Assembly: GCA_035278105.1 (NCBI GenBank)
Contig: DATEJI010000108.1
Span: 142,350 to 206,349, forward strand
Source: Candidatus Saccharimonadales bacterium
GTDB lineage: Bacteria; Patescibacteriota; Saccharimonadia; Saccharimonadales; UBA4665
Direction: 5' to 3'
Length of the DNA stretch: 64,000 nucleotides
Part shown: in pieces, positions 1 through 64,000 of the stretch
How the letters are laid out: each line of letters opens with the position of its first letter
How positions within the stretch are numbered: the stretch's first letter is position 1
The notes under the pieces: model-generated
Told to the model about the DNA's origin: nothing
Database searches by the model: none
What the model saw: only the letters and a program-made list of their open reading frames with translations
Position numbers and translations under genes: made by a program

Positions 1-9
1 GCAATATAC

Positions 10-447
10 TTACTTCTGATCTGTGAGCTGACCATTCGGCAGGGCTCCTACATCTTTAAGTGCTTGGCGAATCCCCATCAGGGCTTGCTTGACGTCGGTC
101 TCTTTCAGCTTGAATGTGGGCTCGGCGTCAATTTTGTTGCGCAGCTTGTGGCCGAACCACACGCCGTCGTTATCGGTAAATAAACGCTGCGCTTTTACCA
201 ACCGCTCGCCCATAGTGCGGCCGCGAATGTGCTTTTTGCGCAGCGCTTGGTCGAGGAGCTGATCCGCCTCGGCAATGGCAGTGGCCCACTGTTTTTTATC
301 GGGCAAGAGCTTTTGCAATTCCTGCCATTTGATCTGAAAATAATCAGTCTTGAGCGGCTTTGGCCGCTTCCAGCGCCAAAACAGCACACCGGCGGCAGCC
401 ACTACCAATGCCAGCCCCACATAGACACCAATAACGAATAAGGTCAT
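10..447 (-). CDS. Hypothetical protein with N-terminal membrane anchor, translationally coupled to gatA
   Basis: 145-aa ORF with a hydrophobic N-terminus (VIGVYVGLALVVAAAGVLFW) and a basic helical body; start overlaps the gatA stop. Confidence 0.7.
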   Translation of the reverse strand: MTLFVIGVYVGLALVVAAAGVLFWRWKRPKPLKTDYFQIKWQELQKLLPDKKQWATAIAEADQLLDQALRKKHIRGRTMGERLVKAQRLFTDNDGVWFGHKLRNKIDAEPTFKLKETDVKQALMGIRQALKDVGALPNGQLTDQK

Positions 448-1871
448 ACGAGCAGCTCCTGCGCCGCTTTGGCAATGCCCAACAGCTCGCGATCGTGTCG
501 CTGCGGCGCCATAATCTGCAAACCTACTGGCAAATTGTTATCGTCAGTGCCCGCCGGTACGCTTACCGAAGGAATGCCGACCAAACTTGGTGCCACAGTC
601 ATAATGTCGAGGAGGTAGGCTTTGAGGGGGTCTTCAGAAGCCTCTCCCACCTTAAAGGCAGTCTCCGGCGAAACCGGGCCAATTAAAAAGTCTACATCCT
701 TAAAAACATTGTTAAAATCGTTCACGAGCTTGGTGCGCACGAGCTGTGCCTTACGGTAATAGGCGTCGTAATATCCGCTAGAAAGCACATAGGTACCGAC
801 CATAATTCGGCGCTTGGCTTCCCGGCCAAAACCATTGCCGCGTGAGAGCGTATAGCTTTCTGCAAGATCTTTTGCTCCGCCATAACTATACGGATAACGC
901 TGGCCGTCATATCGACTAAGATTGCTGCTAACTTCTGCCGGGATAATAATGTAATACGCTGCCAATGCCAGCGGCAATGAAGAGAGGCTCACCTCTTGCA
1001 CCTCGGCGCCCGCCGCCCGCAGCTTGCCGGCCGCTGCCTGGATCTGACGCCTGACGCCTTCGGCCACACCCTCGCCCATGTATTCTTTAATGAGGCCGAA
1101 CTTCTTGCCCCTGACGTCGGCCGGCGGATGAGCGTAGCCTGCTGCATCTCGCTCAATTGTCGTGGAATCGAACGGATCGCGGCCGGCGATAACATCAAAT
1201 ACTTCGGCGACATCAGCGGTGCTTCGGGCAAGCGTGCCGACCGTGTCGGTGCTACTGGCCATCGCCACCACTCCGTATCGCGACGTTAAGCCATAGCTCG
1301 GCTTAAAGCCAACGCAGCCGACAAGACTGGCCGGCTGCCGCGTAGAACCACCGGTGTCGGTACCGAGCGCAAACGGCACCATGTCGAGCATAATCGCCGC
1401 CGCCGAGCCGCCAGAAGAGCCACCGGGCACACGAGTTTTGTCGGCTGGATGCTTGGTAATCATGTAGTCGCTGTTTTCGGTGCTCACGCCGTGGCCGTAC
1501 GCATCCTGGTTGGATTTAGCCACACAAATTGCCCCTTCAGCCTCCAGACGTTCAATAACCGTTGCCTGGTACGGTGCTGTAAAGCCTTGTAACATGTGGC
1601 TAGCGGCAGTTGACTCAGCCCCAAAAACCAAAAATGCATCTTTTGCAATGAACGGTACACCGGCTAATCGGCCAACCTTCTCGCCATTTTTTACTGCAGC
1701 GTCGATGCCAGCAGCGCGTTCGCGCGCGCGTTCGGCCGTCGTCCACAGCACCGCATCATAGTCTTTTTTTTCTTCGATAGTCTTGAGCGACTGTTCCACG
1801 AGGTCGCTCGCTTTGAGCTCGCCACGCTGCACCTTAGCAGCTAGTTCAGTAATCGGCAGCCACTGGCTCAT
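444..1871 (-). CDS. gatA: Asp/Glu-tRNA amidotransferase subunit A
   Basis: Amidase signature PGGSSGGSAAA, GTDTGGSTRQPA, SSGYYDAYY; adjacent to gatC. Confidence 0.97.
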   Translation of the reverse strand: MSQWLPITELAAKVQRGELKASDLVEQSLKTIEEKKDYDAVLWTTAERARERAAGIDAAVKNGEKVGRLAGVPFIAKDAFLVFGAESTAASHMLQGFTAPYQATVIERLEAEGAICVAKSNQDAYGHGVSTENSDYMITKHPADKTRVPGGSSGGSAAAIMLDMVPFALGTDTGGSTRQPASLVGCVGFKPSYGLTSRYGVVAMASSTDTVGTLARSTADVAEVFDVIAGRDPFDSTTIERDAAGYAHPPADVRGKKFGLIKEYMGEGVAEGVRRQIQAAAGKLRAAGAEVQEVSLSSLPLALAAYYIIIPAEVSSNLSRYDGQRYPYSYGGAKDLAESYTLSRGNGFGREAKRRIMVGTYVLSSGYYDAYYRKAQLVRTKLVNDFNNVFKDVDFLIGPVSPETAFKVGEASEDPLKAYLLDIMTVAPSLVGIPSVSVPAGTDDNNLPVGLQIMAPQRHDRELLGIAKAAQELLV

Positions 1872-2161
1872 CCGATCATCCTCTTCACTTTAATCTGCTT
1901 GTCTTGGACGTGTGGCACGAGGCGGAGCAGGTCGTCGGAGCTGACACCGTAATCTTGGACTTCGTCGTCGCGCATCACATTTTTGAGGCCGGTGACTTGT
2001 GAGGTAGGCTGCAACCCACTAACATCGGTAGATTGCAGTTGCTCGACGTAGCGCAGAATCTCGGTCAGCTCCTGTTGGTAGCGCTCGACTTCGTCGTCGG
2101 CGAGCGTTAGCCGGGCGAGCCGAGCCAACTTTAAGACATCATCCCGTGTTACATCTGCCAT
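1868..2161 (-). CDS. gatC: Asp/Glu-tRNA amidotransferase subunit C
   Basis: 97 aa, VLKLARLARL and MRDD motifs; overlaps the gatA start. Confidence 0.93.
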   Translation of the reverse strand: MADVTRDDVLKLARLARLTLADDEVERYQQELTEILRYVEQLQSTDVSGLQPTSQVTGLKNVMRDDEVQDYGVSSDDLLRLVPHVQDKQIKVKRMIG

Positions 2162-2246
2162 ATTTACTCTACTATACCAGATATTCTATGCCAGCACTAT
2201 GGCGTCAGGCCCCGCGGCAAGTTATGCACGCGCTGTGCAGCCCATG

Positions 2247-4211
2247 CTACATCTTCTTTTTTATATCATTGATGATGTCACGCAACTCGGCGGCTTGTTC
2301 GAACTGCAGATTAGCCGCAGCCAAGTCCATCTGCGCGGTCAAATCCTTAAGCAAGCTCTTGTATTCATCTTTCGGGATCTTCTTGAGGTCGAGCTTCGCA
2401 CGCTTGGCTTCCTCTGGTAGATCGGGGCGCAGGCCTTTTTCAATTGCTTTGCGAATACCCGTTGGTGTGATGCCGTGTTGCTGGTTGTACTGCTCTTGGA
2501 CAGCGCGACGACGATCAGTCTCATCAATCGTACGGCGCATACTCTCGGTGATATGATCGGCATACATAATAACTCGACCCTCCACATGGCGTGCAGCACG
2601 GCCAACGGTCTGGATCAGCGCTTGCTCGCTGCGCAAAAAGCCCTCTTTGTCGGCGTCAAGTATCGCCACCAGCGAGACTTCCGGCAGGTCGAGTCCTTCG
2701 CGAAGCAAGTTGATGCCCACCAGGACGTCGTACACACCCAAACGTAAATCGCGCAAAATGTCGCTGCGGTCGAGCGTATCAACATCGCTGTGCAAATACG
2801 CTACTTTAATGTTCACCTCTTGCAGATATTCGGTCAAATCTTCAGCCATACGCTTGGTGAGCGTAGTGACAAGCACACGCTGGTGCTTGCCCGTGGTGGT
2901 GCGGATTTCAGCGATGAGATCGTCGATCTGACCCTCGATTGGCCGAATCTCAATCTTCGGATCGAGCAACCCTGTCGGACGGATGACTTGTTGCGCTGGC
3001 TTGGGCGAGCGGCTGAGCTCGTACTCTGCCGGCGTGGCGCTGACATACACGACTTGGTTCACGTGCTTTTCAAACTCGGTAAACGTCAGCGGCCGGTTGT
3101 CCATGGCGCTCGGCAGACGAAAGCCATGCTCCACCAAGACCTCTTTGCGGGCGCGATCACCATTGTACATGCCGCGGATTTGCGGAATAGTCATGTGGCT
3201 TTCGTCCACTAGCAGCAAGCAGTCATCCGGATAGTAATCGAGCAGCGTCGCCGGCTGCTCGCCCGGCTCGCGGTCGGTCAGATAGCGGCTGTAGTTTTCG
3301 ATGCCCTTCACGAACCCAGTCTCTTGCAGCATTTCGAGGTCAAAACGCGTGCGCTGCTCCAGGCGTTGCGCCTCTAGCAGCTTGCCAGTTGTCTTAAATT
3401 GATGCAGGCGTTGTTCAAGTTCTTTCTCGATCTTGCCAAGCGCGAGCTGCAGCTTCTCGTTCGGAGTCACGTAGTGCGAACCCGGGAAGATATCGAGCTC
3501 GTTCGGCTTAGCCAAAATCTCGCCAGTGAGCGGATCGATTTGCAGAATGCGCTCAATATCGTCACCAAAAAACTCGATCCTATAGGCAAGCTCTTCGCCG
3601 GCCGGAAAAACGTCGATGACGTCGCCACGAACGCGAAATGTGCCACGGTGGAAGTCGATGTCGTTGCGCTGATACTGGATGTCTGTAAGGTGTCGCATGA
3701 GTTTGTCGCGCAAGCGGTGCTCGCCACGCCGGATGTTGACCCGCAAATCGTTATAATCCGCAGGCGAACCGATGCCATAAATACAACTCACACTGGCGAC
3801 GATGATAACATCGCGGCGGGTCAGCAGCGCGTCGGTGGCAGCGTGGCGCAAGCGGTCGATCTCTTCGTTGATTTGGCTGTCTTTTTCGATGAACGTATCC
3901 GAGCGCGGAATGTACGCCTCTGGCTGGTAATAATCGAAGTAACTGACAAAATAGTGCACGGCGTTGTCTGGGAAGAATCTTTTAAACTCTTCGTAGAGCT
4001 GCGCGGCCAGCGTTTTGTTGTGGCTCAGCACCAACGTTGGGCGCTGCACATTCTGAACAAGATTAGCCATGGTAAACGTCTTGCCCGAGCCAGTCACGCC
4101 CAGCAACGTTTGGTGCTTGAGGCTATTGTTCAACCCCGCGGTCAGTTGCGCAATCGCCGCCGGCTGGTCGCCAGTGGGCCGGAACTCGCTATGTAGTTGA
4201 AAACTCGCCAT
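2247..4211 (-). CDS. uvrB: Excinuclease ABC subunit B
   Basis: [13 protein letters not shown] Walker [22 protein letters not shown] motifs; C-terminal UVR domain. Confidence 0.98.
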
Positions 4212-4244
4212 CCTTATATTGTAACAGTCTTTGTCGCGTGCAAG

Positions 4245-4367
4245 CTAGCGCAGCCAAGCAAGCCAAATAATAACGCCCAAACCCAACACAGCCAACGCGC
4301 TCAGTATAATTTCACTGAGGGCAAGTTCTTTCTTTTCCTTTGGATTCAGATCGTCATCCTCGCCCAT
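4245..4367 (-). CDS. 40-aa single-pass membrane microprotein (not in ORF track)
   Basis: Manual translation MGEDDDLNPKEKKELALSEIILSALAVLGLGVIIWLAWLR*; AAGGG RBS-like sequence upstream; starts 14 nt after the stop of the upstream gene on the same strand. Confidence 0.6.
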   Translation of the reverse strand: MGEDDDLNPKEKKELALSEIILSALAVLGLGVIIWLAWLR

Positions 4368-4381
4368 GTCCAGCCCTTTCG

Positions 4382-5047
4382 TTAGCCAGCGCGGTCGTCG
4401 CGTACGCCGTTTTGGTGCGCACCGCGCAAAAACCAGTGCGCGTCGTGGTTGCGAAGCTCCTTGCGGAGTTCGGCATAGTGCTTGTCGAGCATTTCAACGA
4501 CCTTTGCAACCAGCCGCGCCGGATCGCTCTCGTACACCACCAGACTCGATTCGCGCCCTTTAAGCTCGAGTGTTTCCATAAGTTTCGGAATAAGATCGGC
4601 CACGCCGCCGCTACCAAGCAAAACGCCGCAGGGCTTACCCGATTCCAGCGTGGAGGTAAACTCGTGCAGCGAGCCAAAGCGCCCGCCGATGGTGATGACT
4701 GCGTCGCTTGATTGCACCAAATACATGTCCCGGCCGACATAGTGCAGGCCGGTAAAGTTAATAAAATCGAAGACATTGTAGGGCAGGCGATACTTGTGGA
4801 CGTGTTCTAATAAACTTTTGGCTGGCGAAAAACCCACACTCGTGCCACCGACGTCTTTGGCGCCTTGCGCCGCAAAAAACGGCAAGCCGATGGTCGCGCC
4901 GGTGGTGATAATGTGCCCGGCCTTTGCGATGGACCTGCCGACTTCCTCGGCCAGTTTGCTGGCGTGCGCCACTGTGCTACCGCCCGCCGCGCCAGACACG
5001 CAAATGGAGTAGCGCAAAAACTTCAGTTCGTTTGTATCGGGTACCAT
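4382..5047 (-). CDS. LOG/SLOG-family nucleotide-binding protein
   Basis: IITTGATIGLP, VGRD, SDAVITIGGRFGSLHE pattern typical of SLOG/LOG-like proteins. Confidence 0.8.
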   Translation of the reverse strand: MVPDTNELKFLRYSICVSGAAGGSTVAHASKLAEEVGRSIAKAGHIITTGATIGLPFFAAQGAKDVGGTSVGFSPAKSLLEHVHKYRLPYNVFDFINFTGLHYVGRDMYLVQSSDAVITIGGRFGSLHEFTSTLESGKPCGVLLGSGGVADLIPKLMETLELKGRESSLVVYESDPARLVAKVVEMLDKHYAELRKELRNHDAHWFLRGAHQNGVRDDRAG

Positions 5048-5061
5048 GTTCGTTTTAATCC

Positions 5062-6321
5062 TTATGCTTCATTGTAAACTGCTTCTTCGGCGAGCGCCAG
5101 CGGTTGTTCGAGTTCGGCGGAAAGTTGGCGATGCACTGCCGCCTCAAGGTTTTCCTGATTCAGATAACGCATCATGAGCTCGTGCCACAAATTGTCGCGA
5201 ACAAAATGCACTACCCGCTCGGCGAATGGCAGATGATTGCAATAGCTAAGGGCAACATCAAGCACGTTGCACGAGACAATCGTGCCGTCATCGTGAATCA
5301 ACCCCAGACATTGCGTGTCTTGCCAAAAAGCCAAGCTGGGCTCAAGCGCAGCAAGCGCTTGTTCACCACCGTACCAGGCCAAATCTTCCAACTGGACGTG
5401 CGGCTCAAAGATTTCAGGGTGATAGGCATCAGCAAACCGAGAATAATAGCGCTGGATCATCCGCCACGGTACCGGCTGCCCAGCCAGTTGCGCGGTGGTG
5501 TACGGTTCGCTCACCGAACTTTCTTGCATGATACTGCCGAAGTCTGGCTTGACCTGCTGCAGTTTCGCGTAGCTGCTGTGAGCGCGAATGCCGTTCATTT
5601 CTTCGAGCATCAACAGCAAGGTGGTGATAGCCAGGCCGTCGAAATCGTGCTCGATCGGCAGCGCCACTAAAGCGCCAAGCTCTGGGAACGATAGCAAATT
5701 GTGCTTAGCTTGCTCCACAACCTGCCGAGACAGAGTATGCCAGCGCTTGGTTTTGGGTGCGACAAGGGCAATAGCGCGCGTTTCGAAATCGCTCGGCGTT
5801 AGTTTGGCGTACTGTTCACGGAACGACTTCTGCCAAGCCACCGGTTCAGTAATCATGGCCGCGGCGTACAACGCGGCAACCGGCTCGTGCTTGAGCATAC
5901 TATCAGCAGAGCGGTACCCAAGCTGTTTCATGGCGATCTTCGGCAGTTTCTTCTTTAGCAAGCGCTTGGCTACGCTGGTTTTGAGGGCAAAGCACTGCTT
6001 GGGCATGTCGTGCTTGGTAAGGAATTTTTGGACACTTTGGATGACGTCTTCGCCGGTTGCGCCGCTGGTAATTCCAAGCGCCCGGCGCACATTGGCTTCA
6101 TCTTGCTTGAGCCGTTCGTGTAGCGCGCTATACAATTCTGGGCCGGTTGTATCGTTTGGATCCAACCCAAGCGCCGAAATTTTGGCGCGCATGCGCTGTG
6201 TAACCTCGGTGGTCAGATGAATGTCGGCGTTTGGTCGGCCGGCGGCGTGCTCGAGCGCCGAGATACTCTGACTAAACGTAGGTTCCCTCGCCCCGAGTGC
6301 CTGTGACAGAAATCGTGTCAT
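5062..6321 (-). CDS. Hypothetical protein
   Basis: Long ORF with host-like composition; start placed at MTRFLSQ (alternative 6351). Confidence 0.7.
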   Translation of the reverse strand: MTRFLSQALGAREPTFSQSISALEHAAGRPNADIHLTTEVTQRMRAKISALGLDPNDTTGPELYSALHERLKQDEANVRRALGITSGATGEDVIQSVQKFLTKHDMPKQCFALKTSVAKRLLKKKLPKIAMKQLGYRSADSMLKHEPVAALYAAAMITEPVAWQKSFREQYAKLTPSDFETRAIALVAPKTKRWHTLSRQVVEQAKHNLLSFPELGALVALPIEHDFDGLAITTLLLMLEEMNGIRAHSSYAKLQQVKPDFGSIMQESSVSEPYTTAQLAGQPVPWRMIQRYYSRFADAYHPEIFEPHVQLEDLAWYGGEQALAALEPSLAFWQDTQCLGLIHDDGTIVSCNVLDVALSYCNHLPFAERVVHFVRDNLWHELMMRYLNQENLEAAVHRQLSAELEQPLALAEEAVYNEA

Positions 6322-6431
6322 ATCTACCCACCAGATTACCACAAGCGCCATGCCAAAAACCAGCCATTCTAAAACCTAGCAAGCTATTTGCGCACCTTGC
6401 GGAAGTAAGAAAAAATTGATATCGTCACACG

Positions 6432-7232
6432 ATGAACGTTCACTGTAGTGAGGCAGTCGAGCGCAGAAAAGCGTTCGATCGGTTCGTGGAAATTACCAAC
6501 GACGCCTTGCAGCATCCCGAGGTCGTATCACGTCTGGGCGGTATGGCTGCCGAGTTAAGCGCTGTTGCCCAGCAATTTTTTCTGCCCAACGTCTACCATG
6601 GCCAGGCGAGCGTGCCGTTTTCGCTACGAGGTCAAGCCGATAAAGTGGCGCTGCTGCCACTCAACGCGCAAGAAGTCGATCGCGCTTTCGAGGTAGTTGA
6701 CCCGCTTCTGGGCGTGTGGGCAGATCGCATGCCTGTGCCGGAAACACTCTATTCCGAAGCCTACGGTCGAGAGGTAGATCCGCGCGTCGAGTTGGCCGCA
6801 CTCCGACCGTCGTCAAGCGACGATGATGGCGGTGATTTGTCTGAATACAATGCCGCCACCATCACCGGCACCGATATGAACGGTGGTTTTATGTTTAAAC
6901 GATCAGCGCCGGTGATTGTTATCTCCAACAATTTTGCCCAGCCCGGCCAAGAGCTAGCAGCCGCATCAACCACGGTTCACGAAACAACACATGCCTGGTA
7001 TGTCTTCAGAAACTGCCCGCTTATTGATACGCCGCCAAGCATAGCCAGCTCCGAACTCTACGCCTACGAAAATGATGGTGTAGTGCTGGAAAGCTTGGGC
7101 GATCCTGACGATTTAGCGGACACTGTTTTCCGCACCGTGCGAGAGCTCCAGCAGCAGCATGGGTTGCCGAAAGCACCGCATACAGCTACGCCTGATTTGA
7201 TCCGCGCCTTCGAAGCATATGGCATTATGTAA
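6432..7232 (+). CDS. Orphan HExxH metalloprotease-like protein (family A, copy 1)
   Basis: VHETTH followed by ELYAY; TATCGT -10 hexamer 6 nt before ATG; aligns by eye with 7327-8154 and 22187-23065. Confidence 0.7.
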   Translation: MNVHCSEAVERRKAFDRFVEITNDALQHPEVVSRLGGMAAELSAVAQQFFLPNVYHGQASVPFSLRGQADKVALLPLNAQEVDRAFEVVDPLLGVWADRMPVPETLYSEAYGREVDPRVELAALRPSSSDDDGGDLSEYNAATITGTDMNGGFMFKRSAPVIVISNNFAQPGQELAAASTTVHETTHAWYVFRNCPLIDTPPSIASSELYAYENDGVVLESLGDPDDLADTVFRTVRELQQQHGLPKAPHTATPDLIRAFEAYGIM

Positions 7233-7326
7233 AGTTACGCGCTCTTTAGATATCGTACGAACAACACACTGTACACCGCAGCCATATCAACTTGCTTTTT
7301 ACTGTTCGGTATTGTTTCATAGTTAG

Positions 7327-8154
7327 ATGCATCTACAGGTTGGACGTGAACACGAGCGGGTGGTTGCCTTTGATCGGATGATCGGGGCTATTGATGGCGT
7401 ACTGCGTAATCCAGAGATAATCGCCGCCCTTGGTAGCACGGCAAAGCCGCTCCAAGGAATGATGGACCAGCTCTATCTGCCCGACATGAGCGACGCCGGG
7501 CCAAACATACCAGCCTCGCTGCGGGATACGAACGAATCTATTGCCTTCATACCAATAGATGACGCCGAGATCAATCGAGCACAAGAGTTCGCAGACCAGC
7601 TCTTCGCCCAAACCATGGGCGAAGCCGTACAACTGCCGCTCGTCGTACCCTCGGTTGCCTATGGCTACTCCATCAACACTGGGAGCGGCCTGGCACTGGC
7701 GATCAAGTGGGAGGCGATGCTGCGCGAGCGCGATACCAAGCTCGGCGGACCGCTTCAATTTGCGCGAGCCTCAGTCGATGCGGGCTTTATTGCAGATGCA
7801 GAAAGGTTAACCTACCGCCAATCGGCGCCGGTGATTATTATGCGAGAAAGCCTCATGCAAAATGGCGATCTCACGCAAGTGGCCTCAACAGGTGTTCATG
7901 AGCTTACCCACGTGGATGACCTGCGCGCGAACGGATTTCTGTTCTACACTCCGTACGGCGCGGCCAGCACGGAAGTCCACGCGTACGAAGCCGGTGGTGT
8001 GGTGTTGGAAGCAATCGGCGATCCTTATCATCTTTCCGACAGCAATCACCAAGACGTACGTGCGGTCCGCGAGCGATATGGCGACCCGGCGTCGCCCTAC
8101 ACCATCACCGGCGAAGAAATGTTCGATTCGCTGTGGAACCTTCAGATTTTCTAG
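7327..8154 (+). CDS. Orphan HExxH metalloprotease-like protein (family A, copy 2)
   Basis: VHELTH...EVHAYE; shares RQSAPVII/GVVLEAIGDP blocks with copy 1. Confidence 0.7.
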   Translation: MHLQVGREHERVVAFDRMIGAIDGVLRNPEIIAALGSTAKPLQGMMDQLYLPDMSDAGPNIPASLRDTNESIAFIPIDDAEINRAQEFADQLFAQTMGEAVQLPLVVPSVAYGYSINTGSGLALAIKWEAMLRERDTKLGGPLQFARASVDAGFIADAERLTYRQSAPVIIMRESLMQNGDLTQVASTGVHELTHVDDLRANGFLFYTPYGAASTEVHAYEAGGVVLEAIGDPYHLSDSNHQDVRAVRERYGDPASPYTITGEEMFDSLWNLQIF

Positions 8155-8203
8155 GTGACCGCGGAAGCAGAGCGGCCAGACTACACAACCAAACGAGCGC
8201 GCG

Positions 8204-9208
8204 CTACAACGGCGTTGGCTTGTAGTGCGCAGGCGCTTTGTGGAGATACGCCAGCAACTCTTTTTCGCTCAGCAAGCCGGCTTGGGCGCCGACCTTTTGG
8301 CAAACGCTCATGGAGTTAATCGGCGCCCAACGCAGCGCATCCTCCAAACTCAGGCCCTTCATGGCCGCGGCGACAAAGGTAGAGGCAAAGGCGTCGCCGG
8401 CGCCAGTGCGGTCGTACGGCGGTTTCGGGTCTGGATAGAGTGGCATTTTCAGTCGCTTGGTGCCGTCCGAGGCATATGCGCCAGCCGGGCCATCAGTAAT
8501 CACGACCACCTGCGGACCAAGCGCGTGCAAGTGATCGAACAGATCGTTAATATCGGCATGATTACCGCCGCCCACCGTTACCGCCTCTTCTCGATTCAAC
8601 ACAAGCACGGATGAGCGCTTGTACAGTCGCGCCAAGCGCTTCGCGCCAGCTTCCATCTGGAACGTGCCGGGCTGAAAGGCCAAACGCACACTGGGATTTT
8701 CCTCAAGCCAGTCCGCAACATCGTCGTGATACGGCAGCGCATGCTTGCTGATGGAGCTAAAGTACACCCAGCGCGGCACTTCCTTCGGCCGGAGATGCGG
8801 CCAATGATAATCGTACTCCTCGTGCTTAATAAGAATGGTGCGCTCGGCTTTATACCAAAGCACATAGTGGTAATTGCTTTTTTTACTGGGATGGATACGT
8901 ACAAACCGTGTGTCAACGCCGTTTTTGCCCAGCGACATAATCATATCGCGGCCTTCTTGATCGCCGCCAACGTTGGTCGCAAAGCTTGTCTTGAGCCCGA
9001 GCCGCGCAAACGCCACGGCACCATTCGCCGCGTTACCCACGCCTTGCACAACCTCGGCAAAATCGAACGGAATCTTGGTGCCGAATGGCACAGAAAGCCA
9101 CTTTTCGCCGCGCGCATCGGTGACTACTTTTTCTTCGTCGTCGAACAGCCGGATGAATGCGTCGGTCACAACGTCGCCGATACTCAAAACGTCAAACTGG
9201 TGCTGCAT
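8204..9208 (-). CDS. PfkB-family carbohydrate kinase
   Basis: GNAANGAVAFARLG and DRTGAGDAF PfkB signatures. Confidence 0.92.
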   Translation of the reverse strand: MQHQFDVLSIGDVVTDAFIRLFDDEEKVVTDARGEKWLSVPFGTKIPFDFAEVVQGVGNAANGAVAFARLGLKTSFATNVGGDQEGRDMIMSLGKNGVDTRFVRIHPSKKSNYHYVLWYKAERTILIKHEEYDYHWPHLRPKEVPRWVYFSSISKHALPYHDDVADWLEENPSVRLAFQPGTFQMEAGAKRLARLYKRSSVLVLNREEAVTVGGGNHADINDLFDHLHALGPQVVVITDGPAGAYASDGTKRLKMPLYPDPKPPYDRTGAGDAFASTFVAAAMKGLSLEDALRWAPINSMSVCQKVGAQAGLLSEKELLAYLHKAPAHYKPTPL

Positions 9209-9313
9209 GCCCCCTCTTTCGAACTGTTATATCGCTAACGTTTATTGTGCCACAGCGCGCGCCCAAAAAGCAAGACGATAGACAACCAGCGTGCTCTATG
9301 GTACAACCGTGCT

Positions 9314-9943
9314 ATGCGTGAAATCCGTGGACTAGGTCATGACGAGCTACAGCAGCTCGTACAAAGCGACGTTTTCTTGAGCCGCGTTAGTGTTGTCGGC
9401 ATGCAGCTCGCGGCCAACAATTTGGAAGGCGGCTTTGCGCTTAGCCGGGCTGGTGATGCTATCTGCTACTCGCCCATGCTGATACCCGAATCATTTGCAG
9501 AAAATGGCGACCTCGATCCAGCAAAAGCGCTGTATGTAAATGACATTACCTTGCGGGCAAATCAAGGATACAATCCTGCGATACTCGCTACGCTGCATGG
9601 CCATCCTACAGAATCCGACGGGGCGTACGATTTGGCCGCCGCACTGCCTTCGTACGGCGACATATGTCGCCTAGCGCAGGTTGAATATCCCGCGAACCCT
9701 GCGCACATCGGCATGGTGGCACACGTTGAACAGGCGCCTGCGCCACACGTGCAGATTCAATGCTTTCGAGCGGGAAATAACTTTACGCCCGACGAACTGC
9801 TTGCCAAACCACTAGATAGCATGTTCTTCCATGATTACCACGCCACACTAGAGGCACACGGTGTGCGAACAGCATCACTGCGCATCATGTCGGATGGCAG
9901 AATTTTCGGTCTCCACAACCTCGAACATCTCTATGAAGACTAA
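9314..9943 (+). CDS. JAB/MPN+-like metalloenzyme (family B, copy 1)
   Basis: LEGG...LHGHP...LPSYGD matches the E-HxH-SxxD layout; start at MREIRG preceded by TACAAC-N6. Confidence 0.65.
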   Translation: MREIRGLGHDELQQLVQSDVFLSRVSVVGMQLAANNLEGGFALSRAGDAICYSPMLIPESFAENGDLDPAKALYVNDITLRANQGYNPAILATLHGHPTESDGAYDLAAALPSYGDICRLAQVEYPANPAHIGMVAHVEQAPAPHVQIQCFRAGNNFTPDELLAKPLDSMFFHDYHATLEAHGVRTASLRIMSDGRIFGLHNLEHLYED

Positions 9944-9966
9944 TCAACGCACGCTACAATACGTAT

Positions 9967-10425
9967 ATGCTTTTACGGACCGCGCTTGGTAAGGCGTATC
10001 GCGGACTGATTGCCAACCGTCACCGGCAGATTCCGTTTTGGGTGTTGGTTGGTTTTTTGCCGACGTTTCTGGCTGCGCGGCTGATTGTCGATAACGCGCC
10101 CGGCGTGTTTTTGCAGGTGAACGGCACGCATGTGCATCATTTTACGTACGGCATCATCATGTTGGCTATTACGGGATTTGTGTCACTGGTGTGGCCATGG
10201 CGGTCGCGAGCGGTTTTGGCGGTCGCTTATGGTATCGGCCTGGCGCTGGCCTTTGACGAGTTCGGCATGTGGCTACATCTGACAAACAACTACAACATCG
10301 ACCAGTCCGAAGACGCCATGGTGGCGATTTTAGCAGTGCTGGTATTTTTAGTGTATGGCCTCGATCTGACTCGTCGCGTGCTGCACAGCGTCTACCCCAA
10401 AAAACCGACCAAGAAAACGCCTTAG
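9967..10425 (+). CDS. Integral membrane protein (about 4 TM)
   Basis: Four hydrophobic segments, HVHHFTYG and FDEFGMW motifs; TACAAT-N6-ATG. Confidence 0.75.
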   Translation: MLLRTALGKAYRGLIANRHRQIPFWVLVGFLPTFLAARLIVDNAPGVFLQVNGTHVHHFTYGIIMLAITGFVSLVWPWRSRAVLAVAYGIGLALAFDEFGMWLHLTNNYNIDQSEDAMVAILAVLVFLVYGLDLTRRVLHSVYPKKPTKKTP

Positions 10426-10431
10426 TAAGCC

Positions 10432-11103
10432 ATGCCTCGCTTTTCGCTGTCCCGTGCTGAACTGACCCGAACAATGAGCAACCCAAGCTTTGCAGAAGAC
10501 CTGGCAAAAATATATGAACACACTGTCGGTACCGGCTGCGAGGGTGCAGTGTGGCTTAACAAATCATCCCAAGGGATAGAATACTCCGATCTTTATCTAC
10601 CGACCTCGGCACGCGAAAACTATGGAGCCGACCCGCGAAGCGAACTGCGTATACACGCCGCCGACACCATAGCAGCGTTCCTTCATTCACATCCTGGCAT
10701 GACAGACATCACGTCAGGAACGCCGACAGATATCCATCAATATCCTTCTCTTGAAGATCTGGAGATGTTTGCGAAATGCGACGCAGTAGGCCAAGATCCA
10801 GGGTTCATAGGTGGCGTCGTAAGCCGCGACCCCTGCAAGCTGGGAGCCGGGCGACTACTCTTGCTTCGGACCGACCCGACTACCTTTAGGCCTGATGTGC
10901 TCGAAGGGTGCTCGTACGAAAAATATCACCGTATTTTAAGAAGGGAGGCTGTGGTTCCCTTCCTTAAGGAGTGTGGTTTTGCCACTGCAGAATTCGGCCT
11001 CTCACCTGGCGATACGCAGTTCAATTGGGAGCCGCTCTTATATCCATCTGACATCCACCTTACGGTCGAAGAAGCAGTCGCCAAGCTTTACCCTAACGAA
11101 TAA
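10432..11103 (+). CDS. JAB/MPN+-like metalloenzyme (family B, copy 2)
   Basis: CEGA...LHSHP...YPSLED matches the E-HxH-SxxD layout. Confidence 0.65.
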   Translation: MPRFSLSRAELTRTMSNPSFAEDLAKIYEHTVGTGCEGAVWLNKSSQGIEYSDLYLPTSARENYGADPRSELRIHAADTIAAFLHSHPGMTDITSGTPTDIHQYPSLEDLEMFAKCDAVGQDPGFIGGVVSRDPCKLGAGRLLLLRTDPTTFRPDVLEGCSYEKYHRILRREAVVPFLKECGFATAEFGLSPGDTQFNWEPLLYPSDIHLTVEEAVAKLYPNE

Positions 11104-12147
11104 TTAGAGGTCTTGCGCGTGGGATGCTTCGGTGTCGTCGACGCTTGATTCGTCGAGCTCGCCTTTACTGGCAGCGCTAGCTAACTCCAGTTGCTTGTGG
11201 AATAATCCTTGGATCGCCTGTTTGTTATGCCGATCTTTAGCCCATGTGTGCAACACCGGATCTTGCAGAGCACGAGAATAGCTAAAGGTCAATCCCCACG
11301 GATGTGGCCCGAGTTTGGCCAAACGATTCAGGTTCAAAAATGCTTGCTTGGACGTTTCGCCGCCGCTTAAGAACACCACGCCGCCAAGTTCCGCTGGTAC
11401 GTGCTCGTGCAGTACGCGGGCGGTGCGAGCGGCGACATCGTCGTGATCCATCACCACACCGCTATCTTTGCCAGCCATCACAAAACTGCTCTTTAAAATG
11501 GCGCCGGGCAAATGCACGCGGAACGCGCGCAGTGTCTGAAACAGAATGTCGTAGGTGTGCGCCATGATCTGCTCGCACTGCTCAATACTATGCGTACCAT
11601 CGAACAGGACCTCCGGCTCGACAATCGGCACGATGCCAGCCTCCTGGCAAATCCGAGCGTATCGCGCCAACACAAAGGTGTTCGCGCCAATGCATTCATC
11701 GCTGGGAATGCCATCGCCAATGGTAATAACCGCGCGCCATTTGGCAAACGCTGCATCCGCGCCACGATACGTCGCCATGCGCTCGGGCAAGCCATCAAGC
11801 CCTTGGGTAACTTTTTCGTCTGGGAAACCGGGCAAGTCTACCAAGCCCTTGTCCACTTTGATACCCGGCAATACGTCGTGGTTCTTCATGTATTCTCGGA
11901 AAACTTGGCCGTGCTCGGTGGCTTGCCAGAATGTTTCATCGTATAAAATCACGCCGCTTAAAAACGCTTCAGCGCCTGGCGTGGTAAAGAGTAGTCCGCG
12001 ATATTCGCGCCGCGTTTCTTCGGTGCAAGGCACGCCCACGGCCTCGAAACGCTTTTGGCAGCTCGCGTTGCTTTCGTCGGCAGCCAACAGCCCTTTGCCT
12101 CGTGCTACCATGCGCTTTGCAATGCGCTCAAGTTCCTCGGTATTCAT
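11104..12147 (-). CDS. fba: Fructose-bisphosphate aldolase class I
   Basis: GKGLLAADES, PGIKVDKG, FAKWRAV, VPIVEPEV, FLSGGE, TFSYSRALQ; start at MNTEE after a GGGGG RBS. Confidence 0.95.
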   Translation of the reverse strand: MNTEELERIAKRMVARGKGLLAADESNASCQKRFEAVGVPCTEETRREYRGLLFTTPGAEAFLSGVILYDETFWQATEHGQVFREYMKNHDVLPGIKVDKGLVDLPGFPDEKVTQGLDGLPERMATYRGADAAFAKWRAVITIGDGIPSDECIGANTFVLARYARICQEAGIVPIVEPEVLFDGTHSIEQCEQIMAHTYDILFQTLRAFRVHLPGAILKSSFVMAGKDSGVVMDHDDVAARTARVLHEHVPAELGGVVFLSGGETSKQAFLNLNRLAKLGPHPWGLTFSYSRALQDPVLHTWAKDRHNKQAIQGLFHKQLELASAASKGELDESSVDDTEASHAQDL

Positions 12148-12259
12148 ATCGCCCCCTGTTCGTTTATCCCTATTGTAAGAGCTTGTGCTTACAATGGCAA
12201 CGCACGGCCCCAAATTCGTTTCGATATTGCGATTGCGCGAAAATAATTGCGGCGGCCGG

Positions 12260-13246
12260 TTACTTCTCCCGGCGGCTCACCAGATCGTGCGCTGCGAGCG
12301 CAATGTGCATGGCGTCGAGCCCGTAGTGCTTCAAAAGTTCCTCGGGCGTTTGCGCCGATTGGCCGAACTGATCTTTCATGCCAATGCGCCGCAACGGAGT
12401 TGCTGCCTGTTCGCTCAGTGCTTCAGCCACAGCCCCGCCCAAACCGCCGTATATTTGTCCTTCTTCGGCTACAACCACGGCGCGGGTTTTGCGCGCGCTG
12501 GTGATGATGGTCTGTGCGTCGAACGGCTTGACGGTAGGCACATGGATAACCTCGGCGCTAATGCCGTCTTTTGCGAGCATCGACGCCGCGACCAACGCCT
12601 GGTACGTCATCGTGCCGGTCGCTACCAGCGTCACATCCGCACCCGTACGCAACACATACGCGGGTCCGATAGTAAACGGCGTATTCGCTGTGGTGATAAC
12701 CGGCGAAGCGCCGCGTGCCAGGCGGACGTAGTTGGCGCGCTTGTCGTTAGCCATGGCCAGCGCCATTTTTTCGGATTCCACACTGTCGCACGGCACAAGC
12801 ACTACCATATTCGGCAGCACGCGCATCAGGGTGATATCTTCCAAAGCTTGGTGTGTAGCGCCATCTGGCGAAGTATACAAGCCAGCGTGCGAACCGATGA
12901 TCTTCACGTTTCGCTCGTTCAAACAAATTGTGGTGCGGATTTGCTCCCAACAGCGCCCGGGACAGAACGCTGCGTAGCTGCTCACAAATGGAATCTTGCC
13001 CATAGCGGCCATGCCGGAGCCAACGGTGACAATATTCTGCTCGGCAATGCCCGCCTCGATAAACCGGTCGGGGAAGGCTTCAGCAAACAGACTCATCTTG
13101 GTGCTGTCGGTCAGATCGGCGCAAATACCTACCACTTGATCGTTCTTTTTGCCGGCCTCTAGCAGGCCGCGGCCAAAGCCGTCACGAATCGACTCCATCT
13201 TGATATCTTTGGCACGCACATCGTCAATCAGATACATGTCGCTCAT
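12260..13246 (-). CDS. Transketolase, C-terminal (pyrimidine-binding) subunit
   Basis: DRFIEAGIAEQN, DGATHQALED motifs; follows the N-terminal subunit. Confidence 0.95.
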   Translation of the reverse strand: MSDMYLIDDVRAKDIKMESIRDGFGRGLLEAGKKNDQVVGICADLTDSTKMSLFAEAFPDRFIEAGIAEQNIVTVGSGMAAMGKIPFVSSYAAFCPGRCWEQIRTTICLNERNVKIIGSHAGLYTSPDGATHQALEDITLMRVLPNMVVLVPCDSVESEKMALAMANDKRANYVRLARGASPVITTANTPFTIGPAYVLRTGADVTLVATGTMTYQALVAASMLAKDGISAEVIHVPTVKPFDAQTIITSARKTRAVVVAEEGQIYGGLGGAVAEALSEQAATPLRRIGMKDQFGQSAQTPEELLKHYGLDAMHIALAAHDLVSRREK

Positions 13247-13247
13247 A

Positions 13248-14105
13248 TCAATCGTTCTCGCTCTTTATTTTGCCTTGCAATGTTTGGATTTCGCGCAGCG
13301 CTTTTTTGGCCTGCTCGTGGTTGGGCGCTACGCCGTGCCAGTGGAAGTCATATTCCATAAAATCGACGCCTTTACCTGGAATAGTGTGCGCCAAAATAAC
13401 CACCGGCTTTTCGACGATCGCTTTCGCCATATTGACGGCGTCGATCACCGCCTCGATATCGTTGCCATCGATCTCCAGCACATGCCAACCAAAACTCTCC
13501 CACTTGGCGCGCAGGTCTTCCAGCGGCATCACCACCTCAGTCGGCCCGTCAATCTGAATGTTGTTGCGGTCGACGATGACGATCATGTTCGTCAGCTTGT
13601 ACTTGGCGGCGAGCATAATCGCTTCCCAGTTGTTGCCCTCGTTGAGCTCGCCATCGCCCACCGTCACATACACCCAACGGTGCATTTGCTTGTTCAAGCG
13701 AAGTGCCAGCGCCATGCCAGCCGCTTGACTGAGGCCGCAGCCGAGCGGCCCGCTAGTGTTCTCCAGCCCAGGCAATTTGAGGCGTTCCGGATGGCCCTGC
13801 AAGCGCGAGCCGAACTGACGCAGCGTCAACAATTCTTTGCGATCAAAATAGCCAGCGTGCGCCATCGTGGCATAGCGCACCGGGCAGGTGTGGCCGTTGC
13901 TCTGGATAAGAATGTCGCGCTCATCCCAATCCGGGTTGCGCGGATCGTGCTTCATCAGGTTAAAATACAGCGCCGTATAAATATCCGCCTGGCCGAGCGA
14001 GCCACCCGGGTGCCCGCTACCAGCCGCCTCCAACATCTTAATAATGTCGCGGCGGATCTCGTTCGCCTTCAGCTCCAACGCCTCAATAGAAAAAATCTGT
14101 CTCAT
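13248..14105 (-). CDS. Transketolase, N-terminal (TPP-binding) subunit
   Basis: SGHPGGS, LQGHP, GDGELNEG...NN TPP-binding motif. Confidence 0.95.
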   Translation of the reverse strand: MRQIFSIEALELKANEIRRDIIKMLEAAGSGHPGGSLGQADIYTALYFNLMKHDPRNPDWDERDILIQSNGHTCPVRYATMAHAGYFDRKELLTLRQFGSRLQGHPERLKLPGLENTSGPLGCGLSQAAGMALALRLNKQMHRWVYVTVGDGELNEGNNWEAIMLAAKYKLTNMIVIVDRNNIQIDGPTEVVMPLEDLRAKWESFGWHVLEIDGNDIEAVIDAVNMAKAIVEKPVVILAHTIPGKGVDFMEYDFHWHGVAPNHEQAKKALREIQTLQGKIKSEND

Positions 14106-14164
14106 ATTCTGCTTGTGATTATAGCAGACTCAAACTGTACACGAGCAATTGCTTTGGATAACGA

Positions 14165-14821
14165 TTAGATGTTGGCTTCGCCGTTCCAATCTCTGAGTGC
14201 TTCTACGAGCATGTGGTACGCGCCCGCCGGGTCGGCCGCATGCTGGATGTAGCCACCAACATTGAGCACCGTAATCCCGCCCGCCGCCAGCGTGCGCACA
14301 TTGTGCGGATTGATACCGCCATCCCAACCGATCTCAAGCTTCGGCTTTGCGCGGTGCAAATACAGCGCTTTGGTAAGCAGATGCGTATTGGCTTGGCCGC
14401 CAAAGTGGCCGAGGTTGCCAGAGAATAACAGCACGTGGTCGATGAAGTCCAGCGCCGGCTCAATGGTCTGTGGCATTGTCTCGGGCTTGAGCGCGACGCC
14501 CACCTTGATACCCTCTTGGTGCGCTGCTTCGGCAAAGGCAATAAAATCGCCATCGGCTTCGGCATGCACAATAATCATCTGCGGGCGCAGGTCGAGTAGT
14601 AACTTGGTGTGCTTGAACGGCTCTTTGTACATCACATGAAGGTCAGCCTGCACGCCGCCCGGCCACCAGACGTGCTCGATGCTGATCGTTTTGGTGGGCG
14701 CAAACTTGCCGTCGGCCAAGTCGATGTGTACACGCGTCGCAAATTGCGCGATACGCTCCATCTGCTCGCGATATTCCTCAGCGTTCCCTGATAAAACTGT
14801 CGGACAAATCGTTGCTGCCAT
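14165..14821 (-). CDS. rpe: Ribulose-phosphate 3-epimerase
   Basis: HIDLADGKFAP, DLHVM, WDGGIN, LNVG; start at MAATICP; in a pentose-phosphate cluster. Confidence 0.9.
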   Translation of the reverse strand: MAATICPTVLSGNAEEYREQMERIAQFATRVHIDLADGKFAPTKTISIEHVWWPGGVQADLHVMYKEPFKHTKLLLDLRPQMIIVHAEADGDFIAFAEAAHQEGIKVGVALKPETMPQTIEPALDFIDHVLLFSGNLGHFGGQANTHLLTKALYLHRAKPKLEIGWDGGINPHNVRTLAAGGITVLNVGGYIQHAADPAGAYHMLVEALRDWNGEANI

Positions 14822-14866
14822 GCTCTTTAGTGTATAATCTTGGTACTTACTAAAAGTATAGCGCTT

Positions 14867-15316
14867 ATGGCAAATAAACGAAACTTGCAACCACTTTTAG
14901 ATGTCCGCCAGAACCAGCTTGACTTTATTTTTAGCGCGAGTGATTCGCTCGATACTAAAGCGCTGGCCGTACTTGGCTTCGACACCGCAATTGTTATTTT
15001 CGCCTTGCAATCACTCACAACAGCTCCGCTTTGGTTGTTATTGCCCGTGCTGTTCTTATTCTTGCCTTCGCTTATCTATGCTGTGTTGGTAATCTGGCCA
15101 CAGGACTATAGAGGGTCGAGTGTCACACCGCTTGAGCATCCGGATTACCTCGCCATGTCTGAAGATCAGTTGGTACTCCAACTTCTTGCGGACACCGAAA
15201 AAGCCATCACGCTTAACACACCCCTTAACAATAAAAAATCGAGATACTGCATTAGAGCGATCCTCATTAGTCTGGCTGGCGTAATTCTGCTGATTCCGTG
15301 TATAATAAAAGCATGA
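14867..15316 (+). CDS. 3-TM membrane protein, DUF5706/Pycsar-effector-like layout
   Basis: DxKA before TM1 (SLDTKALAVLG), WP after TM2, KK before TM3; AT-richer and antisense to the flanking operon. Confidence 0.55.
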   Translation: MANKRNLQPLLDVRQNQLDFIFSASDSLDTKALAVLGFDTAIVIFALQSLTTAPLWLLLPVLFLFLPSLIYAVLVIWPQDYRGSSVTPLEHPDYLAMSEDQLVLQLLADTEKAITLNTPLNNKKSRYCIRAILISLAGVILLIPCIIKA

Positions 15317-15447
15317 GCGATGCAAAGCCAGTTCAGAAAGTTGTCCTGCCTCAGGCCAATACTTCTCAAGCAATAAAGATGGACCGGGTCGGTAGCGTGC
15401 GTCTTCCAAAACCCAATCTGACACAACCAATTCGTAAGGGAATATAA
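15313..15447 (+). CDS. 44-aa microprotein coupled to the upstream TM gene (not in ORF track)
   Basis: ATGA start/stop overlap; MSDAKPVQKVVLPQANTSQAIKMDRVGSVRLPKPNLTQPIRKGI*. Confidence 0.5.
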   Translation: MSDAKPVQKVVLPQANTSQAIKMDRVGSVRLPKPNLTQPIRKGI

Positions 15448-15463
15448 GCTCTTCTTCAGAGCG

Positions 15464-15907
15464 TTAGCCGAGCTGATCGAGTTCTTTAATGCGCCGCTTG
15501 AACCGCGCTGCGCCGGCGAATGGCGTGGCCAGCCAGACTTCGGTCAGCTTTACAGCGTCGTCTATCGAGATGTAACGTGCTGGCAAACAGAGTACGTTAC
15601 TATCGTCGTCGTTGCGGCTGGCGCGCGCTTCTTCGATATTCCACACGAGGCTGGCGCGCACGCCTTTGTAGCGGTTGGCAGCCATGCACATACCTTGCCC
15701 GCTGCCGCAGATGAGAACGGCACGTGCATCGTCGTCGCTGGCTTTGAGCGCAGCGATGGTGCGCGCAGCGAACTGAGGAAAATCGTCGTCCGGATTCAAA
15801 GTTTCGTCGCCGGTGTCAACAACGTCGTAGCCGGTGCGCGTCAGCTCCTCGAGCAGCGAGCGCTTCATCTCAAACCCGTTGTGGTCGGCACCGATATAGA
15901 TGTGCAT
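15464..15907 (-). CDS. rpiB: Ribose-5-phosphate isomerase B
   Basis: GADHNG, LICGSGQGMCMAAN, NDSNVLCL-like motif, RFKRR. Confidence 0.95.
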   Translation of the reverse strand: MHIYIGADHNGFEMKRSLLEELTRTGYDVVDTGDETLNPDDDFPQFAARTIAALKASDDDARAVLICGSGQGMCMAANRYKGVRASLVWNIEEARASRNDDDSNVLCLPARYISIDDAVKLTEVWLATPFAGAARFKRRIKELDQLG

Positions 15908-16022
15908 AGTGCTTATACTATAACAAAAAGTGGGTGTAGACCAGCCGTAGGCCTTGCTTTTATTTGACCACGGAAGTCCAAATATGCTCTAGTACCAATC
16001 ATACCATCTCTACCTGACTGAC

Positions 16023-16529
16023 TTACAGGATATGGGCAATAATGTCATCGACTACCTTGTCCAGCGGTTGCATCGCGTCAATCGGAATAGCGCCCACTTT
16101 GAGCATTTGCCGTTCGAACCCTTCTCGACCATCTACTAACATTTTCAGTTCATTGGGGTGCTTGCCGAAATCGTTAGTGGTACGGGTCAGGAGACGGCGC
16201 TTGAGTGTTGCCTCGTCAATCTTCAGCACAAATATTTTGTCGAATTGGTCGTAAAATTCATGCTGCCTAGTAGTTATGGCGCAAATAAAGACCCTGTCGG
16301 CACTGTGCAGGAGTTCTGTTAGCTTGTCTTTGTTCCAAACCCATTCAAGTTCTGATTTATCCTCTATATGACCTTTGCTCAAGTCCACTGGTGTACCGTC
16401 TTTGTGGACGTGATGACTTAGCCCTGGTATGTCATCGGTATTGTAAGCGTCGTAGCCCCGGCGTGCCAGTTCATCTGCAACGCTAGATTTACCAGTGGCT
16501 GGGTAGCCGGTGATTAGATAAGCTGCCAT
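16023..16529 (-). CDS. P-loop nucleotide kinase / AAA_18-like protein
   Basis: GYPATGKS Walker A, RRLLTR lid motif. Confidence 0.75.
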   Translation of the reverse strand: MAAYLITGYPATGKSSVADELARRGYDAYNTDDIPGLSHHVHKDGTPVDLSKGHIEDKSELEWVWNKDKLTELLHSADRVFICAITTRQHEFYDQFDKIFVLKIDEATLKRRLLTRTTNDFGKHPNELKMLVDGREGFERQMLKVGAIPIDAMQPLDKVVDDIIAHIL

Positions 16530-16569
16530 CGTTTAATTCCCCATCTTTTAATGTAGCCAGTACCTTATG

Positions 16570-17334
16570 CTAGACTTCTTCACTTTTGGAAGAAAAAATC
16601 CGGTCATATTGATTGCGACAGACAGCAAGCCAGCCACGAACAAGCTTGCCAGCCTGTGCACCCATGGCGAGTAGCAGTGCCGTTGTTTCGTTTTGGTGCA
16701 AGCGTTGGTTTAAGTAACGGTCGAAACGGCGGCAATGTGGCTCGCACCAACGCCAAAGCTGTTCGGCGCCAATAAGACTATACGCCGCCACGGCCGCCAG
16801 TCCAACCACCGCATGCCGCCAAGCGCGTTTACCGTACACACGTACCAAGCGCCACATCTCTGCTGCTACTGCTCGCACACGACGCATACCTTGCGCGCGC
16901 CGTGCTCGACCATGCACCAGCGCCATCTGGAATGTGCGCTGCCACTCTGGCGACATCTGCGACAGTGCGCGGCTCACCAGTCCAGGCCGCTTTGGAATCG
17001 TAATGATAACTACCGGCCGATCAGCGGCTTCAGAAACCTCAGACTCGATCGGTATCGACGTCTCGACTACCTCCGGCGCTCTTGCTTTCGGGCGCAACAG
17101 TGCTCGCGCCAAACGCCGCCACTCTTTCAAAAAAATAAGCGCCGCGGCCAAGGCCAGCGTTACCCCCAACAATAAAAACATCTGATCTGGCGTTAGCACA
17201 ATCTTCGTACCCGGCACCACGCCGGCGGCATAAAACTGCAAAAAAGCGTTCGAAACTGTTGGCGTCAGCCCAACCTGCCACACCGCCGTCAATACTGCCA
17301 GCCAGATCAGGAATAGTACCGCAATTTTCTTCAC
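16570..17334 (-). CDS. Hypothetical Arg-rich membrane protein
   Basis: 254-aa ORF with several hydrophobic segments filling the intergenic space. Confidence 0.6.
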   Translation of the reverse strand: MKKIAVLFLIWLAVLTAVWQVGLTPTVSNAFLQFYAAGVVPGTKIVLTPDQMFLLLGVTLALAAALIFLKEWRRLARALLRPKARAPEVVETSIPIESEVSEAADRPVVIITIPKRPGLVSRALSQMSPEWQRTFQMALVHGRARRAQGMRRVRAVAAEMWRLVRVYGKRAWRHAVVGLAAVAAYSLIGAEQLWRWCEPHCRRFDRYLNQRLHQNETTALLLAMGAQAGKLVRGWLAVCRNQYDRIFSSKSEEV

Positions 17335-17464
17335 GCCCGTGCCACCTTTTTGCTATCACAACAATTGTATGTTCAGTTATGTTGTAATATACACCTTTTG
17401 GACGAATGTTTCCAGCGCAAATTTCACTACGCACACTGTTTTTTGTGTACAGCGCCGACGTTTA

Positions 17465-18493
17465 CTACTGCTTGTGAAGCAAGTTGCCGATATCAGCGAC
17501 TTCTTCGACCAGTCGGTTGCTGTAGCCCCATTCGTTGTCGTACCAGGCGCAAACCTTCATAAGATCGCCAGCCACTACGCTGGTGAGGTTGAGATCCACG
17601 ATGGCAGAATGGCTGTTGCCGATAAAATCGCTGCTTACCAACTCTTCTTCGGTGACATCCAAAATGCCTTGATAGTATGGATTCTTGGCCGCTTCTTTGA
17701 AGGCGTCGTTCACTTCTTCTTTGGTCACCTTGCGCTTGGTGACGATCACGAAGTCGCTGAGCGAGACAACGGGCGTGGGCACACGAACCTCAAATGCACC
17801 GAAGATATCTTTAACAGCCGGGAACGCCTTGGCGGCGGCGATGGACGCGCCCGTGGTAGTGGGCACGATGTTCTCGGCGGCAGCACGGCCGTCGCGTAGC
17901 GCCTTGCCACCGGGCGCGTCTTGCAACTTTTGACTCGCAGTGTAGCTGTGAATGGTGGTCATCATCATTTTTTGGATACCAAACTTGGCTTCGATAACGG
18001 CCAGCACTGGCGTGATGCAGTTTGTGGTGCAACTCGCGTTGCTTACTACATCAGGCGCGCCTTCAAGTTTATCCTCGTTCACGCCTAGTACTACCGTGGC
18101 GGCGCTGTCGGCGCTTTCACCTTTGGCGGGCGCGCTGATGACCACTTTTTTAGCACCAGCGGTGATGTGCGCGCGAGCTTTGTCGGGCTCCACAAAAAAG
18201 CCGGTCGATTCTATGACCACGTCGATATTCATATCCTTCCACGGCAGCGCGGCGGGATCTTTTTCGGCCGTGACCCGAATCTTCTTGCCATCTACAATGA
18301 TATTTTCGTCGTCGTAGCCAACTTCGTGGCTATACGTGCCGTAGTTGCTGTCGTGCTTCAACAGATACGCGAGTGTCTTGGTGTCCGTCAGGTCGTTGAT
18401 CGCCACTATCTCCACATCGGTACGGTCGAAGGCGATCTTAAACGCGTTTCGGCCAATGCGGCCAAACCCGTTAATTGCAATTCGTGTTGCCAT
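17465..18493 (-). CDS. gap: Glyceraldehyde-3-phosphate dehydrogenase (type I)
   Basis: INGFGRIGR, SNASCTTNC, WYDNEWGYS. Confidence 0.98.
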   Translation of the reverse strand: MATRIAINGFGRIGRNAFKIAFDRTDVEIVAINDLTDTKTLAYLLKHDSNYGTYSHEVGYDDENIIVDGKKIRVTAEKDPAALPWKDMNIDVVIESTGFFVEPDKARAHITAGAKKVVISAPAKGESADSAATVVLGVNEDKLEGAPDVVSNASCTTNCITPVLAVIEAKFGIQKMMMTTIHSYTASQKLQDAPGGKALRDGRAAAENIVPTTTGASIAAAKAFPAVKDIFGAFEVRVPTPVVSLSDFVIVTKRKVTKEEVNDAFKEAAKNPYYQGILDVTEEELVSSDFIGNSHSAIVDLNLTSVVAGDLMKVCAWYDNEWGYSNRLVEEVADIGNLLHKQ

Positions 18494-18588
18494 GTTGTAT
18501 AGTCCCCCGTTCTTTAAGCATTAGCGTTGCTAGGCTTATTGTACGAACAGATGGGCGTTGGCGCAAGCGAGCAACATACGATTGCCGT

Positions 18589-19455
18589 CTATTCTATATG
18601 ATGCAAGCCCTCCAGAATGCTTGACGCAAGATTGCCTTCGGCGATGTAGAGCTGCTCAGGTGAAATAGTCTCTTGCGCCCACTGCCTGAGCGAGTCGTGC
18701 GCGTTGCCAGGCAGGATCGCCAAATCCGCAACCCGCAAGAGGTCGCAATCGTTCATGCTGTTACCAGCAGACACAATGTACATGCTGGCCTGCGCAGTCG
18801 GCTCGGCTTCGCCGGATTCTACCTCGGAAGGTGCATGGGCACGCTCAAGCGCCGAAACCACATGCAATAAGCATGTGCCTTTGTTAACGCCTTCAGGCAA
18901 AATATCCAAGTGCTTGCCATCCGAAAACACAACCTGGACGCCTACTCCAACCGGCGATAACCGCTCAGCGATCTCTGCAACATACGCATCGTGTACGGCA
19001 TCCGTCACGCCATCGACGAAGTAGCTTATCTTATACGGCAACTGCGAGCGATCGTGTTGCAAGGCAAGCTCAACGCGCCCGGCAAGTGCAGCAACAATTC
19101 CTTCCCGGTCCCATTCCGACACATCGGGCCAATCAGGCAAGCGCCGCTCGCCTGCGGCCGTCATCAAGTACGCTTCCGAACCAACACCCGTAACTTTGAA
19201 ATCCATAATCGATGCCGCCGCGCCAAAGGGAGGATAGCTCTCTTCATAACTTCGATGAGAGCCGATACTTCGCCCGGTTGCTGATCCAAAGTAGAATTCG
19301 TGCTCACCGAGCGCGCGTTCACTCTCAACGAATTCGCAGAGTTCAGCCAAATATGCCGCGCCCTGCTCCCGCTCGGCCGACGGACGATCGTAATCTGCAA
19401 CAAGCGTGCCATCTACGTCGCACGCCAACACAACATCTTTTCCTTCAAAGCGCAT
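18589..19455 (-). CDS. HAD-IIB hydrolase, sucrose-phosphatase-like
   Basis: DVDGTL, TGRS, LDILPEGVNKG, GNSMND (Asn in place of the first Asp of the usual GDSxND). Confidence 0.8.
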   Translation of the reverse strand: MRFEGKDVVLACDVDGTLVADYDRPSAEREQGAAYLAELCEFVESERALGEHEFYFGSATGRSIGSHRSYEESYPPFGAAASIMDFKVTGVGSEAYLMTAAGERRLPDWPDVSEWDREGIVAALAGRVELALQHDRSQLPYKISYFVDGVTDAVHDAYVAEIAERLSPVGVGVQVVFSDGKHLDILPEGVNKGTCLLHVVSALERAHAPSEVESGEAEPTAQASMYIVSAGNSMNDCDLLRVADLAILPGNAHDSLRQWAQETISPEQLYIAEGNLASSILEGLHHIE

Positions 19456-19508
19456 CGGCTATTCCTTCCTGCGTCGCTCGCACCACTCTCAAGCATGCGT
19501 CTGTAAAC

Positions 19509-20099
19509 CTAACGATTGACTTGTTTGCCTTCAAAACTTGGGACTTGCTTGAGATCGTCGATGGACTGCAGCGGCTCGAACATCGTCTGCAAAAAGCGAT
19601 CGAGTGGGTCGTCGGCTTTGGCAAGGAACTGCTTTGCCTCTTCGAAGCTCATTGGCACCGGCTCGATACGCTCGCCGGCGTCGTGCTTGGTTGCATGCGC
19701 TTCAGTGCAGTCGGTGGCCAAATAAATTACTACGAACCACTCGATTTTCACCACCGGTTGGCGCACGCCGATCAGCCGCCAATTGGCAAACTCCAGCCCT
19801 AACTCTTCGGAGCATTCCCTTTTAGCCGCATCGTCCCAAGCTTCACCCGGGTCAACGCGCCCGCCGGGCAAGTTCACATACTCAGGCTTGCCGGGCTGCT
19901 GCTCGCGGACGAAGATGATGTTGTCGTCTTTAATGCATAGCACGATCATCGTGTCGGGCCGCTTGAGCATCTCGAACGTCGCTTCCGACCCATCGTAGAG
20001 CTTCTGCGGCCACTGATAAACGTCAAAAATCTGGCCACGAAACACGCGGCGGGCATGTTCAGGGATAAGGATTGCATCGTGCGGAACGATCTTCTGCAT
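19509..20099 (-). CDS. NUDIX hydrolase (ADP-ribose pyrophosphatase-like)
   Basis: Nudix box GGRVDPGEAWDDAAKRECSEELG; start at MQKIV 2 nt after the ppa stop. Confidence 0.9.
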   Translation of the reverse strand: MQKIVPHDAILIPEHARRVFRGQIFDVYQWPQKLYDGSEATFEMLKRPDTMIVLCIKDDNIIFVREQQPGKPEYVNLPGGRVDPGEAWDDAAKRECSEELGLEFANWRLIGVRQPVVKIEWFVVIYLATDCTEAHATKHDAGERIEPVPMSFEEAKQFLAKADDPLDRFLQTMFEPLQSIDDLKQVPSFEGKQVNR

Positions 20100-20101
20100 G
20101 A

Positions 20102-20638
20102 CTACTTGCTCTGATTTTGGTAGCGCTCGATGGATTCTTGAATCACTTTTTTGGCTGCTTCGATGTCGCCCCAACCCAACACCTTGGTAGTGCCTGGTTT
20201 TTTGAGGTCTTTGTAATGGCTAAAGTGAAACTCGACCTTTTGCTTCCAGCGTTCGCCGAGGTCGTTAAGTGTTTTGATGCTGTCGCCGGTGTTGCGGTCG
20301 TCGGCCGGCACCACCACAATCTTGTAATCCATTTCGCCGTCGTCTTCGAAGTTCAGCACACCCAGCACACGAGCCTCCAGCCACACGCCAGTTGGAATTG
20401 GCTCATCAGTAACTACCAGCGTATCGAGCTCGTCCCCATCTTCGTCGAGCGTTTGCGGAATAAAACCGTAGTTCGTCGGCTTTGGGAACACCGCCGGCTC
20501 TACGCGGTCCAGCATAAAACAAGCGCGCCCACGGTCCCACTCGATCTTCAGCATCGAGCCTTCCGGAATTTCGATCACGGTGTTCACGGTGCCGTTCTGC
20601 CAGTCACCCACGGTTAGTACTTGGTTAAAATCAGCCAT
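20102..20638 (-). CDS. ppa: Inorganic pyrophosphatase (family I)
   Basis: NYGFIPQTL, DGDELD, DYKIV, YKDL. Confidence 0.95.
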   Translation of the reverse strand: MADFNQVLTVGDWQNGTVNTVIEIPEGSMLKIEWDRGRACFMLDRVEPAVFPKPTNYGFIPQTLDEDGDELDTLVVTDEPIPTGVWLEARVLGVLNFEDDGEMDYKIVVVPADDRNTGDSIKTLNDLGERWKQKVEFHFSHYKDLKKPGTTKVLGWGDIEAAKKVIQESIERYQNQSK

Positions 20639-20663
20639 CTCGTCTCCTTTATTCAGGCGTTAA

Positions 20664-20768
20664 GGACTTTTTTGATTTCTGATTGAAGCACCTCCGCACG
20701 AAGGATGCGCTACGTTAGAGCACATCCTGGGACCAGGACTGTGGTGAAAGCAGAAAACATAAAAGTCC
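20664..20768 (-). ncRNA. Candidate structured 5' leader RNA of ppa-NUDIX
   Basis: 18-bp closing stem 20664-20681/20751-20768 (2 mismatches) enclosing two hairpins; TACAAT -10 on the minus strand at 20780-20785. Confidence 0.55.
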
Positions 20769-20801
20769 GTTCACAAAATATTGTACTATTAAGTGAGCAT
20801 C

Positions 20802-21497
20802 ATGACAAAAGTGATCGGACACCGCGGCGCTCGCGGATTGGCGCCAGAGAACACCATCGAGGCAATCGAGGCCGCAATACGAGCGGGCGCAGACGCCGTT
20901 GAGATTGACGTTCGCGTGAGCGCCGACGGCGTGCCTGTGCTCAACCACAACCCATTTTTGCAAGACGACAAAGGTAACGACTTACCACACGTGCAGATTC
21001 ACAAATTGAGCTATGCCGAACTGCTCACTCGCAAAGCCAGCCTACCCACTTTAGAGGAAGCGATTCGCCGCGTAAGCCGCCGCGTGCCGATGATTATTGA
21101 GGTCAAACCCAAGGTGCACATCCGCCAGACTGTGCACCTTGTGCGTTCGTTTTTGCAGCAAGGCTGGCAGGCGAACGACTTTTTGTTGGCCTCGTTTAGC
21201 CAGCGCACACTACAGTCACTACACCGCGAGCTGCCAGGCATCGACGTGATTGTCAACGAACATTGGTCTGGCGCGATAGCATCGTGGCGTGCAAAGCGCC
21301 TGCGCACCAAGCATATCAGCATAGGTCGGCGCGTGCTCTGGTGGGGATTTGTGGCTGGCATGCACCGGCGGGGGTATAACCTCTATACCTATACACTTAA
21401 CGATCCCAAAAAGGCACGACGCTGGGCCGCGCGCGGTTTGTATGGCATTGTGACTGACTTTCCGGATATAATGAAACAAAAGCTAAACGAGAAATAA
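20802..21497 (+). CDS. Glycerophosphodiester phosphodiesterase family protein
   Basis: GHRGARGLAPENT, EIDV, IEVK, YTLN, IVTDFP. Confidence 0.9.
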   Translation: MTKVIGHRGARGLAPENTIEAIEAAIRAGADAVEIDVRVSADGVPVLNHNPFLQDDKGNDLPHVQIHKLSYAELLTRKASLPTLEEAIRRVSRRVPMIIEVKPKVHIRQTVHLVRSFLQQGWQANDFLLASFSQRTLQSLHRELPGIDVIVNEHWSGAIASWRAKRLRTKHISIGRRVLWWGFVAGMHRRGYNLYTYTLNDPKKARRWAARGLYGIVTDFPDIMKQKLNEK

Positions 21498-21499
21498 TT

Positions 21500-22183
21500 A
21501 TGCGCGTACGGTTTTTGCGCCGCGAGCAAGTCGCCACCGACATCTATACGTTTTGGTTTGAGCCCGAACAGCCAACGCGCTACACCGCCGGCCAGTTTAC
21601 CGAGCTCTATTTGCCACACGACGAGCCGGATCTTCGCGGCCAGCGGCGTTGGTTTTCGCTCAGCAGTTCACCCAGCGAGCCAAACCTCTCCATCACTACC
21701 CACATCGTCGACGGCAAGCGCAGCACATTCAAGCAAGCGCTCTTTGAGCTGCAACCCGGCGCACCGCTGTCCTTGGCAGACCCGATGGGCGATTTTGTGC
21801 TGCCAAAAGACACCGACATTCCACTGGTGTTCGCCGCAGCCGGTATGGGAATCGCGCCGGTGCGGAGCATGGTGAAATATTTACTCGACACACAGGAGCG
21901 GCGCACCATGCGCTTGTTGCAGTCGGTACGCGCTGCGGAAGAGCTCATTTTTACAGATTTGTTTGAGGCCTACGGCTTACCAACCACCCAACTTATCAGC
22001 ACAGCAGATCAGCGGTTGACAACCGAACATTTACTCTCACTTATGCAAGAAGACGACCGCACGCTTTTATATCTTTCTGGGCCGGAGCTATTGGTCGAAA
22101 CTCTGGTGCGCGATCTTGAGCAAGCTGGACTACCGGCCGCGCGACTCATTGCCGACTACTTTCCCGGCTATACGCAATTTTAG
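21500..22183 (+). CDS. Ferredoxin-NADP reductase-like FAD/NAD(P)H oxidoreductase
   Basis: AGQF, RWFSLSS, PMGDF, AAGMGIAP, YLSGP. Confidence 0.85.
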   Translation: MRVRFLRREQVATDIYTFWFEPEQPTRYTAGQFTELYLPHDEPDLRGQRRWFSLSSSPSEPNLSITTHIVDGKRSTFKQALFELQPGAPLSLADPMGDFVLPKDTDIPLVFAAAGMGIAPVRSMVKYLLDTQERRTMRLLQSVRAAEELIFTDLFEAYGLPTTQLISTADQRLTTEHLLSLMQEDDRTLLYLSGPELLVETLVRDLEQAGLPAARLIADYFPGYTQF

Positions 22184-22186
22184 CGT

Positions 22187-23065
22187 TTACTCAACAGCCT
22201 CAGCAAAGCCGTGGAGTAGCCGCTGTTCGTTCATTGCCGCGGTGTATTCTGGAGACAACGGAAATGGATCTTCGGGCTGCGCATATTGCTCGCGGCACGC
22301 TTCGGCCGCATACACCGCTTGCGGATTGTAGGTTAGTGCTGGCGTCGGCGCGGTGTCGGCAATAATGCGCGAGGCATAGTAGCTCATGCCTTCCGCGTAG
22401 GCTGGCAAATCGTCGACATCTTCGCTGTAATGTACCGAGAGCATGTTGTCCTCACCCAAGACGTGCGCGATTTCGTGCCCTAACATGCTGGCAACCATGA
22501 ACGGTTGCGGTGGTATGCCTGTCGTGTCTTCGGCAATCCGAATAGCGACAAACGGCTTTGAATGAATCTGAACGGTATACCTCCCATCCTTCCAGGAGAC
22601 GTGCCGGCTATACGTCCAGGCACTATCGGGCACATCATAAGGGTCAATGTCATACGGAAACTCGGTGAGTGTGGCATTGGCGCACGCAATAAATGAGGCG
22701 ATATCCTCTTCGGTGGCTTCGTATATTTGCCGCATGGTGTCGTGTGCCTCGCGTTCCCGAACAGATCCTATCGCAAATGCTGATGGATCAAAACTGAGCC
22801 GACCTTCGGCCACATCGTGCGGCAACAGCGGCACAATCATCAACCGATCACTGTCGCGATACTCTCTTGGCACAGCTATAGCGTCGCCGTCCATATTCGG
22901 TATAAACGCGCCTTCCAACCGCGAGGCCATACGCTCTGCCATGCCGGCGCCGAGCAACGATCCGTCGAGCGCCTCAACAAAATCAGGATGCTTCAACACA
23001 GACAAACCAGCTTCTATAACCGCATCAAATTGACGGACGCGCTCACTCCCAGTATAAAAAGTCAT
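22187..23065 (-). CDS. Orphan HExxH metalloprotease-like protein (family A, copy 3)
   Basis: GHEIAH...AEGMSY; N-terminus ERVRQFDAVIE..LKHPDFV matches copies 1-2; TATACT-N6-ATG. Confidence 0.65.
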   Translation of the reverse strand: MTFYTGSERVRQFDAVIEAGLSVLKHPDFVEALDGSLLGAGMAERMASRLEGAFIPNMDGDAIAVPREYRDSDRLMIVPLLPHDVAEGRLSFDPSAFAIGSVREREAHDTMRQIYEATEEDIASFIACANATLTEFPYDIDPYDVPDSAWTYSRHVSWKDGRYTVQIHSKPFVAIRIAEDTTGIPPQPFMVASMLGHEIAHVLGEDNMLSVHYSEDVDDLPAYAEGMSYYASRIIADTAPTPALTYNPQAVYAAEACREQYAQPEDPFPLSPEYTAAMNEQRLLHGFAEAVE

Positions 23066-23148
23066 TCTTGTAGTATAGAACTGTTCGCTTCTTTTTCAAG
23101 AATAGCTTGTGGTGCCGCGGCCTAGGTTAGGACAACGGATAAGCCGTA

Positions 23149-24129
23149 TCAGCCATCAGTCGGGTCGTGTTGGCGCGCGTGCTCATTGAGATACTCGCGG
23201 ATGCGCAGCGCCGCTGTGGCACCTTCGCCGGTGGCGCTGGCGATTTGCATGGTGGCGCCGCTGTGTACATCACCAGCCACGAAGACACCGGGGATGGCGG
23301 TTTGCAACTGGTCATCACTCTTGATAAAGCCGACATCATCAAGCTCGACGGCGCTGCCTTGCAAAAACTCGGTGTTGGGCTTGAGACCGACGAATACGAA
23401 CACGCCGTCGGTTGGAAACTCCACTTTTTGGCCGGTGGTTTTGTCGGTGCCGACGACCTTCACAACCTTGCCATCCTGGCCCACGATTTCATCTGTCGTC
23501 GTATTAAAATGCACGGTGATCTTATCTTTGTGCTTTTCCTCAAGCTCGTGCTGCAAGATTTCGCTGGCGCGCAAGTGATCGGAGCGCGCTAATAGATCGA
23601 TGTGACTGGCAAACCGCGTCAAGAACATCGATTCTTGCACCGCGGAGTTACCGCCGCCAACCACCACCAAGCGCTTGTCGCGATAAAATGCCCCGTCGCA
23701 TGTCGCGCAGTAATGCACGCCGTGGGCGTAATATTCTTGCTCGCCAGGCACACCAATCTTTCTGTAGTCGCTGCCGGTGGCGATGAGCACGGCTTTGGCG
23801 AGCATCGGGCCGCTGGTTGTCTCTAGTCGTTTGTAGGCACCTTCGTCGATAATCTTGGTTACTTCGCCGAGTTCGATGTGGGCGCCAAAGCGCTCGGCCT
23901 GAGCACGTAAATCGTCAGCCAACTGCAAGCCGGCAACGCCTTTTGGAAAACCAGGATAATTATCTACCCAGTCGGTCACCGCGGCCAGGCCGCCGACCAC
24001 GCCGCGCTCAAACAGCAGGGTGTCGATATCCTCACGCGTGGTGTAAATTGCCGCGCTGAGCGCCGCCGGACCGGCGCCGATGATAACGACGTCGTGCACC
24101 GGCACTTGCGATGAAGTAGCCTCCGTCAT
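23149..24129 (-). CDS. trxB: Thioredoxin-disulfide reductase
   Basis: GAGPA, HYCATCDG, GGGNSA, FVAGD; start at MTEATS. Confidence 0.95.
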   Translation of the reverse strand: MTEATSSQVPVHDVVIIGAGPAALSAAIYTTREDIDTLLFERGVVGGLAAVTDWVDNYPGFPKGVAGLQLADDLRAQAERFGAHIELGEVTKIIDEGAYKRLETTSGPMLAKAVLIATGSDYRKIGVPGEQEYYAHGVHYCATCDGAFYRDKRLVVVGGGNSAVQESMFLTRFASHIDLLARSDHLRASEILQHELEEKHKDKITVHFNTTTDEIVGQDGKVVKVVGTDKTTGQKVEFPTDGVFVFVGLKPNTEFLQGSAVELDDVGFIKSDDQLQTAIPGVFVAGDVHSGATMQIASATGEGATAALRIREYLNEHARQHDPTDG

Positions 24130-24136
24130 AGTGATG

Positions 24137-24385
24137 TTACGCAACCGCCGGGGCGAGCTTTGCCAGATTAAATCCCACAACAACTTCTTGTGAGTCGTCG
24201 TGCTTGGTTACAACCGTAACCGGTACGGTAAGTGCGCCGCTCAGCGCCAGAGCTTCGGCTTGGCGTTCGGGGTTAGCATCAAGGTTTACTACTTCGTAGC
24301 CCAGACCTTTGGTGTCCAGCCACTTTTTTACCATGGCGCAGTAGGCGCAAGTGTTCGTGGTGAAGATAGTAATACGTTTGACCAT
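24137..24385 (-). CDS. Glutaredoxin / NrdH-like redoxin
   Basis: CAYC active site, TVPV, VVGFN; upstream of trxB. Confidence 0.9.
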   Translation of the reverse strand: MVKRITIFTTNTCAYCAMVKKWLDTKGLGYEVVNLDANPERQAEALALSGALTVPVTVVTKHDDSQEVVVGFNLAKLAPAVA

Positions 24386-24427
24386 AATTCCCCCTTACAA
24401 GATGTTTTGTTTTACTGCTTACGTTTT

Positions 24428-24468
24428 ATTATATGTAGCGCTTTGTTTATGCGCAAGGCGCTACATAT
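24428..24468 (-). promoter_or_regulatory. Sigma70 promoter of glutaredoxin-trxB overlapped by an 11-bp inverted repeat
   Basis: TTGCGC (24451-24456)-N17-TATAAT (24428-24433) on the minus strand; ATATGTAGCGC 24431-24441 / GCGCTACATAT 24458-24468. Confidence 0.6.
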
Positions 24469-24481
24469 TGTGTTTTTTACG

Positions 24482-25033
24482 TTACCTACCGCCGATGGAG
24501 TGCAGCGTGACATCGAACACGAGATCGGCATTGGCCGGAATGCCAGATCCCGACGGCGGATTGGCGCCATACGCCAGCGAGGCTGGAATCAACAGCCGGC
24601 GCGTACCGCCCACTTTCATGCCAGGCAAACCTTGCGTCCATCCCTGAATAACGCCATTCAAACCGAAGCTGACGGGCTGGCCGCTATCGAGTGAACTCTG
24701 AAAAATAACACCAGTCGCCGCTACAGCGCCCGTATAATCCACGGTAACTGTATCGCCCGATTTTACCTCTTGGCCGGTCCCGGCAGTTAGATCGTCTGCT
24801 TGCAGATGGTCGATCTTGGCGATAGGCGTAAAATCTTGCAGCTTCGTGCCTTCCAGTTTGCCCTTCGAGCTGTTGCTGGTGCTTTGTGTGCTATTGGTTT
24901 GGTCCACGTGTTTCGACTCCTTACTATTTTTGTACAACTGCCAGATAACGGTGAAACTCAGTGCAAATGAAAACCCAAAGAACAGCACCGCAATGATTAG
25001 GGCAATAATCCGCTCACGCTTACGCGTTGCCAT
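24482..25033 (-). CDS. Membrane-anchored FKBP-type peptidyl-prolyl isomerase
   Basis: N-terminal TM; VTVDYTG, VIQGW, MKVGGTRRLLIP, LAYG. Confidence 0.93.
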   Translation of the reverse strand: MATRKRERIIALIIAVLFFGFSFALSFTVIWQLYKNSKESKHVDQTNSTQSTSNSSKGKLEGTKLQDFTPIAKIDHLQADDLTAGTGQEVKSGDTVTVDYTGAVAATGVIFQSSLDSGQPVSFGLNGVIQGWTQGLPGMKVGGTRRLLIPASLAYGANPPSGSGIPANADLVFDVTLHSIGGR

Positions 25034-25128
25034 ACATACTCTCCTCTTCCCTCTTGTTGGTCTTATTATACGCGCGCTGCAGAATGCTGACCAGCAGCGA
25101 CTGTCGTAATTTTGACGCGCCGGATTAC

Positions 25129-25157
25129 TTGACGCGACCGAACACCCACACTACACT
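25129..25157 (+). promoter_or_regulatory. Sigma70 promoter of the GNS microprotein
   Basis: TTGACG (25129-25134)-N17-TACACT (25152-25157); a second TTGACGCG copy at 25112-25119. Confidence 0.7.
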
Positions 25158-25186
25158 GGATGCACACATAAACGTAAGGGGGATAT

Positions 25187-25333
25187 ATGAGCAGTATACT
25201 TACCAATGGTGGCAACTCGGGTGGCAATGGCAATTCCAGTGGGAATGGGAATTCGAGCGGGAACGGCAATTCTCAAGGAAACAGGGCATCAGCCGTACAG
25301 AGTGCCAGCATTCGCAAGCACATCGGCGCCTAG
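25187..25333 (+). CDS. 48-aa Gly/Asn/Ser repeat peptide (not in ORF track)
   Basis: MSSILTNGGNSGGNGNSSGNGNSSGNGNSQGNRASAVQSASIRKHIGA*; RBS GTAAGGGGGA, the same as before the glutaredoxin gene; own promoter and terminator. Confidence 0.7.
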   Translation: MSSILTNGGNSGGNGNSSGNGNSSGNGNSQGNRASAVQSASIRKHIGA

Positions 25334-25349
25334 CGTCTGTGTCATCAGC

Positions 25350-25383
25350 AAATACACCTGGGGTTGCCCCAGGTGTATTTTTT
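25350..25383 (+). terminator. Intrinsic terminator after the GNS peptide gene
   Basis: Perfect 14-bp stem AAATACACCTGGGG-TTG-CCCCAGGTGTATTT running into a T-tract. Confidence 0.85.
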
Positions 25384-25401
25384 ATGGTCGGTGCCAGTGT
25401 T

Positions 25402-26772
25402 CTATGTCTGGCCACGAAAGCCGGGATCGACCGCCGAAGGCGTTGGCCACATTGGAATACCGCCATAACTGACGCTTTGCACGCGTCCGGCGGCAAACTT
25501 ATAGTGCACGAACTCACCATCGGTTGCGACATTGCCGGGGCTGCAGATACGAAGGGCGCGCGCCGACAGCGCTTCGAGCCGGTCGGGCCAGGCAAACGGT
25601 TCCCACTCATCCGGATCAACGGCAACAACGCTATCGCCGACGGCAACAATCCTTACAATAGCTAGCGGACTGTAGAGCCAGGTGTCGAGCTTCCGCAGCC
25701 TTGGCGGCGTGGGTTGTGTGGCGTGCTGCGCAAAAAAATCGAGAATGCCCACGATACCGCGCGCAATCTGCATACACGGCGCGTCCTTGCAGTTTGCCGC
25801 CACCGAAACGGCGCAGCGCTGCGATGGATCAAACAGCGTAACGGTGGTGTGTCCGCCAGCATGCCCGGTGTGACCGACGAACCGCCGGCCGCCGATACTG
25901 AATAGCTCACAGCCGATACCGTAGGCATAGCCAGCGTCGAACCCATTTGGCACGCTCCACTGCACGCGCTGCATTTCGCGCTTTTGCGCGTCGCTCAGGA
26001 AGGTTTCGTTGCCCAAAAAATGACCGGCGGCAAATCGGCACATGTCCGCGGGCGTCGCACACAAGCCGGCAGACGGAGCAAGCGCCCGCGCCGGCTGCAC
26101 ACCGAGTGGTCGGCGACTGCGCTCGAACAACACGCCGTAGCCCGTGGCCAACGGCGCGGCGACACTCCTACTATCCAGCGCGGCTGTCTGCATAGCAGCC
26201 TCACGCAGTAGCGGCATAGCAAGCTCCGGCCACGTTTGCCCGCTCGCCGCTTGCACCACCTGGCCGAGGAGCGCAAAACCGAGGTTCGAATATTTGAGCG
26301 CCGTGTTCGGCGGATGCGTTAGCTGCGCGGCAAGCACTGCTGCGCGAAGTTTCTGCTCATCCGGAAACGGCTCGTGCATATGCCAGTAGCCGGCCGGTGC
26401 AGCTTCGCGAGGCAAGCCGGCGCTGTGAGTGGCGAGCTGACGAACGGTTATACTCTGCATGCGTTGATCGCTGTGCTGGGCAAGCCAGGGAAGATAGGCA
26501 ACCATTCGGTCGTCCAAGCCAAGCTTGCCAGCCCCGACGAGCTGGAGCAGCAGCGTTGCAAGCAGCATTTTGGTTTGCGACGCCACGCAAAAAAGGTGCT
26601 TGGAAGTAAGTGCCTCGCCGGACGCTTCATCGGCCAGGCCATATGCGTGTTCAAACCGGTCGTCACCGCACAAAATCGCTAGACTCACGCCTGGTATATC
26701 CAACGTGCGCACCCGATACGCCAGCCAGTCGTCTATACAATCAGTTGCCTGCAAAAACGCCGCGCGCCGCAT
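25402..26772 (-). CDS. Serine hydrolase, beta-lactamase/PBP fold
   Basis: SxxK (ASQTK), YxN (YSN), HTG motifs. Confidence 0.9.
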   Translation of the reverse strand: MRRAAFLQATDCIDDWLAYRVRTLDIPGVSLAILCGDDRFEHAYGLADEASGEALTSKHLFCVASQTKMLLATLLLQLVGAGKLGLDDRMVAYLPWLAQHSDQRMQSITVRQLATHSAGLPREAAPAGYWHMHEPFPDEQKLRAAVLAAQLTHPPNTALKYSNLGFALLGQVVQAASGQTWPELAMPLLREAAMQTAALDSRSVAAPLATGYGVLFERSRRPLGVQPARALAPSAGLCATPADMCRFAAGHFLGNETFLSDAQKREMQRVQWSVPNGFDAGYAYGIGCELFSIGGRRFVGHTGHAGGHTTVTLFDPSQRCAVSVAANCKDAPCMQIARGIVGILDFFAQHATQPTPPRLRKLDTWLYSPLAIVRIVAVGDSVVAVDPDEWEPFAWPDRLEALSARALRICSPGNVATDGEFVHYKFAAGRVQSVSYGGIPMWPTPSAVDPGFRGQT

Positions 26773-26774
26773 GC

Positions 26775-28556
26775 TCAGCCTGCAATATCGTATTTTTTGA
26801 GCTGCTTTTTGCCAGACGCCGTATGGCGTTGCTGCAGCTTTAACAGCTCAGCGTAGATACCGTGCGACTTGGCGAGCTCGACTGGCGAGCCCGTTTCTTC
26901 TACTCTGCCGTTTTTGAGCGTGACGATTTGATCGACGTTTTGAATCGTGCTCAAACGGTGGGCAATGATAATGGTCGTCCGATGTTTCATGAGATGTTCC
27001 AGCGCTTCCTGCACCATGTGCTCGCTGCGGCTGTCCAGGCTACTCGTGGCTTCGTCCAAAATGAGAATCGGCGCATCTTTGAGTAACGCCCTCGCAATCG
27101 CAATGCGCTGCTTTTGCCCGCCAGAAAGCTTGAGGCCACGCTCACCGATCTCGGTGTTGTACGCATTATCAAACTTCGCGATAAACTCGTGGGCGTTCGC
27201 CGCTTTCGCAGCGGCGATCACCTCAGCCTCGCTGGCGTCCGGCCGGGCGTAGGCGATGTTCTCACGGATAGTACCACTAAACAACGCCGGCTCCTGAAAC
27301 ACAACGCCGATTGCCTGGCGCAGGCTCGCCTGGCTCACGCCAGTAACATTTGCGCCATCGATACGAATCTGCCCATCGCCCACTTCGTAGAGGCGCAGCA
27401 ACAAATTGGTCAGCGTCGTTTTGCCCTCACCGCTTTCGCCCACCAGTGCGGTTTTGCTGTCCGGCGCCACTGTAAAGGTTACGCCCTGCAGCACTGGATT
27501 ATCCGGCGAATAGCTAAAATGCACGTCATCAAACACAATCTCGCCCCGCTGCACACTAAGCCGCTTGGCGTCGGGGCGGTCGACAATCTCCGGCTGCTGC
27601 TCTAACACTTCAAAATAGTCGTGCGTGTTCGAAACCGCCCGCTGCGTTTGATCTACCAAAAAACTGATGGTAAAGATAGGGATGCGAATAAGCATGGCGT
27701 ACTGAATAAGCAGCACCATCGTCCCGATGCTGTAGGTGCCGCGCGCCGTCTCTACAAAAATGTAAATAAAGACGCCGAAAAAAATGACATTGAGCGCCAG
27801 GCGTCGCACGACGTCTTGCTTGTGCCACAGCTTACTTTGCGGGCGGGTCGTTGCCACTGCCTGCTTGTAGCGATCGCGGAAGAAACGCAGCTCGCGCGCC
27901 TCTTGCAAAAAACTTTTGACCACGCGAACTTGGCCGATCGCCTCGGCAAAGCGGCCGCTGGCAATGTCCTGCTGTTCGTTCACTACCTGTTGATAAGCAT
28001 GCCACTTGCCGCTGGTGCGCAGCGTGAGCACGATGAAAATCGGATACAAAAACAGCAGCATCAGCGCCACCGGCCAGCTATAATACGCCACGACAATCAA
28101 CGAAAAAATCGTGCTAAATAAAAACTGCAAAAAGTTATTACTCACCGTTTGCATGAACTGGCTAATTTGAGTAATGCCGCGTGTCATTCGGTTAATAATC
28201 TTGCCAGAGAGTTCGGTGTCGAAGTAGCCTTGCGGCAGACTGAGGATGTGCTCGTAATACCGCTGGCTCAAAACCTGCTGCAACCGCGCCGACATAACAT
28301 CGCCAATGTAGCCACCGATGTTACTGAACAGCGTTTGCCCGAGGTCGGTCACAAAAATCGCTGTGGCGAAAATCGCCACCAATGTGACATTGGCATGACC
28401 GCCGGCGGCCAGTTTGGTAGCTTGGTCGATAGCGCCCTTGGTAAAAATGGGTATGAGCTGGCTCATCACCGACAGCAAAATCGTGAATACCGAGATACCG
28501 GCGTAGTAGCGCCACAGACTCTTGGTGAATCGGATGATCTTTATAAGCTCTTTCAT
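26775..28556 (-). CDS. ABC exporter, fused permease/ATPase (MsbA-like)
   Basis: 6-TM domain; GESGEGKT, LSGGQKQR, LDEATS. Confidence 0.95.
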   Translation of the reverse strand: MKELIKIIRFTKSLWRYYAGISVFTILLSVMSQLIPIFTKGAIDQATKLAAGGHANVTLVAIFATAIFVTDLGQTLFSNIGGYIGDVMSARLQQVLSQRYYEHILSLPQGYFDTELSGKIINRMTRGITQISQFMQTVSNNFLQFLFSTIFSLIVVAYYSWPVALMLLFLYPIFIVLTLRTSGKWHAYQQVVNEQQDIASGRFAEAIGQVRVVKSFLQEARELRFFRDRYKQAVATTRPQSKLWHKQDVVRRLALNVIFFGVFIYIFVETARGTYSIGTMVLLIQYAMLIRIPIFTISFLVDQTQRAVSNTHDYFEVLEQQPEIVDRPDAKRLSVQRGEIVFDDVHFSYSPDNPVLQGVTFTVAPDSKTALVGESGEGKTTLTNLLLRLYEVGDGQIRIDGANVTGVSQASLRQAIGVVFQEPALFSGTIRENIAYARPDASEAEVIAAAKAANAHEFIAKFDNAYNTEIGERGLKLSGGQKQRIAIARALLKDAPILILDEATSSLDSRSEHMVQEALEHLMKHRTTIIIAHRLSTIQNVDQIVTLKNGRVEETGSPVELAKSHGIYAELLKLQQRHTASGKKQLKKYDIAG

Positions 28557-28601
28557 GTCTGTATCAAGTCGGCGAGCTGGAGGCTCGCCAAAAATCTCCT
28601 C

Positions 28602-31145
28602 TTATATTCGTTCGGCGTGCAGCGAACCGGCGGCAGCATCGGCAACGTGGTCGAGCAGCGCGGCAACTTCAGCGTCGGTGAGCGTCCGTTCGAAGCTCGC
28701 AATGCTCAAACGCAGCGTAATCTGCTTGTGCGCGGTGTCGTCTTGGCGTTGGTAGTTGTCGATAGGTGTCAGCGTGTGGTGGGTTTGATCGGGCCGATGA
28801 TCGTGCAGTTGACTCTCGGTAAAGGTGTATACCTCGGCGTAAGTCGTCGCAGCCGGCACCTTCAAACAAAGGTCTTGGGTTACTGCCGGGAAGCGCGGCA
28901 GTGCACGGTACTCCCTGTTTGCGGCCAACGCGGCAAGCGGTTCGATGCCGAGCTCGAAGCCAGCGCAAAAATCAGGCAACTTCAGACTCTTGCGCACCAA
29001 GACGCTGTATTCGCCTACTCGGCCGACGATATTGCCGTCTACCTTCACGGTCGCGGCTCGGCCGGCGGCATAATAGGGAGTGGATTGGTCGGACTCCGCC
29101 GGATCGAGCGGCTCATACACAACACATTGCGCGATGCCAAGCGCGTGGAGCAACCCTTCCACATAGTGCTTGGCCTGATAGTATGGCGCGCCAGCGTACT
29201 GGCCGTCAACTTTTGTATCTGCGGCGAACACGAGCGCCACGCGCTCCAACTCCTTGGGCAAATCATCTTCGGTGGTAATGTCTTGCTGATGCGCCTTGCC
29301 AATCTCGAACAGCGCGAATTCGTCGTAGCCAGCTTTGATGTTCGGATGAATTTTGTCGAGCAAGCTCGGCGTAAGGCTCAAACGGAAATACTGCAGATCC
29401 GGGCTGAGCGCGTTGCTCAAACGGAACGCTTGATCGCTGGCCTGACCGACTTTTTCTAGCAAGTTGCCATGCACAAAGCTGTAGCTGAGGATTTCGTTGG
29501 CACCGCGGCTGGCCAGGTGGTTACGCAGGCGATTTTTGAGTTCGCGCAGCGGATTTTTCTCGGCCGGAGTGAGGTCACGCCGCGGCAACTCCACCGGCAG
29601 TTTATCGTAACCGTATAAGCGGCCGACTTCCTCAACGATGTCTTCAGGAATCTCGATATCAGTACGCCAAAACGGCGCGGTCACGGTTAGCTCGTCGCCC
29701 GTCAGTGTCACCTTGCACTCGACATTCCTAAGTAGCTTTTGCATCTCAGCAGCCGGCAGATCAAGACCCAAGCGCACGTTGACGAACTGGCGAGACACGG
29801 TGACCGGCGGATGGATACTGCCGCGACTGCGGACGTCCTCTGGCAGATGGTTATCGTCCACCAACGGGCCGGCGACCACGCCACCGGCAAGTTCGCTTAC
29901 ATCTTGCACGATCTTGCCAAGCACGGCCAGGTTTTGCAGCGGGCTCTGACCCTTGGTAAAACGCGTCACCGCGTCAGTGAACAAGCCATGCGTCATGCTT
30001 GTACGCCGGATGGAATACATGTCGAAGTTAGCGCACTCCAAAATAATGTTTGTGGTGTGTTCGTCGACCTCGGTCTCGCCGCCACCCATTATACCGCCAA
30101 TGCCGATGAGCTCTTGGTCGGTAGCAATTATAATGGCTTCAGCCCGAGGAACAATCTCTTTACCGTTCAATAGCAAAATCTTCTCGCCGTCTCGCGGATA
30201 ACGCACCACAATAGTTGCTTGATCGCCCTTGGAGCGGGCCTTCACCTTGTCGTAATCATATGCATGGAGCGGCTGGCCGGTCAGCAGCATAAAGTAATTC
30301 GTCAGGTCAACGACATTATTAATAGGACGCACACCGAGCCGCGCCAGGTTTACCTGCAACCACACCGGGCTGGGCTTGATAACGATGCCGCTCATTGGCA
30401 CCGCCACAAAACGCGGCACGAGCTCGGGCACCTCGTTACGCACCGCTACGCGCAAAGCGCCATCGGCCGAAGGAATCGTCGCGTCCACGCGGTACCACTC
30501 CGGACTGGTAAATTGCTGCTGTTGGATACCAGCGATCTCGCGCGCCACGCCTAGCATGCCAAAGCAATCTGGCCGGTGAGTGAACATCTTGTTCTCGAGA
30601 TCGATGACGACATCGTCGCGCAGATGATAAGCGTCCATAAACAGCGTGCCCGGCGTAATGTCTTCGTCGATTTCGAGAATCCCGTCGTGGTTGTCGCCCA
30701 GCGACAGTTCGCGCGAGCTAGCCAGCATACCGTTGCTCAGCTCACCCCGGAATTGCCGAGCTTCGAGCACGAACGGTTTTTTGTCGTACGTTTCGGGCAC
30801 GGTGTTGCCTGGCGGCAACCAAGCGACCGTCAAACCCTCGCGCACATTGGGCGCACCACAAACTACCTGTACATGGCCATTCTCGTCGCGAGTTACATCC
30901 TTGGCGTAGCCGCCGTCGTCTATCTTGCAGATGTGCAGATGATCGGAGTTGGGGTGGTCCGCGCGCGAGACAATCTTCACAATCACCACGCCTTCAAACC
31001 GCTTGCCAAACAACGTAACCTCTTCGACCGCGCCGAGCTGCTCGCCAATGCGCCGCACCAGCGCATCCACATCATCTGGCGCCGGGTCGCCAGCCCAGTG
31101 ATACTTTTGCTGATAATACCTGATGTGGCCGAGGCTAACCTTCAT
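28602..31145 (-). CDS. pheT: Phenylalanine-tRNA ligase beta subunit
   Basis: VVCGAPNV tRNA-binding domain, HRPDCFG, GQPLHAYD, C-terminal FDX-ACB; start at MKVSL. Confidence 0.96.
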   Translation of the reverse strand: MKVSLGHIRYYQQKYHWAGDPAPDDVDALVRRIGEQLGAVEEVTLFGKRFEGVVIVKIVSRADHPNSDHLHICKIDDGGYAKDVTRDENGHVQVVCGAPNVREGLTVAWLPPGNTVPETYDKKPFVLEARQFRGELSNGMLASSRELSLGDNHDGILEIDEDITPGTLFMDAYHLRDDVVIDLENKMFTHRPDCFGMLGVAREIAGIQQQQFTSPEWYRVDATIPSADGALRVAVRNEVPELVPRFVAVPMSGIVIKPSPVWLQVNLARLGVRPINNVVDLTNYFMLLTGQPLHAYDYDKVKARSKGDQATIVVRYPRDGEKILLLNGKEIVPRAEAIIIATDQELIGIGGIMGGGETEVDEHTTNIILECANFDMYSIRRTSMTHGLFTDAVTRFTKGQSPLQNLAVLGKIVQDVSELAGGVVAGPLVDDNHLPEDVRSRGSIHPPVTVSRQFVNVRLGLDLPAAEMQKLLRNVECKVTLTGDELTVTAPFWRTDIEIPEDIVEEVGRLYGYDKLPVELPRRDLTPAEKNPLRELKNRLRNHLASRGANEILSYSFVHGNLLEKVGQASDQAFRLSNALSPDLQYFRLSLTPSLLDKIHPNIKAGYDEFALFEIGKAHQQDITTEDDLPKELERVALVFAADTKVDGQYAGAPYYQAKHYVEGLLHALGIAQCVVYEPLDPAESDQSTPYYAAGRAATVKVDGNIVGRVGEYSVLVRKSLKLPDFCAGFELGIEPLAALAANREYRALPRFPAVTQDLCLKVPAATTYAEVYTFTESQLHDHRPDQTHHTLTPIDNYQRQDDTAHKQITLRLSIASFERTLTDAEVAALLDHVADAAAGSLHAERI

Positions 31146-31596
31146 GCGCCGCCTTTCGAATACGATCGCGAATAGCGACGAGCTCATCCTCGCTCATTGC
31201 CGGGCCGTCGACGGTCGTAATGTAACCGGGATATTCCGGATAAAACGCCACGTGATGCTTGGCGCCTTTGGCGTAGACCTCTGGATTGTGCATGGGGTAA
31301 AGCTTGGCGTGCACGTGCGGCACGCCTTCGCCCTCAAACACCAGCGCGACTTTGGGCACACCCATGGCTTTTTCCAACAACTTGGCTACTTTTCTGGCGG
31401 CAGTCATCAGGCCGGCCGCCTCTTTGTCGGACAAATCGAACACATAGGCACCCAAGTTCTTTTTGGGCACCACCACGGTGAGGCCGGGCGTGCTCGGAAA
31501 TGGCGTTAGAAACGCGAGATACTTGTCGTCTTCCCACACTTTGTAGCTGGGAATCTCATTGTCTGCAATTTTTTCAAAGAGTGATTTGTCTGTCAT
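31135..31596 (-). CDS. HIT-family nucleotide hydrolase
   Basis: LFEKIADNEIPSYKVWED, VPHVH triad. Confidence 0.9.
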   Translation of the reverse strand: MTDKSLFEKIADNEIPSYKVWEDDKYLAFLTPFPSTPGLTVVVPKKNLGAYVFDLSDKEAAGLMTAARKVAKLLEKAMGVPKVALVFEGEGVPHVHAKLYPMHNPEVYAKGAKHHVAFYPEYPGYITTVDGPAMSEDELVAIRDRIRKAAHEG

Positions 31597-31615
31597 AGTT
31601 ACGAGTCTTTCCCTT

Positions 31616-32671
31616 TTAGGCGAATTGCGTTAGGAAGTCAAGCTTGCCACTTTCGAAGTGTCGGACGTCCTCGATGTTATATTTGAGCATCACCAGCCGC
31701 TCGATACCAAAGCCCCAAGCAAAGCCAGTGTATGTCAGCGGATCGATGCTGGCCATCTTGAGCACGTTAGGATGAATCATGCCGCAGCCGCCCAGCTCGA
31801 TCCAGCCACTGTAGCTGCACACGTTGCAACCTTTTTCGTCGCAGAATGGGCAACTGGCAATGAACTCGAAGCTCGGCTCGGTGAACGGGAAATAAAACGG
31901 CTGAATTTTGACTTTGAGTTCACGGCCATAGTAGCCCTGCAACATCGCTTTGATGGTCGCTACTAAATGGCCGGCGTGAATACCCTTATCGACATACACG
32001 CCCTCGATCTGGTAAAACGTATGCTCATGCCGAGCATCGAGGTCTTCGTTACGGAACACGCGGTCTGGGATGACCACGGCAATTGGCCGCCCCTGCCCCA
32101 AATTCGCCTCATATTTTTTGAGCAAACGATTCTGCATGGTGCTGGTGTGCGCGGGCGCGATGAACGGCTTGCCGCCAGCGTCGGTCTGCTCGGTCATGAA
32201 GGTATCGTAATCGTCGCGCGCGGGGTGGCCTTCCGGAAAATTCAGGCTGGTGAACATATGATAATCGTCGTCTAGCTGCCGCGATTCAGCCACGGTAAAG
32301 CCCATGCGATAAAAAATATCAGCGATGATCTCAATCTCGGTCATCAGTGGATGCTTGCTGCCGCGGTCGGCAATGAGTACTCGCGGGCGCTTGCTGGCTG
32401 GCGTGTTGCTGTCGAACGGCGCACTTACATCTATGGGCGGCAAGGCTTCGGCCTGGGCTTGATGCTGGGCAATCAGTTGTTCTAGCTCCGCTTTGAGCTG
32501 GTTGATTTCCTGGCCAAAGCCACGACGCTCGTCGGCAGGTAACGTGAGAATTTCGGCATACAACGCCTTCAGTTCGGTCGCCTTTAGAATGTCGGCCTTA
32601 TCTTCTAGCGCTTGCAATCGTGCCTTGAGTTGCTCGGCAATAGCAGCAACGCGGGGATTTTGATAGCTCAT
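31616..32671 (-). CDS. pheS: Phenylalanine-tRNA ligase alpha subunit
   Basis: HPARD, FRNE, FYQIEG, FPFTEPS, GFAWGFGIERL. Confidence 0.97.
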   Translation of the reverse strand: MSYQNPRVAAIAEQLKARLQALEDKADILKATELKALYAEILTLPADERRGFGQEINQLKAELEQLIAQHQAQAEALPPIDVSAPFDSNTPASKRPRVLIADRGSKHPLMTEIEIIADIFYRMGFTVAESRQLDDDYHMFTSLNFPEGHPARDDYDTFMTEQTDAGGKPFIAPAHTSTMQNRLLKKYEANLGQGRPIAVVIPDRVFRNEDLDARHEHTFYQIEGVYVDKGIHAGHLVATIKAMLQGYYGRELKVKIQPFYFPFTEPSFEFIASCPFCDEKGCNVCSYSGWIELGGCGMIHPNVLKMASIDPLTYTGFAWGFGIERLVMLKYNIEDVRHFESGKLDFLTQFA

Positions 32672-32820
32672 ATTCCCTTGATTATACCAAAGGGTTGGCT
32701 TGGGTGCACGGCAATCGGCTAAAAATACTTAGTGGCTGCGACGCACTTTTATTTGACTTGTCGGGCACACTGCGCCATGCTGCATGCGCACAGCAAAAAA
32801 CAAGCTATACTGGAGGAGTT

Positions 32821-33267
32821 ATGGGCGCACAGGCAACAGAAATTACCAATCAAGACCTGCTCGGTGTTATGCAAGATCTGATGCAAATGACGAGCGACGG
32901 CTTCTTGCGCTTAGAACAGCGGATGGACAGGATAGAGGGTCGTATGGACGATGTTGAAGGTCGTATGAGCGGCTTGGAAGGTCGTTTGGACAGAATAGAG
33001 CGAGAGTTACGCGAGATCAAGCACCGGCTCGACGCCCACGATTTGCGGTTTGCTGAATTGGAGCGTATCTGCAACGAACTGATGAACAACCAGCGTGCAT
33101 ATCTGAATGATATTTCGGACCTGCTCGACCGTGTGCAAGCGCTAGAGGACAAAGCCCCCAACATCACCGAATCCGAAATTCGCGAGCTGCAGCGACTATT
33201 AAAACTGATCGTCGACTGGGCGCTTAAGGTTGCAAAAACGACGAAAGTGCCGCTTACTATTCAGTAG
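32821..33267 (+). CDS. Heptad-repeat coiled-coil protein
   Basis: GGAGG RBS; EQRMDRI/EGRMDDV/EGRMSGL/EGRLDRI heptads. Confidence 0.75.
   Translation: MGAQATEITNQDLLGVMQDLMQMTSDGFLRLEQRMDRIEGRMDDVEGRMSGLEGRLDRIERELREIKHRLDAHDLRFAELERICNELMNNQRAYLNDISDLLDRVQALEDKAPNITESEIRELQRLLKLIVDWALKVAKTTKVPLTIQ
32914..32997 (+). repeat. Four degenerate 21-bp in-frame tandem units
   Basis: GAGGGTCGTATGGACGATGTT / GAAGGTCGTATGAGCGGCTTG / GAAGGTCGTTTGGACAGAATA plus one more diverged upstream unit. Confidence 0.7.
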
Positions 33268-33269
33268 CT

Positions 33270-33767
33270 ATGGCACAGTTTTCGTTTGACGTTGTTTCTG
33301 AATACGACAAGGCCGAGATGAATAATGTCTTCGACCAAACGCTGCGCGAGATGGCTGCGCGCTACGATTTTAAGGGCACGCCTGCGGCCATCGAGTGGCT
33401 TGGTGCCGATAAGACTGGGTTCAAGGTTATTGGCAGCGGCGAATGGCAAATCGACGCCATTCTTGATATTGTACGCAAAAAACTCGCCGCTCGCAGCCAA
33501 AATCAAAAGGTGCTCGATACCTCAAAAGATGTCGTCGAAAGTAATCTCAAAGCTAGCAAAGAAGTCCCTCTCAAACACGGACTCGATCAAGAAAAAGCCA
33601 AGAAGATTACCAGTCTCATCCGCGAGCAGTTTCCGAAAGCGAAAACCCAGATCCAGGGCGACAGTGTCCGCGTTACGAGCACCAGCAAGGACGAACTTCA
33701 AACTGTTATGCAGCAGTTACGCTCGCAGGAGTTCGATTTTCCACTGAGCTTCACGAATTTCCGTTAA
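33270..33767 (+). CDS. yajQ: YajQ-family nucleotide/c-di-GMP-binding protein
   Basis: SFDVVSE, IQGDSVRV, SKDELQ, FTNFR. Confidence 0.92.
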   Translation: MAQFSFDVVSEYDKAEMNNVFDQTLREMAARYDFKGTPAAIEWLGADKTGFKVIGSGEWQIDAILDIVRKKLAARSQNQKVLDTSKDVVESNLKASKEVPLKHGLDQEKAKKITSLIREQFPKAKTQIQGDSVRVTSTSKDELQTVMQQLRSQEFDFPLSFTNFR

Positions 33768-33788
33768 CTCGTTAACTTTGGCAGCTTT

Positions 33789-33870
33789 TGGCAAGCCAGC
33801 GATTCGGCGACTATACCTTCATAGTGCACTTGGCATTCTTGAGGCGCACGTGCCGTAAGGGATGGTCGCC
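33789..33870. ncRNA. Dispersed structured element, copy 1
   Basis: Shares GACYATACCTTCA and TTCTTGAGGCG blocks with 43999-44085; stem 33806-33819/33857-33870 pairs at 13 of 14 positions. Confidence 0.6.
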
Positions 33871-33890
33871 AGAGATTCGGAGCGGCGGAT

Positions 33891-35528
33891 TTAGTGCACG
33901 GCAACACAGTTGAGATCGGTGCTGTTATCGGTTTGTGCCTGCGCAAAGCTATCAAAACTTTTAAACATCTTACCGTTCACATCCACCGAATCGGGCGCGT
34001 TGAGAATTTGGATGAGCGGATCCCCTTGATCGCACAGCCGGTCGGTACGCAGCTCGAGCGAGCCCGCTCGTGCCAGCAGTACACCACCGCCATTCATGGT
34101 AAGCACATCGCCTTCGTAAGCGGTCTGCAAGCCACTGAGCTCTACATCCTGTTCGCTGCCGCCTGCCAGGGTTGTTATTTGCGCCGCCTTTGGATTGATA
34201 TGCGTCATCGACAGCGTGGCGTCGCCGCCCACCTTCAACGATAGCACATCAGCGACGGGCTGCGCATCGGCCGTAAAGCTGCTTTGATCGCCGTGGAGTA
34301 CAATCGACTGCAGGTTGGGCGCGTGAATCGTCACCGTAATATCGTGGCTGTTATAAAAACACAAGAAGTTACAGAGCGGCTGATTCGCCACCGCGCTAGA
34401 GTCGATAGTGAGCGTGCTGTTCGCAACGACGGCGCGGACGTTACCTCTGGCCGGATCGCCAATAAACCGCGCTTCGACAAAATAACGCGTATCGGGCACG
34501 AAAGTATAAGTCGTATTATTCCCGCTCAGCACGACGTTTTTAAAGGAACTAAGCTGGGTGATGTGCGTCTGGTGCAGTGCGTTGTAGCGGTCTTGGATGC
34601 GCGGCGCGATGTCTGCGGCATAGCCCGCGCAAATGCCCGACGCCACCACAAACAGTCCAATAAGCAGTCCGGTTAGCCAAGACGGCAATCGCCATTTGAG
34701 CGTCATGAGGGCGATGCCGACGGCCAGCGCCAGCACACCACCAATCAGCGCAGTCCCTAGGCCGCCCAAAAGGAGCAGCTTTTCCTCCGTGCCGACCGGA
34801 AATGTAACGTGGCCGCTTACTTGGCCGCCGCGCAGCAGCGCAAAGGCTGTCGCCATAATCAGGGCGAACAACACTGCTCCAGTTATGAGCAGAGTCAGCG
34901 CACCCACCGACCCGAGCACAACTCGCGCAACAACGTACAGAGCGCGACCTACCGCGTTCGCGCCGCGCGCTGCTGCACCCGAAATATCCGCCTGTTCAAC
35001 CGCTTTTTTCAGATTGCCCACGGTCACTGGCTTCCCTTGCATGAGCAGTCGATCGCTGGGCGTTTTAGCCACCGGCACCAACAACCACAACAAAATGTAC
35101 ACCAATAAACCAAGACCACCCGAAAACGTAAGCAGCACGAATGCCAGCCGGTAGATAATTGCCGGGATGCCTGTGTATGCCTCCAGCCCGGACGCTACGC
35201 CGGCGACCAGGCCGTGGTCGAGATCGCGAAAGAAACGCTTGCCATCCGAGGTGTCCGCGGCAGGTTCGGCCGGTTCTTCCTTAAAGTCGCCTGGCGCGCC
35301 CAACTGGTGTTGCAGAAAATCGACATCTTTTTGCAAGATGACTTTTTTATCGTGAATGCCGCGCTCAGCCAAAAGTTCGGCCATGCGCGCTTCAATTTCT
35401 TCGATTACTTCGCTATCGTCGCCCACTTGCTTGGTGATAGCATCAAGATATCGTTTCAGCTCGGCGTGCGCTGCTACCGAGATAGTAAACACTTGCCGGC
35501 CTAAGTGAATATGTGTCACTTCGTTCAT
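33891..35528 (-). CDS. PspC-domain envelope stress membrane protein
   Basis: FFRDLDHGLVAGVASGL...YILLWLLVP PspC motif, further TMs and an extracellular C-terminus; downstream of padR. Confidence 0.88.
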   Translation of the reverse strand: MNEVTHIHLGRQVFTISVAAHAELKRYLDAITKQVGDDSEVIEEIEARMAELLAERGIHDKKVILQKDVDFLQHQLGAPGDFKEEPAEPAADTSDGKRFFRDLDHGLVAGVASGLEAYTGIPAIIYRLAFVLLTFSGGLGLLVYILLWLLVPVAKTPSDRLLMQGKPVTVGNLKKAVEQADISGAAARGANAVGRALYVVARVVLGSVGALTLLITGAVLFALIMATAFALLRGGQVSGHVTFPVGTEEKLLLLGGLGTALIGGVLALAVGIALMTLKWRLPSWLTGLLIGLFVVASGICAGYAADIAPRIQDRYNALHQTHITQLSSFKNVVLSGNNTTYTFVPDTRYFVEARFIGDPARGNVRAVVANSTLTIDSSAVANQPLCNFLCFYNSHDITVTIHAPNLQSIVLHGDQSSFTADAQPVADVLSLKVGGDATLSMTHINPKAAQITTLAGGSEQDVELSGLQTAYEGDVLTMNGGGVLLARAGSLELRTDRLCDQGDPLIQILNAPDSVDVNGKMFKSFDSFAQAQTDNSTDLNCVAVH

Positions 35529-35881
35529 GTTGTTCCTTTCTCTAATTGCGTAATCGAGGTGTGCAAACGCTGGTATGTGCCCGCCAGTTCGGCGAGCAAG
35601 GTGCGGCCGTCATCGGTAAGCCAATAATATTTGCGCGGCGGCCCCTGCTCGGACTCTTGCCATTCGTAGGCAAGCAGTTTGTCTCGCGCCAAACGGCTCA
35701 ACAGTGGATACAGTGTGCCCTCAACCACGATAAGTTCGGCGGCTCGCAACTTTTGGATAATCTCCGAGCTATAGGCCTTATGATCCTGACACATCAGCAG
35801 CACGCAGTACACCAGCATTCCTTTACGCATCTGCGTTTCAATCTGGTTGCTAAATGATTCTTGCCGACTAGCTTCGCTCAT
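35525..35881 (-). CDS. PadR-family transcriptional regulator
   Basis: EGTLYPLLSRL, WQESEQGPPRKYY. Confidence 0.93.
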   Translation of the reverse strand: MSEASRQESFSNQIETQMRKGMLVYCVLLMCQDHKAYSSEIIQKLRAAELIVVEGTLYPLLSRLARDKLLAYEWQESEQGPPRKYYWLTDDGRTLLAELAGTYQRLHTSITQLEKGTT

Positions 35882-35909
35882 ATACTACTATGTTATACAA
35901 GGTACTATA
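35882..35909 (-). promoter_or_regulatory. Putative PadR autoregulatory operator/promoter
   Basis: Imperfect inverted repeat TATACTAC...GTACTATA abutting the start codon; TTGACT on the minus strand just upstream. Confidence 0.4.
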
Positions 35910-35936
35910 AAAGTCAAGACCTTGTAGGCCATCAGG

Positions 35937-37325
35937 CTACGTGCTCGGACTGATATGTAGATCGCGTATCAGATAATGGAGTATGCGATATTCGAGCGGT
36001 CCACACCATACTCTTCTGGAACCTATGGCCGTAACCGCACCCGCTGTATCGACCCAGCCCTCTGTTTGCTCGCACCGTAAATTTCCGTCAACTACAGTGA
36101 ACTCGTATTGGCTGACTCCTTTGGCCGCTTGCAATGCCGCTGGATCCCCAGTTGTGTCAGCAAATAATTGGCGCCGTTTTTCGTCGGGCTCGTATTCCTC
36201 TTGGAATAAGACCAGCGGGCGAGGTTCTGATGGCTCTTGCCCTTCAGCCACGACCGCTTCTTGGGTCAAGGTAATCGTCAGTTGTCTGCCTTGCTCCTCT
36301 ACGGTGTCTCCAATTATCAACGGAGTGCCCGGCTCTATTCCGCCAGTCTTTTGCACGAAACTGTCCAGTACACGAGCGACATCGCTGGCAAAAAATCGCC
36401 CGCTTCGTTCAAAGCCTTTAGCCGACGGCTGGATTTCTTTTGGCGCATGTTCTAGGTACCGAGTGAGCTCATCGAACGAAAATTTCATAGGCGCGACGTG
36501 CTCGAGCGTGGTCGACAAGTATTCGGCTTCGGCAGGTCCGACCAACTCACCAAGCTCGGGATGCTCCTGGTAATACAGGGCGGCTTCACGCATGCTCCCT
36601 ATGTGAACGAGCCGAGCAGTGAACATCAGACGAGTATCCTCGACCGGGAAACGCTGCACGAGCCCACCTTGGCGCAACAGATAATCGTAGGTCTGTCGTT
36701 CACGCGTGCTTCTATCCTGAAATGTCGCCCGGACGTGTTGGCTCGTTTCCGTGACTGCCACACAGAGATCGACATTGCCGCTCGAGCTCGTGTCATCTTG
36801 CAAGAATACGAACTGCACCTCGTACGGTGGTTGCTCGGGATCGTTGAATTGCATCCTTCGGCCTTCGCCCACTTCATACACGGCCTCCTGGCGGAGTGCG
36901 TTGTGTAAGCTCCATTGCAAACTTTGGTGAATAAGCGCCGCTTCTGAACCAGTTGGTAATTTGCCAAGAAAACGCCTGACGCCGAAGGGCTCTGGTTCGT
37001 CGCCGGCGGCTTCGCGGAAGTGATCGGTGCCAGTGGGTGGGATGGAGCCGCCACCGAAGTCGGTTATTGGCGGTACTTCGGACGGCGCATCAGACGGTGC
37101 ATCACTGATCGAAGGAATATCGTGGACGTATGGAACGTCGCTTGGAACATCATGTGGATCGTGTGCCGACGGTATAGACTGGTAGTCGCTATATGGTGTC
37201 GCGTACGGGTCAACAATCGGCTCGTATGCAGCGGTGTAGTCAGTGTTGCCTATCGGCTCAATCAGAATAAACTCTTGCGGTGTATCTGCTTCTCTGTCGC
37301 CTTGCCCACCGGGTAACTCTCGCAT
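35937..37325 (-). CDS. Orphan acidic protein (family C, copy 1)
   Basis: Acidic Pro-rich N-terminus; PFGVRRF, RQTYDY, GPAEAEYL; TACCCT-N6-ATG. Confidence 0.75.
   Translation of the reverse strand: MRELPGGQGDREADTPQEFILIEPIGNTDYTAAYEPIVDPYATPYSDYQSIPSAHDPHDVPSDVPYVHDIPSISDAPSDAPSEVPPITDFGGGSIPPTGTDHFREAAGDEPEPFGVRRFLGKLPTGSEAALIHQSLQWSLHNALRQEAVYEVGEGRRMQFNDPEQPPYEVQFVFLQDDTSSSGNVDLCVAVTETSQHVRATFQDRSTRERQTYDYLLRQGGLVQRFPVEDTRLMFTARLVHIGSMREAALYYQEHPELGELVGPAEAEYLSTTLEHVAPMKFSFDELTRYLEHAPKEIQPSAKGFERSGRFFASDVARVLDSFVQKTGGIEPGTPLIIGDTVEEQGRQLTITLTQEAVVAEGQEPSEPRPLVLFQEEYEPDEKRRQLFADTTGDPAALQAAKGVSQYEFTVVDGNLRCEQTEGWVDTAGAVTAIGSRRVWCGPLEYRILHYLIRDLHISPST
36978..37072. repeat. ~95-bp segment shared with 38407-38499
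   Basis: Manual alignment gives about 76 of 95 identical positions; encodes PITDFGG..PPTGTD..REAAGDEPEPFGV. Confidence 0.8.
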
Positions 37326-37365
37326 TATTTTAGGGTATCACGCCAGGAATGTCTTCGCTAGGGTT

Positions 37366-38739
37366 TTAAGTATAGCTGAGCGGCGGATGCTCGTCTCTGG
37401 TAAGGTAGCGCAATATTTTGGCGATGGCCGCTCCGCCCAGATAAGAATAATTGTTGCTGCCTTTCGCCATGCCGCCCTCATATCCGAACCCTTCTTGGTG
37501 GAGACCAACCAGCACACCTTTTTGGACAAAAAATTGATCGTCATAGAGGGCGCTTCGTGCCTGGCCGAGACGATCTCCGTACTTGCCATGCGCTACGCTC
37601 TCCAACATGGCCTTGTGTTCAGCCGTGAGGGTGGATGTGTACCGCACATCGACAAGTGGTGTGGAGAGTCCGTCTGGTTCTGCTTTTTCTAGCACGGTTA
37701 TAGCCAGCGTAACTGCGCGGCCATCTATCTCGCCTTCGGTAGTATGCACGATCGGTGTGCCGTTCCATCCGCGGTCTGCTAAAAAGCGGCGGGTATCACG
37801 CAAAAAAACCTGGCCATACATGGCAGAATTTCTAACTTCCTCAGGTGTTGGACTACGAAGCTCGAGCGCGCTGCTCTGGTGATCTGTAACGGCACTGCTC
37901 AGATGCTCGAGGCAAAACCGACGCGGCTCAGCCTGTGCGAGCATCCCGGTTATATAGTCGGCCTCGGCAGCGCCAATCAGTTTCCAGTCACCTACAGGAG
38001 CGTTCTGTGTGTCAGATTCAATTGAATATCCGTGGTCATATAGATTGAGAACCGACAAACCTTTTCTTTTTTCCTCATACTCCTTATTATTGACCTTGAA
38101 GACACCTCCGTCAGGAGAGCGAGCATATTGCCGGGAATCGAGCAGCTCTTTGGCAGTTGGATTCACGAAGCCGGCCGAAATAAGGTCATAACCACCCTTT
38201 TTTGCCACTACAAAATAGACCATTCCTTGTTCTGTCTCATGCTGGAGGAGTACTAACGATGCACTCTCAACGCCGTCAGGTCCAATCTGTATTCCTGTCT
38301 CCAGATACTCGTCAAATCGTTCCAGAGAGCTTCTAACGCTCGTCTGCACAGATCGGCTTGCCGCTGGCAGCTCGCCATTTGAGGGCACATAGCCGTCGAA
38401 ACGGGCGACGCCGAACGGTTCCGGTTCGTCGCCAGCGGCTTCGCGGGGGTAGTCGGTGCCGGTGGGCGGGACAACACCACCGAAGTCAGTTATTGGCGCA
38501 GCTTCAGCGGGCACATCGGTAATCGAAAATACATTCGAGGCAGACCCATCGGCCACTGGTCGCGTTTCACGCGGACCGCGGCTGGCTGGAATGGGGAAAC
38601 CAGTCGCAGCTTGCGCATACGGCGGGAGCTCCTCGTATCCATCGACATACTCAGACGGCACTAGCGAGGATTCCAAATACGCCTGAAATTCTTGCGGCGG
38701 AAAATTGCCAGGCTCTGGGCGGAACGGTACTTCTCGCAT
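37366..38739 (-). CDS. Orphan acidic protein (family C, copy 2)
   Basis: PFGVARF, GAAEADYI, KILRYLTRD. Confidence 0.75.
   Translation of the reverse strand: MREVPFRPEPGNFPPQEFQAYLESSLVPSEYVDGYEELPPYAQAATGFPIPASRGPRETRPVADGSASNVFSITDVPAEAAPITDFGGVVPPTGTDYPREAAGDEPEPFGVARFDGYVPSNGELPAASRSVQTSVRSSLERFDEYLETGIQIGPDGVESASLVLLQHETEQGMVYFVVAKKGGYDLISAGFVNPTAKELLDSRQYARSPDGGVFKVNNKEYEEKRKGLSVLNLYDHGYSIESDTQNAPVGDWKLIGAAEADYITGMLAQAEPRRFCLEHLSSAVTDHQSSALELRSPTPEEVRNSAMYGQVFLRDTRRFLADRGWNGTPIVHTTEGEIDGRAVTLAITVLEKAEPDGLSTPLVDVRYTSTLTAEHKAMLESVAHGKYGDRLGQARSALYDDQFFVQKGVLVGLHQEGFGYEGGMAKGSNNYSYLGGAAIAKILRYLTRDEHPPLSYT
38407..38499. repeat. Second copy of the shared segment
   Basis: See 36978-37072. 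Confidence 0.8.
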
Positions 38740-38792
38740 GTCGACTATAGTACTACGAATCGGCTCGCTACCAAAAACAGCAGCACTAGGCT

Positions 38793-39917
38793 TTACGCGT
38801 CTACCGGAGGAGTTTCCTCGCCGCCGGAAAGTGCACGAAGCGCGATGTGGCGAGCAATGCGTGCGTCTGTGTCAGTGCAGAGGACGTCACTTTGTTCTAC
38901 GCCGTATAGTGTGCCGGCTGCATCAGTAAATCCTTCGGTGGCGATGCAGTGCAGTCGGTCATCAACAGGCTGATATACATACTGAGAAACCATTTCGTGC
39001 AAGGTTACGCCCGGCACGTGGGGCGCGACGTTGGCAGCGAACCATCTTTCGTCACGCTCGGACGGCGTGCGCTCATCACGCAACACAATTGTTGGGCGTG
39101 CCTCTCTTACGCTTGTCTTCTGGTCGCGGAAGACTTCGTGGCCGACGTCTGCGACTAAGCGCCCAGCCGGTTGCTGTACTGCCCCTTCTATCTCTGGATT
39201 ATCGCCCAACATCCTCGTAACGTCGCTGGCTAGCAGCTCTGCGCCACGCGCCGAAGCACGATAGAAACTCTCCGGCCGCTCTCCCATGCTTCGTAACGTG
39301 CCAAGCCTATTGGTAGCATCTTGCATGCGGAACTGCATCGGGCCGGCATCTTGCGTTACATCGGTAACATATTCCATTTCGGCCGGGCCTACAGGAGTGC
39401 CCAAGATTTCGGTCACGCCAACTGGCTCGCCCAGTAGGCCATCACCGTGGCTACGACCGAGCATTGATGCAACGACAACATGTGCGGCTGTCGCGTGTCG
39501 CGCATCGTACAGGCTGCTGCTTTCTCTTGCGTCAACTGCATAACGAAGATAACCACCTCCAGCTTCTTCGGATCGTCTTACATAATCGTAGGTTCGCTGG
39601 ATCGGATCCGCAGCACTAGCAAAGGTTGCACGGACTATCTGTGCGTCAGCTCCAACAGCCATGTTGAGGTCTACTCGACCGGCATTGCTGTCGTGCTGCA
39701 ATAAAACTACTTCCGCCTGGATTGTCTCTCCTGCCAGATTAAGTACATCGTGCACTGGTTCTGCATATGCAGCATGCTGAACAAAGGCGTCGGCTACGGC
39801 CCCCGTCAGGTTAGCGCTTGCCTGCTGCATTTCTATGGAATCGAGAGGCGGTACTATTGCCTCTCTAAAACGTTCGACGCCGAATGGGTCTGGTAGCTGA
39901 TTGGGTATTTCTTGCAT
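38793..39917 (-). CDS. Orphan acidic protein (family C, copy 3)
   Basis: PFGVERF, QRTYDY, GPAEMEYV; start placed at MQEIP (alternative 39926). Confidence 0.72.
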   Translation of the reverse strand: MQEIPNQLPDPFGVERFREAIVPPLDSIEMQQASANLTGAVADAFVQHAAYAEPVHDVLNLAGETIQAEVVLLQHDSNAGRVDLNMAVGADAQIVRATFASAADPIQRTYDYVRRSEEAGGGYLRYAVDARESSSLYDARHATAAHVVVASMLGRSHGDGLLGEPVGVTEILGTPVGPAEMEYVTDVTQDAGPMQFRMQDATNRLGTLRSMGERPESFYRASARGAELLASDVTRMLGDNPEIEGAVQQPAGRLVADVGHEVFRDQKTSVREARPTIVLRDERTPSERDERWFAANVAPHVPGVTLHEMVSQYVYQPVDDRLHCIATEGFTDAAGTLYGVEQSDVLCTDTDARIARHIALRALSGGEETPPVDA

Positions 39918-39992
39918 ACGTACCATGATAATACGTATAACGATACGCGCAACCACATTCTGCCAAACTCGCTGGTAGAGTATACTTGAAGC

Positions 39993-41327
39993 ATGAGCGA
40001 TTCTGCCACTTTGTTTGCGCGTGCAAAAGACGTTCTCATCCAAAACGACCGAGGTCTCTATACCATCCCCGCCCAAGGACTCTATCCGCACCAGTGGCTG
40101 TGGGATAGCTGTTTTATCGCTATTGGCATCCGGCATTATGACATCGAACGCGCCAAGATGGAGCTGCTCAGCCTGCTGCGTGGCCAGTGGAGCAACGGCA
40201 TGGTGCCGCACATGATTCTGGCCAATAACGCCAAAGAGTATCACGACAACGGCATCTGGCGAAGCCACATTAGCCCGTTCGCGCCCGACGGTGTAAAAAC
40301 GAGTGGCATTACCCAGCCGCCAATGCTGGCCGAAGCGGTGGTACGCATTGGTGAGTTATTGCCGGTGGTGGAACGCCGGAGTTGGTACCGCCAGATTTTC
40401 CCCGCGCTGTTAGCCTATCATCAATGGTTATATGCTGAGCGCGATCCGCACGGCGAAGGCTTGGTGCTGCAAATTCACCCCTGGGAAACCGGCTTGGACG
40501 ACACGCCGCCTTGGATGAGCGAGATGCACCAGCACCTGCTGCCGGGTTGGATTCGCTTTGCGCACAATAGCAAGCTCGATAACATCATCGGCTTGTTTCG
40601 CCGCGATACGCGGTTTGTGCACCGCGACCAGCGCCACTCTAATGTCGATGCGCTGGCGCTGTACGACGCGCAACGGCGCCTCAGGCGCAAGGCGTACGAC
40701 ATCAACAAAATTCTCGATCATTCGCTGTTTGCCATCGAAGATCTGGCGTTCAACAGCATTCTTATCCGCGCCAACGAACACCTTTTGCACATCGCAGCCA
40801 GCATCCGGGCTGATGTACCCGAAGCGCTGCAAAAACGCATGCAACTGGGCATCAAGACGTTCCAGGAGCTGTGGGATCCGTACACCGAAACGTATTATCC
40901 GCGCGATTTTGTGACGCACCGGCTACTTAAAGAGCCGAGCATTGAGTGCTTACTGGCGTTATACTCCGGTGTTATTCCCAAGGAGCGTGCCGCGCTGCTG
41001 GTTACTAGCATCGAGAACGAGCACGTCTTTGGGCCGGCATTCCCGATACCAAGTACGCCGCTTAACTCGCCCTGGTTCGATCCGGTACGCTATTGGCAAG
41101 GCCCGACGTGGTTCAACACCAACTGGCTCATTATCGAAGGCCTCAAGCGATATGGGTTCCGTGAGCACGCCGAGGCGCTTATCGAAAGCATGCTTGAGTT
41201 GGTGCAGGAGCACGGCTTTTGGGAATATTACAACCCGCTTGACGGCCAGCCCCTGGGCGCGGCCAATTTTAGCTGGACAGCGGCGCTGACAATTGATGTA
41301 CTATCTCAGATGAAACGGACTGCATAA
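39993..41327 (+). CDS. GH63/MGH1-like glycoside hydrolase (glucosylglycerate/mannosylglycerate hydrolase-like)
   Basis: YPHQWLWDSCF, WETGLDD, YWQGPTWFNTNW, EYYNP, FSWTAAL; TATACT-N6-ATG. Confidence 0.85.
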   Translation: MSDSATLFARAKDVLIQNDRGLYTIPAQGLYPHQWLWDSCFIAIGIRHYDIERAKMELLSLLRGQWSNGMVPHMILANNAKEYHDNGIWRSHISPFAPDGVKTSGITQPPMLAEAVVRIGELLPVVERRSWYRQIFPALLAYHQWLYAERDPHGEGLVLQIHPWETGLDDTPPWMSEMHQHLLPGWIRFAHNSKLDNIIGLFRRDTRFVHRDQRHSNVDALALYDAQRRLRRKAYDINKILDHSLFAIEDLAFNSILIRANEHLLHIAASIRADVPEALQKRMQLGIKTFQELWDPYTETYYPRDFVTHRLLKEPSIECLLALYSGVIPKERAALLVTSIENEHVFGPAFPIPSTPLNSPWFDPVRYWQGPTWFNTNWLIIEGLKRYGFREHAEALIESMLELVQEHGFWEYYNPLDGQPLGAANFSWTAALTIDVLSQMKRTA

Positions 41328-41329
41328 GT

Positions 41330-42217
41330 ATGTACCGCGATCGGCGCTCACGCACATCTTCATATCAGTCGTCCATTCCATGGCAAAGGACTGCCGACGC
41401 GGTCAACGGCCGGCGCGCTGGTAAGATACTGCTTCGTGCTGGCTTGCTTGTAGCCGCGGCCGTCTTGTTGCTCGGTGGTGGCATAGTAATGGTGAGCTGG
41501 CGACGAGGCGAGCCGCATAGCCCCGCAAAGGGCTCGGGCCAAACAGCGAGTCAGACAAATGGCACAGGAGCAGGCGCGACCTCGCAACCGGCGGGCTTTA
41601 ACAAACAGCAGTACTCGCTAACCGACGCCTCCAGCCTGTGGGTTGTCGTCAACAAAAAGCGGCCGCTCAACCCGCTGCAATATGCGCCAGCGCATTTGGT
41701 GGTGCCGGATATTCCGCTACGCAGCAATATTACCGGCGACGAGCGGCAAGTCAGCAGCGTGATGGCGCCAGCACTCGAAACCATGGTACGCGCCGCCAGC
41801 ACAGAAGGCGTGCACCTCAATCTCCAGAGTGGCTACCGATCGTATGCCTTCCAGACAAATCTCTTTAACAGCTACGTCCAGCAATCTGGCCTAGCGGCAG
41901 CCGAGCAAGCCAGCGCGCGGCCTGGACATAGCGAACATCAAACCGGATTGGCAGCCGATCTCGGCGGTACCTCGCAGCCGGCTTGCAATGTGGCGGCTTG
42001 CTTTGCCGATACCGTGGAGGGCAAATGGCTGGTCGTCAACGCCTACAAGTACGGTTTCATCATCCGCTATCCTGCCGATAAAGTTGCCGTTACCGGCTAC
42101 GAGTATGAGCCCTGGCATGTCCGATACATCGGCACGGCGCTTTCGACCGAGATGCACGACCAAGGTGTCGAAACGCTCGAAGAATTCTTTGGCTTGGGCG
42201 CCGCACCCAGTTACTAG
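41330..42217 (+). CDS. Membrane-anchored D,D-carboxypeptidase, M15B/VanY family
   Basis: VNK, SGYRS, SARPGHSEHQTGLAAD, YEPWHVRY. Confidence 0.92.
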   Translation: MYRDRRSRTSSYQSSIPWQRTADAVNGRRAGKILLRAGLLVAAAVLLLGGGIVMVSWRRGEPHSPAKGSGQTASQTNGTGAGATSQPAGFNKQQYSLTDASSLWVVVNKKRPLNPLQYAPAHLVVPDIPLRSNITGDERQVSSVMAPALETMVRAASTEGVHLNLQSGYRSYAFQTNLFNSYVQQSGLAAAEQASARPGHSEHQTGLAADLGGTSQPACNVAACFADTVEGKWLVVNAYKYGFIIRYPADKVAVTGYEYEPWHVRYIGTALSTEMHDQGVETLEEFFGLGAAPSY

Positions 42218-42218
42218 T

Positions 42219-42683
42219 TTAGGAACACTCTGGCACGCTCGAACCGTCGCCGCTGAGCTCGACATAGGCGAGGTTAATCAGCCAATCCGTGCCGGCAAGA
42301 TGCGCCCATCGATTGTCAGACACACCTACACTTCTTGGCAGCGCCGTGTCAAGCGTGCCGTCTATGCTGATGGTCGGGCCGCTTACATAACACGTCAACT
42401 CCACTGTATCACCTTCGTAGTAGGTGCCTGCGACGCCCATGGTCCGTAAGTCGGTGTAAGCATGGACAGGAAGCGGATTGTAGGAGCGGTCGAGGGCGTT
42501 TACGATGGTCCCACTCGGTTGATCGGCGGCCTGAGGTGTCGCCAGCGGTGCATCCGATCCAAACGGATTTTTGAAATGCGGGTGCTCAAGGCCACACCCA
42601 GTGATGCTCAGCGCAGCCGCGCTACACAAAGCAATACCAAGCCCAGCACGCTCCACTGATGTTCGGCTCATGTTCAACTCCAT
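42219..42683 (-). CDS. Exported protein with a lipobox-like motif and an SH3-like C-terminus
   Basis: Hydrophobic stretch ending in ITGC; C-terminal TCYVSG...RWAHL...INLAYV; TTGACA-N16-TATTCT-N6-ATG. Confidence 0.6.
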   Translation of the reverse strand: MELNMSRTSVERAGLGIALCSAAALSITGCGLEHPHFKNPFGSDAPLATPQAADQPSGTIVNALDRSYNPLPVHAYTDLRTMGVAGTYYEGDTVELTCYVSGPTISIDGTLDTALPRSVGVSDNRWAHLAGTDWLINLAYVELSGDGSSVPECS

Positions 42684-42762
42684 CTGCCTAGAATACCGTA
42701 CTGGCTGATGATGTCAATGAGCCTTTTTGTGGGGAGGTTCTTCGCAGTACAAGCTGAATGAC

Positions 42763-42869
42763 TGACCGGGTTCGGCCATTGCTCCAAAGAGGGTCAGGCG
42801 TAGTGCAACCCGAGGACATATGTCCTCGGCGTGTAACGCACTCTTTGGAGCAATGGTCGAACCCGGTCA
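42763..42869. repeat. 107-nt hairpin: 29-bp inverted repeat with an inner 20-bp perfect palindrome
   Basis: Arms 42763-42791/42841-42869 (one G-T pair); CCGAGGACATATGTCCTCGG at 42810-42829. Confidence 0.9.
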
Positions 42870-42873
42870 AACC

Positions 42874-43965
42874 TTATTCTTCCAGCGACGGCTTGTCCAG
42901 CAGCAGCGGTTCCACTCCCGGTGATGTATGCGCGATCTTCACTACGTCTTTGTCAACTTTTTTGAGTTCCTTGTGCGCATTATTAAAATGATTTACCGTG
43001 GTGCCCAACGAGCCGCCCAGTTTTTGCATAAATTGCTCGTATGTCGTCAGGTGGCGGCCAAGTTCGCCAACGCGCTGCTGAATCTCTTTGGCTTGCTCTT
43101 CTATCTGCAAGCTGCGCAGGCCTTGGAGCACGGTTTGCAAATAGGCCATAAAGGTGGTGGGGCTGACGATAATAACGCTCTTGTCGCGAAACGCGTACTC
43201 AATAAGATCGCGCGCGCTCGTGTTCGTCGCGCCAACTTTGTTCACTAGCAGGTCATAATAAATCGCCTCACTGGGGATGAACATAAAGGCATAATCCATA
43301 GTGCCCTCTTTGGGTCGGATATATTTGCTGGTTTCGTCGATGCGATTTTTCAGATCGGCCTTAAAGGCTTTGGCGTGCACGTCGCGCTGCGTTTTGTCGG
43401 TTTCTTCGAGCAGTCGGTTGTAATTCTCAAGGCTAAACTTGCTATCTACCGGCAGCATCTTCCCTTTATCGAGCACGACTACGGCATCGCAAATAAGATC
43501 GCGCCCTTGTTCGTCTTTGCCGAGCCTGTATTGCAACTTGAATCGCTCCGGCGGCAGTACGTTTTCGAGCACTTGGCTGAGGTAATACTCGCCCAGCACG
43601 CCGCGCTGCTTAGGGTTTTGTAACACATTTTGCAAGGTTTTAAGCTCGTCTGCGACGTTAACCACACGCTTGTTTGTCTCGTCGAGCTTTGTCAAACGTT
43701 CAGTAACATCTGATATGAGCTTGCTGCTTTCGCTGAACTGCTTCTGGATAGAGCCCATCATAAGCTGCTGGTTTTTATCCAGCCGGTCGGTAAGTTGCGC
43801 ATGCAGCCCATCTTTTAGCTTGATAATATCCTGGCTAAGCTGCGTTAAGTCCTGCTTGAGTAGCAGCGCGCTGTTCGCATCCGCCGCCGGTGCACCCCAC
43901 CGACGCACCAAGAGTATCCCCAGCACCACACACATCACCCCTAAAACAATCACCGCCGCAATCAT
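42874..43965 (-). CDS. rmuC: DNA recombination protein RmuC
   Basis: N-terminal TM and coiled coil; KQRGVLGE, VDSKF, FMFIPSE, SPTTFMAYL. Confidence 0.93.
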   Translation of the reverse strand: MIAAVIVLGVMCVVLGILLVRRWGAPAADANSALLLKQDLTQLSQDIIKLKDGLHAQLTDRLDKNQQLMMGSIQKQFSESSKLISDVTERLTKLDETNKRVVNVADELKTLQNVLQNPKQRGVLGEYYLSQVLENVLPPERFKLQYRLGKDEQGRDLICDAVVVLDKGKMLPVDSKFSLENYNRLLEETDKTQRDVHAKAFKADLKNRIDETSKYIRPKEGTMDYAFMFIPSEAIYYDLLVNKVGATNTSARDLIEYAFRDKSVIIVSPTTFMAYLQTVLQGLRSLQIEEQAKEIQQRVGELGRHLTTYEQFMQKLGGSLGTTVNHFNNAHKELKKVDKDVVKIAHTSPGVEPLLLDKPSLEE

Positions 43966-43998
43966 CGTGTACCTATTGTACGCGCTTTTGGTTTAATC

Positions 43999-44085
43999 TG
44001 GTAGGCTTCTACGCGGTGACCATACCTTCACAACACGTAAGACTCGGCACTTCTTGAGGCGTGGGTGTTATAGGAGATAGTCGCG
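43999..44085. ncRNA. Dispersed structured element, copy 2
   Basis: Homologous to 33789-33870; AACAC/GTGTT helix where copy 1 has GCAC/GTGC. Confidence 0.6.
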
Positions 44086-44130
44086 CCTTCTAAGCAGTCG
44101 CATAATTTTCTCTCTAAAAATAGCAGCCGC

Positions 44131-44220
44131 CGAACAGCAATCATTATTTTGACGTGCTCAAACACCTCAAGGGCGTTGCGCCTTGAGAACTGCGCGCGAC
44201 AAAATAATGATTGCTGTTCG
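44131..44220. repeat. 90-nt hairpin: perfect 21-bp inverted repeat with an inner stem
   Basis: CGAACAGCAATCATTATTTTG 44131-44151 / CAAAATAATGATTGCTGTTCG 44200-44220; inner CTCAA-G-GGCG-TTG-CGCC-TTGAG. Confidence 0.9.
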
Positions 44221-44257
44221 ACTGCATACGGCCTTACCGTATCATACTAACGACCGG

Positions 44258-45034
44258 CTAAAACACCTGCAGCGATTTGACGACATCCATCCCTTGATCG
44301 TACACCGTACTCTCGGCGTTAGCCTTCGGAACGCCGTCAAACCCCAACGCATCCCCACCATCACTCCCGTATCCGCCTGCAATAATATACGTCGTCCCCG
44401 TCAGATCAATCCCCGTGCCAAACGCCGCGCCCGCTTTATACGCGTTATCGCCCGTCACCATAAAGAAGTTGAACACGTTCGGATTCGCGCCCGCGAACGA
44501 CACATTAGTATACTGCCGCTGCTGATCGGTTGGCTGGCTATAGGCAATGATGGTTGAATCCTCAGCGGCCACGGATTTGGTGATAGTGGTTTGCATTGCC
44601 GCCGGTACGTCCTCGCGAATTTTTACGGTGAATGGTCCGGTTGCCGAGGTGCCGCCCACCTTTTGGTACGTGGTGCTGGGTGAGCTCAGGATGATCTCGC
44701 TCTTGTCGGCCGACTCCTTCAGCGTCCAATCGCGGCGATACGTCACCTGCACGTTTAGCTTTGCGCTCTTGTATGTTTGGAGTGTAGCCGCTTGGGCCGG
44801 TGTCAGCGCGGGCGTTTGCGTCTGTGTGGCGTGGCGTGCCGGCGCAGGCGCCGCCTTCGGCTTATGAAACACGAACAACCACAGCGCCACGGCCGTAGCC
44901 GCTAGCGCCACAGCAATTGCGAGTATCAGCAACCACCACCTCTTAAAACTCGGCCGCTTTGCGCCGACATATGGATAATGCGGCGGCTGATACGTTGGCT
45001 CGACATCTTTGGCATTTATCGGTTGCTGATCCAT
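44258..45034 (-). CDS. Single-pass membrane protein with an extracellular domain
   Basis: KRWWLLILAIAVALAATAVALWLF TM then a Thr/Ala-rich linker; start at MDQQP. Confidence 0.75.
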   Translation of the reverse strand: MDQQPINAKDVEPTYQPPHYPYVGAKRPSFKRWWLLILAIAVALAATAVALWLFVFHKPKAAPAPARHATQTQTPALTPAQAATLQTYKSAKLNVQVTYRRDWTLKESADKSEIILSSPSTTYQKVGGTSATGPFTVKIREDVPAAMQTTITKSVAAEDSTIIAYSQPTDQQRQYTNVSFAGANPNVFNFFMVTGDNAYKAGAAFGTGIDLTGTTYIIAGGYGSDGGDALGFDGVPKANAESTVYDQGMDVVKSLQVF

Positions 45035-45177
45035 AGATACCTCTGCAAGCAGTGTACACCTTATGCCGAGAACCGTACAACCAACCAAAAGACCCGAGCG
45101 TATCGCCCAGGTCTATAGGAAGCCTCACACTTCCGTACTTTCATAATAGTCCGGCTTGCACATAAGCGCAAGCTTTT

Positions 45178-45945
45178 TTAATCGAGCCGGAAAAAATCAC
45201 GCACCCCTGTGGGCAGGACGCGCATCGCGCCAACCACCATCAGGCCGATGGCAAAACCGCCAACCACATCGAGCGGCTCGTGCACACCTAAATAGATACG
45301 CGACAGCGCCATCAGCGGAATAAGCAACAGCGTTAGCCACCGCCAACCGCGCGGTAGATACGGCCACATCGTCAGTAGGATGACGGTTATAATCATGGTG
45401 TGGCCCGACGGAAACCCATTGCCAGTCTCGTGGATGCGGACATGCACCTGCTGCACTAGCTCGTAAGGGCGCGGCCGAGCGATCAACTGCTTGCCCAGCT
45501 CGGCTACGGCGTATCCGCCAATGGTCGCTACTGCCGACTGCCATACTAACCGATACAACTTCAACAAAAAAGTCACAGCTACGGCGGCTACGGCGATCCA
45601 AAGACTTTCGGGCACAATCGTTGCCACGCGCATTGGTATGCGCAGACTTTCAGGCCAATCGTTGATAGTACGAAAGAGGTGCAGCTCCCAGCCCACAAGC
45701 GTGCGATGATGCGCCAGCAGCGCCGTCACCGCAAACAGCACAACACCGAGCACCAGCGCGCCCGCCCACGACCAGCGGTTGTACGACTGCCTATGCGGCG
45801 GCGCAGGATCTTTGGCGTCGTCCCGTTTTGGCGCCTTTTGCGCGGGCGCAGGATCTGGTTTTTCTGGCAGCGCCTGCTTTGTGCGGGTTTTTTGGTTAAC
45901 AACAACCGGCTTGGTGAGTTGCCGACGTGGTTTTGCGGTGGTCAT
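45178..45945 (-). CDS. PAP2-family phosphatase (undecaprenyl-PP phosphatase-like)
   Basis: KxxxxRPRP, FPSGH, SRIYLGVH. Confidence 0.9.
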   Translation of the reverse strand: MTTAKPRRQLTKPVVVNQKTRTKQALPEKPDPAPAQKAPKRDDAKDPAPPHRQSYNRWSWAGALVLGVVLFAVTALLAHHRTLVGWELHLFRTINDWPESLRIPMRVATIVPESLWIAVAAVAVTFLLKLYRLVWQSAVATIGGYAVAELGKQLIARPRPYELVQQVHVRIHETGNGFPSGHTMIITVILLTMWPYLPRGWRWLTLLLIPLMALSRIYLGVHEPLDVVGGFAIGLMVVGAMRVLPTGVRDFFRLD

Positions 45946-45975
45946 TCGTGTTAGTATACCACTTCATTCTTCAAC

Positions 45976-46998
45976 TTAACGGGTTGCCTGCCGTGATGCA
46001 ACAATAGACGACGCGATGATGCCGAGCCCAGCCACGCCGGTGAGTACTTCTGGCACATCATAAAAGATGCTCACAAACAGTAGCACGGCCAGCACTAGAA
46101 TCGTATAGTGCGCGCCGTGTTCGATAAACCGATAATTGCTCAGCGTGCGATGATGCACCATAAACACGGTCAGCGAGCGCACCCACAGCGCGCCAATGCC
46201 CAGGCCAATCGCGATCAAAACTACTCTGTTGGTGATGGCGAACGCGCCGATCACGCCGTCGAACGAAAAACTCGCGTCCAGCACTTCTAAATACAAAAAG
46301 CTGAGCAGCGCCGCGCCACCGGTGTAGGTTACTGCCCTGCTGCGGCGTTGCACTCGGCCAAGGACTTCGGTCAGGCCGTGCAACAAACTGTACACCGCTA
46401 TGCCCAACAGCCCAGCGACTATAGTTTCGCGCTTGTCGTGATTGGCAGGCACCATGGCCACCAGCACCACGACCAGGCACGTGATAAGCGGCGGCGCCCA
46501 GTGCGTCGCCAACTTTTTGAGCGAGCGCTCGATACGCGTCAGCCACATCACCTGCTGCGTGTCGTCTACAAAAAAATCCAAAGCCAACACCAGCAAAAAT
46601 GCACCACCAAAAGACGAGATCGCAACGTGCGACGCCTCAAGCTTATGCGCATATGCTTCTGGCTGATGAAGCGCAAGCTGCAACACCTGATGCCAGCTCA
46701 GCCCCGAAGTAACAGACACCACCAAGATCGGAAAAATAATCCGCATGCCGAAAATGGCAATGGCCGCGCCGACCGTTAAAAACATTCGCTGCCAAAACGG
46801 TGACATCTTGTGCAGAATTTTGGCATTCAAAATAGCGTTATCAAAACTAAAGGCAATCTCTACAGCGATCAGCACCACAGCCACCACGGCTGCGCCCAGA
46901 CCCATGCCTACACCAACGCCAATCAAGCCAGCAACAGTCAAAACGCTAGACAGCAAAAAAATGCGGACAGATGGAGACCTCAATAGCGTGGCAAACAT
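45976..46998 (-). CDS. DUF475 / TerC-like membrane protein
   Basis: EIAFSFDNAILNA, LYLEVLDASFSFDGVIGAFAIT, EHGAHY. Confidence 0.88.
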   Translation of the reverse strand: MFATLLRSPSVRIFLLSSVLTVAGLIGVGVGMGLGAAVVAVVLIAVEIAFSFDNAILNAKILHKMSPFWQRMFLTVGAAIAIFGMRIIFPILVVSVTSGLSWHQVLQLALHQPEAYAHKLEASHVAISSFGGAFLLVLALDFFVDDTQQVMWLTRIERSLKKLATHWAPPLITCLVVVLVAMVPANHDKRETIVAGLLGIAVYSLLHGLTEVLGRVQRRSRAVTYTGGAALLSFLYLEVLDASFSFDGVIGAFAITNRVVLIAIGLGIGALWVRSLTVFMVHHRTLSNYRFIEHGAHYTILVLAVLLFVSIFYDVPEVLTGVAGLGIIASSIVASRQATR

Positions 46999-47040
46999 CT
47001 TATCAGTATAGCGCAACTTACGCGGGCGGGCGCTTGGGCG

Positions 47041-47538
47041 CTATCCCTTAAACCGAATGAACGGCACAATAAGCCCGTCGAGCAACAAATGGCTGAAGTA
47101 CCCCGCTACCGCTGCACCATACACCAAAAGGCCCAGCGTCCAAATATGATGGTTATGCAGATACGGAATGAGCACGATGGGTGCAGGCACCAGCAGCATG
47201 GCAATTTTACTGTGCGTCCAGCCGCGATGCTTACCGACAATCGGCGTCATGGCCAACAAGCCCAGATATGCCGCTGGTTCGAACTTGCCGGTGACTACCA
47301 GGATAATCTCGGCAATAAACGCGACGCCAAAAAAAATATTCTGTCCCATGCTATTGGTGTCAACGTCCGGGAACAGCCCAAACAGTATCGCCACCACAAA
47401 CAAGCCCACCAAAAGCTGCCAATCCTGCAACGAAATATTCACGCGCATCAGAATATTGCCCGGTGCCACATCAACCGCCGCGACATACGCTACATTCATA
47501 GCGATCGCTCCGGCAATATGGCCACGATATCCAGACAT
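47041..47538 (-). CDS. Membrane-bound metal-dependent hydrolase (YdjM-like)
   Basis: GH near the N-terminus, FPDVD, HRGWTHS, SHLLLD. Confidence 0.85.
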   Translation of the reverse strand: MSGYRGHIAGAIAMNVAYVAAVDVAPGNILMRVNISLQDWQLLVGLFVVAILFGLFPDVDTNSMGQNIFFGVAFIAEIILVVTGKFEPAAYLGLLAMTPIVGKHRGWTHSKIAMLLVPAPIVLIPYLHNHHIWTLGLLVYGAAVAGYFSHLLLDGLIVPFIRFKG

Positions 47539-47562
47539 ATTGCTTAGTGTAGCACGTTTTGC

Positions 47563-48138
47563 TTATGCTTGCTCAGGCGCCGCTGCGCGAGCGCGCTTCA
47601 GCAGCCGGGCGTACCACAACAGCTCGTCGAGCGCCTTGCCAACGCTAGCCGTGTAACGCTCGACATGCTCGAGTTTGAGATTCCCTTGCTCGTCAAAAAG
47701 CTCACCAACCTTCGGAAAATACACCTCCGGCTGAATCACCACCAGCCCCAGCTTGTGATACACCGGGATGAGCGCCTCGCAGCAGCGCGCGCCACCAAAA
47801 ATGCCACTGCTCACGCCAGCGGTGCCGATCGGCTTATGCAAGTAATTGCCGTATTCGCTGTCGAGCATGCGCTTAAGCGAGCCTGGATAGCTATGATTAT
47901 ACTCCGGTGTCACCACGTAAAACGCATCGGCGCGCGCCGTGATCTCGGTGTACTTCGGGTCGCGGATTTCGTCGCCGTCGCTCGGCAAATGCAGCTCGGT
48001 CGGGTCAACAAATACAACCTCTACGCCCTGGCGCTGCCGCGCGAACTCGGCAACCCAACGCGCCGCCTTAATTGATTCGCGCCCTTCGCGCGAGGTTCCT
48101 ACTAAAATCGCCAATACCAATGCATCCGTATCGTCCAT
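47563..48138 (-). CDS. NADPH-dependent FMN reductase
   Basis: GTSREGR, TPEYNHSYPGSLK, GVSSGIFGG. Confidence 0.9.
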   Translation of the reverse strand: MDDTDALVLAILVGTSREGRESIKAARWVAEFARQRQGVEVVFVDPTELHLPSDGDEIRDPKYTEITARADAFYVVTPEYNHSYPGSLKRMLDSEYGNYLHKPIGTAGVSSGIFGGARCCEALIPVYHKLGLVVIQPEVYFPKVGELFDEQGNLKLEHVERYTASVGKALDELLWYARLLKRARAAAPEQA

Positions 48139-48174
48139 AGTGCCTCCTATTACTCTTATTGTTAAGTATAGCTC

Positions 48175-48546
48175 CTAGCGTTGTTCGAGCCGATGAATTT
48201 GCTCGTGGTTCAGCCCAAAATAATGCGCAACCTCATGCCAAACGGTGTGGCGGATGTGCTCTCGCAGCTCAGGTTCGTTCCCCGAGGCGCGTAGTAGCGG
48301 CAACTTAAAGATGGTAATTTTGTCTGGCGGATAGCTGGTAATGCCCTGACGACGCGCAAGCGGCACGCCTTCGTACAACCCATACAGCGTCTGGTTGCAT
48401 TGGAGACGTAACTGCTCACGCTGGCCTGGCGTAGGTTCATCGGCGTACACAATAGCTACATTTTTGACAGCGCGGCGATGTGCAGCCGGCAAATGCTCGA
48501 ACGCCTCATCGATCAGCGCAGCAAACTGCTCGTCGGAGATCTCCAT
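48175..48546 (-). CDS. Zincin-like metallopeptidase (Zincin_1 type)
   Basis: LYGLYEGVP, PDKITIF, HEVAHYFG. Confidence 0.88.
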   Translation of the reverse strand: MEISDEQFAALIDEAFEHLPAAHRRAVKNVAIVYADEPTPGQREQLRLQCNQTLYGLYEGVPLARRQGITSYPPDKITIFKLPLLRASGNEPELREHIRHTVWHEVAHYFGLNHEQIHRLEQR

Positions 48547-48659
48547 GCCGCTATTGTATCAAAACAGCCACACTCGCAGCACGAAAACCGTAAGCCTGGC
48601 TTGACGGCCGCATGAGTCTGTCCGTACTATACATGCATAACCATAAGCAGGATGTTGGT

Positions 48660-49493
48660 ATGCAACGAGTGAGCAAAAAAGAGCAAGGTGTCGGACACAT
48701 TGGTGCGATTGTCGTGATGGTCGTCGTGGCGGCTGTGGCGGTGTCTGGGTATGTTGTATGGAAGAAGCATAACGACATGGCTGGTGTTAATCCGGCGGTC
48801 AGTGCCGCGCTCAAAAATGTGCAATGCAGTATGAGCGACAAAGACCTCTGCAAGTTCTTCGCTAGCTTAAAGGCGCAAAAATACAGCACCATCAACAGCA
48901 GCACTACTGCCGATGGCAAAACGAACACCTCGCTTATCCAAACTGAGGGCACGGACAAGTTCCATATGAAGTCCACCGGCGAGCTTACCTACGAGACGAT
49001 CACCATCGGCAACACCATCTACACCAAAGACACCACCGACAACAAATGGTGGAAACAAACTATCGCCCAAGCGGATATCAGCAAATACACCGACAATACG
49101 GCGAGCCCGAACCTCACCGAGCCAGACAGCACAACCACCAGCAAACAACCGACCTACAAAAAGCTCGGCACCGAAGCGTGCGGTAACCTCACCTGCTTTA
49201 AGTATCAGGTGATAGACCCGAACAACCCTGGCACTAGCGAATATATTTGGTTCGACACCAAAAGCTATCAGCTCCGCCGCGACCGCACCGTAGACGGTGG
49301 TACCACCTTGGACTCGACCTTCAGCTACGACACGGTAACGATTGTGGCGCCCTCGCCCACCAAAGACCTTGGCGCCAACCAATACCTAGTGCCCGGCCAA
49401 AGCCAGCCAGTTACCATCCCCAGTGCAAACACCAGCACGCCCAGTGCTCAAGACCTCCAGAACCTGATTAACCAATATCAAAACCAGCAGTAG
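48660..49493 (+). CDS. Exported protein with a pilin-like N-terminus
   Basis: KKEQG|VGHIGAIVVMVVV class III-like signal; Thr/Lys-rich beta domain. Confidence 0.7.
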   Translation: MQRVSKKEQGVGHIGAIVVMVVVAAVAVSGYVVWKKHNDMAGVNPAVSAALKNVQCSMSDKDLCKFFASLKAQKYSTINSSTTADGKTNTSLIQTEGTDKFHMKSTGELTYETITIGNTIYTKDTTDNKWWKQTIAQADISKYTDNTASPNLTEPDSTTTSKQPTYKKLGTEACGNLTCFKYQVIDPNNPGTSEYIWFDTKSYQLRRDRTVDGGTTLDSTFSYDTVTIVAPSPTKDLGANQYLVPGQSQPVTIPSANTSTPSAQDLQNLINQYQNQQ

Positions 49494-49504
49494 GCTTTAC
49501 GAAT

Positions 49505-49834
49505 ATGCGTGAAGCAAGTTGGTTCGAAAGGCGAGATTTGAGTGTTCGGGCACAAAAAGAATACTGCGCCCGGGTGCTCGGTGATCTGGCGAGTGGCGAA
49601 GGCGGCATTCGCTGGGTAACATCTTCGCATGCAGCTACCGATGCAGAGGTCGCCGTTGGGTTTGGCAGAACTACCTACAACGACGCGTTGTTCATCATGC
49701 AAAGCGGCCTGCCCGCGGAGGGAACACTCATCAACCCCGACGCCCGATTATTCGATAGGGGAGAATTCGTAGCATTTCTGTACGGGCTTAAAGATGGCGA
49801 ATTCGGCAGCGGCGAGACGCTCGGAGCTACCTAA
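49505..49834 (+). CDS. Hypothetical protein
   Basis: 109-aa ORF filling the space between convergent genes; no motif recognised. Confidence 0.5.
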   Translation: MREASWFERRDLSVRAQKEYCARVLGDLASGEGGIRWVTSSHAATDAEVAVGFGRTTYNDALFIMQSGLPAEGTLINPDARLFDRGEFVAFLYGLKDGEFGSGETLGAT

Positions 49835-51659
49835 CCTGGCGCTTGCGCTTGGTTGGGTCGAGTTCGCGCTTGCGCAGGCGTAGATTTTTAGGCGTTACTT
49901 CGAGCAGCTCGTCGTTCTCGATAAAGTCCAGGCACTGCTCCAGACTCAAGATAACCGGCGGCGTCAGTTGTACCACCCCGTCGGACGATTTACTGCGCAT
50001 GTTGGTGAGGTGCTTTGCCTTACACACATTAATTTCCATGTCGTCATGGCGAGTGTTCAGGCCGATGATCTGGCCGGCGTAGACTTTCTCGGCCGGACCG
50101 ACAAACAACGTACCGCGTGCTTCAGCAGTTTCCAACGAATACGGCATGGTCGTGCCAGTCTCGAATGCAATCAGCACACCGTTGCGCAGTTGCTGCAACG
50201 CCGGGCCGAGCGGTTGATAGCCACTCGTCAGACTGTTCATCACCACCGTGCCTTTGGTGTTGGTCATCAGAATGTTGCGCAGACCAAGGAGTGCGCGAGT
50301 TGGCAGCTCATACACCAACTTGGTGACGCCCTTTGGACTGGCGAATTGCTCTTTGAGTATGGCGCGGCGAGCACCGAGCTCCATCTGCACGGTGCCAACG
50401 TGCTCGGCTGGCACCTCGATAATCAGCTCCTCAACCGGCTCTACGGTCTGGCCGTTTTCTTGGTGCGTTACTACTTGCGGACGGCCAACTTCAAACTCGT
50501 AACCTTCGCGGCGCATGGTTTCGATGAGTACGCTGAGGTGCAGCTCGCCCCGGCCGCTCACCAAAAAGCCAATGCCGTCGTCTTCTACGCGCAAGCCAAC
50601 GTTCGTCTCCAACTCTTTATGTAAGCGTTCGCCAATCTGGCGCGAGGTGTTAAACTCGCCTTCCTGGCCTTTGAACGGGCTAGTGTTCGGGCCGAGGTAA
50701 ATCCTCAGCGTCGGCGCTTCAACTTCGATAACCGGCAGCGCTTCGGGCTGTGCGGCGTCGGCAATGGTTTCGCCAATGCGCGCCTCGGCGATGCCCGTAA
50801 GTTGCACGATGTCGCCGGCAATGCCTTCCGGCACTTCGAACTTACTAACGCCGTGACTCATAAACACCAAGTCGACCTTCGATTTCACCAAAGAACCGTC
50901 GGCCTTGCAAAGCGCCACTTGATCGCCGGCCTTCACCCGGCCGCGGCTGATACGCCCAACGGCGTACTTGCCCTTAAAGCTGTCCCAGCTCAGCGCGGTG
51001 ACCAACATCTGAAACGGCTTGTCCAGCTCCACCTGCGGCGCAGGAATTTGCGAGGTAATGGCGTCGAAAATAACATCCAGATTGGCAGGCGCACCTGCAT
51101 CAGCCGGCATGTCCTTCCAGGCCTTGCCTTCGCGGCCGATGGCATAATATACCGAGTAGTGCAGTTGGTCTTCGTGCACGGCGAGCTCCAAAAACAGATC
51201 GGCCAGCTCGTCTTCCACTGCTGCAATACGGCGGCCGTCTTTGTCGATCTTGTTGATGATGACGATTGGCTTCAGACCATTGGCCAACGCCTTAGAAAGC
51301 ACAAACTTCGTCTGCGGCATTGGCCCTTCTTGCGCGTCGACAATCAAGAGACAACCATCGGCCATGTTCAGCGTACGCTCGACTTCGCCGGAAAAATCGG
51401 CGTGGCCAGGCGTGTCGATGATGTTAATCCGATGGTCACCGTGCTGCACGGCCGTTACCTTGGCGGTAATCGTAATGCCGCGCTCGCGCTCTTGGTCGCC
51501 GCTGTCCATAATCAGACTCTGGCTCATCTCGGCCTGGTTATCGCGGAAGGTGTGGCTTTGTTTGAGCAAGCCATCCACCAGCGTAGTTTTACCATGATCG
51601 ACGTGCGCGATAATCGCGATATTCCTGATTTTACTGGGGTCCTGAACGCTTTGTGCCAT
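49827..51659 (-). CDS. typA: Translational GTPase TypA/BipA
   Basis: AHVDHGKTT, RERGITI, DTPGHADF, GRGELHL, LTNMRS, LEVTP. Confidence 0.98.
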   Translation of the reverse strand: MAQSVQDPSKIRNIAIIAHVDHGKTTLVDGLLKQSHTFRDNQAEMSQSLIMDSGDQERERGITITAKVTAVQHGDHRINIIDTPGHADFSGEVERTLNMADGCLLIVDAQEGPMPQTKFVLSKALANGLKPIVIINKIDKDGRRIAAVEDELADLFLELAVHEDQLHYSVYYAIGREGKAWKDMPADAGAPANLDVIFDAITSQIPAPQVELDKPFQMLVTALSWDSFKGKYAVGRISRGRVKAGDQVALCKADGSLVKSKVDLVFMSHGVSKFEVPEGIAGDIVQLTGIAEARIGETIADAAQPEALPVIEVEAPTLRIYLGPNTSPFKGQEGEFNTSRQIGERLHKELETNVGLRVEDDGIGFLVSGRGELHLSVLIETMRREGYEFEVGRPQVVTHQENGQTVEPVEELIIEVPAEHVGTVQMELGARRAILKEQFASPKGVTKLVYELPTRALLGLRNILMTNTKGTVVMNSLTSGYQPLGPALQQLRNGVLIAFETGTTMPYSLETAEARGTLFVGPAEKVYAGQIIGLNTRHDDMEINVCKAKHLTNMRSKSSDGVVQLTPPVILSLEQCLDFIENDELLEVTPKNLRLRKRELDPTKRKRQVR

Positions 51660-51728
51660 AAATAAAGGCGCTCCCTTGCGCTATTTGCGAAATCTTTGCT
51701 TATATTATGGCATAAGCACGATTTTTTA

Positions 51729-52352
51729 TCAAGGAGTTGGCTGCTGAAATGGTTGATCCGGCAACGAGGTAAACTCCAAATACACCGAGTAGAGATGCGG
51801 CGTGTCGAGCCCTCCTGGTTGCGGCGTTATCATCAACCTAAAGACTTCCCACGTATCTGAGGAGATTTCCCTCATGACATGACTATCCCTAAAGCGCTGC
51901 AGCGCTGCTTGCTCCTCAGGCATACCGTTAGAAACACCTTCGATGTCCAATCGCATATCTGCCGGCGAGTCTAACATCCAGCCCCGGGCGCGCAAAATGG
52001 GCAACGGACATTCGGCCGCCAGACCGCCCAAGGCCCGGATCGCCGTGGGCGCGCCGGCAATCTCCGGATCAATCTCTGCCGGACCAAACAAATAGTCGTA
52101 TACTACGAGCCCCTCCGGCAATTCGTCAGGTAACGAGGGGAACTGGCTAGCGGTGTGCACCCAATCGACGTCATCGGTTACAAAGCGCAAAAACACCTCT
52201 GGGCGATCGCTATCGTCATCCGTTCCGAACGTGAGCAACGTGCACGGCATGTGGATGCCGTCGTCGCGTTGCTCCTCAATGCGAGCAGCGACAATGCTCA
52301 GCAACGCCTTACATTCGTCGCCGGTACGCAGAGGAAACTCATGAGTCGCCAC
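51729..52352 (-). CDS. Orphan acidic hypothetical protein
   Basis: 207-aa ORF, GTG start preceded by TATAAT-N6. Confidence 0.65.
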   Translation of the reverse strand: MATHEFPLRTGDECKALLSIVAARIEEQRDDGIHMPCTLLTFGTDDDSDRPEVFLRFVTDDVDWVHTASQFPSLPDELPEGLVVYDYLFGPAEIDPEIAGAPTAIRALGGLAAECPLPILRARGWMLDSPADMRLDIEGVSNGMPEEQAALQRFRDSHVMREISSDTWEVFRLMITPQPGGLDTPHLYSVYLEFTSLPDQPFQQPTP

Positions 52353-52405
52353 ACCGTAATTATACCAGTTGCGCAGATCGGAGTTTTTGCTACGATAGAA
52401 AGACT

Positions 52406-53431
52406 GTGCATGTTGCTATTATTACAGTAGAAGTACTGCTGCTCGTACTCTTTTCGGCGGTGTGTTCTGGATTGAACATTGGGCTGATGTCGCTGGAAGT
52501 TGCCGACTTGCGGCGTAAAGCCAAGCTCGGCAACACCGACGCCAAGCGCGTGCTACCGCTGCGCAAAAACAGCCACCTCAGCCTAGCGGCAATTTTGCTG
52601 TGCAATGTCGCCGCAGTGTCGGCCACGTCGCTCGTGCTGGAAAGCGCGGTGTACGGCCTCATTGCTGGCACGATCAGCACGCTGCTGATTGTTATTTTTG
52701 GCGAAATCATGCCGCAAGCGCTGTTTAATCGCCACGCGCTGCACTATTGCGCGCGGTTATCGCCGCTCCTTAGAACCATGATGTATGTGACGTATCCGGT
52801 TTCTAAACCATTGCAACTTTTGCTCGATCGGCTGTTTGGCGAGGAAGTCGCCGCGCTGCAATCCCGCCATGAGCTCGGCATTATGATGACCGAACACCTT
52901 GGCGACACCAACAGCGAGCTGGACGACGACGAAATTGAGATTATGCGCGGCGCGCTAACGCTCAGCGAAAAGCGGGTGCGCGACATCATGACGCCAATCC
53001 GCAGTGTCTTTTGGCTGTCGCCAGAGGATGTCATCGACGCGCGGCGCATCGACGACATCAAAGAGCGCGGCTGGAGCCGCATTCCCATCCTGAACAAGCA
53101 GCACACCGTCTGTTTTGGTCTGCTACTGATGAAAGATTTGGTTGACATCGACTTCGACCGCGAAGCCATGCCGGTGCACGAGCTGCCGCTGTATCCGGTA
53201 CAAGTAGTTGGCAGCATGACCGCGCTCGACACACTGTTTCGCAAATTTATCACCGGTGGTGCGCATCTGATTCCGGTAGAAAAAGATGACAAAATGGTTG
53301 GCATCGCCACCATTGAGGATTTACTGGAAGAGATCGTCGGCCACGAAATTGAAGACGAAACGGACCGCTCGCGTCGGCTGAACAAAACGCGCATTCGCGG
53401 CATTCGAAGTCGCAGCCGCAAAAAAGGCTAG
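52406..53431 (+). CDS. CNNM/DUF21-CBS domain membrane protein (Mg2+/metal transport family)
   Basis: FSAVCSGLNIGLMSL, FGEIMPQA, RDIMTP, IEDLLEEIVG.EIEDE. Confidence 0.9.
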   Translation: MHVAIITVEVLLLVLFSAVCSGLNIGLMSLEVADLRRKAKLGNTDAKRVLPLRKNSHLSLAAILLCNVAAVSATSLVLESAVYGLIAGTISTLLIVIFGEIMPQALFNRHALHYCARLSPLLRTMMYVTYPVSKPLQLLLDRLFGEEVAALQSRHELGIMMTEHLGDTNSELDDDEIEIMRGALTLSEKRVRDIMTPIRSVFWLSPEDVIDARRIDDIKERGWSRIPILNKQHTVCFGLLLMKDLVDIDFDREAMPVHELPLYPVQVVGSMTALDTLFRKFITGGAHLIPVEKDDKMVGIATIEDLLEEIVGHEIEDETDRSRRLNKTRIRGIRSRSRKKG

Positions 53432-53784
53432 GCTTCGGGCAGTTCCGGTAAAGGCGGGGTGTCGACGTACATCACAAGTGCGGCTTCATCTGCCTCAATC
53501 ACCGGACCTCTTCGCCATACTTCCTCTACAAAATCACGTACAAGTAGCAGGCCATCAACTGCAAAGTCTGGCAGGTCTTCGGGGCAAACTAAACGAGTAG
53601 GATGAGCATACCGATCTGGCGCAATCTCAGTTGACGTCGCTGCGTACGAGCCAACCTCGGGCGGATTGCCGAAGGGACAATCGTTTTCTTCGTAACCAAC
53701 AGAGACAATTTCAACGCCGTCGATTATTTCTGGCGGCGCTTCGGCTAGTTTCGGGCATTCTGTGCAGCGGCGATTAATTTCCAT
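53428..53784 (-). CDS. Small orphan protein with four Cys
   Basis: MEINRRCTECP...CP...CP; TATAAC-N6-ATG. Confidence 0.55.
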   Translation of the reverse strand: MEINRRCTECPKLAEAPPEIIDGVEIVSVGYEENDCPFGNPPEVGSYAATSTEIAPDRYAHPTRLVCPEDLPDFAVDGLLLVRDFVEEVWRRGPVIEADEAALVMYVDTPPLPELPEA

Positions 53785-53881
53785 GCAACTGTTATATCGA
53801 AACATCAGACGCTCTGTCAAATAATTAGGACGGAGTGTCCGCCTTGTAAGTAACCGCAAAGAATTGTAAAATATGCTACGA

Positions 53882-55312
53882 ATGGCCAGTTTAGAGCACA
53901 ATCCAGCGGCGTTTTATTTGGCCGAGGCCCGCATGGACGCCTTCACCGAACCGGACCCCACCGATCGGGGTAAATTTTTGCTCAGTTGTATAGAGGAAGG
54001 CGACCTCGCGGTGTCCGGAGCACACGCTGTTGAGACATACTTACAGATGGGCGAAGAAACCGGGGATGATCCAACGGTCGCCTGGCCGCTTATGCGCAAA
54101 CAGCATCTGGGCGGCTCGCTTGTTGACGCGCTGGCCGCGGGCCGGGCGTTCGACGATGCCTACAATATCGCTCTGGACCTCGGACGCTTGAGTTCTTTCT
54201 ACGGCACGCAAGCCAAAACAGCGCTTTTGGCGAGAGGATATGCCGGGCCGGATGGCGAACTGCTGCACATGTTCGACGACAACCACCTATTTACACTACC
54301 GGCCGAGGGCGAGCCAACGTATGTCCATTCCAGCGACATTCATCAATTTTTGACTGGGCTGGCGGGTTACGGCATCGACTTGACCCAGCCCGGGGAATAC
54401 CACGAGCTCTTGGAGCACGCGGAAGCAACTGAGCTCGAAGGGCTGATGGTTCAGCACTTATACAGCAAAATCGCCCTGGCGTATCACAAAGGTGGGCACC
54501 CGGAGCTTGCCGCTCCGTTCGAAGAGCTCGTCACACAACATACTGTTCGAGGTCGACTGTTCGCAAACATCAGTCGCAGCGTTGCTGATACAGAAACCCT
54601 GCGCGCCATTGCGGCAGAAATAGATGAACAAATGCGTATCGCTCACACCTGCGATGGCTCGTGCGTCGATCCAGCCTGCGCACAGAGGAGCGGATCTCAA
54701 GAGCTTGGGCTAACCGCTGCCCGTCTCTACGCACAAACTGGCGACACCGACCGTGCCCGTGGCTTCTTGCGTTATTTTGACACGGACTACTACCATCCAG
54801 ACGAGCGACTCGAGACATATGTGGCGTTGTATGCCGCCGAGGGTTCGCCACACGACCGCGAAGCAGCGATGCCGCTCTTTAACGACAGCGTTGGGGTGGT
54901 TTGGGAAGACAGGGCCAGACCCTTGGCCAAACTGGCGCGAGCGGATATCGCCTACGGCAACACACTGCCATCACTCGACGCCGAAGGCGAAGTTATACCT
55001 CGCGTCGCGTGGGAATTACCGGGCATGTTTGGTACGCCAGATACGTTCGAGCGCGAGGCTGCAGCGGGCAACAACCCAGCCTCCGATATCTTAGGCCCGT
55101 ACGACGAAAGACGCCAAGCCTATGGCAAAGAAAATCGCCGGCTGAAGCAATCGCAAGCTACAGGGGTTTTGGCAATCGTGCTGGCGGAGTATGGCGCGCC
55201 GCACACAGCCCACCAACTGCTCGGCGAAATCAGCGAAAGAGCCGACCTCATCCGGACTAAAATGGCGCTCGCTCGCGTCTACGGCGCGCCCGAGCTGCAA
55301 CACGACAGCTAA
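53882..55312 (+). CDS. Orphan helical-repeat (TPR-like) protein
   Basis: Repeated A/L-rich amphipathic helices (AARLYAQTGD, AIVLAEYG) and an HTCDGSCVDPAC insert; alternative start 53873. Confidence 0.65.
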   Translation: MASLEHNPAAFYLAEARMDAFTEPDPTDRGKFLLSCIEEGDLAVSGAHAVETYLQMGEETGDDPTVAWPLMRKQHLGGSLVDALAAGRAFDDAYNIALDLGRLSSFYGTQAKTALLARGYAGPDGELLHMFDDNHLFTLPAEGEPTYVHSSDIHQFLTGLAGYGIDLTQPGEYHELLEHAEATELEGLMVQHLYSKIALAYHKGGHPELAAPFEELVTQHTVRGRLFANISRSVADTETLRAIAAEIDEQMRIAHTCDGSCVDPACAQRSGSQELGLTAARLYAQTGDTDRARGFLRYFDTDYYHPDERLETYVALYAAEGSPHDREAAMPLFNDSVGVVWEDRARPLAKLARADIAYGNTLPSLDAEGEVIPRVAWELPGMFGTPDTFEREAAAGNNPASDILGPYDERRQAYGKENRRLKQSQATGVLAIVLAEYGAPHTAHQLLGEISERADLIRTKMALARVYGAPELQHDS

Positions 55313-55329
55313 GGAGCTATACTGATACC

Positions 55330-56505
55330 ATGCAACCACTCGCCGAACGCATGCGGCCGGAGTCCCTCGAAGACGTCATCGGCCAAACACACCTGACCAA
55401 ACAAGGTCAGATTATTCGTGAGATCATCACACGCAAGCAGCCGACGAGCCTTATTTTGTGGGGGCCGCCGGGCAGTGGTAAAACCACGCTGGCGCGCATT
55501 ATCGCCCGCGAGACCGGCGCCGAGTTTGTGGAGCTCAGTGCCGTCACCGCCAAAAAAGACGACGTGCGCAAGGTGGCACAAACCGCCGAGGCAAATCAGC
55601 GGCTGGGTATGCGCACTATTTTATTCGTCGATGAAATCCATCGCTTTAACAAGGCGCAGCAAGATGCGTTTTTGCCATATGTGGAGAACGGCACGCTTGT
55701 GCTGATCGGCGCGACCACCGAGAACCCGAGCTTTGAGGTGATTACGCCCCTACTCAGCCGCTCGCGCGTCCTGGTGCTTGAGCCGCTCAGCAAAGACGAC
55801 GTCACCATGATCCTGCAAAAAACCGCCAAGGCCGAGAAACTCAACGCCAAGCGCCTGCCGGCCAAAAGCATCGACCTTCTGGCGGAACTTTCCGGCGGTG
55901 ATGCGCGCGTGGCGCTCGGCAATCTGGAGCTGGCCATGCAGCTCACCGACAAAACCATTACGCCCAGCGTCGTAACCACCGCCGCACAAAGGCGCGTGCC
56001 TGGCTACGACAAAGCTGGCGAGCAGCACTACAACATCATCAGCGCGTTCATTAAAAGTATGCGCGGCAGCGATCCGACCGCCGCGCTGTATTACATGGCA
56101 CGGATGTTGCAAGCGGGCGAAGATCCGAAGTTCATCGCCCGGCGGATGATTATCTTCGCCTCAGAGGACATCGGCTTGGTCGCGCCCGCAGCGCTCAACC
56201 TGGCGGTGTCAGCGTTTCAGGCGGTGGAGCGCATCGGCTTGCCGGAGTGCAATTATGCGCTCTATCACTGCGCCACCGTACTCGCCAAGGCGCCTAAGTC
56301 GCGCCAGATCGCCGATGCCATGTCTGCCGCCCAGATCGCCGCACGTGAGCATCCCGATCTGCCCGTGCCGCTCCACCTGCGCAACGCGCCCACCAAGCTC
56401 ATGAAGGACCTCGGCTACAACCAAGGCTACCAATGGCAGGCCGACTTTAAACACGAAAAGGGATTTTTGCCGCCAGAGATCCAAGATCTCGCCTTCTTCA
56501 GCTAG
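55330..56505 (+). CDS. rarA: Replication-associated recombination protein A
   Basis: PLAERMRP, GPPGSGKTT, DEIHRFNKAQQD, ISAFIKSMRGSD, ASEDIG. Confidence 0.96.
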   Translation: MQPLAERMRPESLEDVIGQTHLTKQGQIIREIITRKQPTSLILWGPPGSGKTTLARIIARETGAEFVELSAVTAKKDDVRKVAQTAEANQRLGMRTILFVDEIHRFNKAQQDAFLPYVENGTLVLIGATTENPSFEVITPLLSRSRVLVLEPLSKDDVTMILQKTAKAEKLNAKRLPAKSIDLLAELSGGDARVALGNLELAMQLTDKTITPSVVTTAAQRRVPGYDKAGEQHYNIISAFIKSMRGSDPTAALYYMARMLQAGEDPKFIARRMIIFASEDIGLVAPAALNLAVSAFQAVERIGLPECNYALYHCATVLAKAPKSRQIADAMSAAQIAAREHPDLPVPLHLRNAPTKLMKDLGYNQGYQWQADFKHEKGFLPPEIQDLAFFS

Positions 56506-56506
56506 A

Positions 56507-57310
56507 CTATCCCTGCTGAGGCAAAACCTCCGCCTGACGCAAGTACTCGAAGGCAACGCCGAACATACCAGGCAACGACGCCCTTGCCGGCTGAGCAGTA
56601 GCCCAAGAGTTTTCCAATACTTGAAGGACACGCTCGTCGCCCAATCTCACGCCAGTTGCCGCATCGTTGGTCGAGTCAGGATTGTCAATCGCTTCATTTG
56701 GATACATTCTCACCAACTTATTAGCAGTCAGCCAAAGCTGCTCTGGCGGTTCCGAAGGAACGGTTATATGGGCATCGAGCTGAAGATGAGCAACTCTTCT
56801 GTCGTCTTCAACCAACTCCTCAGATTCGGCCTTGCATACCCCCAACCATCTGGCAAGTATGTACTCGGTCTCTCCTCCGGTCACGCCAAGAATTGCTGCA
56901 CTCTGCTGCGCTACTTCGCCTTGCGGGCATATTCTGATATACCCGCTGCGCTCTTCTTGAGCAAGCGTTCGATAACCATCCCCATATTCTTCAGCGGATG
57001 TTACCTCTACTTCCAAACCACTTACTCCAATATTCTGTATGTAGTCGTCTATACCTCGCGCAGCCACTAACCACGATGCTGCGCTGACATACCATTCTGC
57101 GCATGCATCTTCTTGTTCGGCCACTCGTTCAACGAGTTCGGGAATCGCCCCGCCCACCGTTGGCGATACCGGTTCGTATGGAGCAATAGCTGCGGCCACA
57201 TCCGTAACACCCGCCAGTTCAAATTGCTTATCCATCCAGAGCGCGGCCGTATCGCCCATTGTTCGCATCGTGGAGTCAGTTATCTCTACACCGTAATCTC
57301 TTGCCTTCAT
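56507..57310 (-). CDS. Orphan acidic protein (family D, copy 1)
   Basis: TVGGAIPEL, PQGEVAQ, LPGMFGVAFEYL align with 57328-58083. Confidence 0.7.
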   Translation of the reverse strand: MKARDYGVEITDSTMRTMGDTAALWMDKQFELAGVTDVAAAIAPYEPVSPTVGGAIPELVERVAEQEDACAEWYVSAASWLVAARGIDDYIQNIGVSGLEVEVTSAEEYGDGYRTLAQEERSGYIRICPQGEVAQQSAAILGVTGGETEYILARWLGVCKAESEELVEDDRRVAHLQLDAHITVPSEPPEQLWLTANKLVRMYPNEAIDNPDSTNDAATGVRLGDERVLQVLENSWATAQPARASLPGMFGVAFEYLRQAEVLPQQG

Positions 57311-57327
57311 GTGCTATCCTTCCCAAA

Positions 57328-58083
57328 TTATTCTAGCAGGTCATTGGTATCGCCGGGTAAATTACTAAGGTATTCCAGCGTACGGCCAAAAGCAGCCGGC
57401 AGTTGAGGCGCGGTAGCTACCCGCTCACCATGGCCATCATACACGTCGGAGATGGTGAGCAGATCGGTCGCTTCGCCGTAGTCAAGCGCGACATTGACAT
57501 CTGTATAAATGCTGCGCATTGGCGGATCAAGCTCCTCCACTCCAGTGAACTGAGCAGAAAGTATAAGCGCATAGCTCGCCATGTCCGGCGAACTCCAATC
57601 GGCTGTCAAGCGCTCCACTGGCTTCCCAATATGCAATATCTCGCCGCAGTGCTGAGCAACATCACCCCCGTTCGGTACTACCTCAAATTTGCCTTTCATA
57701 CGCCCAGCGTCTTGGCGAAGATACAGGCTAACTCGCTCTTGCCCGCCAGTAAGCGGCGGTGAGTCCATGAACCGTTCAATATTCACCACGGCCGCCAGAA
57801 CCGACGCTCCGCTGACAAATTGTGCTACCTCGTACTCATCAAGCTCTTGCCGAGCGAGCGCCGCAAGTTCGGGATGAGCACCGCCCATGGTGAGGGTATT
57901 ATCGGAGTACGACCCCAGCAACGGTCGATGATCTGGAGGGCCGAGATCTAAGGCATCAATAACCGCTCCGGCGGCGACATTGGCAATGACTCGCAACGGC
58001 CAGGTTGTAATATCGTAGCCATGATCGTGAGCGCTTTCAACATCGCTGGGAACCGGAAATTCATACCTGCGGATACCTGACAT
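57328..58083 (-). CDS. Orphan acidic protein (family D, copy 2)
   Basis: TMGGAHPEL, PNGGDVAQ, LPAAFGRTLEYL; TATCCT-N6-ATG. Confidence 0.7.
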   Translation of the reverse strand: MSGIRRYEFPVPSDVESAHDHGYDITTWPLRVIANVAAGAVIDALDLGPPDHRPLLGSYSDNTLTMGGAHPELAALARQELDEYEVAQFVSGASVLAAVVNIERFMDSPPLTGGQERVSLYLRQDAGRMKGKFEVVPNGGDVAQHCGEILHIGKPVERLTADWSSPDMASYALILSAQFTGVEELDPPMRSIYTDVNVALDYGEATDLLTISDVYDGHGERVATAPQLPAAFGRTLEYLSNLPGDTNDLLE

Positions 58084-58211
58084 GGCACTAGGATATCACA
58101 ACTTGCAATCCGCTCCGCTTGTCGTTCGTTGGAGTCAAAATCGCTCGCCCGCGGGCGTTCTCGATGCGTGTTCGCTACCCAAATGCTTTACATGTGCGAT
58201 ATACTAGAAGT

Positions 58212-58349
58212 ATGAAACGAACCATAAGCACGATTGTGCTTTTTGTTTTGCTCATCCTGACCGTGGTCGCACTGACGAAGCTCTCGTCGAGCCAAGCCAG
58301 CGCCCTTAGCGACACTCAAAAGCCGATGGCCAGCCATGGAGCTTTCTAG
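58212..58349 (+). CDS. 45-aa signal-peptide-like ORF overlapping the YbhB gene in another frame
   Basis: TATACT-N6-ATG; MKRTISTIVLFVLLILTVVALTKLSSSQASALSDTQKPMASHGAF*. Confidence 0.45.
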   Translation: MKRTISTIVLFVLLILTVVALTKLSSSQASALSDTQKPMASHGAF

Positions 58350-58773
58350 CCCGGCGTTTGGCGCGAACCAGCCAATACCGGCGAATCACACCGTCAAAGG
58401 TGCAGGCGTCACACCGCCACTCATGATTACGAATGTCCCAGACGGCACTGCCAGCTTGGCGATTATCGTTCATGATCCTGATGCGCCGAGCGGCGATTTT
58501 ACGCACTGGATTATTTGGAATATCTCGGCAACCGCCAGCGTGCTTCCCGAAAATCACATACCAACGGGTGCCATCGAAGGCGTCAACGACTTCGGCAAGC
58601 AAGGCTACGGTGCGCCGGCGCCACCTTCCGGCACACACCGCTATATGTTTGACGTCTACGCGCTGAACATCGAGCTGCCGCTGAAGCCCGGCGCGAGTTT
58701 GCGCGAGCTGCAAGCTGCCATGGAAGGACACATCCTCACCCAAGCACAACTTGTCGGCACGGTTACGGCGTAG
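58336..58773 (+). CDS. YbhB/YbcL (PEBP/RKIP-like) protein
   Basis: LSSPAF, VHDPDAP, FTHW, PAPPSGTHRY. Confidence 0.92.
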   Translation: MELSSPAFGANQPIPANHTVKGAGVTPPLMITNVPDGTASLAIIVHDPDAPSGDFTHWIIWNISATASVLPENHIPTGAIEGVNDFGKQGYGAPAPPSGTHRYMFDVYALNIELPLKPGASLRELQAAMEGHILTQAQLVGTVTA

Positions 58774-58851
58774 CGTAAAAATGCGACCTTAAAGGTTCGC
58801 CGTTGGTCGACCTCTCTTTGTTCATGAGCGCCACCAGCTTCCGCGAGTTTA

Positions 58852-60009
58852 CTACTTGCTGCCTGGCGCAGTAACGATCTCTTCCCAAGGGAGATGTTTC
58901 TTGCCGAAGTGGCCATAGGCGCTGGTTTGACTATAGATCGGACGAGCTAAGCGTAAGGTGTCGATAATGCCCTTTACGCTCGTATCCAACAGATTGTGCA
59001 TGAAGCTATACAGTTCGCTTTCGCTCGCTGTCGCCGTACCGAATGTCTCGATGGTTTCCATCAGCGGCCGCGGATGACCGATAACATACGCCAAGCCGAC
59101 TTCGCACTTTGTAGCCAGCCCAGCAGCCACGATATTTTTGGCGATGTAGCGCGCCGCGTACGCACCCGAGCGGTCGACTTTGCTCGGATCCTTACCGCTG
59201 AACGCGCCGCCGCCAACCCGCGCGTAGCCGCCGTAGCCATCGACGACAATCTTGCGACCGGTGAGACCGGCGTCGCTCGCAGGGCCAGGAATGTGCCACA
59301 GGCCAGTGCCGTTCACCACGATATTTGCATCCGGCGGCAGCGCGAAGCCATGCGTCTTAAGCACCGGCGTAAAAACGTGCTTGATGACATCGGCTCGCAC
59401 TTCTGCCGCCGGTGTACTCTCGCTATGCGCCACCGCGGCTACGAGTTTTTCGACCGCCACTGGCGCGTCATCTTCGTAACGTATGGTTACTTGCGCCTTG
59501 CCGTCGGGGCGCAACCACTTGAGGCTGCCTTTTTCGCGCAGCTCGTCGATCCGCCGCGTCAATGCATGCGCAAGCATAATGGGCAGCGGCATGAGCTCCT
59601 TAGTTTCGGTGCAAGCAAAGCCGAACATCATGCCTTGGTCGCCGGCACCGTCGTGGTCGGCGCCACGCGCGATCTCTGGCGACTGTTGGTGAATATTGTC
59701 GGTAAAAATCGACGCCGTCGAAAAGCCCCAGGCCGGATTGGTGTATCCCAGTCGCTTGATTGTCTCCCGCGCAATCTGTTCGTAGTCGATCGTGGCAGTC
59801 GTCTTGATCTCGCCGAACAGGCAGATTTGGTTCGCGCCGGCAATCGTCTCGATGGCTGTGTGAGCTTTTGGGTCCTGCGCCAGCGCCGCGTCCACAATTG
59901 CGTCGCTAATGGCGTCGGCGATTTTGTCCGGATGCCCGGCGCAGACCGATTCGCTCGTAAACAGCCGACTGCGTATGGCAGACTGCTCGCTCGTGTTAGG
60001 TTTTGACAT
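58852..60009 (-). CDS. metK: S-adenosylmethionine synthetase
   Basis: SESVCAGHPDK, GAGDQG, LTGRKI, GGGAFSGKD. Confidence 0.98.
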   Translation of the reverse strand: MSKPNTSEQSAIRSRLFTSESVCAGHPDKIADAISDAIVDAALAQDPKAHTAIETIAGANQICLFGEIKTTATIDYEQIARETIKRLGYTNPAWGFSTASIFTDNIHQQSPEIARGADHDGAGDQGMMFGFACTETKELMPLPIMLAHALTRRIDELREKGSLKWLRPDGKAQVTIRYEDDAPVAVEKLVAAVAHSESTPAAEVRADVIKHVFTPVLKTHGFALPPDANIVVNGTGLWHIPGPASDAGLTGRKIVVDGYGGYARVGGGAFSGKDPSKVDRSGAYAARYIAKNIVAAGLATKCEVGLAYVIGHPRPLMETIETFGTATASESELYSFMHNLLDTSVKGIIDTLRLARPIYSQTSAYGHFGKKHLPWEEIVTAPGSK

Positions 60010-60011
60010 AA

Positions 60012-60157
60012 AAATATCCTTTCTGCCGACTGGCGGAAAGGATTGCAGGCATGTGCATATCTTTCCCGCGGCGGCGGGCTAGATGGAGCACCTTATCCTC
60101 GTCGGATAGGTTGCCGGCAGATCAACGAGCTAGATCTCTCCCTGCACTCTGTATATT
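60012..60157 (-). promoter_or_regulatory. SAM-I-like riboswitch with an RBS-sequestering hairpin
   Basis: Minus strand AGAG...GGAGAGA...CGGCAACC...AGGTGCT...AAAGAT core directly upstream of metK; ATCCTTTC/GAAAGGAT stem covers the RBS. Confidence 0.88.
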
Positions 60158-60208
60158 CTTAGGTTGTTAACTTTTTCAGTATAGCACAGTGTGATATGCT
60201 TGGTCGCT

Positions 60209-60793
60209 ATGCCTGAACGAATTACGCTCATAAACCAAAAACTGCATGAGATGCCAGAGGATGTGCTTCGCGGCCGACTGCAATATTTGTCGGGTCCGTC
60301 GTTCGCATCAACCGAGGTTGTGGTCGGCCTGGAAGATGCCGAACATACAACGTGGATGTACCGATATCATGCCGCCGGCAACGAGATTGAACACGAACTG
60401 GAGCTACCAGACCAGCACGGCCTGCGCCTGGGCGTCGCTTTTGAACTATGCATGGCTGGTGGGTTTCCTGGGCACGATTGTGCATCCGTGCAAGAGTATA
60501 TCAGTGGCTGGCGCGACACGCCGATTATTACCTCGGCGCTTTCGCTCGTAGAGCCACCCCGCGAATACGCTCCGGCTTCACCGACCGAGCTGCAGCTCGG
60601 GCACGCCTACACATACAGCTATGCACTCGACGGTGACCCGGCGCTACACGACGTCCATCGGGTGTACGGCATCGACGATCCCACGCGCAGCCTGAGTAGT
60701 CCTGGTGTAATCGCACCGCTAGTGATTGCCGATAATCTGGCGCTCGCCCAAATCTTCGGGCAGTACATAGAAGAAGTCACGCTGCCGTACTAG
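60209..60793 (+). CDS. Orphan acidic hypothetical protein
   Basis: About 194-aa ORF from MPERIT; no motif recognised. Confidence 0.6.
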   Translation: MPERITLINQKLHEMPEDVLRGRLQYLSGPSFASTEVVVGLEDAEHTTWMYRYHAAGNEIEHELELPDQHGLRLGVAFELCMAGGFPGHDCASVQEYISGWRDTPIITSALSLVEPPREYAPASPTELQLGHAYTYSYALDGDPALHDVHRVYGIDDPTRSLSSPGVIAPLVIADNLALAQIFGQYIEEVTLPY

Positions 60794-60868
60794 TTGCCGT
60801 ACTGATAATAGGCGGGGCTGTCCGCTACGGGCTACGGTATGCGCCATGCGCGCGCCCCATGCGCGAGT

Positions 60869-62296
60869 TCAGTCTTGCTCCGATCGAGCACGCCTACTGT
60901 GCTCTGTCAAAGCAAAGCCAGCCATTGCTTGCACGCCCACGAGGTCGGGCAATGGTGAGATTTGCAGTGGGCTGACCTCGTCGATAGCGGCTATCCGCTC
61001 TTCGACCTGGCCGCGTATATCGTCCATCATCCCCGCCTCGCCGCCGAGTCGTTCTGCCAAGTGATGTACTTCTCCTAAAAACGCGGTGGCATAAAAATCC
61101 CAGCGCTGCACCGTGGTGTAGGCTTCGGCCACGGTGGCTTCCCGAGCAAACTCTGGCGCCTCAACAGCACCCTGTTCGGCCAATACTCGGCCGAGTGCAC
61201 CTTCGGTATACCACCACTGTATTGACCGAGCAAGTCGGCCGACGTCGGCAGCGTCGCTCCGCTCAATTCGTGGGCGCAGTGCGGCATAATAACTGGCGAC
61301 ACTTGCAACAAGCTGGCGATGCGTTTCTACATCCAAAAGCCCAGCCTCGCGCCGCGTCATGCCCGAAAGGCTCATATCCCGCAGCGCATCTGCCGTCAAG
61401 TACGGCACCTCGCTCACCATCATAAATGGGTCATGCACCAGCCCAGATAAATACTCTGCGGATGTCGTACCATTCACCCACCGCATCTGCTCGGGCGGCG
61501 TGTGTTTGGCGCGGTAATCATACGCCGCCCGAGCAGTGAATAGCGGATGGTACAACCCCGGCCCTATTTTTTGGATGTACGGCATTTCCGGCTCGCCTAC
61601 CTGCATAGCAAACCCTTTGTCTGCAGAGATCTCCGTCAGCGCGGCTTGCAGCTCGTCGCTCGGGTGCGATACATAGTAGTAGACATCGTCGATACCGCTG
61701 GCATGCACCTCGTGCATCACCGCTGGCTTGTATGTTCTCATAAGATGCATGCTTGCGGCAACTTCGGAAGTAACATCGGTAAAATTTGCCTTCCCATGCC
61801 GAAAAGGATAGCCCCACGACACTTGCTCGGTAGCAGCGGAGCGGTAAAAGCCGAGTGCGTACGTTGCCGGATCAAACTCTCCTTCGCCAGTCTCCACCCA
61901 CCGCTGCAGCGCAATACCGTCAGGATGCTCCGTGGTGCTAAAAATAAAGTTATAGCCAGACTCATCTAACAAATCCGGATTTTCGCAAAGCACTCTAGCG
62001 CTCGCGGCTTGGTCGAGCGTGGCCGGCAGCTCGTTTTCATGCCCGAGTTTCTTGAGCACGTATGGCCGATCGGCCTCATACTCTGGATCGCTGACGATGA
62101 GCGCTTCTATCGGCCGGCCGTCTGGATAATCTGGCGTGCGGTCAGCGCCGTAACCGACAACTTCGGTACGCGCCAGCTCAGGATATTCTTCAACAAGACG
62201 CTGGTTCGTTTCTCGTAACTGCTCGTACGTCTGATAGGTAGTGTACTGTTGCTGTTCGGCCGCGACCAAGGCGGCGATATGTTCCAAATTACTCAT
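60869..62296 (-). CDS. M14-like zinc carboxypeptidase, no signal peptide
   Basis: GHENE (HxxE), HEVH, EVPY; start at MSNLE after TATCAT. Confidence 0.75.
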   Translation of the reverse strand: MSNLEHIAALVAAEQQQYTTYQTYEQLRETNQRLVEEYPELARTEVVGYGADRTPDYPDGRPIEALIVSDPEYEADRPYVLKKLGHENELPATLDQAASARVLCENPDLLDESGYNFIFSTTEHPDGIALQRWVETGEGEFDPATYALGFYRSAATEQVSWGYPFRHGKANFTDVTSEVAASMHLMRTYKPAVMHEVHASGIDDVYYYVSHPSDELQAALTEISADKGFAMQVGEPEMPYIQKIGPGLYHPLFTARAAYDYRAKHTPPEQMRWVNGTTSAEYLSGLVHDPFMMVSEVPYLTADALRDMSLSGMTRREAGLLDVETHRQLVASVASYYAALRPRIERSDAADVGRLARSIQWWYTEGALGRVLAEQGAVEAPEFAREATVAEAYTTVQRWDFYATAFLGEVHHLAERLGGEAGMMDDIRGQVEERIAAIDEVSPLQISPLPDLVGVQAMAGFALTEHSRRARSEQD

Positions 62297-62380
62297 GCTT
62301 TCTATGATATCGCACCGAACGCAGCAGGCCGAATAGCTAGGCAAAATCCCTGTTATTTGTTACAATCTTGGGGTCGCCGA

Positions 62381-62454
62381 TGGGGACTGGCCAAGTGGTA
62401 AGGCAACGGGTTCTGGTCCCGTGATCGGGGGTTCGAATCCCTCGTCCCCAGCCA
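62381..62454 (+). tRNA. tRNA-Gln (anticodon CTG)
   Basis: TGGGGAC/GTCCCCA acceptor stem, ACGGG-TTCTGGT-CCCGT anticodon arm, TTCGAAT T-loop, encoded CCA. Confidence 0.97.
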
Positions 62455-62563
62455 GATTTTGTACAATCCGTCAACTTTATTGTTGGTATTTTTGTCTTCA
62501 TTTGCAGTGTTGTTCTTCATTGCGACTCCCTCTTCCTAGTCTTTTGTTTGTTACAATACTCTT

Positions 62564-62905
62564 ATGAAATATGACGGTACGATCGTTGAAGAAAGCTTAT
62601 TAGATAATCGCTTCTTGAATAAGTTAGAAATTTTAGGTGTCCACATCTCGTCTGCAGAGGTTCCAGAAAATCGATGGCATCTCTATAGAGTTAAAGTAAG
62701 TGAAAATGATATTTCTTCTCTCGCCAAGGAGCTAAAACCAAAGCATTGGTATATGCATTTTTGGAACGGTGACGATGTCATTGCAGTGTTTCCTGGTAGG
62801 ACTTTTAGGTTCAAGCATTCGGATAAGCCCACATGGGAGCCCGCCATAGCATACGGAAAGTCGATTGACATTCCAGTAGAACAGCTCGATTTTATAATTG
62901 CTTAA
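62564..62905 (+). CDS. Hypothetical protein
   Basis: 113 aa with WYMHFW and IPVEQLDF; TACAAT-N6-ATG. Confidence 0.75.
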   Translation: MKYDGTIVEESLLDNRFLNKLEILGVHISSAEVPENRWHLYRVKVSENDISSLAKELKPKHWYMHFWNGDDVIAVFPGRTFRFKHSDKPTWEPAIAYGKSIDIPVEQLDFIIA

Positions 62906-63061
62906 ATTTCACCGTGACCGGAAGATATCATGGAGTAAAGCGGACCCTCGAGCCTTCAACGCCTTGCTGTAGAGTTTGGCATTAACTGAGTATTCCTCTT
63001 TTGCGTCTTCCATGGCAAGCGAAGTAGCTGTAAATCCGATGGTACTATATATACTAATAGC

Positions 63062-63937
63062 ATGCGACCAAATAAAAAATTCCTGAAACAGCCGAGGAGT
63101 TTTTGGGCTCAGGTTAGGCTGATATCTATTACGCTGGGATATTCGAGGGGTGGTCAATTTAAAACGTACACTATCGAGCAAATTATCGAGTGTCTCAAGA
63201 CTCAAGGTCTGAGTGTACTTCATCTTGCTGACTCTGCGAATAAACCCACTCCCGAAGGCGCGCTATTGGTTGAGTACTTTCAATGTAGAGCAAAGTCACT
63301 CGACGAATATGCCAAACCAAATTTTATGAATAGAAGTCAGGCAAAAGTAGAGTTCGACAAACTGCACGAGACGCTCAAACCAACAATAAAGCTACCGCTC
63401 AACAAACAGAAGGGCGACAAAAAGCACTTTGCCTACCTTACGGGCATAGTGAACATGCTCACTGCCGAAAACTTACAGGATGCTGATTTCGATCCTGATC
63501 CACGTCGATTGACAGTAATCACTACTGGCGAAAAGCCGCTCAGGACGTTCGCAAGACGCGTTGACGGTGCTTATCCATCGGCCGTAAACCCTTTAGCAAT
63601 TTGGGAAATCAAAGAGTACTATGGCACGAAAACTTTTGGCAGTCGTGTAGCTGACGGTGTCTACGAAACGATGCTTGATGGCTATGAAATAGAGGAGCTG
63701 CGGATCAGTGAGAATATTGAGGTTGGCCATTACTTAATAGTAGATGACTATTTCACTTGGTGGAGCTGCGGTAAATCATATTTATGCCGCATGGTGGATA
63801 TGGTTCATGAAGGCTTCGTTGACGAAGTTATTTTTGGTCGTCAAGTCTTGACCCGCTGGCCTGAAATTGTAAAAAGCTGGAGAAAAGACATCACCATGTC
63901 AACAGTAGAAGGTCGTGAACGTCTTCTCCGATCATAA
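63062..63937 (+). CDS. PD-(D/E)xK type II restriction-endonuclease-like protein
   Basis: RVDG...WEIKEYY catalytic layout; TATACT-N6-ATG. Confidence 0.7.
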   Translation: MRPNKKFLKQPRSFWAQVRLISITLGYSRGGQFKTYTIEQIIECLKTQGLSVLHLADSANKPTPEGALLVEYFQCRAKSLDEYAKPNFMNRSQAKVEFDKLHETLKPTIKLPLNKQKGDKKHFAYLTGIVNMLTAENLQDADFDPDPRRLTVITTGEKPLRTFARRVDGAYPSAVNPLAIWEIKEYYGTKTFGSRVADGVYETMLDGYEIEELRISENIEVGHYLIVDDYFTWWSCGKSYLCRMVDMVHEGFVDEVIFGRQVLTRWPEIVKSWRKDITMSTVEGRERLLRS

Positions 63938-64000
63938 GCTGGTCTTTCTTTTGAAATCTCTTGAGCATAGATGAACCGTTGTCGATTATCAATTCCCGTT
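63891..64000 (-). CDS. Possible 3' end of a convergent gene truncated by the window edge
   Basis: Minus frame open from the edge: RELIIDNGSSMLKRFQKKDQLMIGEDVHDLLLLTW*; overlaps the REase tail. Confidence 0.3.
   Translation of the reverse strand, partial: RELIIDNGSSMLKRFQKKDQLMIGEDVHDLLLLTW

What the first reader, a model, noticed from the sequence alone, without database searches (positions are those of the whole stretch)
9314..11103. Two divergent JAB/MPN+-like paralogs flanking a membrane-protein gene, with no ubiquitin-like partners
Seen: E...H(G/S)HP...PSxxD in both, with an unusually long HxH-to-SxxD spacer (over 13 residues against the canonical 7). Established: prokaryotic JABs usually accompany E1/E2/Ubl, CBASS, sulfur-carrier or RadC contexts; none is present in this window. 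Inference: orphan isopeptidase- or deaminase-like enzymes whose substrate lies elsewhere, possibly in the host or a phage. The three genes are co-oriented and interrupt the pfkB-fba carbon cluster.
Basis: partly seen in the sequence, partly recalled or inferred. Interest (0 to 1): 0.65.

Follow-up and report, generated by a model that had tools for sequence, protein, structure and literature searches.

The report
New orphan JAB/MPN+ hydrolase family
Two fast-evolving genes in a Saccharibacteria genome encode an undescribed branch of the zinc "JAB/MPN+" enzymes that normally remove ubiquitin-like tags, but this genome has no such tags, so their target is unknown.

Summary
Genes A (9314-9943) and C (10432-11103) are distant paralogs. 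Both keep Glu, His-x-His-Pro and Pro-Ser-x-x-Asp, and they flank a membrane-protein gene (9967-10425).

About 60 homolog clusters exist among 1.84 billion representative proteins. In these, His/His/Asp are invariant and Glu/Ser are kept in 58 of 59. The HxH-to-Ser spacer is 15 residues in A and 18 in C (family range 9-39). It is 7 in all 20 RadC and Prok-JAB controls.

No Pfam, NCBIfam, PHROG or PADLOC model matches. Four weaker lines of evidence all point to JAB/MPN:
- PDB profile hits are only JAMM enzymes.
- hhalign against RadC gives P=6e-5, with clean controls.
- AlphaFold models have pLDDT 81-83.
- The 22 best Foldseek matches for A are all MPN proteins, though TM-scores are only 0.3-0.37. 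The match for C is weak.

The genome (95% complete) has no ThiF-type E1, ThiS/MoaD, ubiquitin, Prok_Ub or Pup.

The genes sit in a variable slot between fba and pfkB. In congeners this slot is empty, holds 1-3 copies, or holds unrelated cargo. Slot copies are 22-39% identical, while flanking genes are 68-92% identical.

Verdict: a new, accessory JAB-superfamily clade with unknown substrate. Another agent in this scan reported an undescribed Saccharibacteria JAMM family on other DNA; I could not tell whether it is the same one.

The parts
8204..9208 (-). Flank: PfkB-family sugar kinase, one conserved border of the variable slot
   Evidence: Pfam PF00294, E=4e-35. It is 72-84% identical in congeners.
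9209..9313 (.). 105-bp divergent intergenic region between pfkB and gene A. It presumably holds both promoters.
   Evidence: Coordinates, sequence. The consensus scan found no sigma-70-like site here, so the promoters are inferred only.
9314..9943 (+). JAB/MPN+-like gene A (209 aa). Catalytic codons: E38 at 9425-9427, H95 at 9596-9598, H97 at 9602-9604, S113 at 9650-9652, D116 at 9659-9661. The 15-residue variable loop runs from P98 to P112.
   Evidence: motif. (AF2 model, pLDDT 81.4, pTM 0.82). (Foldseek: the top 22 matches are all MPN proteins). (hhalign against RadC, P=6e-5).
9967..10425 (+). Gene B: 152-aa membrane protein with 3-4 TM segments and no recognised family. It lies between the two paralogs only in this genome.
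   Evidence: Homologs of 45-54% identity occur in three other Saccharimonadales families, not beside JAB-like genes within the +/-1.5 kb fetched.
10432..11103 (+). JAB/MPN+-like gene C (223 aa). Catalytic codons: E37 at 10540-10542, H85 at 10684-10686, H87 at 10690-10692, S106 at 10747-10749, D109 at 10756-10758. It has an 18-residue variable loop.
   Evidence: motif. (AF2 model, pLDDT 82.6, pTM 0.83). (Foldseek is weak: Rpn11 at E=0.03). The start at 10432 rather than M15 is supported by the conserved N-terminal helix.
11104..12213 (-). Flank: class-I fructose-bisphosphate aldolase, the other conserved border of the slot. Its stop codon abuts the stop codon of gene C.
   Evidence: Pfam PF00274, E=5e-113. 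It is 71-76% identical in congeners.

Best explanation
A and C belong to an undescribed clade of the JAB/MPN+ (JAMM) superfamily. The clade is restricted to Saccharimonadales, with one distant branch elsewhere in Patescibacteria.

Each is a soluble protein of about 210 aa with the complete JAMM site. By analogy with AfJAMM and AMSH-LP, His95, His97 and Asp116 would bind Zn2+, Glu38 would activate the water, and Ser113 at a helix N-cap would stabilise the intermediate. Both are therefore most likely active zinc hydrolases.

A loop of variable length (9-39 residues, against a fixed 7 in RadC and Prok-JAB) is inserted directly between the metal ligands. I infer that it works as a substrate-selecting lid.

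The genes are accessory and not part of carbon metabolism. They sit antisense in a variable slot between fba and pfkB, vary from 0 to 3 copies among congeners, diverge about ten times faster than their neighbours while still under purifying selection, and sometimes lose catalytic residues. They work without any genome-encoded ubiquitin-like protein or E1.

Shown here: the motif and its conservation, superfamily-level similarity, absence of partners, the slot structure and the evolutionary rate.

Inferred: metal binding, catalysis, the loop's role, and a role in biological conflict or host interaction.

My split for the chemistry, given the JAB fold: peptide or isopeptide bond cleavage of a non-Ubl or foreign substrate about 45%; nucleic-acid or other hydrolysis, as proposed for RadC and Tox-JAB, about 30%; non-catalytic about 10%; other about 15%.
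For: Motif conservation:
- H/H/D are invariant and E and S are kept in 58 of 59 homologs.

Superfamily assignment:
- With the 59-sequence profile, every PDB hit at E<=10 is a JAMM protein (AMSH-LP x3, 2kcq, AfJAMM x2), aligned on HxHP...S..D. BRCC36 and AMSH-LP also appear with the 7-sequence profile.
- hhalign of the family against 19 Patescibacteria RadC JAB domains gives score 32.6, P=6.1e-5, probability 65%. All 25 controls (reversed, shuffled or unrelated) give P>=0.05.
- AF2 models: pLDDT 81.4 with pTM 0.82, and pLDDT 82.6 with pTM 0.83. The secondary-structure order is that of JAMM: helix, Glu at the start of a beta hairpin, a strand ending in HxH, a loop, S-x-x-D at a helix N-terminus, then a beta hairpin.
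- Foldseek for A: ranks 1-22 are all MPN proteins (BRCC36 at E=1.9e-4, Rpn11, CSN5, BubCD, eIF3h, Prp8). Phage JAB proteins appear among the BFVD matches.

Real genes:
- dN/dS is 0.19-0.20 in two pairs.

Orphan status:
- No ThiF over the cut-off, and no ThiS/MoaD, ubiquitin, Pup or Prok_Ub in the genome.
- No recurrent neighbour across loci.

Accessory slot:
- The family sits between fba and pfkB in 7 congeners. The site is empty in 3 and holds unrelated cargo in 2.
- It is present in 11 of 23 genomes of the genus, 1 of 120 in the family-level sample, and 10 of 400 in the order.
- Slot copies are 22-39% identical against 68-92% for flanking genes. Terminal branches have a median of 1.27 substitutions per site.
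Against: - No curated model reaches threshold. Pfam, NCBIfam, PHROGs and PADLOC are all negative for A and C. Only 2 of 59 relatives touch Prok-JAB (E=0.065) and 2 of 59 touch DUF4329 (E=0.007).
- Each sequence-level link to JAB is individually non-significant or local. It rests largely on the same motif of about 40 residues.
- Foldseek TM-scores are low (0.29-0.37, rmsd 6-13 A). For C, the only MPN hit with any weight has E=0.03.
- The AF2 models rest on 7 sequences. I could not inspect coordinates, so clustering of the five residues in 3D is unverified.
- The canonical HxH-x7-S spacing is not met.
- Several congeners have lost Glu or Ser, so catalysis may not be essential to the family's role.
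- Nothing indicates the substrate. No expression data could be obtained.
Confidence: 0.6

Rival explanations
1. The fold is JAB, but the enzymes are not peptidases. Like RadC and the Tox-JAB toxin domains, they would act on nucleic acid or another non-protein substrate, for example against invading DNA.
For: - The best profile-profile link is to RadC.
- The H[ST]H signature and the weak DUF4329 hits recall Tox-JAB-2. Zhang et al. 2012 (PMC3482391) propose that Tox-JAB-2 and RadC are nucleases, because they lack the residues lining the Ubl-tail tunnel and occur in genomes without Ubl systems, as here.
- Foldseek BFVD matches include a Xanthomonas phage Xop411 protein and giant-virus proteins. 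These are relatives of the virus groups in which that paper reports Tox-JAB-2.
Against: - Nuclease activity of RadC and Tox-JAB is itself only a prediction.
- The DUF4329 model does not hit A or C in the genome.
- No DNA-binding domain or DNA-related neighbour is seen.
- In single-copy congeners the gene stands alone, with no room for an immunity gene. A self-toxic nuclease is therefore unlikely.
Confidence: 0.2
2. The proteins act mainly as non-catalytic binding or scaffold proteins, that is, as MPN pseudo-enzymes or as partners in MPN+/MPN- type heterodimers. The paired genes in this window would encode such a dimer, possibly docked to membrane protein B.
For: - Five of 15 copies examined (14 from the genus, one from a neighbouring genus) have lost Glu, Ser or the whole HxH.
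- G009 carries one intact copy and two degenerate copies in tandem. This recalls the Rpn11/Rpn8, CSN5/CSN6 and BRCC36/Abraxas pairs (established knowledge).
- Tandem copies recur in the family.
Against: - In this window both copies keep all five catalytic residues.
- 58 of 59 family representatives keep the full set, which implies selection on catalysis.
- Most genomes have a single copy.
Confidence: 0.1
3. The motif sits on a fold that is not MPN, so the resemblance to JAMM is convergent. It would be a different metal-binding family.
For: - No curated JAB model hits.
- The spacing is non-canonical.
- TM-scores are below 0.4, and C's model matches MPN only weakly.
- Both models also match archaeal-virus proteins said to have a novel fold (ATV ORF273 and an ARV2 protein) at equal or higher TM-scores.
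Against: - Four independent methods all rank JAB/MPN proteins first. The controls are clean.
- The order of secondary-structure elements around each catalytic residue is that of JAMM.
Confidence: 0.1
4. The genes are metabolic helpers tied to their neighbours, for example a metal hydrolase acting on a sugar-phosphate or nucleotide, which would explain the recurrent fba/pfkB position.
For: - The position between fba and pfkB is the same in 7 congeners.
- The promoter region is shared divergently with pfkB.
- The JAB fold is related to the cytidine deaminase fold, and deaminases appear far down the Foldseek lists.
Against: - The slot is empty or holds unrelated genes in 5 congeners.
- Four congeners carry the gene elsewhere, and order-level homologs sit in other contexts.
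- The divergence is extreme compared with the metabolic neighbours.
Confidence: 0.05

Closest known systems
JAMM/MPN+ metalloisopeptidases (AfJAMM, AMSH-LP, BRCC36, Rpn11, CSN5)
   Same: The E...HxH...SxxD motif is the same, and so is the placement of each residue on the secondary-structure elements. These proteins give the best PDB sequence-profile and Foldseek matches.
   Different: - The HxH-to-Ser spacer is 15 and 18 residues (family range 9-39) instead of 7.
- There is an extra N-terminal helix pair and a C-terminal extension of about 60 aa.
- There is no Ubl, E1 or E2 in the genome.
- No Pfam JAB model matches.
- TM-scores are only 0.3-0.37.
RadC (PF04002) JAB domains
   Same: This is the best profile-profile match, over HxHP...PSxxD...GxIxGI (P=6e-5). 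RadC is likewise a stand-alone prokaryotic JAB without a Ubl partner.
   Different: - RadC has a strict 7-residue spacer and the HNHPSG signature.
- The genome already has two true RadC genes.
- The RadC model does not hit A or C.
Tox-JAB-2 / DUF4329 (Zhang et al. 2012, PMC3482391)
   Same: - The E, H[ST]H, S, D signature is shared.
- Tox-JAB-2 also occurs in genomes lacking Ubl systems.
- Two of 59 relatives touch the DUF4329 model.
- Some viral structural neighbours overlap with the virus groups reported for Tox-JAB-2.
   Different: - Tox-JAB-2 is a C-terminal toxin module of RHS, T6SS or T7SS proteins, or is secreted, and has an adjacent immunity gene.
- Here the proteins are stand-alone, have no signal peptide or TM segment, and are often solitary, with no room for an immunity gene.
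- The DUF4329 model misses A and C.
Ubl-coupled bacterial JAB enzymes (CBASS Cap3, Bil/Bub DUBs, Mec+/CysO, QbsD)
   Same: These share the JAB catalytic domain. Citrobacter BubCD is among the Foldseek matches (rank 15).
   Different: Those enzymes are always encoded with an E1/E2 or a sulfur-carrier Ubl. None is present in the window, in the genome or beside any homolog.

Membership tests
JAB/MPN+ (JAMM) superfamily | Catalytic residues Glu ... His-x-His ... Ser-x-x-Asp, conserved in relatives | tested here: met
   Both A and C carry all five. H/H/D are invariant and E and S are kept in 58 of 59 homologs.
JAB/MPN+ (JAMM) superfamily | Canonical spacing HxH-x7-S-x2-D | tested here: not met
   The spacer is 15 in A and 18 in C, with a family range of 9-39 and a median of 15. 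It is 7 in all 20 RadC and Prok-JAB controls from the same phylum.
JAB/MPN+ (JAMM) superfamily | MPN fold | tested here: inconclusive
   The AF2 models have pLDDT 81-83. For A, Foldseek ranks 1-22 are all MPN proteins, with a best E of 1.9e-4, but TM-scores are only 0.29-0.37. For C, the only weighty MPN hit is Rpn11 at E=0.03. The coordinates could not be inspected.
JAB/MPN+ (JAMM) superfamily | Significant match to a curated JAB model (PF01398, PF14464) | tested here: not met
   There is no Pfam hit for A or C at E<=10. Prok-JAB in the six-frame genome search hits only the two RadC genes. Two of 59 relatives reach E=0.065.
JAB/MPN+ (JAMM) superfamily | Profile-level homology to bona fide JAB domains | tested here: met
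   hhalign against RadC gives P=6.1e-5, and all 25 controls give P>=0.05. All six PDB profile hits are JAMM proteins. The similarity is local, about 43 columns.
JAB/MPN+ (JAMM) superfamily | Zn2+ binding and hydrolytic activity | not testable with these tools
   This needs purified protein.
RadC (PF04002) | Match to the RadC model, the HNHPSG...PSxxD signature, and a 7-residue spacer | tested here: not met
   The RadC model finds two other genes in the genome and not A or C. The signature and spacer both differ.
Tox-JAB-2 / DUF4329 | Match to PF14220 | tested here: not met
   There is no hit on A or C. Two of 59 relatives reach E=0.007, below the cut-off.
Tox-JAB-2 / DUF4329 | Toxin architecture: an N-terminal trafficking or RHS region, or a secretion signal, plus an adjacent immunity gene | tested here: not met
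   The proteins are stand-alone, about 210 aa, with no hydrophobic segment. In G021, G020, G007 and G005 the gene is solitary between fba and pfkB, with no further ORF.
Ubl-coupled JAB systems (Cap3, Bil, Bub, Mec+/QbsD) | Neighbouring or genome-encoded E1 (ThiF family) and a Ubl or sulfur carrier | tested here: not met
   There is no ThiF over the cut-off, and no ThiS/MoaD, ubiquitin, Prok_Ub or Pup in the 95%-complete genome. No recurrent neighbour was found.

The most novel reading that the evidence does not exclude
The family is a set of deconjugases aimed at another organism. On this reading, these epibiotic bacteria use fast-evolving JAMM enzymes to strip isopeptide-linked tags that they do not make themselves. 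The tags could be pupylation or other Ubl-type marks in an actinobacterial host, or Ubl-based anti-phage or anti-symbiont defences. The hypervariable lid loop between the zinc ligands would track the target, and degenerate tandem copies would serve as MPN- partners.
Probability: 0.07. Interest if true: 0.8.

Novelty: new variant of a known kind. Interest (0 to 1): 0.45.

Why it matters
Saccharibacteria and other Patescibacteria live attached to host bacteria with tiny genomes. Almost nothing is known about their accessory, fast-evolving genes, which are the likeliest mediators of host or phage interaction.

This family adds an unannotated branch to the JAB superfamily. Its variable loop sits in the one place where known members are rigid, and there is no ubiquitin-like system in the genome. 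It therefore bears on an open question raised for RadC and the Tox-JAB domains: what do JAB domains do when there is no Ubl?

The fba/pfkB slot (empty, 1-3 copies, or other cargo) is also a clean natural marker for finding accessory genes in this genus.

The value is moderate. The family is small (about 60 clusters), the organism is uncultured, and the function remains unknown.

Tried and rejected
- Word-indexed homolog searches with A, C and a 7-sequence profile found only the query proteins and one metagenomic protein.
A longer union pattern then fetched the four congener loci needed for the AF2 alignments.
- Pfam, NCBIfam, PHROGs and PADLOC gave nothing usable for A, B or C. Pfam also gave nothing for ten order- and phylum-level homologs or for homologs of B.
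- Phage links were not found. tblastn against 50,697 phage records found no match at E<=1, and two IMG/VR scans found no relatives. The sensitivity of the IMG/VR scans is limited to close relatives.
- A link between membrane gene B and the family was rejected. Homologs of B in other genomes have no JAB-like gene within the +/-1.5 kb fetched, and no other JAB-like locus contains a homolog of B.
- A toxin-immunity pair was rejected, because single-copy loci leave no room for a second gene.
- Two giant hits in the representative search (P0006 and P0018) are repetitive adhesin-like proteins without HxH, so they are false positives.
- No mobile-element signature was seen. No flanking direct repeats mark the insertion.
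- No GroEL/GroES motifs were found next to any fetched locus, which I checked because of an earlier scan note.
Full report
**What is there.** The window comes from a 1.66-Mb genome that is 95% complete. Congener records carry names such as Candidatus Saccharibacteria or Saccharimonadales.

Three + strand ORFs lie between 9314 and 11103:
- A, 9314-9943, 209 aa.
- B, 9967-10425, 152 aa.
- C, 10432-11103, 223 aa.

They are separated by 23 nt and 6 nt. B has 3-4 hydrophobic segments, and A and C have none.

The flanks, both on the minus strand, are a PfkB-family kinase (8204-9208) and a class-I fructose-bisphosphate aldolase (11104-12213). The stop codon of C abuts the stop codon of fba. A is separated from pfkB by a 105-bp divergent spacer.

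**The motif and the paralogy.** A carries E38, H95-x-H97-P and P-S113-x-x-D116. C carries E37, H85-x-H87-P and P-S106-x-x-D109. A and C share only 24% identity over 107 residues (E=7e-7). Both match the family profile at about 1e-45.

The public gene call for C starts at Met15. The upstream residues align with a conserved N-terminal helix in all relatives, so 10432 is the better start.

**The family.**
- Word-indexed searches found nothing beyond the queries and one metagenomic protein.
- A full HMMER scan of 1.84 billion representatives with a three-sequence profile found 64 proteins at E<=1e-3. Two of these are repetitive false positives.
- The homologs are mostly 200-235 aa long.
- In a 59-sequence alignment, H95, H97 and D116 are invariant. 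E38 and S113 are kept in 58 of 59, and P98 in 56 of 59.
- The segment between the second His and the Ser is 9-39 residues (median 15). It is exactly 7 in all 20 RadC and Prok-JAB domains taken from the same phylum.

**Is it JAB/MPN?** Curated libraries say nothing. Pfam, NCBIfam, PHROGs and PADLOC give no usable match. Only 2 of 59 relatives graze Prok-JAB (E=0.065), and 2 of 59 graze DUF4329 (E=0.007).

Four less direct tests agree with each other:
1. With the 59-sequence profile, the only PDB sequences at E<=10 are six JAMM proteins (AMSH-LP, 2kcq, AfJAMM), aligned on the motif. Each has E of 0.36-1.8.
2. hhalign of the family against 19 RadC JAB domains gives score 32.6, P=6.1e-5, probability 65%, over 43 columns. 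One reversed, 20 column-shuffled and 4 unrelated alignments all gave P>=0.05.
3. AlphaFold2 models built on only seven sequences reach pLDDT 81.4 with pTM 0.82 for A, and 82.6 with 0.83 for C. The order of elements is that of JAMM enzymes: a helix, Glu at the start of a beta hairpin, a strand ending in HxH, a loop, S-x-x-D capping a helix, then a beta hairpin.
4. Foldseek against the PDB ranks only MPN proteins in places 1-22 for A. These include BRCC36 (E=1.9e-4), Rpn11, CSN5, Rpn8, BubCD, eIF3h and Prp8, with Npl4 just below. BFVD matches include phage JAB proteins.

Caveats:
- TM-scores are 0.29-0.37 with large rmsd.
- For C, the only MPN hit with any weight is Rpn11 at E=0.03.
- Most of the sequence signal comes from one stretch of about 40 residues.
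- I could not inspect coordinates.

I put membership of the JAB superfamily at about 0.8.

**No partners.** Six-frame searches of the genome found no ThiF-type E1 over the cut-off, and no ThiS/MoaD, ubiquitin, Prok_Ub or Pup. The control genomes responded in each search. Because Cap2, Bil, Bub and sulfur-carrier systems all need a ThiF-family adenylating enzyme (established knowledge), this excludes those contexts.

The genome has two ordinary RadC genes elsewhere. Clustering of all ORFs around 25 related loci found no recurrent neighbour apart from local housekeeping synteny.

**The slot and the tempo.** In G021, G020, G009, G016, G007 and G005 the family sits at the same place as here, antisense between fba and pfkB.
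- In G014, G002 and G019, fba and pfkB are adjacent, 58-181 bp apart. This is the empty site.
- In G003 and G001 the slot holds unrelated ORFs.
- Copy number is 1 in most genomes, 2 here, and 3 in G009.
- Four congeners carry a copy elsewhere.

Presence by taxonomic level:

| Sample | Genomes with the family |
|---|---|
| Genus | 11 of 23 |
| Family-level sample | 1 of 120 |
| Order | 10 of 400 |
| Elsewhere in the phylum | one distant sub-family, in 5 of 17 genomes of a single family |

Slot copies are 22-39% identical to each other, while the flanking proteins are 68-92% identical. The tree is star-like, with a median terminal branch of 1.27 substitutions per site. A groups with the G021 copy (support 90/91), and C is unresolved, so A and C are not a recent duplicate pair.

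Two closer pairs give dN/dS of 0.19-0.20, so these are real genes under purifying selection.

Five of the 15 copies examined (14 from the genus, one from a neighbouring genus) have lost Glu, Ser or the whole HxH. Both copies in this window are intact.

**The membrane gene.** B has homologs of 45-54% identity in three other Saccharimonadales families, and weaker matches inside longer proteins. None has a Pfam family. None lies within 1.5 kb of a JAB-like gene, and no other JAB-like locus examined contains a homolog of B. The A-B-C arrangement is unique to this genome. The tight spacing suggests co-transcription, but this is unproven.

**Mechanism.** I commit to the following: A and C are zinc hydrolases with JAMM chemistry. 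The length-variable loop between the metal ligands is a substrate-selecting element. The genes are accessory, conflict-type or interaction-type functions and not part of the carbon cluster they interrupt.

The chemistry is inferred. A peptide or isopeptide substrate is the most likely target.

Zhang et al. 2012 (PMC3482391) argue that RadC and the Tox-JAB clades occur without Ubl systems, lack the Ubl-tail tunnel residues and may be nucleases. That argument applies here too, and it is the main rival.

A self-directed toxin is unlikely, because single-copy loci have no room for an immunity gene. A metabolic role is unlikely, given the empty and alternative slot contents.

**Comparison and novelty.** The closest known relatives are the JAMM isopeptidases, RadC and Tox-JAB-2/DUF4329. 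This family fails the curated models of all three. It breaks the canonical 7-residue spacing, carries extra N- and C-terminal elements, and has a distinct genomic behaviour. I file it as a new variant within the JAB superfamily.

Literature searches for Saccharibacteria with JAMM or JAB domain found nothing relevant.

I found no GroEL/GroES motifs in any locus fetched here. I cannot say whether it is the same family.

**Not done.** The expression check was unavailable. The metagenome-contig scan was not used.

Noticed in passing
window 6432-7232 and 7327-8154 (+): Two tandem orphan HExxH paralogs with no Pfam or PADLOC match fill a second variable slot between pfkB and the 429-aa gene at 5062-6351. 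That slot is 29 bp in G014 and holds unrelated genes in G003, G019 and G001.
   Followed up: partly
window 10432-10476: The public gene call for C starts at Met15 (10474). The family alignment conserves the upstream E-L...P-x-F helix, so the start at 10432 is more likely.
   Followed up: partly
window 9984-9997 / 10417-10430 and 10045-10059 / 10398-10412: Two nested imperfect inverted repeats (14-15 nt, 86-93% complementary) bracket most of membrane gene B. They may be chance.
   Followed up: no
window 11101-11106: The stop codon of gene C and the stop codon of the convergent fba gene are directly adjacent, with 0 nt between them. This leaves no room for separate terminators. G021 has the same geometry with a 12-nt gap.
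   Followed up: no
L022 (G009:C78) 6732-8644: Three tandem family copies lie between fba and pfkB. One has an intact site, one has Glu replaced by Asn, and one lacks HxH and SxxD altogether. This recalls MPN+/MPN- pairs.
   Followed up: partly
L096-L100 (G772, G685, G701, G798, G810): A distant sub-family of about 238 aa, with the signature HTHPKH...FFSAQD, occurs in 5 of 17 genomes of one other Patescibacteria family. It has its own conserved neighbours, genes of 443 aa and 414 aa.
   Followed up: partly
AF2 models of A and C: Both models also match archaeal-virus proteins (ATV ORF273, PDB 4ats, and an Acidianus rod-shaped virus 2 protein) and ASFV F317L, over nearly full length at TM 0.36-0.47. 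This is as good as or better than the MPN matches, and it is unexplained.
   Followed up: no
L061 792-1394 (-) in G003; L064 235-777 and 837-1385 (-) in G001: Unrelated ORFs of 180-200 aa with no detected family occupy the same fba/pfkB slot, also antisense. The slot appears to be a general accessory-gene hotspot in this genus.
   Followed up: no

Follow-up and report, generated by a model that had tools for sequence, protein, structure and literature searches.

The window analysed here is a 64,000-nucleotide stretch of a contig from a Candidatus Saccharimonadales bacterium whose genome is 1.66 Mb in size and 95% complete. It contains a small ORF, opening with an ATG and closing with a TAG stop, that encodes a protein of 48 aa. 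The ORF is flanked on one side by the gene for an FKBP-type isomerase (24482-25033, minus strand) and on the other by a gene for a PF00144 serine hydrolase, which begins 2 nt past an ABC exporter gene (Table 1). The initial annotation had described the ORF as a stand-alone unit with its own promoter, ribosome-binding site, repeats and perfect 14-bp terminator, and each of these elements was found where it had been placed. The term stand-alone is apt for the expression signals, which are autonomous, but not for the gene, which belongs to a conserved pair of convergent genes.

Table 1. Features of the small-protein gene, its partner and the block that carries them (window coordinates)
Feature	Position	Strand	Remarks
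Inserted two-gene block, peptide unit plus hydrolase	25075..26774	.	Between the FKBP promoter and the ABC-transporter stop; left boundary approximate
Sigma-70-like promoter candidate TTGACG-N17-TACACT	25129..25157	+	9/12 match; inside the inserted block
Shine-Dalgarno sequence GTAAGGGGGA	25174..25183	+	3 nt ahead of ATG 25187
48-aa small-protein gene, including TAG stop	25187..25333	+	One of ~20 distinct convergent small ORFs
Conserved N-terminal motif, M-S-S-I-L-T-N-G in the window	25187..25210	+	Family: M-x-x-hydrophobic-x-x-G-(N/A)-S; alignment A3, codon listing
Gly/Asn/Ser repeat spacer: period-18 array plus three GNGNS(S/Q) units	25210..25276	+	
Conserved basic C-terminal motif I-R-K-H-I-G-A	25310..25330	+	Family: [RK]-K-[HR]-[VI]-G-X, then stop
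Intrinsic terminator: 14-bp stem, 3-nt loop, T-run on the peptide strand	25350..25386	+	Between the convergent genes
456-aa predicted cytoplasmic S12/PBP-fold serine hydrolase with lipocalin-like C-terminal domain	25402..26772	-	PF00144, E 1.3e-53

The expression signals differ in strength. The promoter had been called near-consensus, which overstates a match of 9/12; a scan returned 10 sites of this quality against 7.1 expected by chance, so that the candidate taken alone is weak evidence. Matches of at least 9/12 were present upstream in about half of the homologous loci described below. A Shine-Dalgarno sequence of the GGAGG/AGGGG type was found at matching spacing in all 18 of 18 homologues. 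The hairpin at 25350-25380, with 14 perfect pairs followed by TTTTTTAT, was the top-ranked terminator-like site in a 12-kb scan, and a strong hairpin with a T-run lies 3' of the small ORF, on the peptide strand, in 18/18 homologous loci. No credible Rfam match was obtained for positions 24000-26500; the best hits, none of which overlaps the ORF, reached 16-20 bits where the gathering scores are 40-57. The window peptide matched 0 Pfam families, and a comparison of 20 members of the peptide family with NCBIfam gave no meaningful E-value, the best being 0.086. The locus was found in one sequencing run only, a DNA run that is probably the rhizosphere metagenome of origin, and the listing included no RNA run.

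Within the ORF, Tandem Repeats Finder reported a period-18 array at 25210-25272 with 3.5 copies and 80% matches. Pairwise comparison of the three GNGNS(S/Q) units gives 12 differing codons, of which 10 are synonymous in the frame of the ORF, compared with 0/12 and 1/12 in the other two frames. The initial annotation had proposed selection on the peptide from these synonymous differences, and the proposal is borne out, since the frame and both termini are also kept in ~20 diverged homologues. The repeats were also considered as N-glycosylation sequons; by inspection, those of most homologues (N-G-A-S, G-N-S-G) are not of the N-x-S/T form.

Searches with the peptide itself were uninformative. 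A tblastn-type search of 40 relatives recovered no real relative, the match in genome G011 (E 0.006) falling in the low-complexity N-terminal part of a 289-aa membrane protein that is unrelated. A word-based search of 5.8 billion clusters gave no match, phmmer against 1.84 billion representatives gave 0 matches, and the best score in the ESM Atlas was a meaningless 0.60. Homologues were instead recovered by synteny, from the contigs that carry the closest homologues of the hydrolase (42-49% identity). A search for related loci from the single hydrolase sequence found nothing, while a search from a hydrolase alignment succeeded. Each such contig with readable downstream DNA contained a small convergent ORF of the same build, 45-130 nt past the hydrolase stop. 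These cases comprise the closest homologues (L025, L026, L028, L029, L030 and L031), two genomes of the same genus (G006 and G012), named Saccharibacteria MAGs (L040-L042) and loci from a metagenome scan (L060, L066, L067, L080 and L088). The members at L068, L058 and L063 have more diverged tails; at L065 the small ORF is convergent with a second hydrolase paralogue, whose 3' end it faces, and at L095 one gene is inserted between peptide and hydrolase. Three called proteins were added to the family by profile search.

The resulting family (alignment A3) contains ~20 distinct sequences of 27-73 aa which are conserved at their two ends. The initiator M1 and the penultimate G47 are invariant, and R43 and K44 are conserved in at least 90% of members. 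The final residue of the tail is V, A, L, I, M or Q, and the tails carry a net charge of +2 to +6. A Lys-rich stretch, often K-x-P, is also conserved. Between the termini lies a Gly/Asn/Ser/Ala-rich spacer, of which the unit, the period (about 5-7 residues) and the copy number differ between lineages, with units such as GNGNSS, NGAST, GNSGPTG, SGNSGA and GASNSQ. The 73-aa member (L040:3934-4152) has many repeats, while in the 27-28-aa members the spacer nearly vanishes, repeats being almost absent from that of 28 aa at L036:2889-2972. No conserved cleavage or recognition sites flank the repeats in the alignment of ~20 homologues, and AlphaFold2 run on the 20-sequence alignment predicted no secondary structure (pTM 0.14). 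The repeats are thus best modelled as a disordered spacer, and as neither repeated RiPP cores nor a beta-solenoid.

Some features of the family were seen at the nucleotide level. The stop codon is TAG in 16/18 of the peptide ORFs, compared with roughly 40% in neighbouring genes, and CGC-AAG codons are preferred in the tail motif, the background frequency of CGC being 20-47%. The tail codons CGC-AAG-CAC had appeared absolutely invariant in the first 11 loci, but synonymous variants (CGT, CGA, AAA) are found among the 18, and what is left of the nucleotide-level signal is the codon preference and the excess of TAG.

Since the Shine-Dalgarno sequence and terminator are found at 18/18 loci, the repeat differences are synonymous, and M1, R43, K44 and G47 are conserved, the ORF is taken to be a real small-protein gene, with a product predicted to be disordered. 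Together with the conserved module and its insertion into the host genome, both described below, this is a conclusion in which we have high confidence.

The partner enzyme scored 182.8 bits against PF00144 (cut-off 27) with its active-site motifs intact, and the motifs S65-x-x-K68, Y161-S-N163 and G300-H301-x-G303 are invariant in 20/20 members of its clade. No signal peptide was seen by eye in the hydrolase, and the peptide is also without one. The AlphaFold2 model of the hydrolase has a pLDDT of 88 and a pTM of 0.90, with C-terminal strands at residues 364-443. The best full-length sequence match in the PDB is 6KSU (E 1.5e-26, at an identity of only about 23%), which is SurE, the founding PBP-type peptide cyclase. 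In Foldseek the best full-length fold matches are the esterase IS11 (7SPN), SurE (6KSU), Pab87 (2QMI), the DL-peptidase Lip3 (9SN1) and Ulm16 (8FEK), and the R61 DD-peptidase matches the catalytic domain. The hydrolase is therefore predicted to have the two-domain architecture of SurE, Pab87 and IS11, in which a PBP fold is joined to a lipocalin-like domain. This modelled fold alone cannot settle whether the enzyme is a peptidase, a cyclase or an esterase.

The lipocalin-like domain of PBP-type cyclases is known to contact the substrate (PMC11735501, PMC10835440), and in SurE, where the nucleophile is Ser63, a residue of this domain holds the substrate (PMC10835440). In the window hydrolase the domain carries an acidic loop, D-P-D-E-W-E-P-F, at residues 386-393. 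A loop of the form D-P-D-D/E-W-E-P-F is present in 17/18 of the peptide-linked enzymes, whereas in unlinked relatives it is replaced by the neutral N-P-N-T-W-Q-P-F or is absent. The loop is altered in the enzymes of L058, L063 and L068, the three loci at which the peptide tail is less basic. The position equivalent to SurE G235 was also considered as a sign of Gly specificity; it is A in the window enzyme and V, T, A or I in the clade, but it is equally non-Gly in unlinked relatives and does not discriminate.

The peptide pairs convergently with one clade of S12 PBP-fold serine hydrolases that is specific to Saccharibacteria, in soil members of the group. In a maximum-likelihood tree of 33 hydrolases, all 18 peptide-linked enzymes fall in a single clade (support 100/99, with long internal branches), a count that overstates independence, since the loci are interrelated and the feature counted was also the one used to define the groups. 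The argument for linkage therefore lies less in the counts than in the depth of divergence and the variety of genomic contexts. The linked hydrolases are ~40-50% identical, with branch lengths of up to 1.6, and their other neighbours vary from locus to locus (NUDIX, MetRS, SerRS, GT2, SLT, ABC). In a sister group (L037, L039 and L069) the small convergent ORFs resemble the family at the N-terminus, and their tails are degenerate. No convergent peptide ORF was found in a subclade of hydrolases of 36-37% identity, nor was a peptide found beside hydrolase homologues from Dormiibacterota, Bacteroidota, Actinomycetota, Gemmatimonadota and archaea. When profile A3 was run against 61 related genomes, only G000, G006 and G012 matched, which are exactly the carriers of a core-clade hydrolase, each with one match that adjoins the hydrolase gene. 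No orphan copies of the peptide were found in the 55 related genomes without the hydrolase, and an earlier peptide profile had matched only G000 among 400 genomes of the phylum. Since the peptide always lies tail-to-tail with this one hydrolase clade, the two probably work together. The neighbours are not conserved, and the module is therefore the pair alone, without the ABC exporter. The exporter had been considered as a further part of it; the ABC gene abuts the FKBP gene in relatives that lack the module, and elsewhere the hydrolase has quite different upstream neighbours.

In the host genome the peptide and hydrolase genes are an acquired insertion of ~1.7 kb. In the closest relative, G011, whose FKBP is 78% identical, and in three further genomes of the genus, the ABC and FKBP genes are direct neighbours. 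The homology to G011 breaks off shortly beyond the FKBP promoter, immediately after a shared tattatacgcgc, and the GC content of the hydrolase gene is 60-65%, compared with 48-58% in the flanks. These three observations together define the block. In other species of the genus the slot upstream of FKBP holds different genes or none, and never the small ORF, the homologues of which sit elsewhere beside the hydrolase. The module is thus accessory and patchy in the genus.

We propose, tentatively, that the peptide is a dedicated substrate of the hydrolase. The basic tail of the peptide would dock on the acidic DPDDWEPF loop that is specific to the lipocalin-like domain of this clade, and the catalytic Ser65 would attack the bond that joins the invariant penultimate Gly to the variable residue at the C-terminus. 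Gly would be the sole ribosomal residue to fit a D-specific P1 pocket, and the step would mirror the cleavage of D-Ala-D-Ala by DD-peptidases. Departure of the last residue would leave a peptidyl-Gly acyl-enzyme, which could react with water (trimming), with the N-terminal amine of the same peptide (head-to-tail cyclisation, the SurE reaction) or with another amine (transpeptidation). The repeat region would act as a flexible hydrophilic spacer only. We put this mechanism at appreciably less than an even chance, and the full statement, in which it is combined with the facts of the gene pair, at slightly above that but still below even odds.

The substrate proposal is favoured by the synteny, the single clade, the reciprocal profile matches and the evidence for coding, as well as by the invariant catalytic motifs and the fold match to SurE, Pab87, IS11, Ulm16, Lip3 and R61. 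It is also favoured by the match in charge between the acidic loop (17/18) and the +2 to +6 tails, and by the finding that PBP-type cyclases load a C-terminal D-residue or, in some cases (WolJ, Ulm16 and SurE G235L), Gly as the acyl donor (PMC11735501). Against it, genes for an enzyme and its substrate are usually co-transcribed, and convergent genes are not. The known PBP-type cyclases use thioesters, and there is no precedent in SurE-type enzymes for a peptide-bond donor; the leaving group would moreover be an L-residue, whereas classical DD-peptidases need a D-residue in that role. Furthermore, neither protein has a signal peptide, so the product has no obvious destination. The more specific claim, that a SurE-like PBP-fold enzyme uses a ribosomal peptide as its natural acyl donor and that the Gly-X cut is followed by head-to-tail cyclisation or by ligation to another amine, is unlikely, if still a serious prospect.

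Strict co-occurrence and co-divergence would fit equally well with a peptide that acts as a regulator, a pseudo-substrate inhibitor or a partner subunit, its Gly-X tail lying in the active site or on the acidic loop and so restraining a potentially harmful cytoplasmic D-peptidase. The complementary charges of tail and loop suit such a role, and separate, convergent and strongly signalled expression would permit the peptide to be in excess. However, it is hard to see what a disordered spacer of variable length, or the conserved N-terminal motif, would do in an inhibitor, and the operon structure of toxin-antitoxin systems is absent. We know of no S12 enzyme with such a peptide partner, and overall we regard this explanation as rather unlikely. 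It is also conceivable that the small protein is independent of the enzyme, for instance a hydrophilic disordered stress or protective protein that travels with the hydrolase through a shared bidirectional terminator and movement of the block. The predicted disorder, hydrophilicity and low complexity of the peptide, its autonomous expression signals and the mobile or accessory character of the module, which is inserted in the host genome and patchy in the genus, are all in keeping with this. A passenger, however, would not be expected to show a linkage that outlasts very deep divergence and many genomic neighbourhoods, to lack orphan copies in both the 55 hydrolase-free relatives and the 400 genomes of the phylum, or to be accompanied by an enzyme with a clade-specific acidic loop, and we consider it improbable.

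The remaining explanations concern the repeats or the transcript. The initial annotation had favoured a RiPP-like precursor with repeated cores, which survives in the broad sense that the peptide is paired with an enzyme of peptide-acting fold. A precursor whose GNGNSS units are multiple cores to be excised and modified is very improbable, despite the purifying selection on the repeats in the host genome and the peptide-acting fold next door, since the sequence, period and number of the units change from homologue to homologue and the shortest members have almost none of them, only the termini are conserved, no recognition or cleavage sites flank the units, and the module contains no RRE or known class-defining maturase. 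The other suggestion made for the repeats, a self-assembling beta-solenoid, amyloid-like, ice- or surface-binding peptide, draws on a regular 6-residue Gly/Asn/Ser repeat in one genome only. It is extremely improbable given the lack of predicted secondary structure, the absence of a signal peptide and a repeat region whose length and period are not conserved while the termini are. A product acting as an sRNA or dual-function RNA, with an incidental ORF, would account for the short transcript unit and strong terminator, and the CGC-AAG preference and TAG stops (16/18) hint at some nucleotide-level constraint. It had been pointed out at the outset that an sRNA would conserve RNA structure rather than the reading frame. 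The reading frame proved to be conserved across the homologues, which favours coding: the frame stays open and both protein termini are kept across ~20 loci in spite of indels and saturated DNA divergence, the Shine-Dalgarno sequence is present at 18/18 loci, synonymous tail-codon variants (CGT, CGA, AAA) occur, and Rfam gave no match. An sRNA is hardly credible on this evidence.

The hydrolase resembles several known systems without belonging plainly to any of them. It has the attributes of the SurE family, namely a PBP fold with Ser/Lys/Tyr-Asn/His motifs and a lipocalin-like beta domain, and among the PBP-type thioesterases and cyclases (SurE 6KSU, Ulm16 8FEK, WolJ, PenA) it matches SurE and Ulm16 over the full length. 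However, the known PBP-type thioesterases act in trans on NRPS carrier-protein thioesters and are found in actinomycete NRPS clusters, whereas no NRPS gene is adjacent to the hydrolase in the window or in the homologous loci fetched, the host is a Saccharibacterium with a genome of 1.66 Mb, and what is conserved beside the enzyme is a ribosomal peptide of 27-73 aa. We therefore do not file the enzyme as a PBP-type thioesterase, the structural features being present and the defining NRPS context missing. Fold and motifs are also held in common with the S12 D-stereospecific peptidases (Streptomyces R61, Pab87 2QMI, the alkaline D-peptidase of B. cereus and Lip3 9SN1), among which the 'CubicO' Pab87 is cytoplasmic and has a lipocalin-like domain, as predicted for the hydrolase. 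These peptidases cut C-terminal X-|-Y bonds by way of an acyl-enzyme and set the last residue free, which is the chemistry that we propose here. They act on peptidoglycan-derived peptides of D-amino acids, none is known to be genetically linked to a ribosomal peptide dedicated to it, and the acidic DPDDWEPF loop is found only in the hydrolase clade studied. The best full-length Foldseek match, IS11 (7SPN; E 1.4e-27, TM 0.66), is a thermophilic, promiscuous esterase that came from metagenome screening, with no known peptide partner.

The scheme that we propose is also analogous to the action of sortase on LPXTG, of PatG and of butelase, which recognise a C-terminal motif, lose the leaving group and resolve the acyl-enzyme with an amine. 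The folds of these enzymes (Cys transpeptidase, subtilisin and legumain, respectively) are unrelated to that of the hydrolase, and we do not claim membership of these groups. MftA of mycofactocin, a small ORF conserved at its extreme C-terminus beside a processing enzyme, is a further parallel to the peptide, but unlike RiPPs of the MftA type the module has no radical-SAM enzyme, RRE or other known RiPP maturase, and PF00144 alone is conserved. What the locus does have in common with RiPP precursors in general is a short ribosomal ORF linked to a peptide-acting enzyme, which was found in every core-clade locus with downstream DNA. Conserved, flanked cores of the cyanobactin or orbitide kind are absent from the peptide family, as are the conserved period and ordered fold of a beta-solenoid, amyloid or ice-binding protein. 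A limited literature search found nothing relevant on a PBP-type or S12 enzyme in a RiPP pathway, and as far as that search shows, the hydrolase is a partner enzyme class that is new for RiPPs.

An apparent orphan ORF has thus become a defined family of ~20 members with clear motifs and a fixed genomic partner, and it illustrates that synteny can rescue low-complexity small proteins that are missed by sequence search and by most gene callers. The partner belongs to a fold that gives both DD-peptidases and the SurE-type peptide cyclases that are now biocatalysts. If the substrate proposal is correct, the PBP-type cyclase/transpeptidase fold would have its first ribosomal substrate in the peptide, and a ribosomal Gly-X substrate would free SurE-type enzymes from their need for a thioester and define a new route of peptide maturation; we see a small but real chance that the chemistry is truly new. 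The pair would then represent a new, minimal two-gene class of RiPP-like systems in the ultra-small, episymbiotic Saccharibacteria. Soil Saccharibacteria have very limited biosynthetic capacity, and the compact accessory module of peptide and hydrolase that moves between them may matter for their cell envelope or for their dealings with host bacteria.

Within the genus, the site where the FKBP and ABC-transporter genes meet (window 25034-26774; comparison loci L004-L022) is a variable slot. The two genes are directly adjacent in four species, and in other species the slot is occupied by unrelated genes of 170-450 aa. The -10 region of the likely FKBP promoter (plus strand tattatacgcgc) is kept in G011, the closest relative genome, and marks the left edge of the insertion that carries the peptide unit and the hydrolase gene. 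The GC content of the hydrolase gene (window 25402-26772) is 60-65%, against 48-58% for the flanking genes, an excess that is compatible with recent acquisition from a higher-GC Saccharibacterium, and the terminal branch that leads to the window hydrolase in the hydrolase tree is long (1.01). Two paralogous hydrolase copies were found on a single metagenome contig (L065:2-163 and L065:1844-3121), with a small ORF convergent with the first of them.

At the position of the acidic loop that characterises the peptide-linked hydrolases, the nearest unlinked subclade carries the neutral N-P-N-T-W-Q-P-F. Some hydrolases of the linked clade are extended to 650-760 aa by a C-terminally fused DUF6879 (PF21806) domain, and the small ORFs convergent with these have less basic tails (K-Q-V-G-L, K-T-V-G-Q).

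Locations of hydrolase features and candidate regulatory sites
Feature	Location	Strand	Remark
Acidic loop D-P-D-E-W-E-P-F	Hydrolase residues 386-393; window ~25596-25619	-	Peptide-linked clade only
DUF6879 (PF21806)-fused clade members	L058:2001-4283; L063:2001-3962; L032:2501-4774
Likely FKBP promoter TGGTCA-N17-TATAAT	Window 25065-25093	-	10/12 match
16-bp hairpin, then T-rich tail	Window 24431-24468	+	Terminator-like site

The hairpin, which ranked second among terminator-like sites in a 12-kb scan, occupies the intergenic region that separates the glutaredoxin-like gene (24137-24385, minus strand) from the FKBP gene (24482-25033, minus strand), on the strand opposite to both. The 292-aa ORF at window 22187-23065 (minus strand) gave no Pfam matches.

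The small ORFs end in TAG at 16 of 18 loci, compared with about 40% of neighbouring long ORFs, and across the 18 loci their tail motif favours the codons CGC-AAG. Together, this TAG excess and codon preference point to some constraint on the small ORFs, acting at the nucleotide level or on the termination context.

What the first reader, a model, noticed from the sequence alone, without database searches (positions are those of the whole stretch)
33789..33870. Unrecognised ~85-nt structured element present twice, 10 kb apart (copy 1)
Seen: this copy and 43999-44085 share TGGYARGC, CGGYGACYATACCTTCA, GGCA(C)TTCTTGAGGCG and GAT.GTCGC in the same order. Both fold into a long stem with the same A-G mismatch, and one helix shows a compensatory G-C/A-T change (GCAC/GTGC versus ACAC/GTGT) while the loop TTCTTGAGGCG is invariant. 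Both lie just 3' of a minus-strand gene in unrelated contexts. I recognise no known riboswitch or ribozyme. Inference: a new ncRNA family or a small mobile/REP-like element.
Basis: partly seen in the sequence, partly recalled or inferred. Interest (0 to 1): 0.75.

Follow-up and report, generated by a model that had tools for sequence, protein, structure and literature searches.

The report
Tiny MITE from an IS1595-family transposon
The repeated ~70-base hairpin is a miniature non-coding transposon (MITE): just the two end-repeats of an IS1595-family insertion sequence found elsewhere in the same genome, so it is ordinary selfish DNA and not a new structured RNA.

Summary
The two stretches are related: nhmmer scores them E 1e-22 and 2e-25. 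They are two of about 13 copies of a 65-75-nt imperfect palindrome in this 1.66-Mb genome.

Its fallback, a small mobile element, is right.

- **Arms.** They match, over about 26 nt (GGCGACTATNCCYTYAYARCA[A/C]GTA), the terminal inverted repeats of IS1595-family insertion sequences. One complete 2,780-bp element lies on another contig of the same genome. It has an intact transposase (Pfam DDE_Tnp_IS1595 1.5e-41, Zn ribbon 6.7e-13; NCBIfam 197.5 bits).
- **Flanks.** The small copies carry copy-specific 8-bp direct repeats, which are target-site duplications (permutation p = 4e-5). The full elements have 8-bp duplications too.
- **Against an RNA.** Rfam gives no match. Stem pairing is no better than column shuffles (76.9% against 76.2%). 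The "invariant" loop varies across the family. Copies lie in every gene context and in both orientations. Neither window copy holds a promoter-like or terminator-like site.

An IS1595-derived MITE with a 25-bp inverted repeat and an 8-bp direct repeat is already published for Haloquadratum. This is therefore a new member of a known kind, and of low interest.

The parts
33806..33870 (+). MITE copy 1 (65 nt). Left arm GGCGACTATACCTTCATAG..., right arm ...GGGATGGTCGCC. It has a 5-nt internal deletion relative to the family consensus.
   Evidence: (CM 65.4 bits, E 4e-14)
33798..33805 (.). Left target-site duplication of copy 1 (AGCGATTC)
   Evidence: 7 of 8 identical to the right flank; sequence
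33871..33878 (.). Right target-site duplication of copy 1 (AGAGATTC)
44015..44087 (+). MITE copy 2 (73 nt). Left arm GGTGACCATACCTTCACAACACGTA, right arm ...GGAGATAGTCGCGCC, with a 2-nt GC insertion at the tip.
   Evidence: (CM 73.6 bits, E 2.3e-16)
44007..44014 (.). Left target-site duplication of copy 2 (TTCTACGC)
   Evidence: It matches 44088-44095 at 7 of 8 once the 2-nt insertion in the right tip is allowed for.
44088..44095 (.). Right target-site duplication of copy 2 (TTCTAAGC)

Best explanation
The element is a miniature inverted-repeat transposable element (MITE). It is a 65-75-bp non-coding derivative of an IS1595-family insertion sequence, made of the two ~26-bp terminal inverted repeats joined by 16-22 bp of leftover internal sequence.

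Shown here:
- the family of about 13 dispersed copies;
- the match between its arms and the ends of IS1595-family elements;
- the 8-bp target-site duplications;
- a complete element with an intact transposase in the same genome.

Inferred, not shown:
- An IS1595-family DDE transposase, supplied in trans by a full-length element, binds the two arms, excises or copies the element and inserts it with an 8-bp staggered cut. Repair of that cut gives the flanking 8-bp direct repeats.
- The 'long stem' is only the consequence of two inverted transposase-binding ends lying close together.
- The shared 'loop' reflects common descent of the copies.
- The copies are most likely neutral passengers, kept only in intergenic DNA because insertions into genes are purged from this compact genome.
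For: 1. Family size. nhmmer and the covariance model R1 find 12 full copies and 1 partial copy on contigs C108 and C92.
2. Target duplications. With the element taken to start at GGCGAC, the 8 nt on either side are identical in 3 copies (ACGAACAA, GAGAGCTT, AAGAAGTA) and 7 of 8 in copy 1. Three further copies, including copy 2, match after a 1-2-nt shift caused by indels in the tips. Own left-right flank pairs average 4.1 of 8 identities against 1.9 for mismatched pairs (permutation p = 4e-5). A looser local-match test gave p < 5e-5.
3. Parent element. G000:C92:296191-298970 is 2,780 bp. It has perfect 28-bp inverted ends GGCGAGTATCCCTTTATAACAAGTAAGC and the 8-bp duplication TGACACAA. It encodes a 321-aa protein that hits Pfam DDE_Tnp_IS1595 (1.5e-41) and Zn_ribbon_IS1595 (6.7e-13), and NCBIfam 'IS1595 family transposase' at 197.5 bits against a cut-off of 75.
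4. Same ends in relatives. Full elements with 8-bp duplications occur in three genomes of the same genus or family: G021, G016 and G044. The same ends flank the closest transposase relatives in Saccharibacteria and Patescibacteria MAGs. Alignment A3 shows the MITE arms and IS ends are collinear for about 26 nt and then diverge.
5. Longer relatives. The same-genus genome G013 has ~111-nt elements with the same arms but an unrelated interior. Two of them have 8-bp duplications. The arms, not the loop, are therefore the conserved unit.
6. Precedent. An IS1595-family MITE with IR 25 and DR 8 is published (PMC3852290, Table 4).
Against: - Mobility was not observed directly. No empty site was found, because same-genus genomes are only 70-78% identical and their intergenic DNA cannot be aligned. 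The only sequencing run that holds the organism is its source metagenome, and it shows no allele lacking the element.
- The resident full-length element matches the MITE consensus arm at only 21 of 28 positions. The best match in the inner arm (ACAACACGTA) is to an element in another MAG, L107. The true parent may therefore be lost or unassembled.
- Copies average only 66% column identity, so the family may no longer be active.
- About 5 of the 13 copies have no clear duplication.
- An added host function such as RNA stabilisation is not excluded, because no RNA data exist.
Confidence: 0.93

Rival explanations
1. It is a new family of structured non-coding RNA (sRNA, riboswitch or ribozyme). 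Selection on the RNA would maintain the hairpin and the conserved loop TTCTTGAGGCG.
For: Well-preserved copies fold into a long hairpin that is much more stable than shuffles (z = -3.7 to -6.1). The core ACTTGG.A..TCTTGAGG is fairly well conserved among the copies.
Against: - No Rfam family matches either copy, even at E <= 10.
- Pairing and covariation are no better than column shuffles: 76.9% against 76.2%, with 129 of 500 shuffles as good, and a covariation score reached by 70 of 500 shuffles.
- The two window copies fold no better than shuffles.
- Copies sit in convergent, divergent and tandem intergenic regions in both orientations.
- Copy-specific 8-bp duplications flank them.
- The arms are the ends of an IS.
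- Relatives keep the arms but replace the interior.
- Neither window copy holds a promoter-like site.
Confidence: 0.03
2. It is a MITE by origin that the host has co-opted. When transcribed as part of a neighbouring mRNA's 3' or 5' untranslated region, the hairpin would act as an RNA stabiliser, processing site or transcription attenuator, as proposed for some Correia, ERIC and REP elements.
For: Several copies lie 0-50 nt past a stop codon (C108:477092, 800004, 790638, 112705, and copy 1). Copy 2 lies 49 nt upstream of the RmuC-like gene. The hairpins are stable where well preserved.
Against: No T-tract follows the stem, and no terminator-like site was scored inside either window copy. Positions and orientations are heterogeneous. 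Stems decay without compensation. The elements are absent from the orthologous neighbourhoods in 22 genomes of the same genus, so no conserved role exists.
Confidence: 0.04
3. It is a REP/BIME-type palindrome, or a PATE, mobilised by a Y1 (RAYT or IS200/IS605-type) transposase.
For: The genome encodes Y1_Tnp-domain proteins. The elements are short intergenic palindromes.
Against: By general knowledge of these families, Y1-transposase elements make no target-site duplications and have subterminal hairpins rather than terminal inverted repeats. Here 8-bp duplications are present, and the arms match IS1595-family ends over 26 nt.
Confidence: 0.005

Closest known systems
IS1595-family MITE of Haloquadratum walsbyi (ISHwa6-related; Kamoun et al. 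2013, PMC3852290, Table 4)
   Same: It is a non-coding derivative of an IS1595-family IS, with ~25-bp inverted repeats, 8-bp direct repeats and a handful of copies (7 there, about 13 here).
   Different: That element is 165 bp and archaeal. This one is 65-75 bp, essentially two ends with almost no interior, and sits in a small-genome bacterium whose transposase relatives are Saccharibacteria and Patescibacteria MAGs. No sequence similarity between the two was tested.
IS1595-family insertion sequences (ISfinder family; Pfam PF12762 and PF12760; NCBIfam NF033547)
   Same: The terminal inverted repeat sequence and the 8-bp target duplication are the same as in the full elements of this genome and its relatives. 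Those elements encode a Zn-ribbon plus DDE transposase of this family.
   Different: The MITE has no transposase gene. The full elements here are 2.2-2.9 kb and carry passenger genes (DUF4352, NYN). The subgroup (ISNwi1-like or ISSod11-like, judged from remembered end consensus) could not be tested because ISfinder was not available.
Classical bacterial MITEs (Correia/NEMIS of Neisseria, RUP of Streptococcus pneumoniae, ERIC/IRU of enterobacteria)
   Same: They are short, intergenic, hairpin-forming inverted-repeat elements that are dispersed in a genome and mobilised in trans.
   Different: By general knowledge, those are 100-160 bp, belong to other IS families and have other duplications (for example TA for Correia). 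This one is about half that size, with an 8-bp duplication.

Membership tests
MITE (non-autonomous derivative of a DDE insertion sequence) | Terminal inverted repeats at both ends | tested here: met
   The arms GGCGACTAT.CCTTCACAACACGTA and TACGTGCTGTAAGG.GATAGTCGCC are present in 12 copies.
MITE (non-autonomous derivative of a DDE insertion sequence) | Copy-specific target-site duplications of fixed length | tested here: met
   The duplications are 8 bp. They are 8 of 8 identical in 3 copies and 7 of 8 in copy 1, and 3 further copies including copy 2 match after a 1-2-nt shift. Permutation p = 4e-5.
MITE (non-autonomous derivative of a DDE insertion sequence) | Small size, no coding capacity, several dispersed copies | tested here: met
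   The copies are 65-75 nt. Twelve full copies and one partial copy lie on two contigs, all intergenic.
MITE (non-autonomous derivative of a DDE insertion sequence) | Ends match those of an autonomous IS that encodes a transposase | tested here: met
   Alignment A3 shows the arms and IS ends are collinear for about 26 nt. Identity is 21 of 28 to the resident IS and 24 of 26 to the G021 IS. The transposase was identified.
MITE (non-autonomous derivative of a DDE insertion sequence) | Direct evidence of mobility (filled versus empty sites) | tested here: inconclusive
   Same-genus genomes lack the element, but at 70-78% identity their intergenic DNA cannot be aligned. The single available run shows only the filled alleles.
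IS1595 family (the partner element G000:C92:296191-298970) | Transposase with an N-terminal Zn ribbon and an IS1595-type DDE domain | tested here: met
   PF12762 at 1.5e-41 over the full-length profile, PF12760 at 6.7e-13, and NF033547 at 197.5 bits against a cut-off of 75.
IS1595 family (the partner element G000:C92:296191-298970) | 8-bp direct target repeats (family trait by general knowledge; also 'DR 8' in PMC3852290, Table 4) | tested here: met
   The duplications are TGACACAA, TTACGCTT, TGAAAGTA and CTGTTGGC in four full elements.
Structured ncRNA family (riboswitch, ribozyme or sRNA) | Match to a curated RNA family | tested here: not met
   Rfam 15 gives no match on either copy at the gathering threshold or at E <= 10.
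Structured ncRNA family (riboswitch, ribozyme or sRNA) | Base pairs supported by covariation beyond what conservation gives | tested here: not met
   76.9% of cells pair, against 76.2% in shuffles, and 129 of 500 shuffles do as well. RNAalifold recovers no long stem. Power is limited by the 13 sequences.
Structured ncRNA family (riboswitch, ribozyme or sRNA) | Constant position and orientation relative to genes, or its own promoter and terminator | tested here: not met
   Contexts and strands are mixed. Neither window copy holds a promoter-like or terminator-like site.
REP/BIME with a RAYT transposase | No target duplication; association with a Y1 transposase | tested here: not met
   Target duplications are present. 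Y1_Tnp genes exist in the genome, but the arms match IS1595-family ends.

The most novel reading that the evidence does not exclude
At 65-75 bp this would be one of the smallest MITEs known. If it is still mobile, it shows that two ~26-bp ends with under 20 bp between them are all an IS1595-family transposase needs in cis. It would also show that such elements multiply even in a reduced genome of Patescibacteria/Saccharibacteria type, where some copies next to stop codons or promoters may have been co-opted as RNA hairpins.
Probability: 0.08. Interest if true: 0.35.

Novelty: new member of a known kind. Interest (0 to 1): 0.15.

Why it matters
It matters little beyond annotation.

- It removes a false candidate for a new structured RNA.
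- It explains a repeat family of about 13 copies in this genome.
- It defines the ~26-bp end sequence (GGCGACTATNCCYTYAYARCA[A/C]GTA) of an IS1595-family lineage. The same ends occur in full elements in several same-genus and same-family genomes, and beside the closest transposase relatives in Saccharibacteria and Patescibacteria MAGs.
- That end sequence helps to mask such hairpins in future ncRNA screens of these small genomes. It also helps to delimit their IS elements, some of which carry passenger genes.

Tried and rejected
- **Rfam.** Searches at the gathering threshold and at E <= 10 gave nothing on the element.
- **RNAalifold on the MAFFT alignment.** It returned only a 5-pair helix, because indels misalign the arms. 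I therefore scored a hand-defined hairpin instead.
- **Iterated nhmmer.** It picked up both strands because the element is palindromic. Orientation was fixed from the first, asymmetric profile.
- **BLAST of one copy against 40 relatives.** It found nothing. The covariance model found only G013 and G021.
- **A TIR-like hit at C108:33634 and one on C56.** Both are chance matches with no partner arm.
- **Empty-site search in same-genus genomes.** It failed. The flanking genes are found, but the intergenic DNA is too diverged and of different length.
- **Sequencing runs.** Only the source rhizosphere metagenome holds the locus. Its contigs span both copies with no alternative joint. No RNA run was found.
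- **Exact interior pattern in the public collections.** There were no matches among the GTDB representative genomes. Two matches in the JGI metagenome contigs fall in what reads as a protein-coding frame of an AT-rich organism and show no MITE arms; I take them as chance matches.
- **The other four IS1595-family transposase genes in this genome.** They have no recognisable ends of this type.
- **Transposase against annotated plasmids.** It returned only 'IS1595 family transposase' entries at 41% identity or less, so no named close relative exists.

Full report
**Observation**

The two stretches exist as described. They align over a collinear core of about 70 nt. A profile HMM built from the pair scores each at E 1.6e-22 and 2.3e-25 against the whole 1.66-Mb assembly, so the similarity is far beyond chance.

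The same search showed that these are not two isolated copies. Eleven further loci on contigs C108 and C92 match. A covariance model built from the 13 sequences recovers 12 full copies at E from 5e-20 to 2e-9, plus one partial copy.

The family consensus is GGCGACTAT-ACCTTCACAACACGTA-ACACTTGGCAGCTCTTGAGGCG-TACGTGCTGTAAGG-GGATAGTCGCC. Exact borders are window 33806-33870 for copy 1 and 44015-44087 for copy 2.

**What it is not**

- Rfam 15 has no match on either copy at the gathering threshold or at E <= 10.
- The two window copies fold no better than dinucleotide shuffles (z = -1.06 and -0.55 on the plus strand). The best-preserved copies do form a long hairpin (z = -3.7 to -6.1).
- Across the family the hairpin is explained by conservation of a palindromic consensus, not by compensation. 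76.9% of cells are paired, against 76.2% after shuffling partners within columns, and 129 of 500 shuffles do as well. The covariation score is reached by 70 of 500 shuffles.
- The 'invariant loop' TTCTTGAGGCG is invariant only between the two window copies. Elsewhere it reads CTCTTGAGGTG, CTCTTGAAGTG, GTCTTGAGGCC or CTCGCACGGTG.
- Neither window copy holds a promoter-like or terminator-like site.
- Copies sit between convergent, divergent and tandem genes, in both orientations.

**What it is**

Three observations identify it.

1. *Flanking direct repeats.* Most copies are bracketed by short direct repeats that differ from copy to copy. Taking the element to begin at GGCGAC and end at GTCGCC, the 8 nt on either side are:
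   - ACGAACAA / ACGAACAA
   - GAGAGCTT / GAGAGCTT
   - AAGAAGTA / AAGAAGTA
   - AGCGATTC / AGAGATTC (copy 1)
   - TTCTACGC / TTCTAAGC (copy 2, after allowing for a 2-nt insertion in the right tip)

   Two more copies match after a 1-2-nt shift. Own left-right flank pairs share 4.1 of 8 positions on average, against 1.9 for mismatched pairs (permutation p = 4e-5). An earlier local-match test gave p < 5e-5. These are target-site duplications.

2. *The same ends at insertion-sequence spacing.* A scan for the arm sequence in the genome and 60 relatives found inverted pairs of the same motif 1.4-2.9 kb apart.

   In the window's own genome, C92:296191-298970 is a 2,780-bp element. It has perfect 28-bp inverted ends GGCGAGTATCCCTTTATAACAAGTAAGC and the 8-bp duplication TGACACAA. 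It encodes a 321-aa protein with Pfam DDE_Tnp_IS1595 (1.5e-41, whole profile) and Zn_ribbon_IS1595 (6.7e-13). The same protein scores 197.5 bits on NCBIfam 'IS1595 family transposase', cut-off 75. The element also carries a DUF4352 passenger gene.

   Equivalent elements with 8-bp duplications occur in G021 and G016 (same genus) and G044 (same family).

3. *Collinearity of arms and IS ends.* Alignment A3 shows that the MITE arms and these IS ends are collinear for about 26 nt from the tip (GGCGACTATNCCYTYAYARCA[A/C]GTA) and unrelated beyond.
   - The reverse-complemented MITE consensus matches the G021 IS end at 24 of 26 positions.
   - The forward MITE consensus arm matches the resident IS end at 21 of 28 positions.
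   - The closest transposase relatives elsewhere (45-63% identity) are mostly in Saccharibacteria and Patescibacteria MAGs, and they carry the same ends.

In addition, the same-genus genome G013 has ~111-nt elements with the same arms but a different interior, and two of them have 8-bp duplications. This shows that the arms, not the loop, are the conserved functional unit.

**Mechanism**

The structure, the relation to the IS and the duplications are shown. The rest is inferred.

An IS1595-family DDE transposase made by a full-length element would recognise the two ~26-bp ends and move the 65-75-bp element. Staggered cleavage of the target, followed by repair, would give the 8-bp duplications. 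The hairpin is a by-product of two inverted binding sites lying about 20 bp apart.

All copies are intergenic or touch a stop codon by at most 1 nt. This is expected if insertions into genes are purged from a compact genome.

Which transposase mobilised them is uncertain. The genome has five IS1595-family transposase genes, but only the C92 element has matching ends. The inner arm of the MITE (ACAACACGTA) is closer to an element in another MAG, L107. Copies are also fairly diverged, with a mean column identity of 66%, so the family may be old or inactive.

**Limits**

- No empty site could be shown. Same-genus genomes are only 70-78% identical in the flanking genes and their intergenic regions differ in length.
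- The only run holding the locus is the source rhizosphere metagenome. Its contigs span both copies without an alternative joint.
- No RNA data exist, so transcription or co-option cannot be excluded.
- The exact interior was not found in other GTDB representative genomes. Two matches in the JGI metagenome contigs fall in what reads as a protein-coding frame of an AT-rich organism and show no MITE arms; I take them as chance matches.

**Comparison with what is known**

MITEs derived from IS1595-family elements are already described. Kamoun et al. 2013 list an ISHwa6-related MITE of Haloquadratum walsbyi with a size of 165 bp, 7 copies, IR 25 and DR 8 (PMC3852290, Table 4). The present element has the same architecture and is about half that size.

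REP/RAYT-type elements are excluded by the target duplications and the match to the IS ends, although Y1 transposase genes exist in the genome.

**Verdict**

The reading as a new ncRNA is not supported, and the fallback reading as a small mobile element is correct. This is a new member of a known kind, of low interest. Its practical value is for annotating and masking IS1595-type ends in small Patescibacteria-like genomes.

Noticed in passing
window 44130-44217: A separate ~90-nt near-perfect hairpin lies right next to MITE copy 2. Its 50-nt core (window 44151-44200) recurs at G000:C92:276229-276279 (94% identity) and in two inverted pieces at C92:276083-276131. A similar piece occurs in same-genus genome G015. 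Metagenome contigs branch at 44173 and 44200. It is probably another small repeat family.
   Followed up: partly
G000:C92:296191-298970 (L073:501-3280); G021:C10:7614-10476 (L074:501-3363): The full-length IS1595-family elements are 2.2-2.9 kb and carry passenger genes beside the transposase. In this genome these are a DUF4352 protein and a 110-aa ORF with no Pfam hit. In G021 they are a NYN-domain protein and a 201-aa ORF with no Pfam hit.
   Followed up: partly
G000:C108:800004-800076 (L012:2003-2075): This MITE copy has no direct flanking repeat. Instead its flanks form an extended inverted repeat (AAAGTGA..GCTTAGCGG / CCGCTCAGC..TCACTTT), as if it had inserted into the loop of an existing hairpin just after a stop codon.
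   Followed up: no
G013:C15:9012-9123, C168:973-1083, C125:5328-5440 (L020, L023, L029): A same-genus genome carries ~111-nt MITEs with the same IS1595-type arms but a different, GC-rich interior, present in both orientations. G021:C10:1490-1580 has a 91-nt variant.
   Followed up: partly
G000:C108:22842-23309, C92:223129-223551, C132:368-784, C30:14642-15089: There are four more IS1595-family transposase genes in this 1.66-Mb genome. One looks frameshifted (C30). None has recognisable ends of the MITE type. The degenerate MITE copy at C92:222095-222159 lies about 580 nt upstream of one of them.
   Followed up: partly
window 60054-60159 (-) and 62381-62454 (+): There is a SAM-I riboswitch (Rfam RF00162, 53.4 bits) and a tRNA-Gln(CTG). 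Both are ordinary features and the only Rfam or ARAGORN hits in the window.
   Followed up: no
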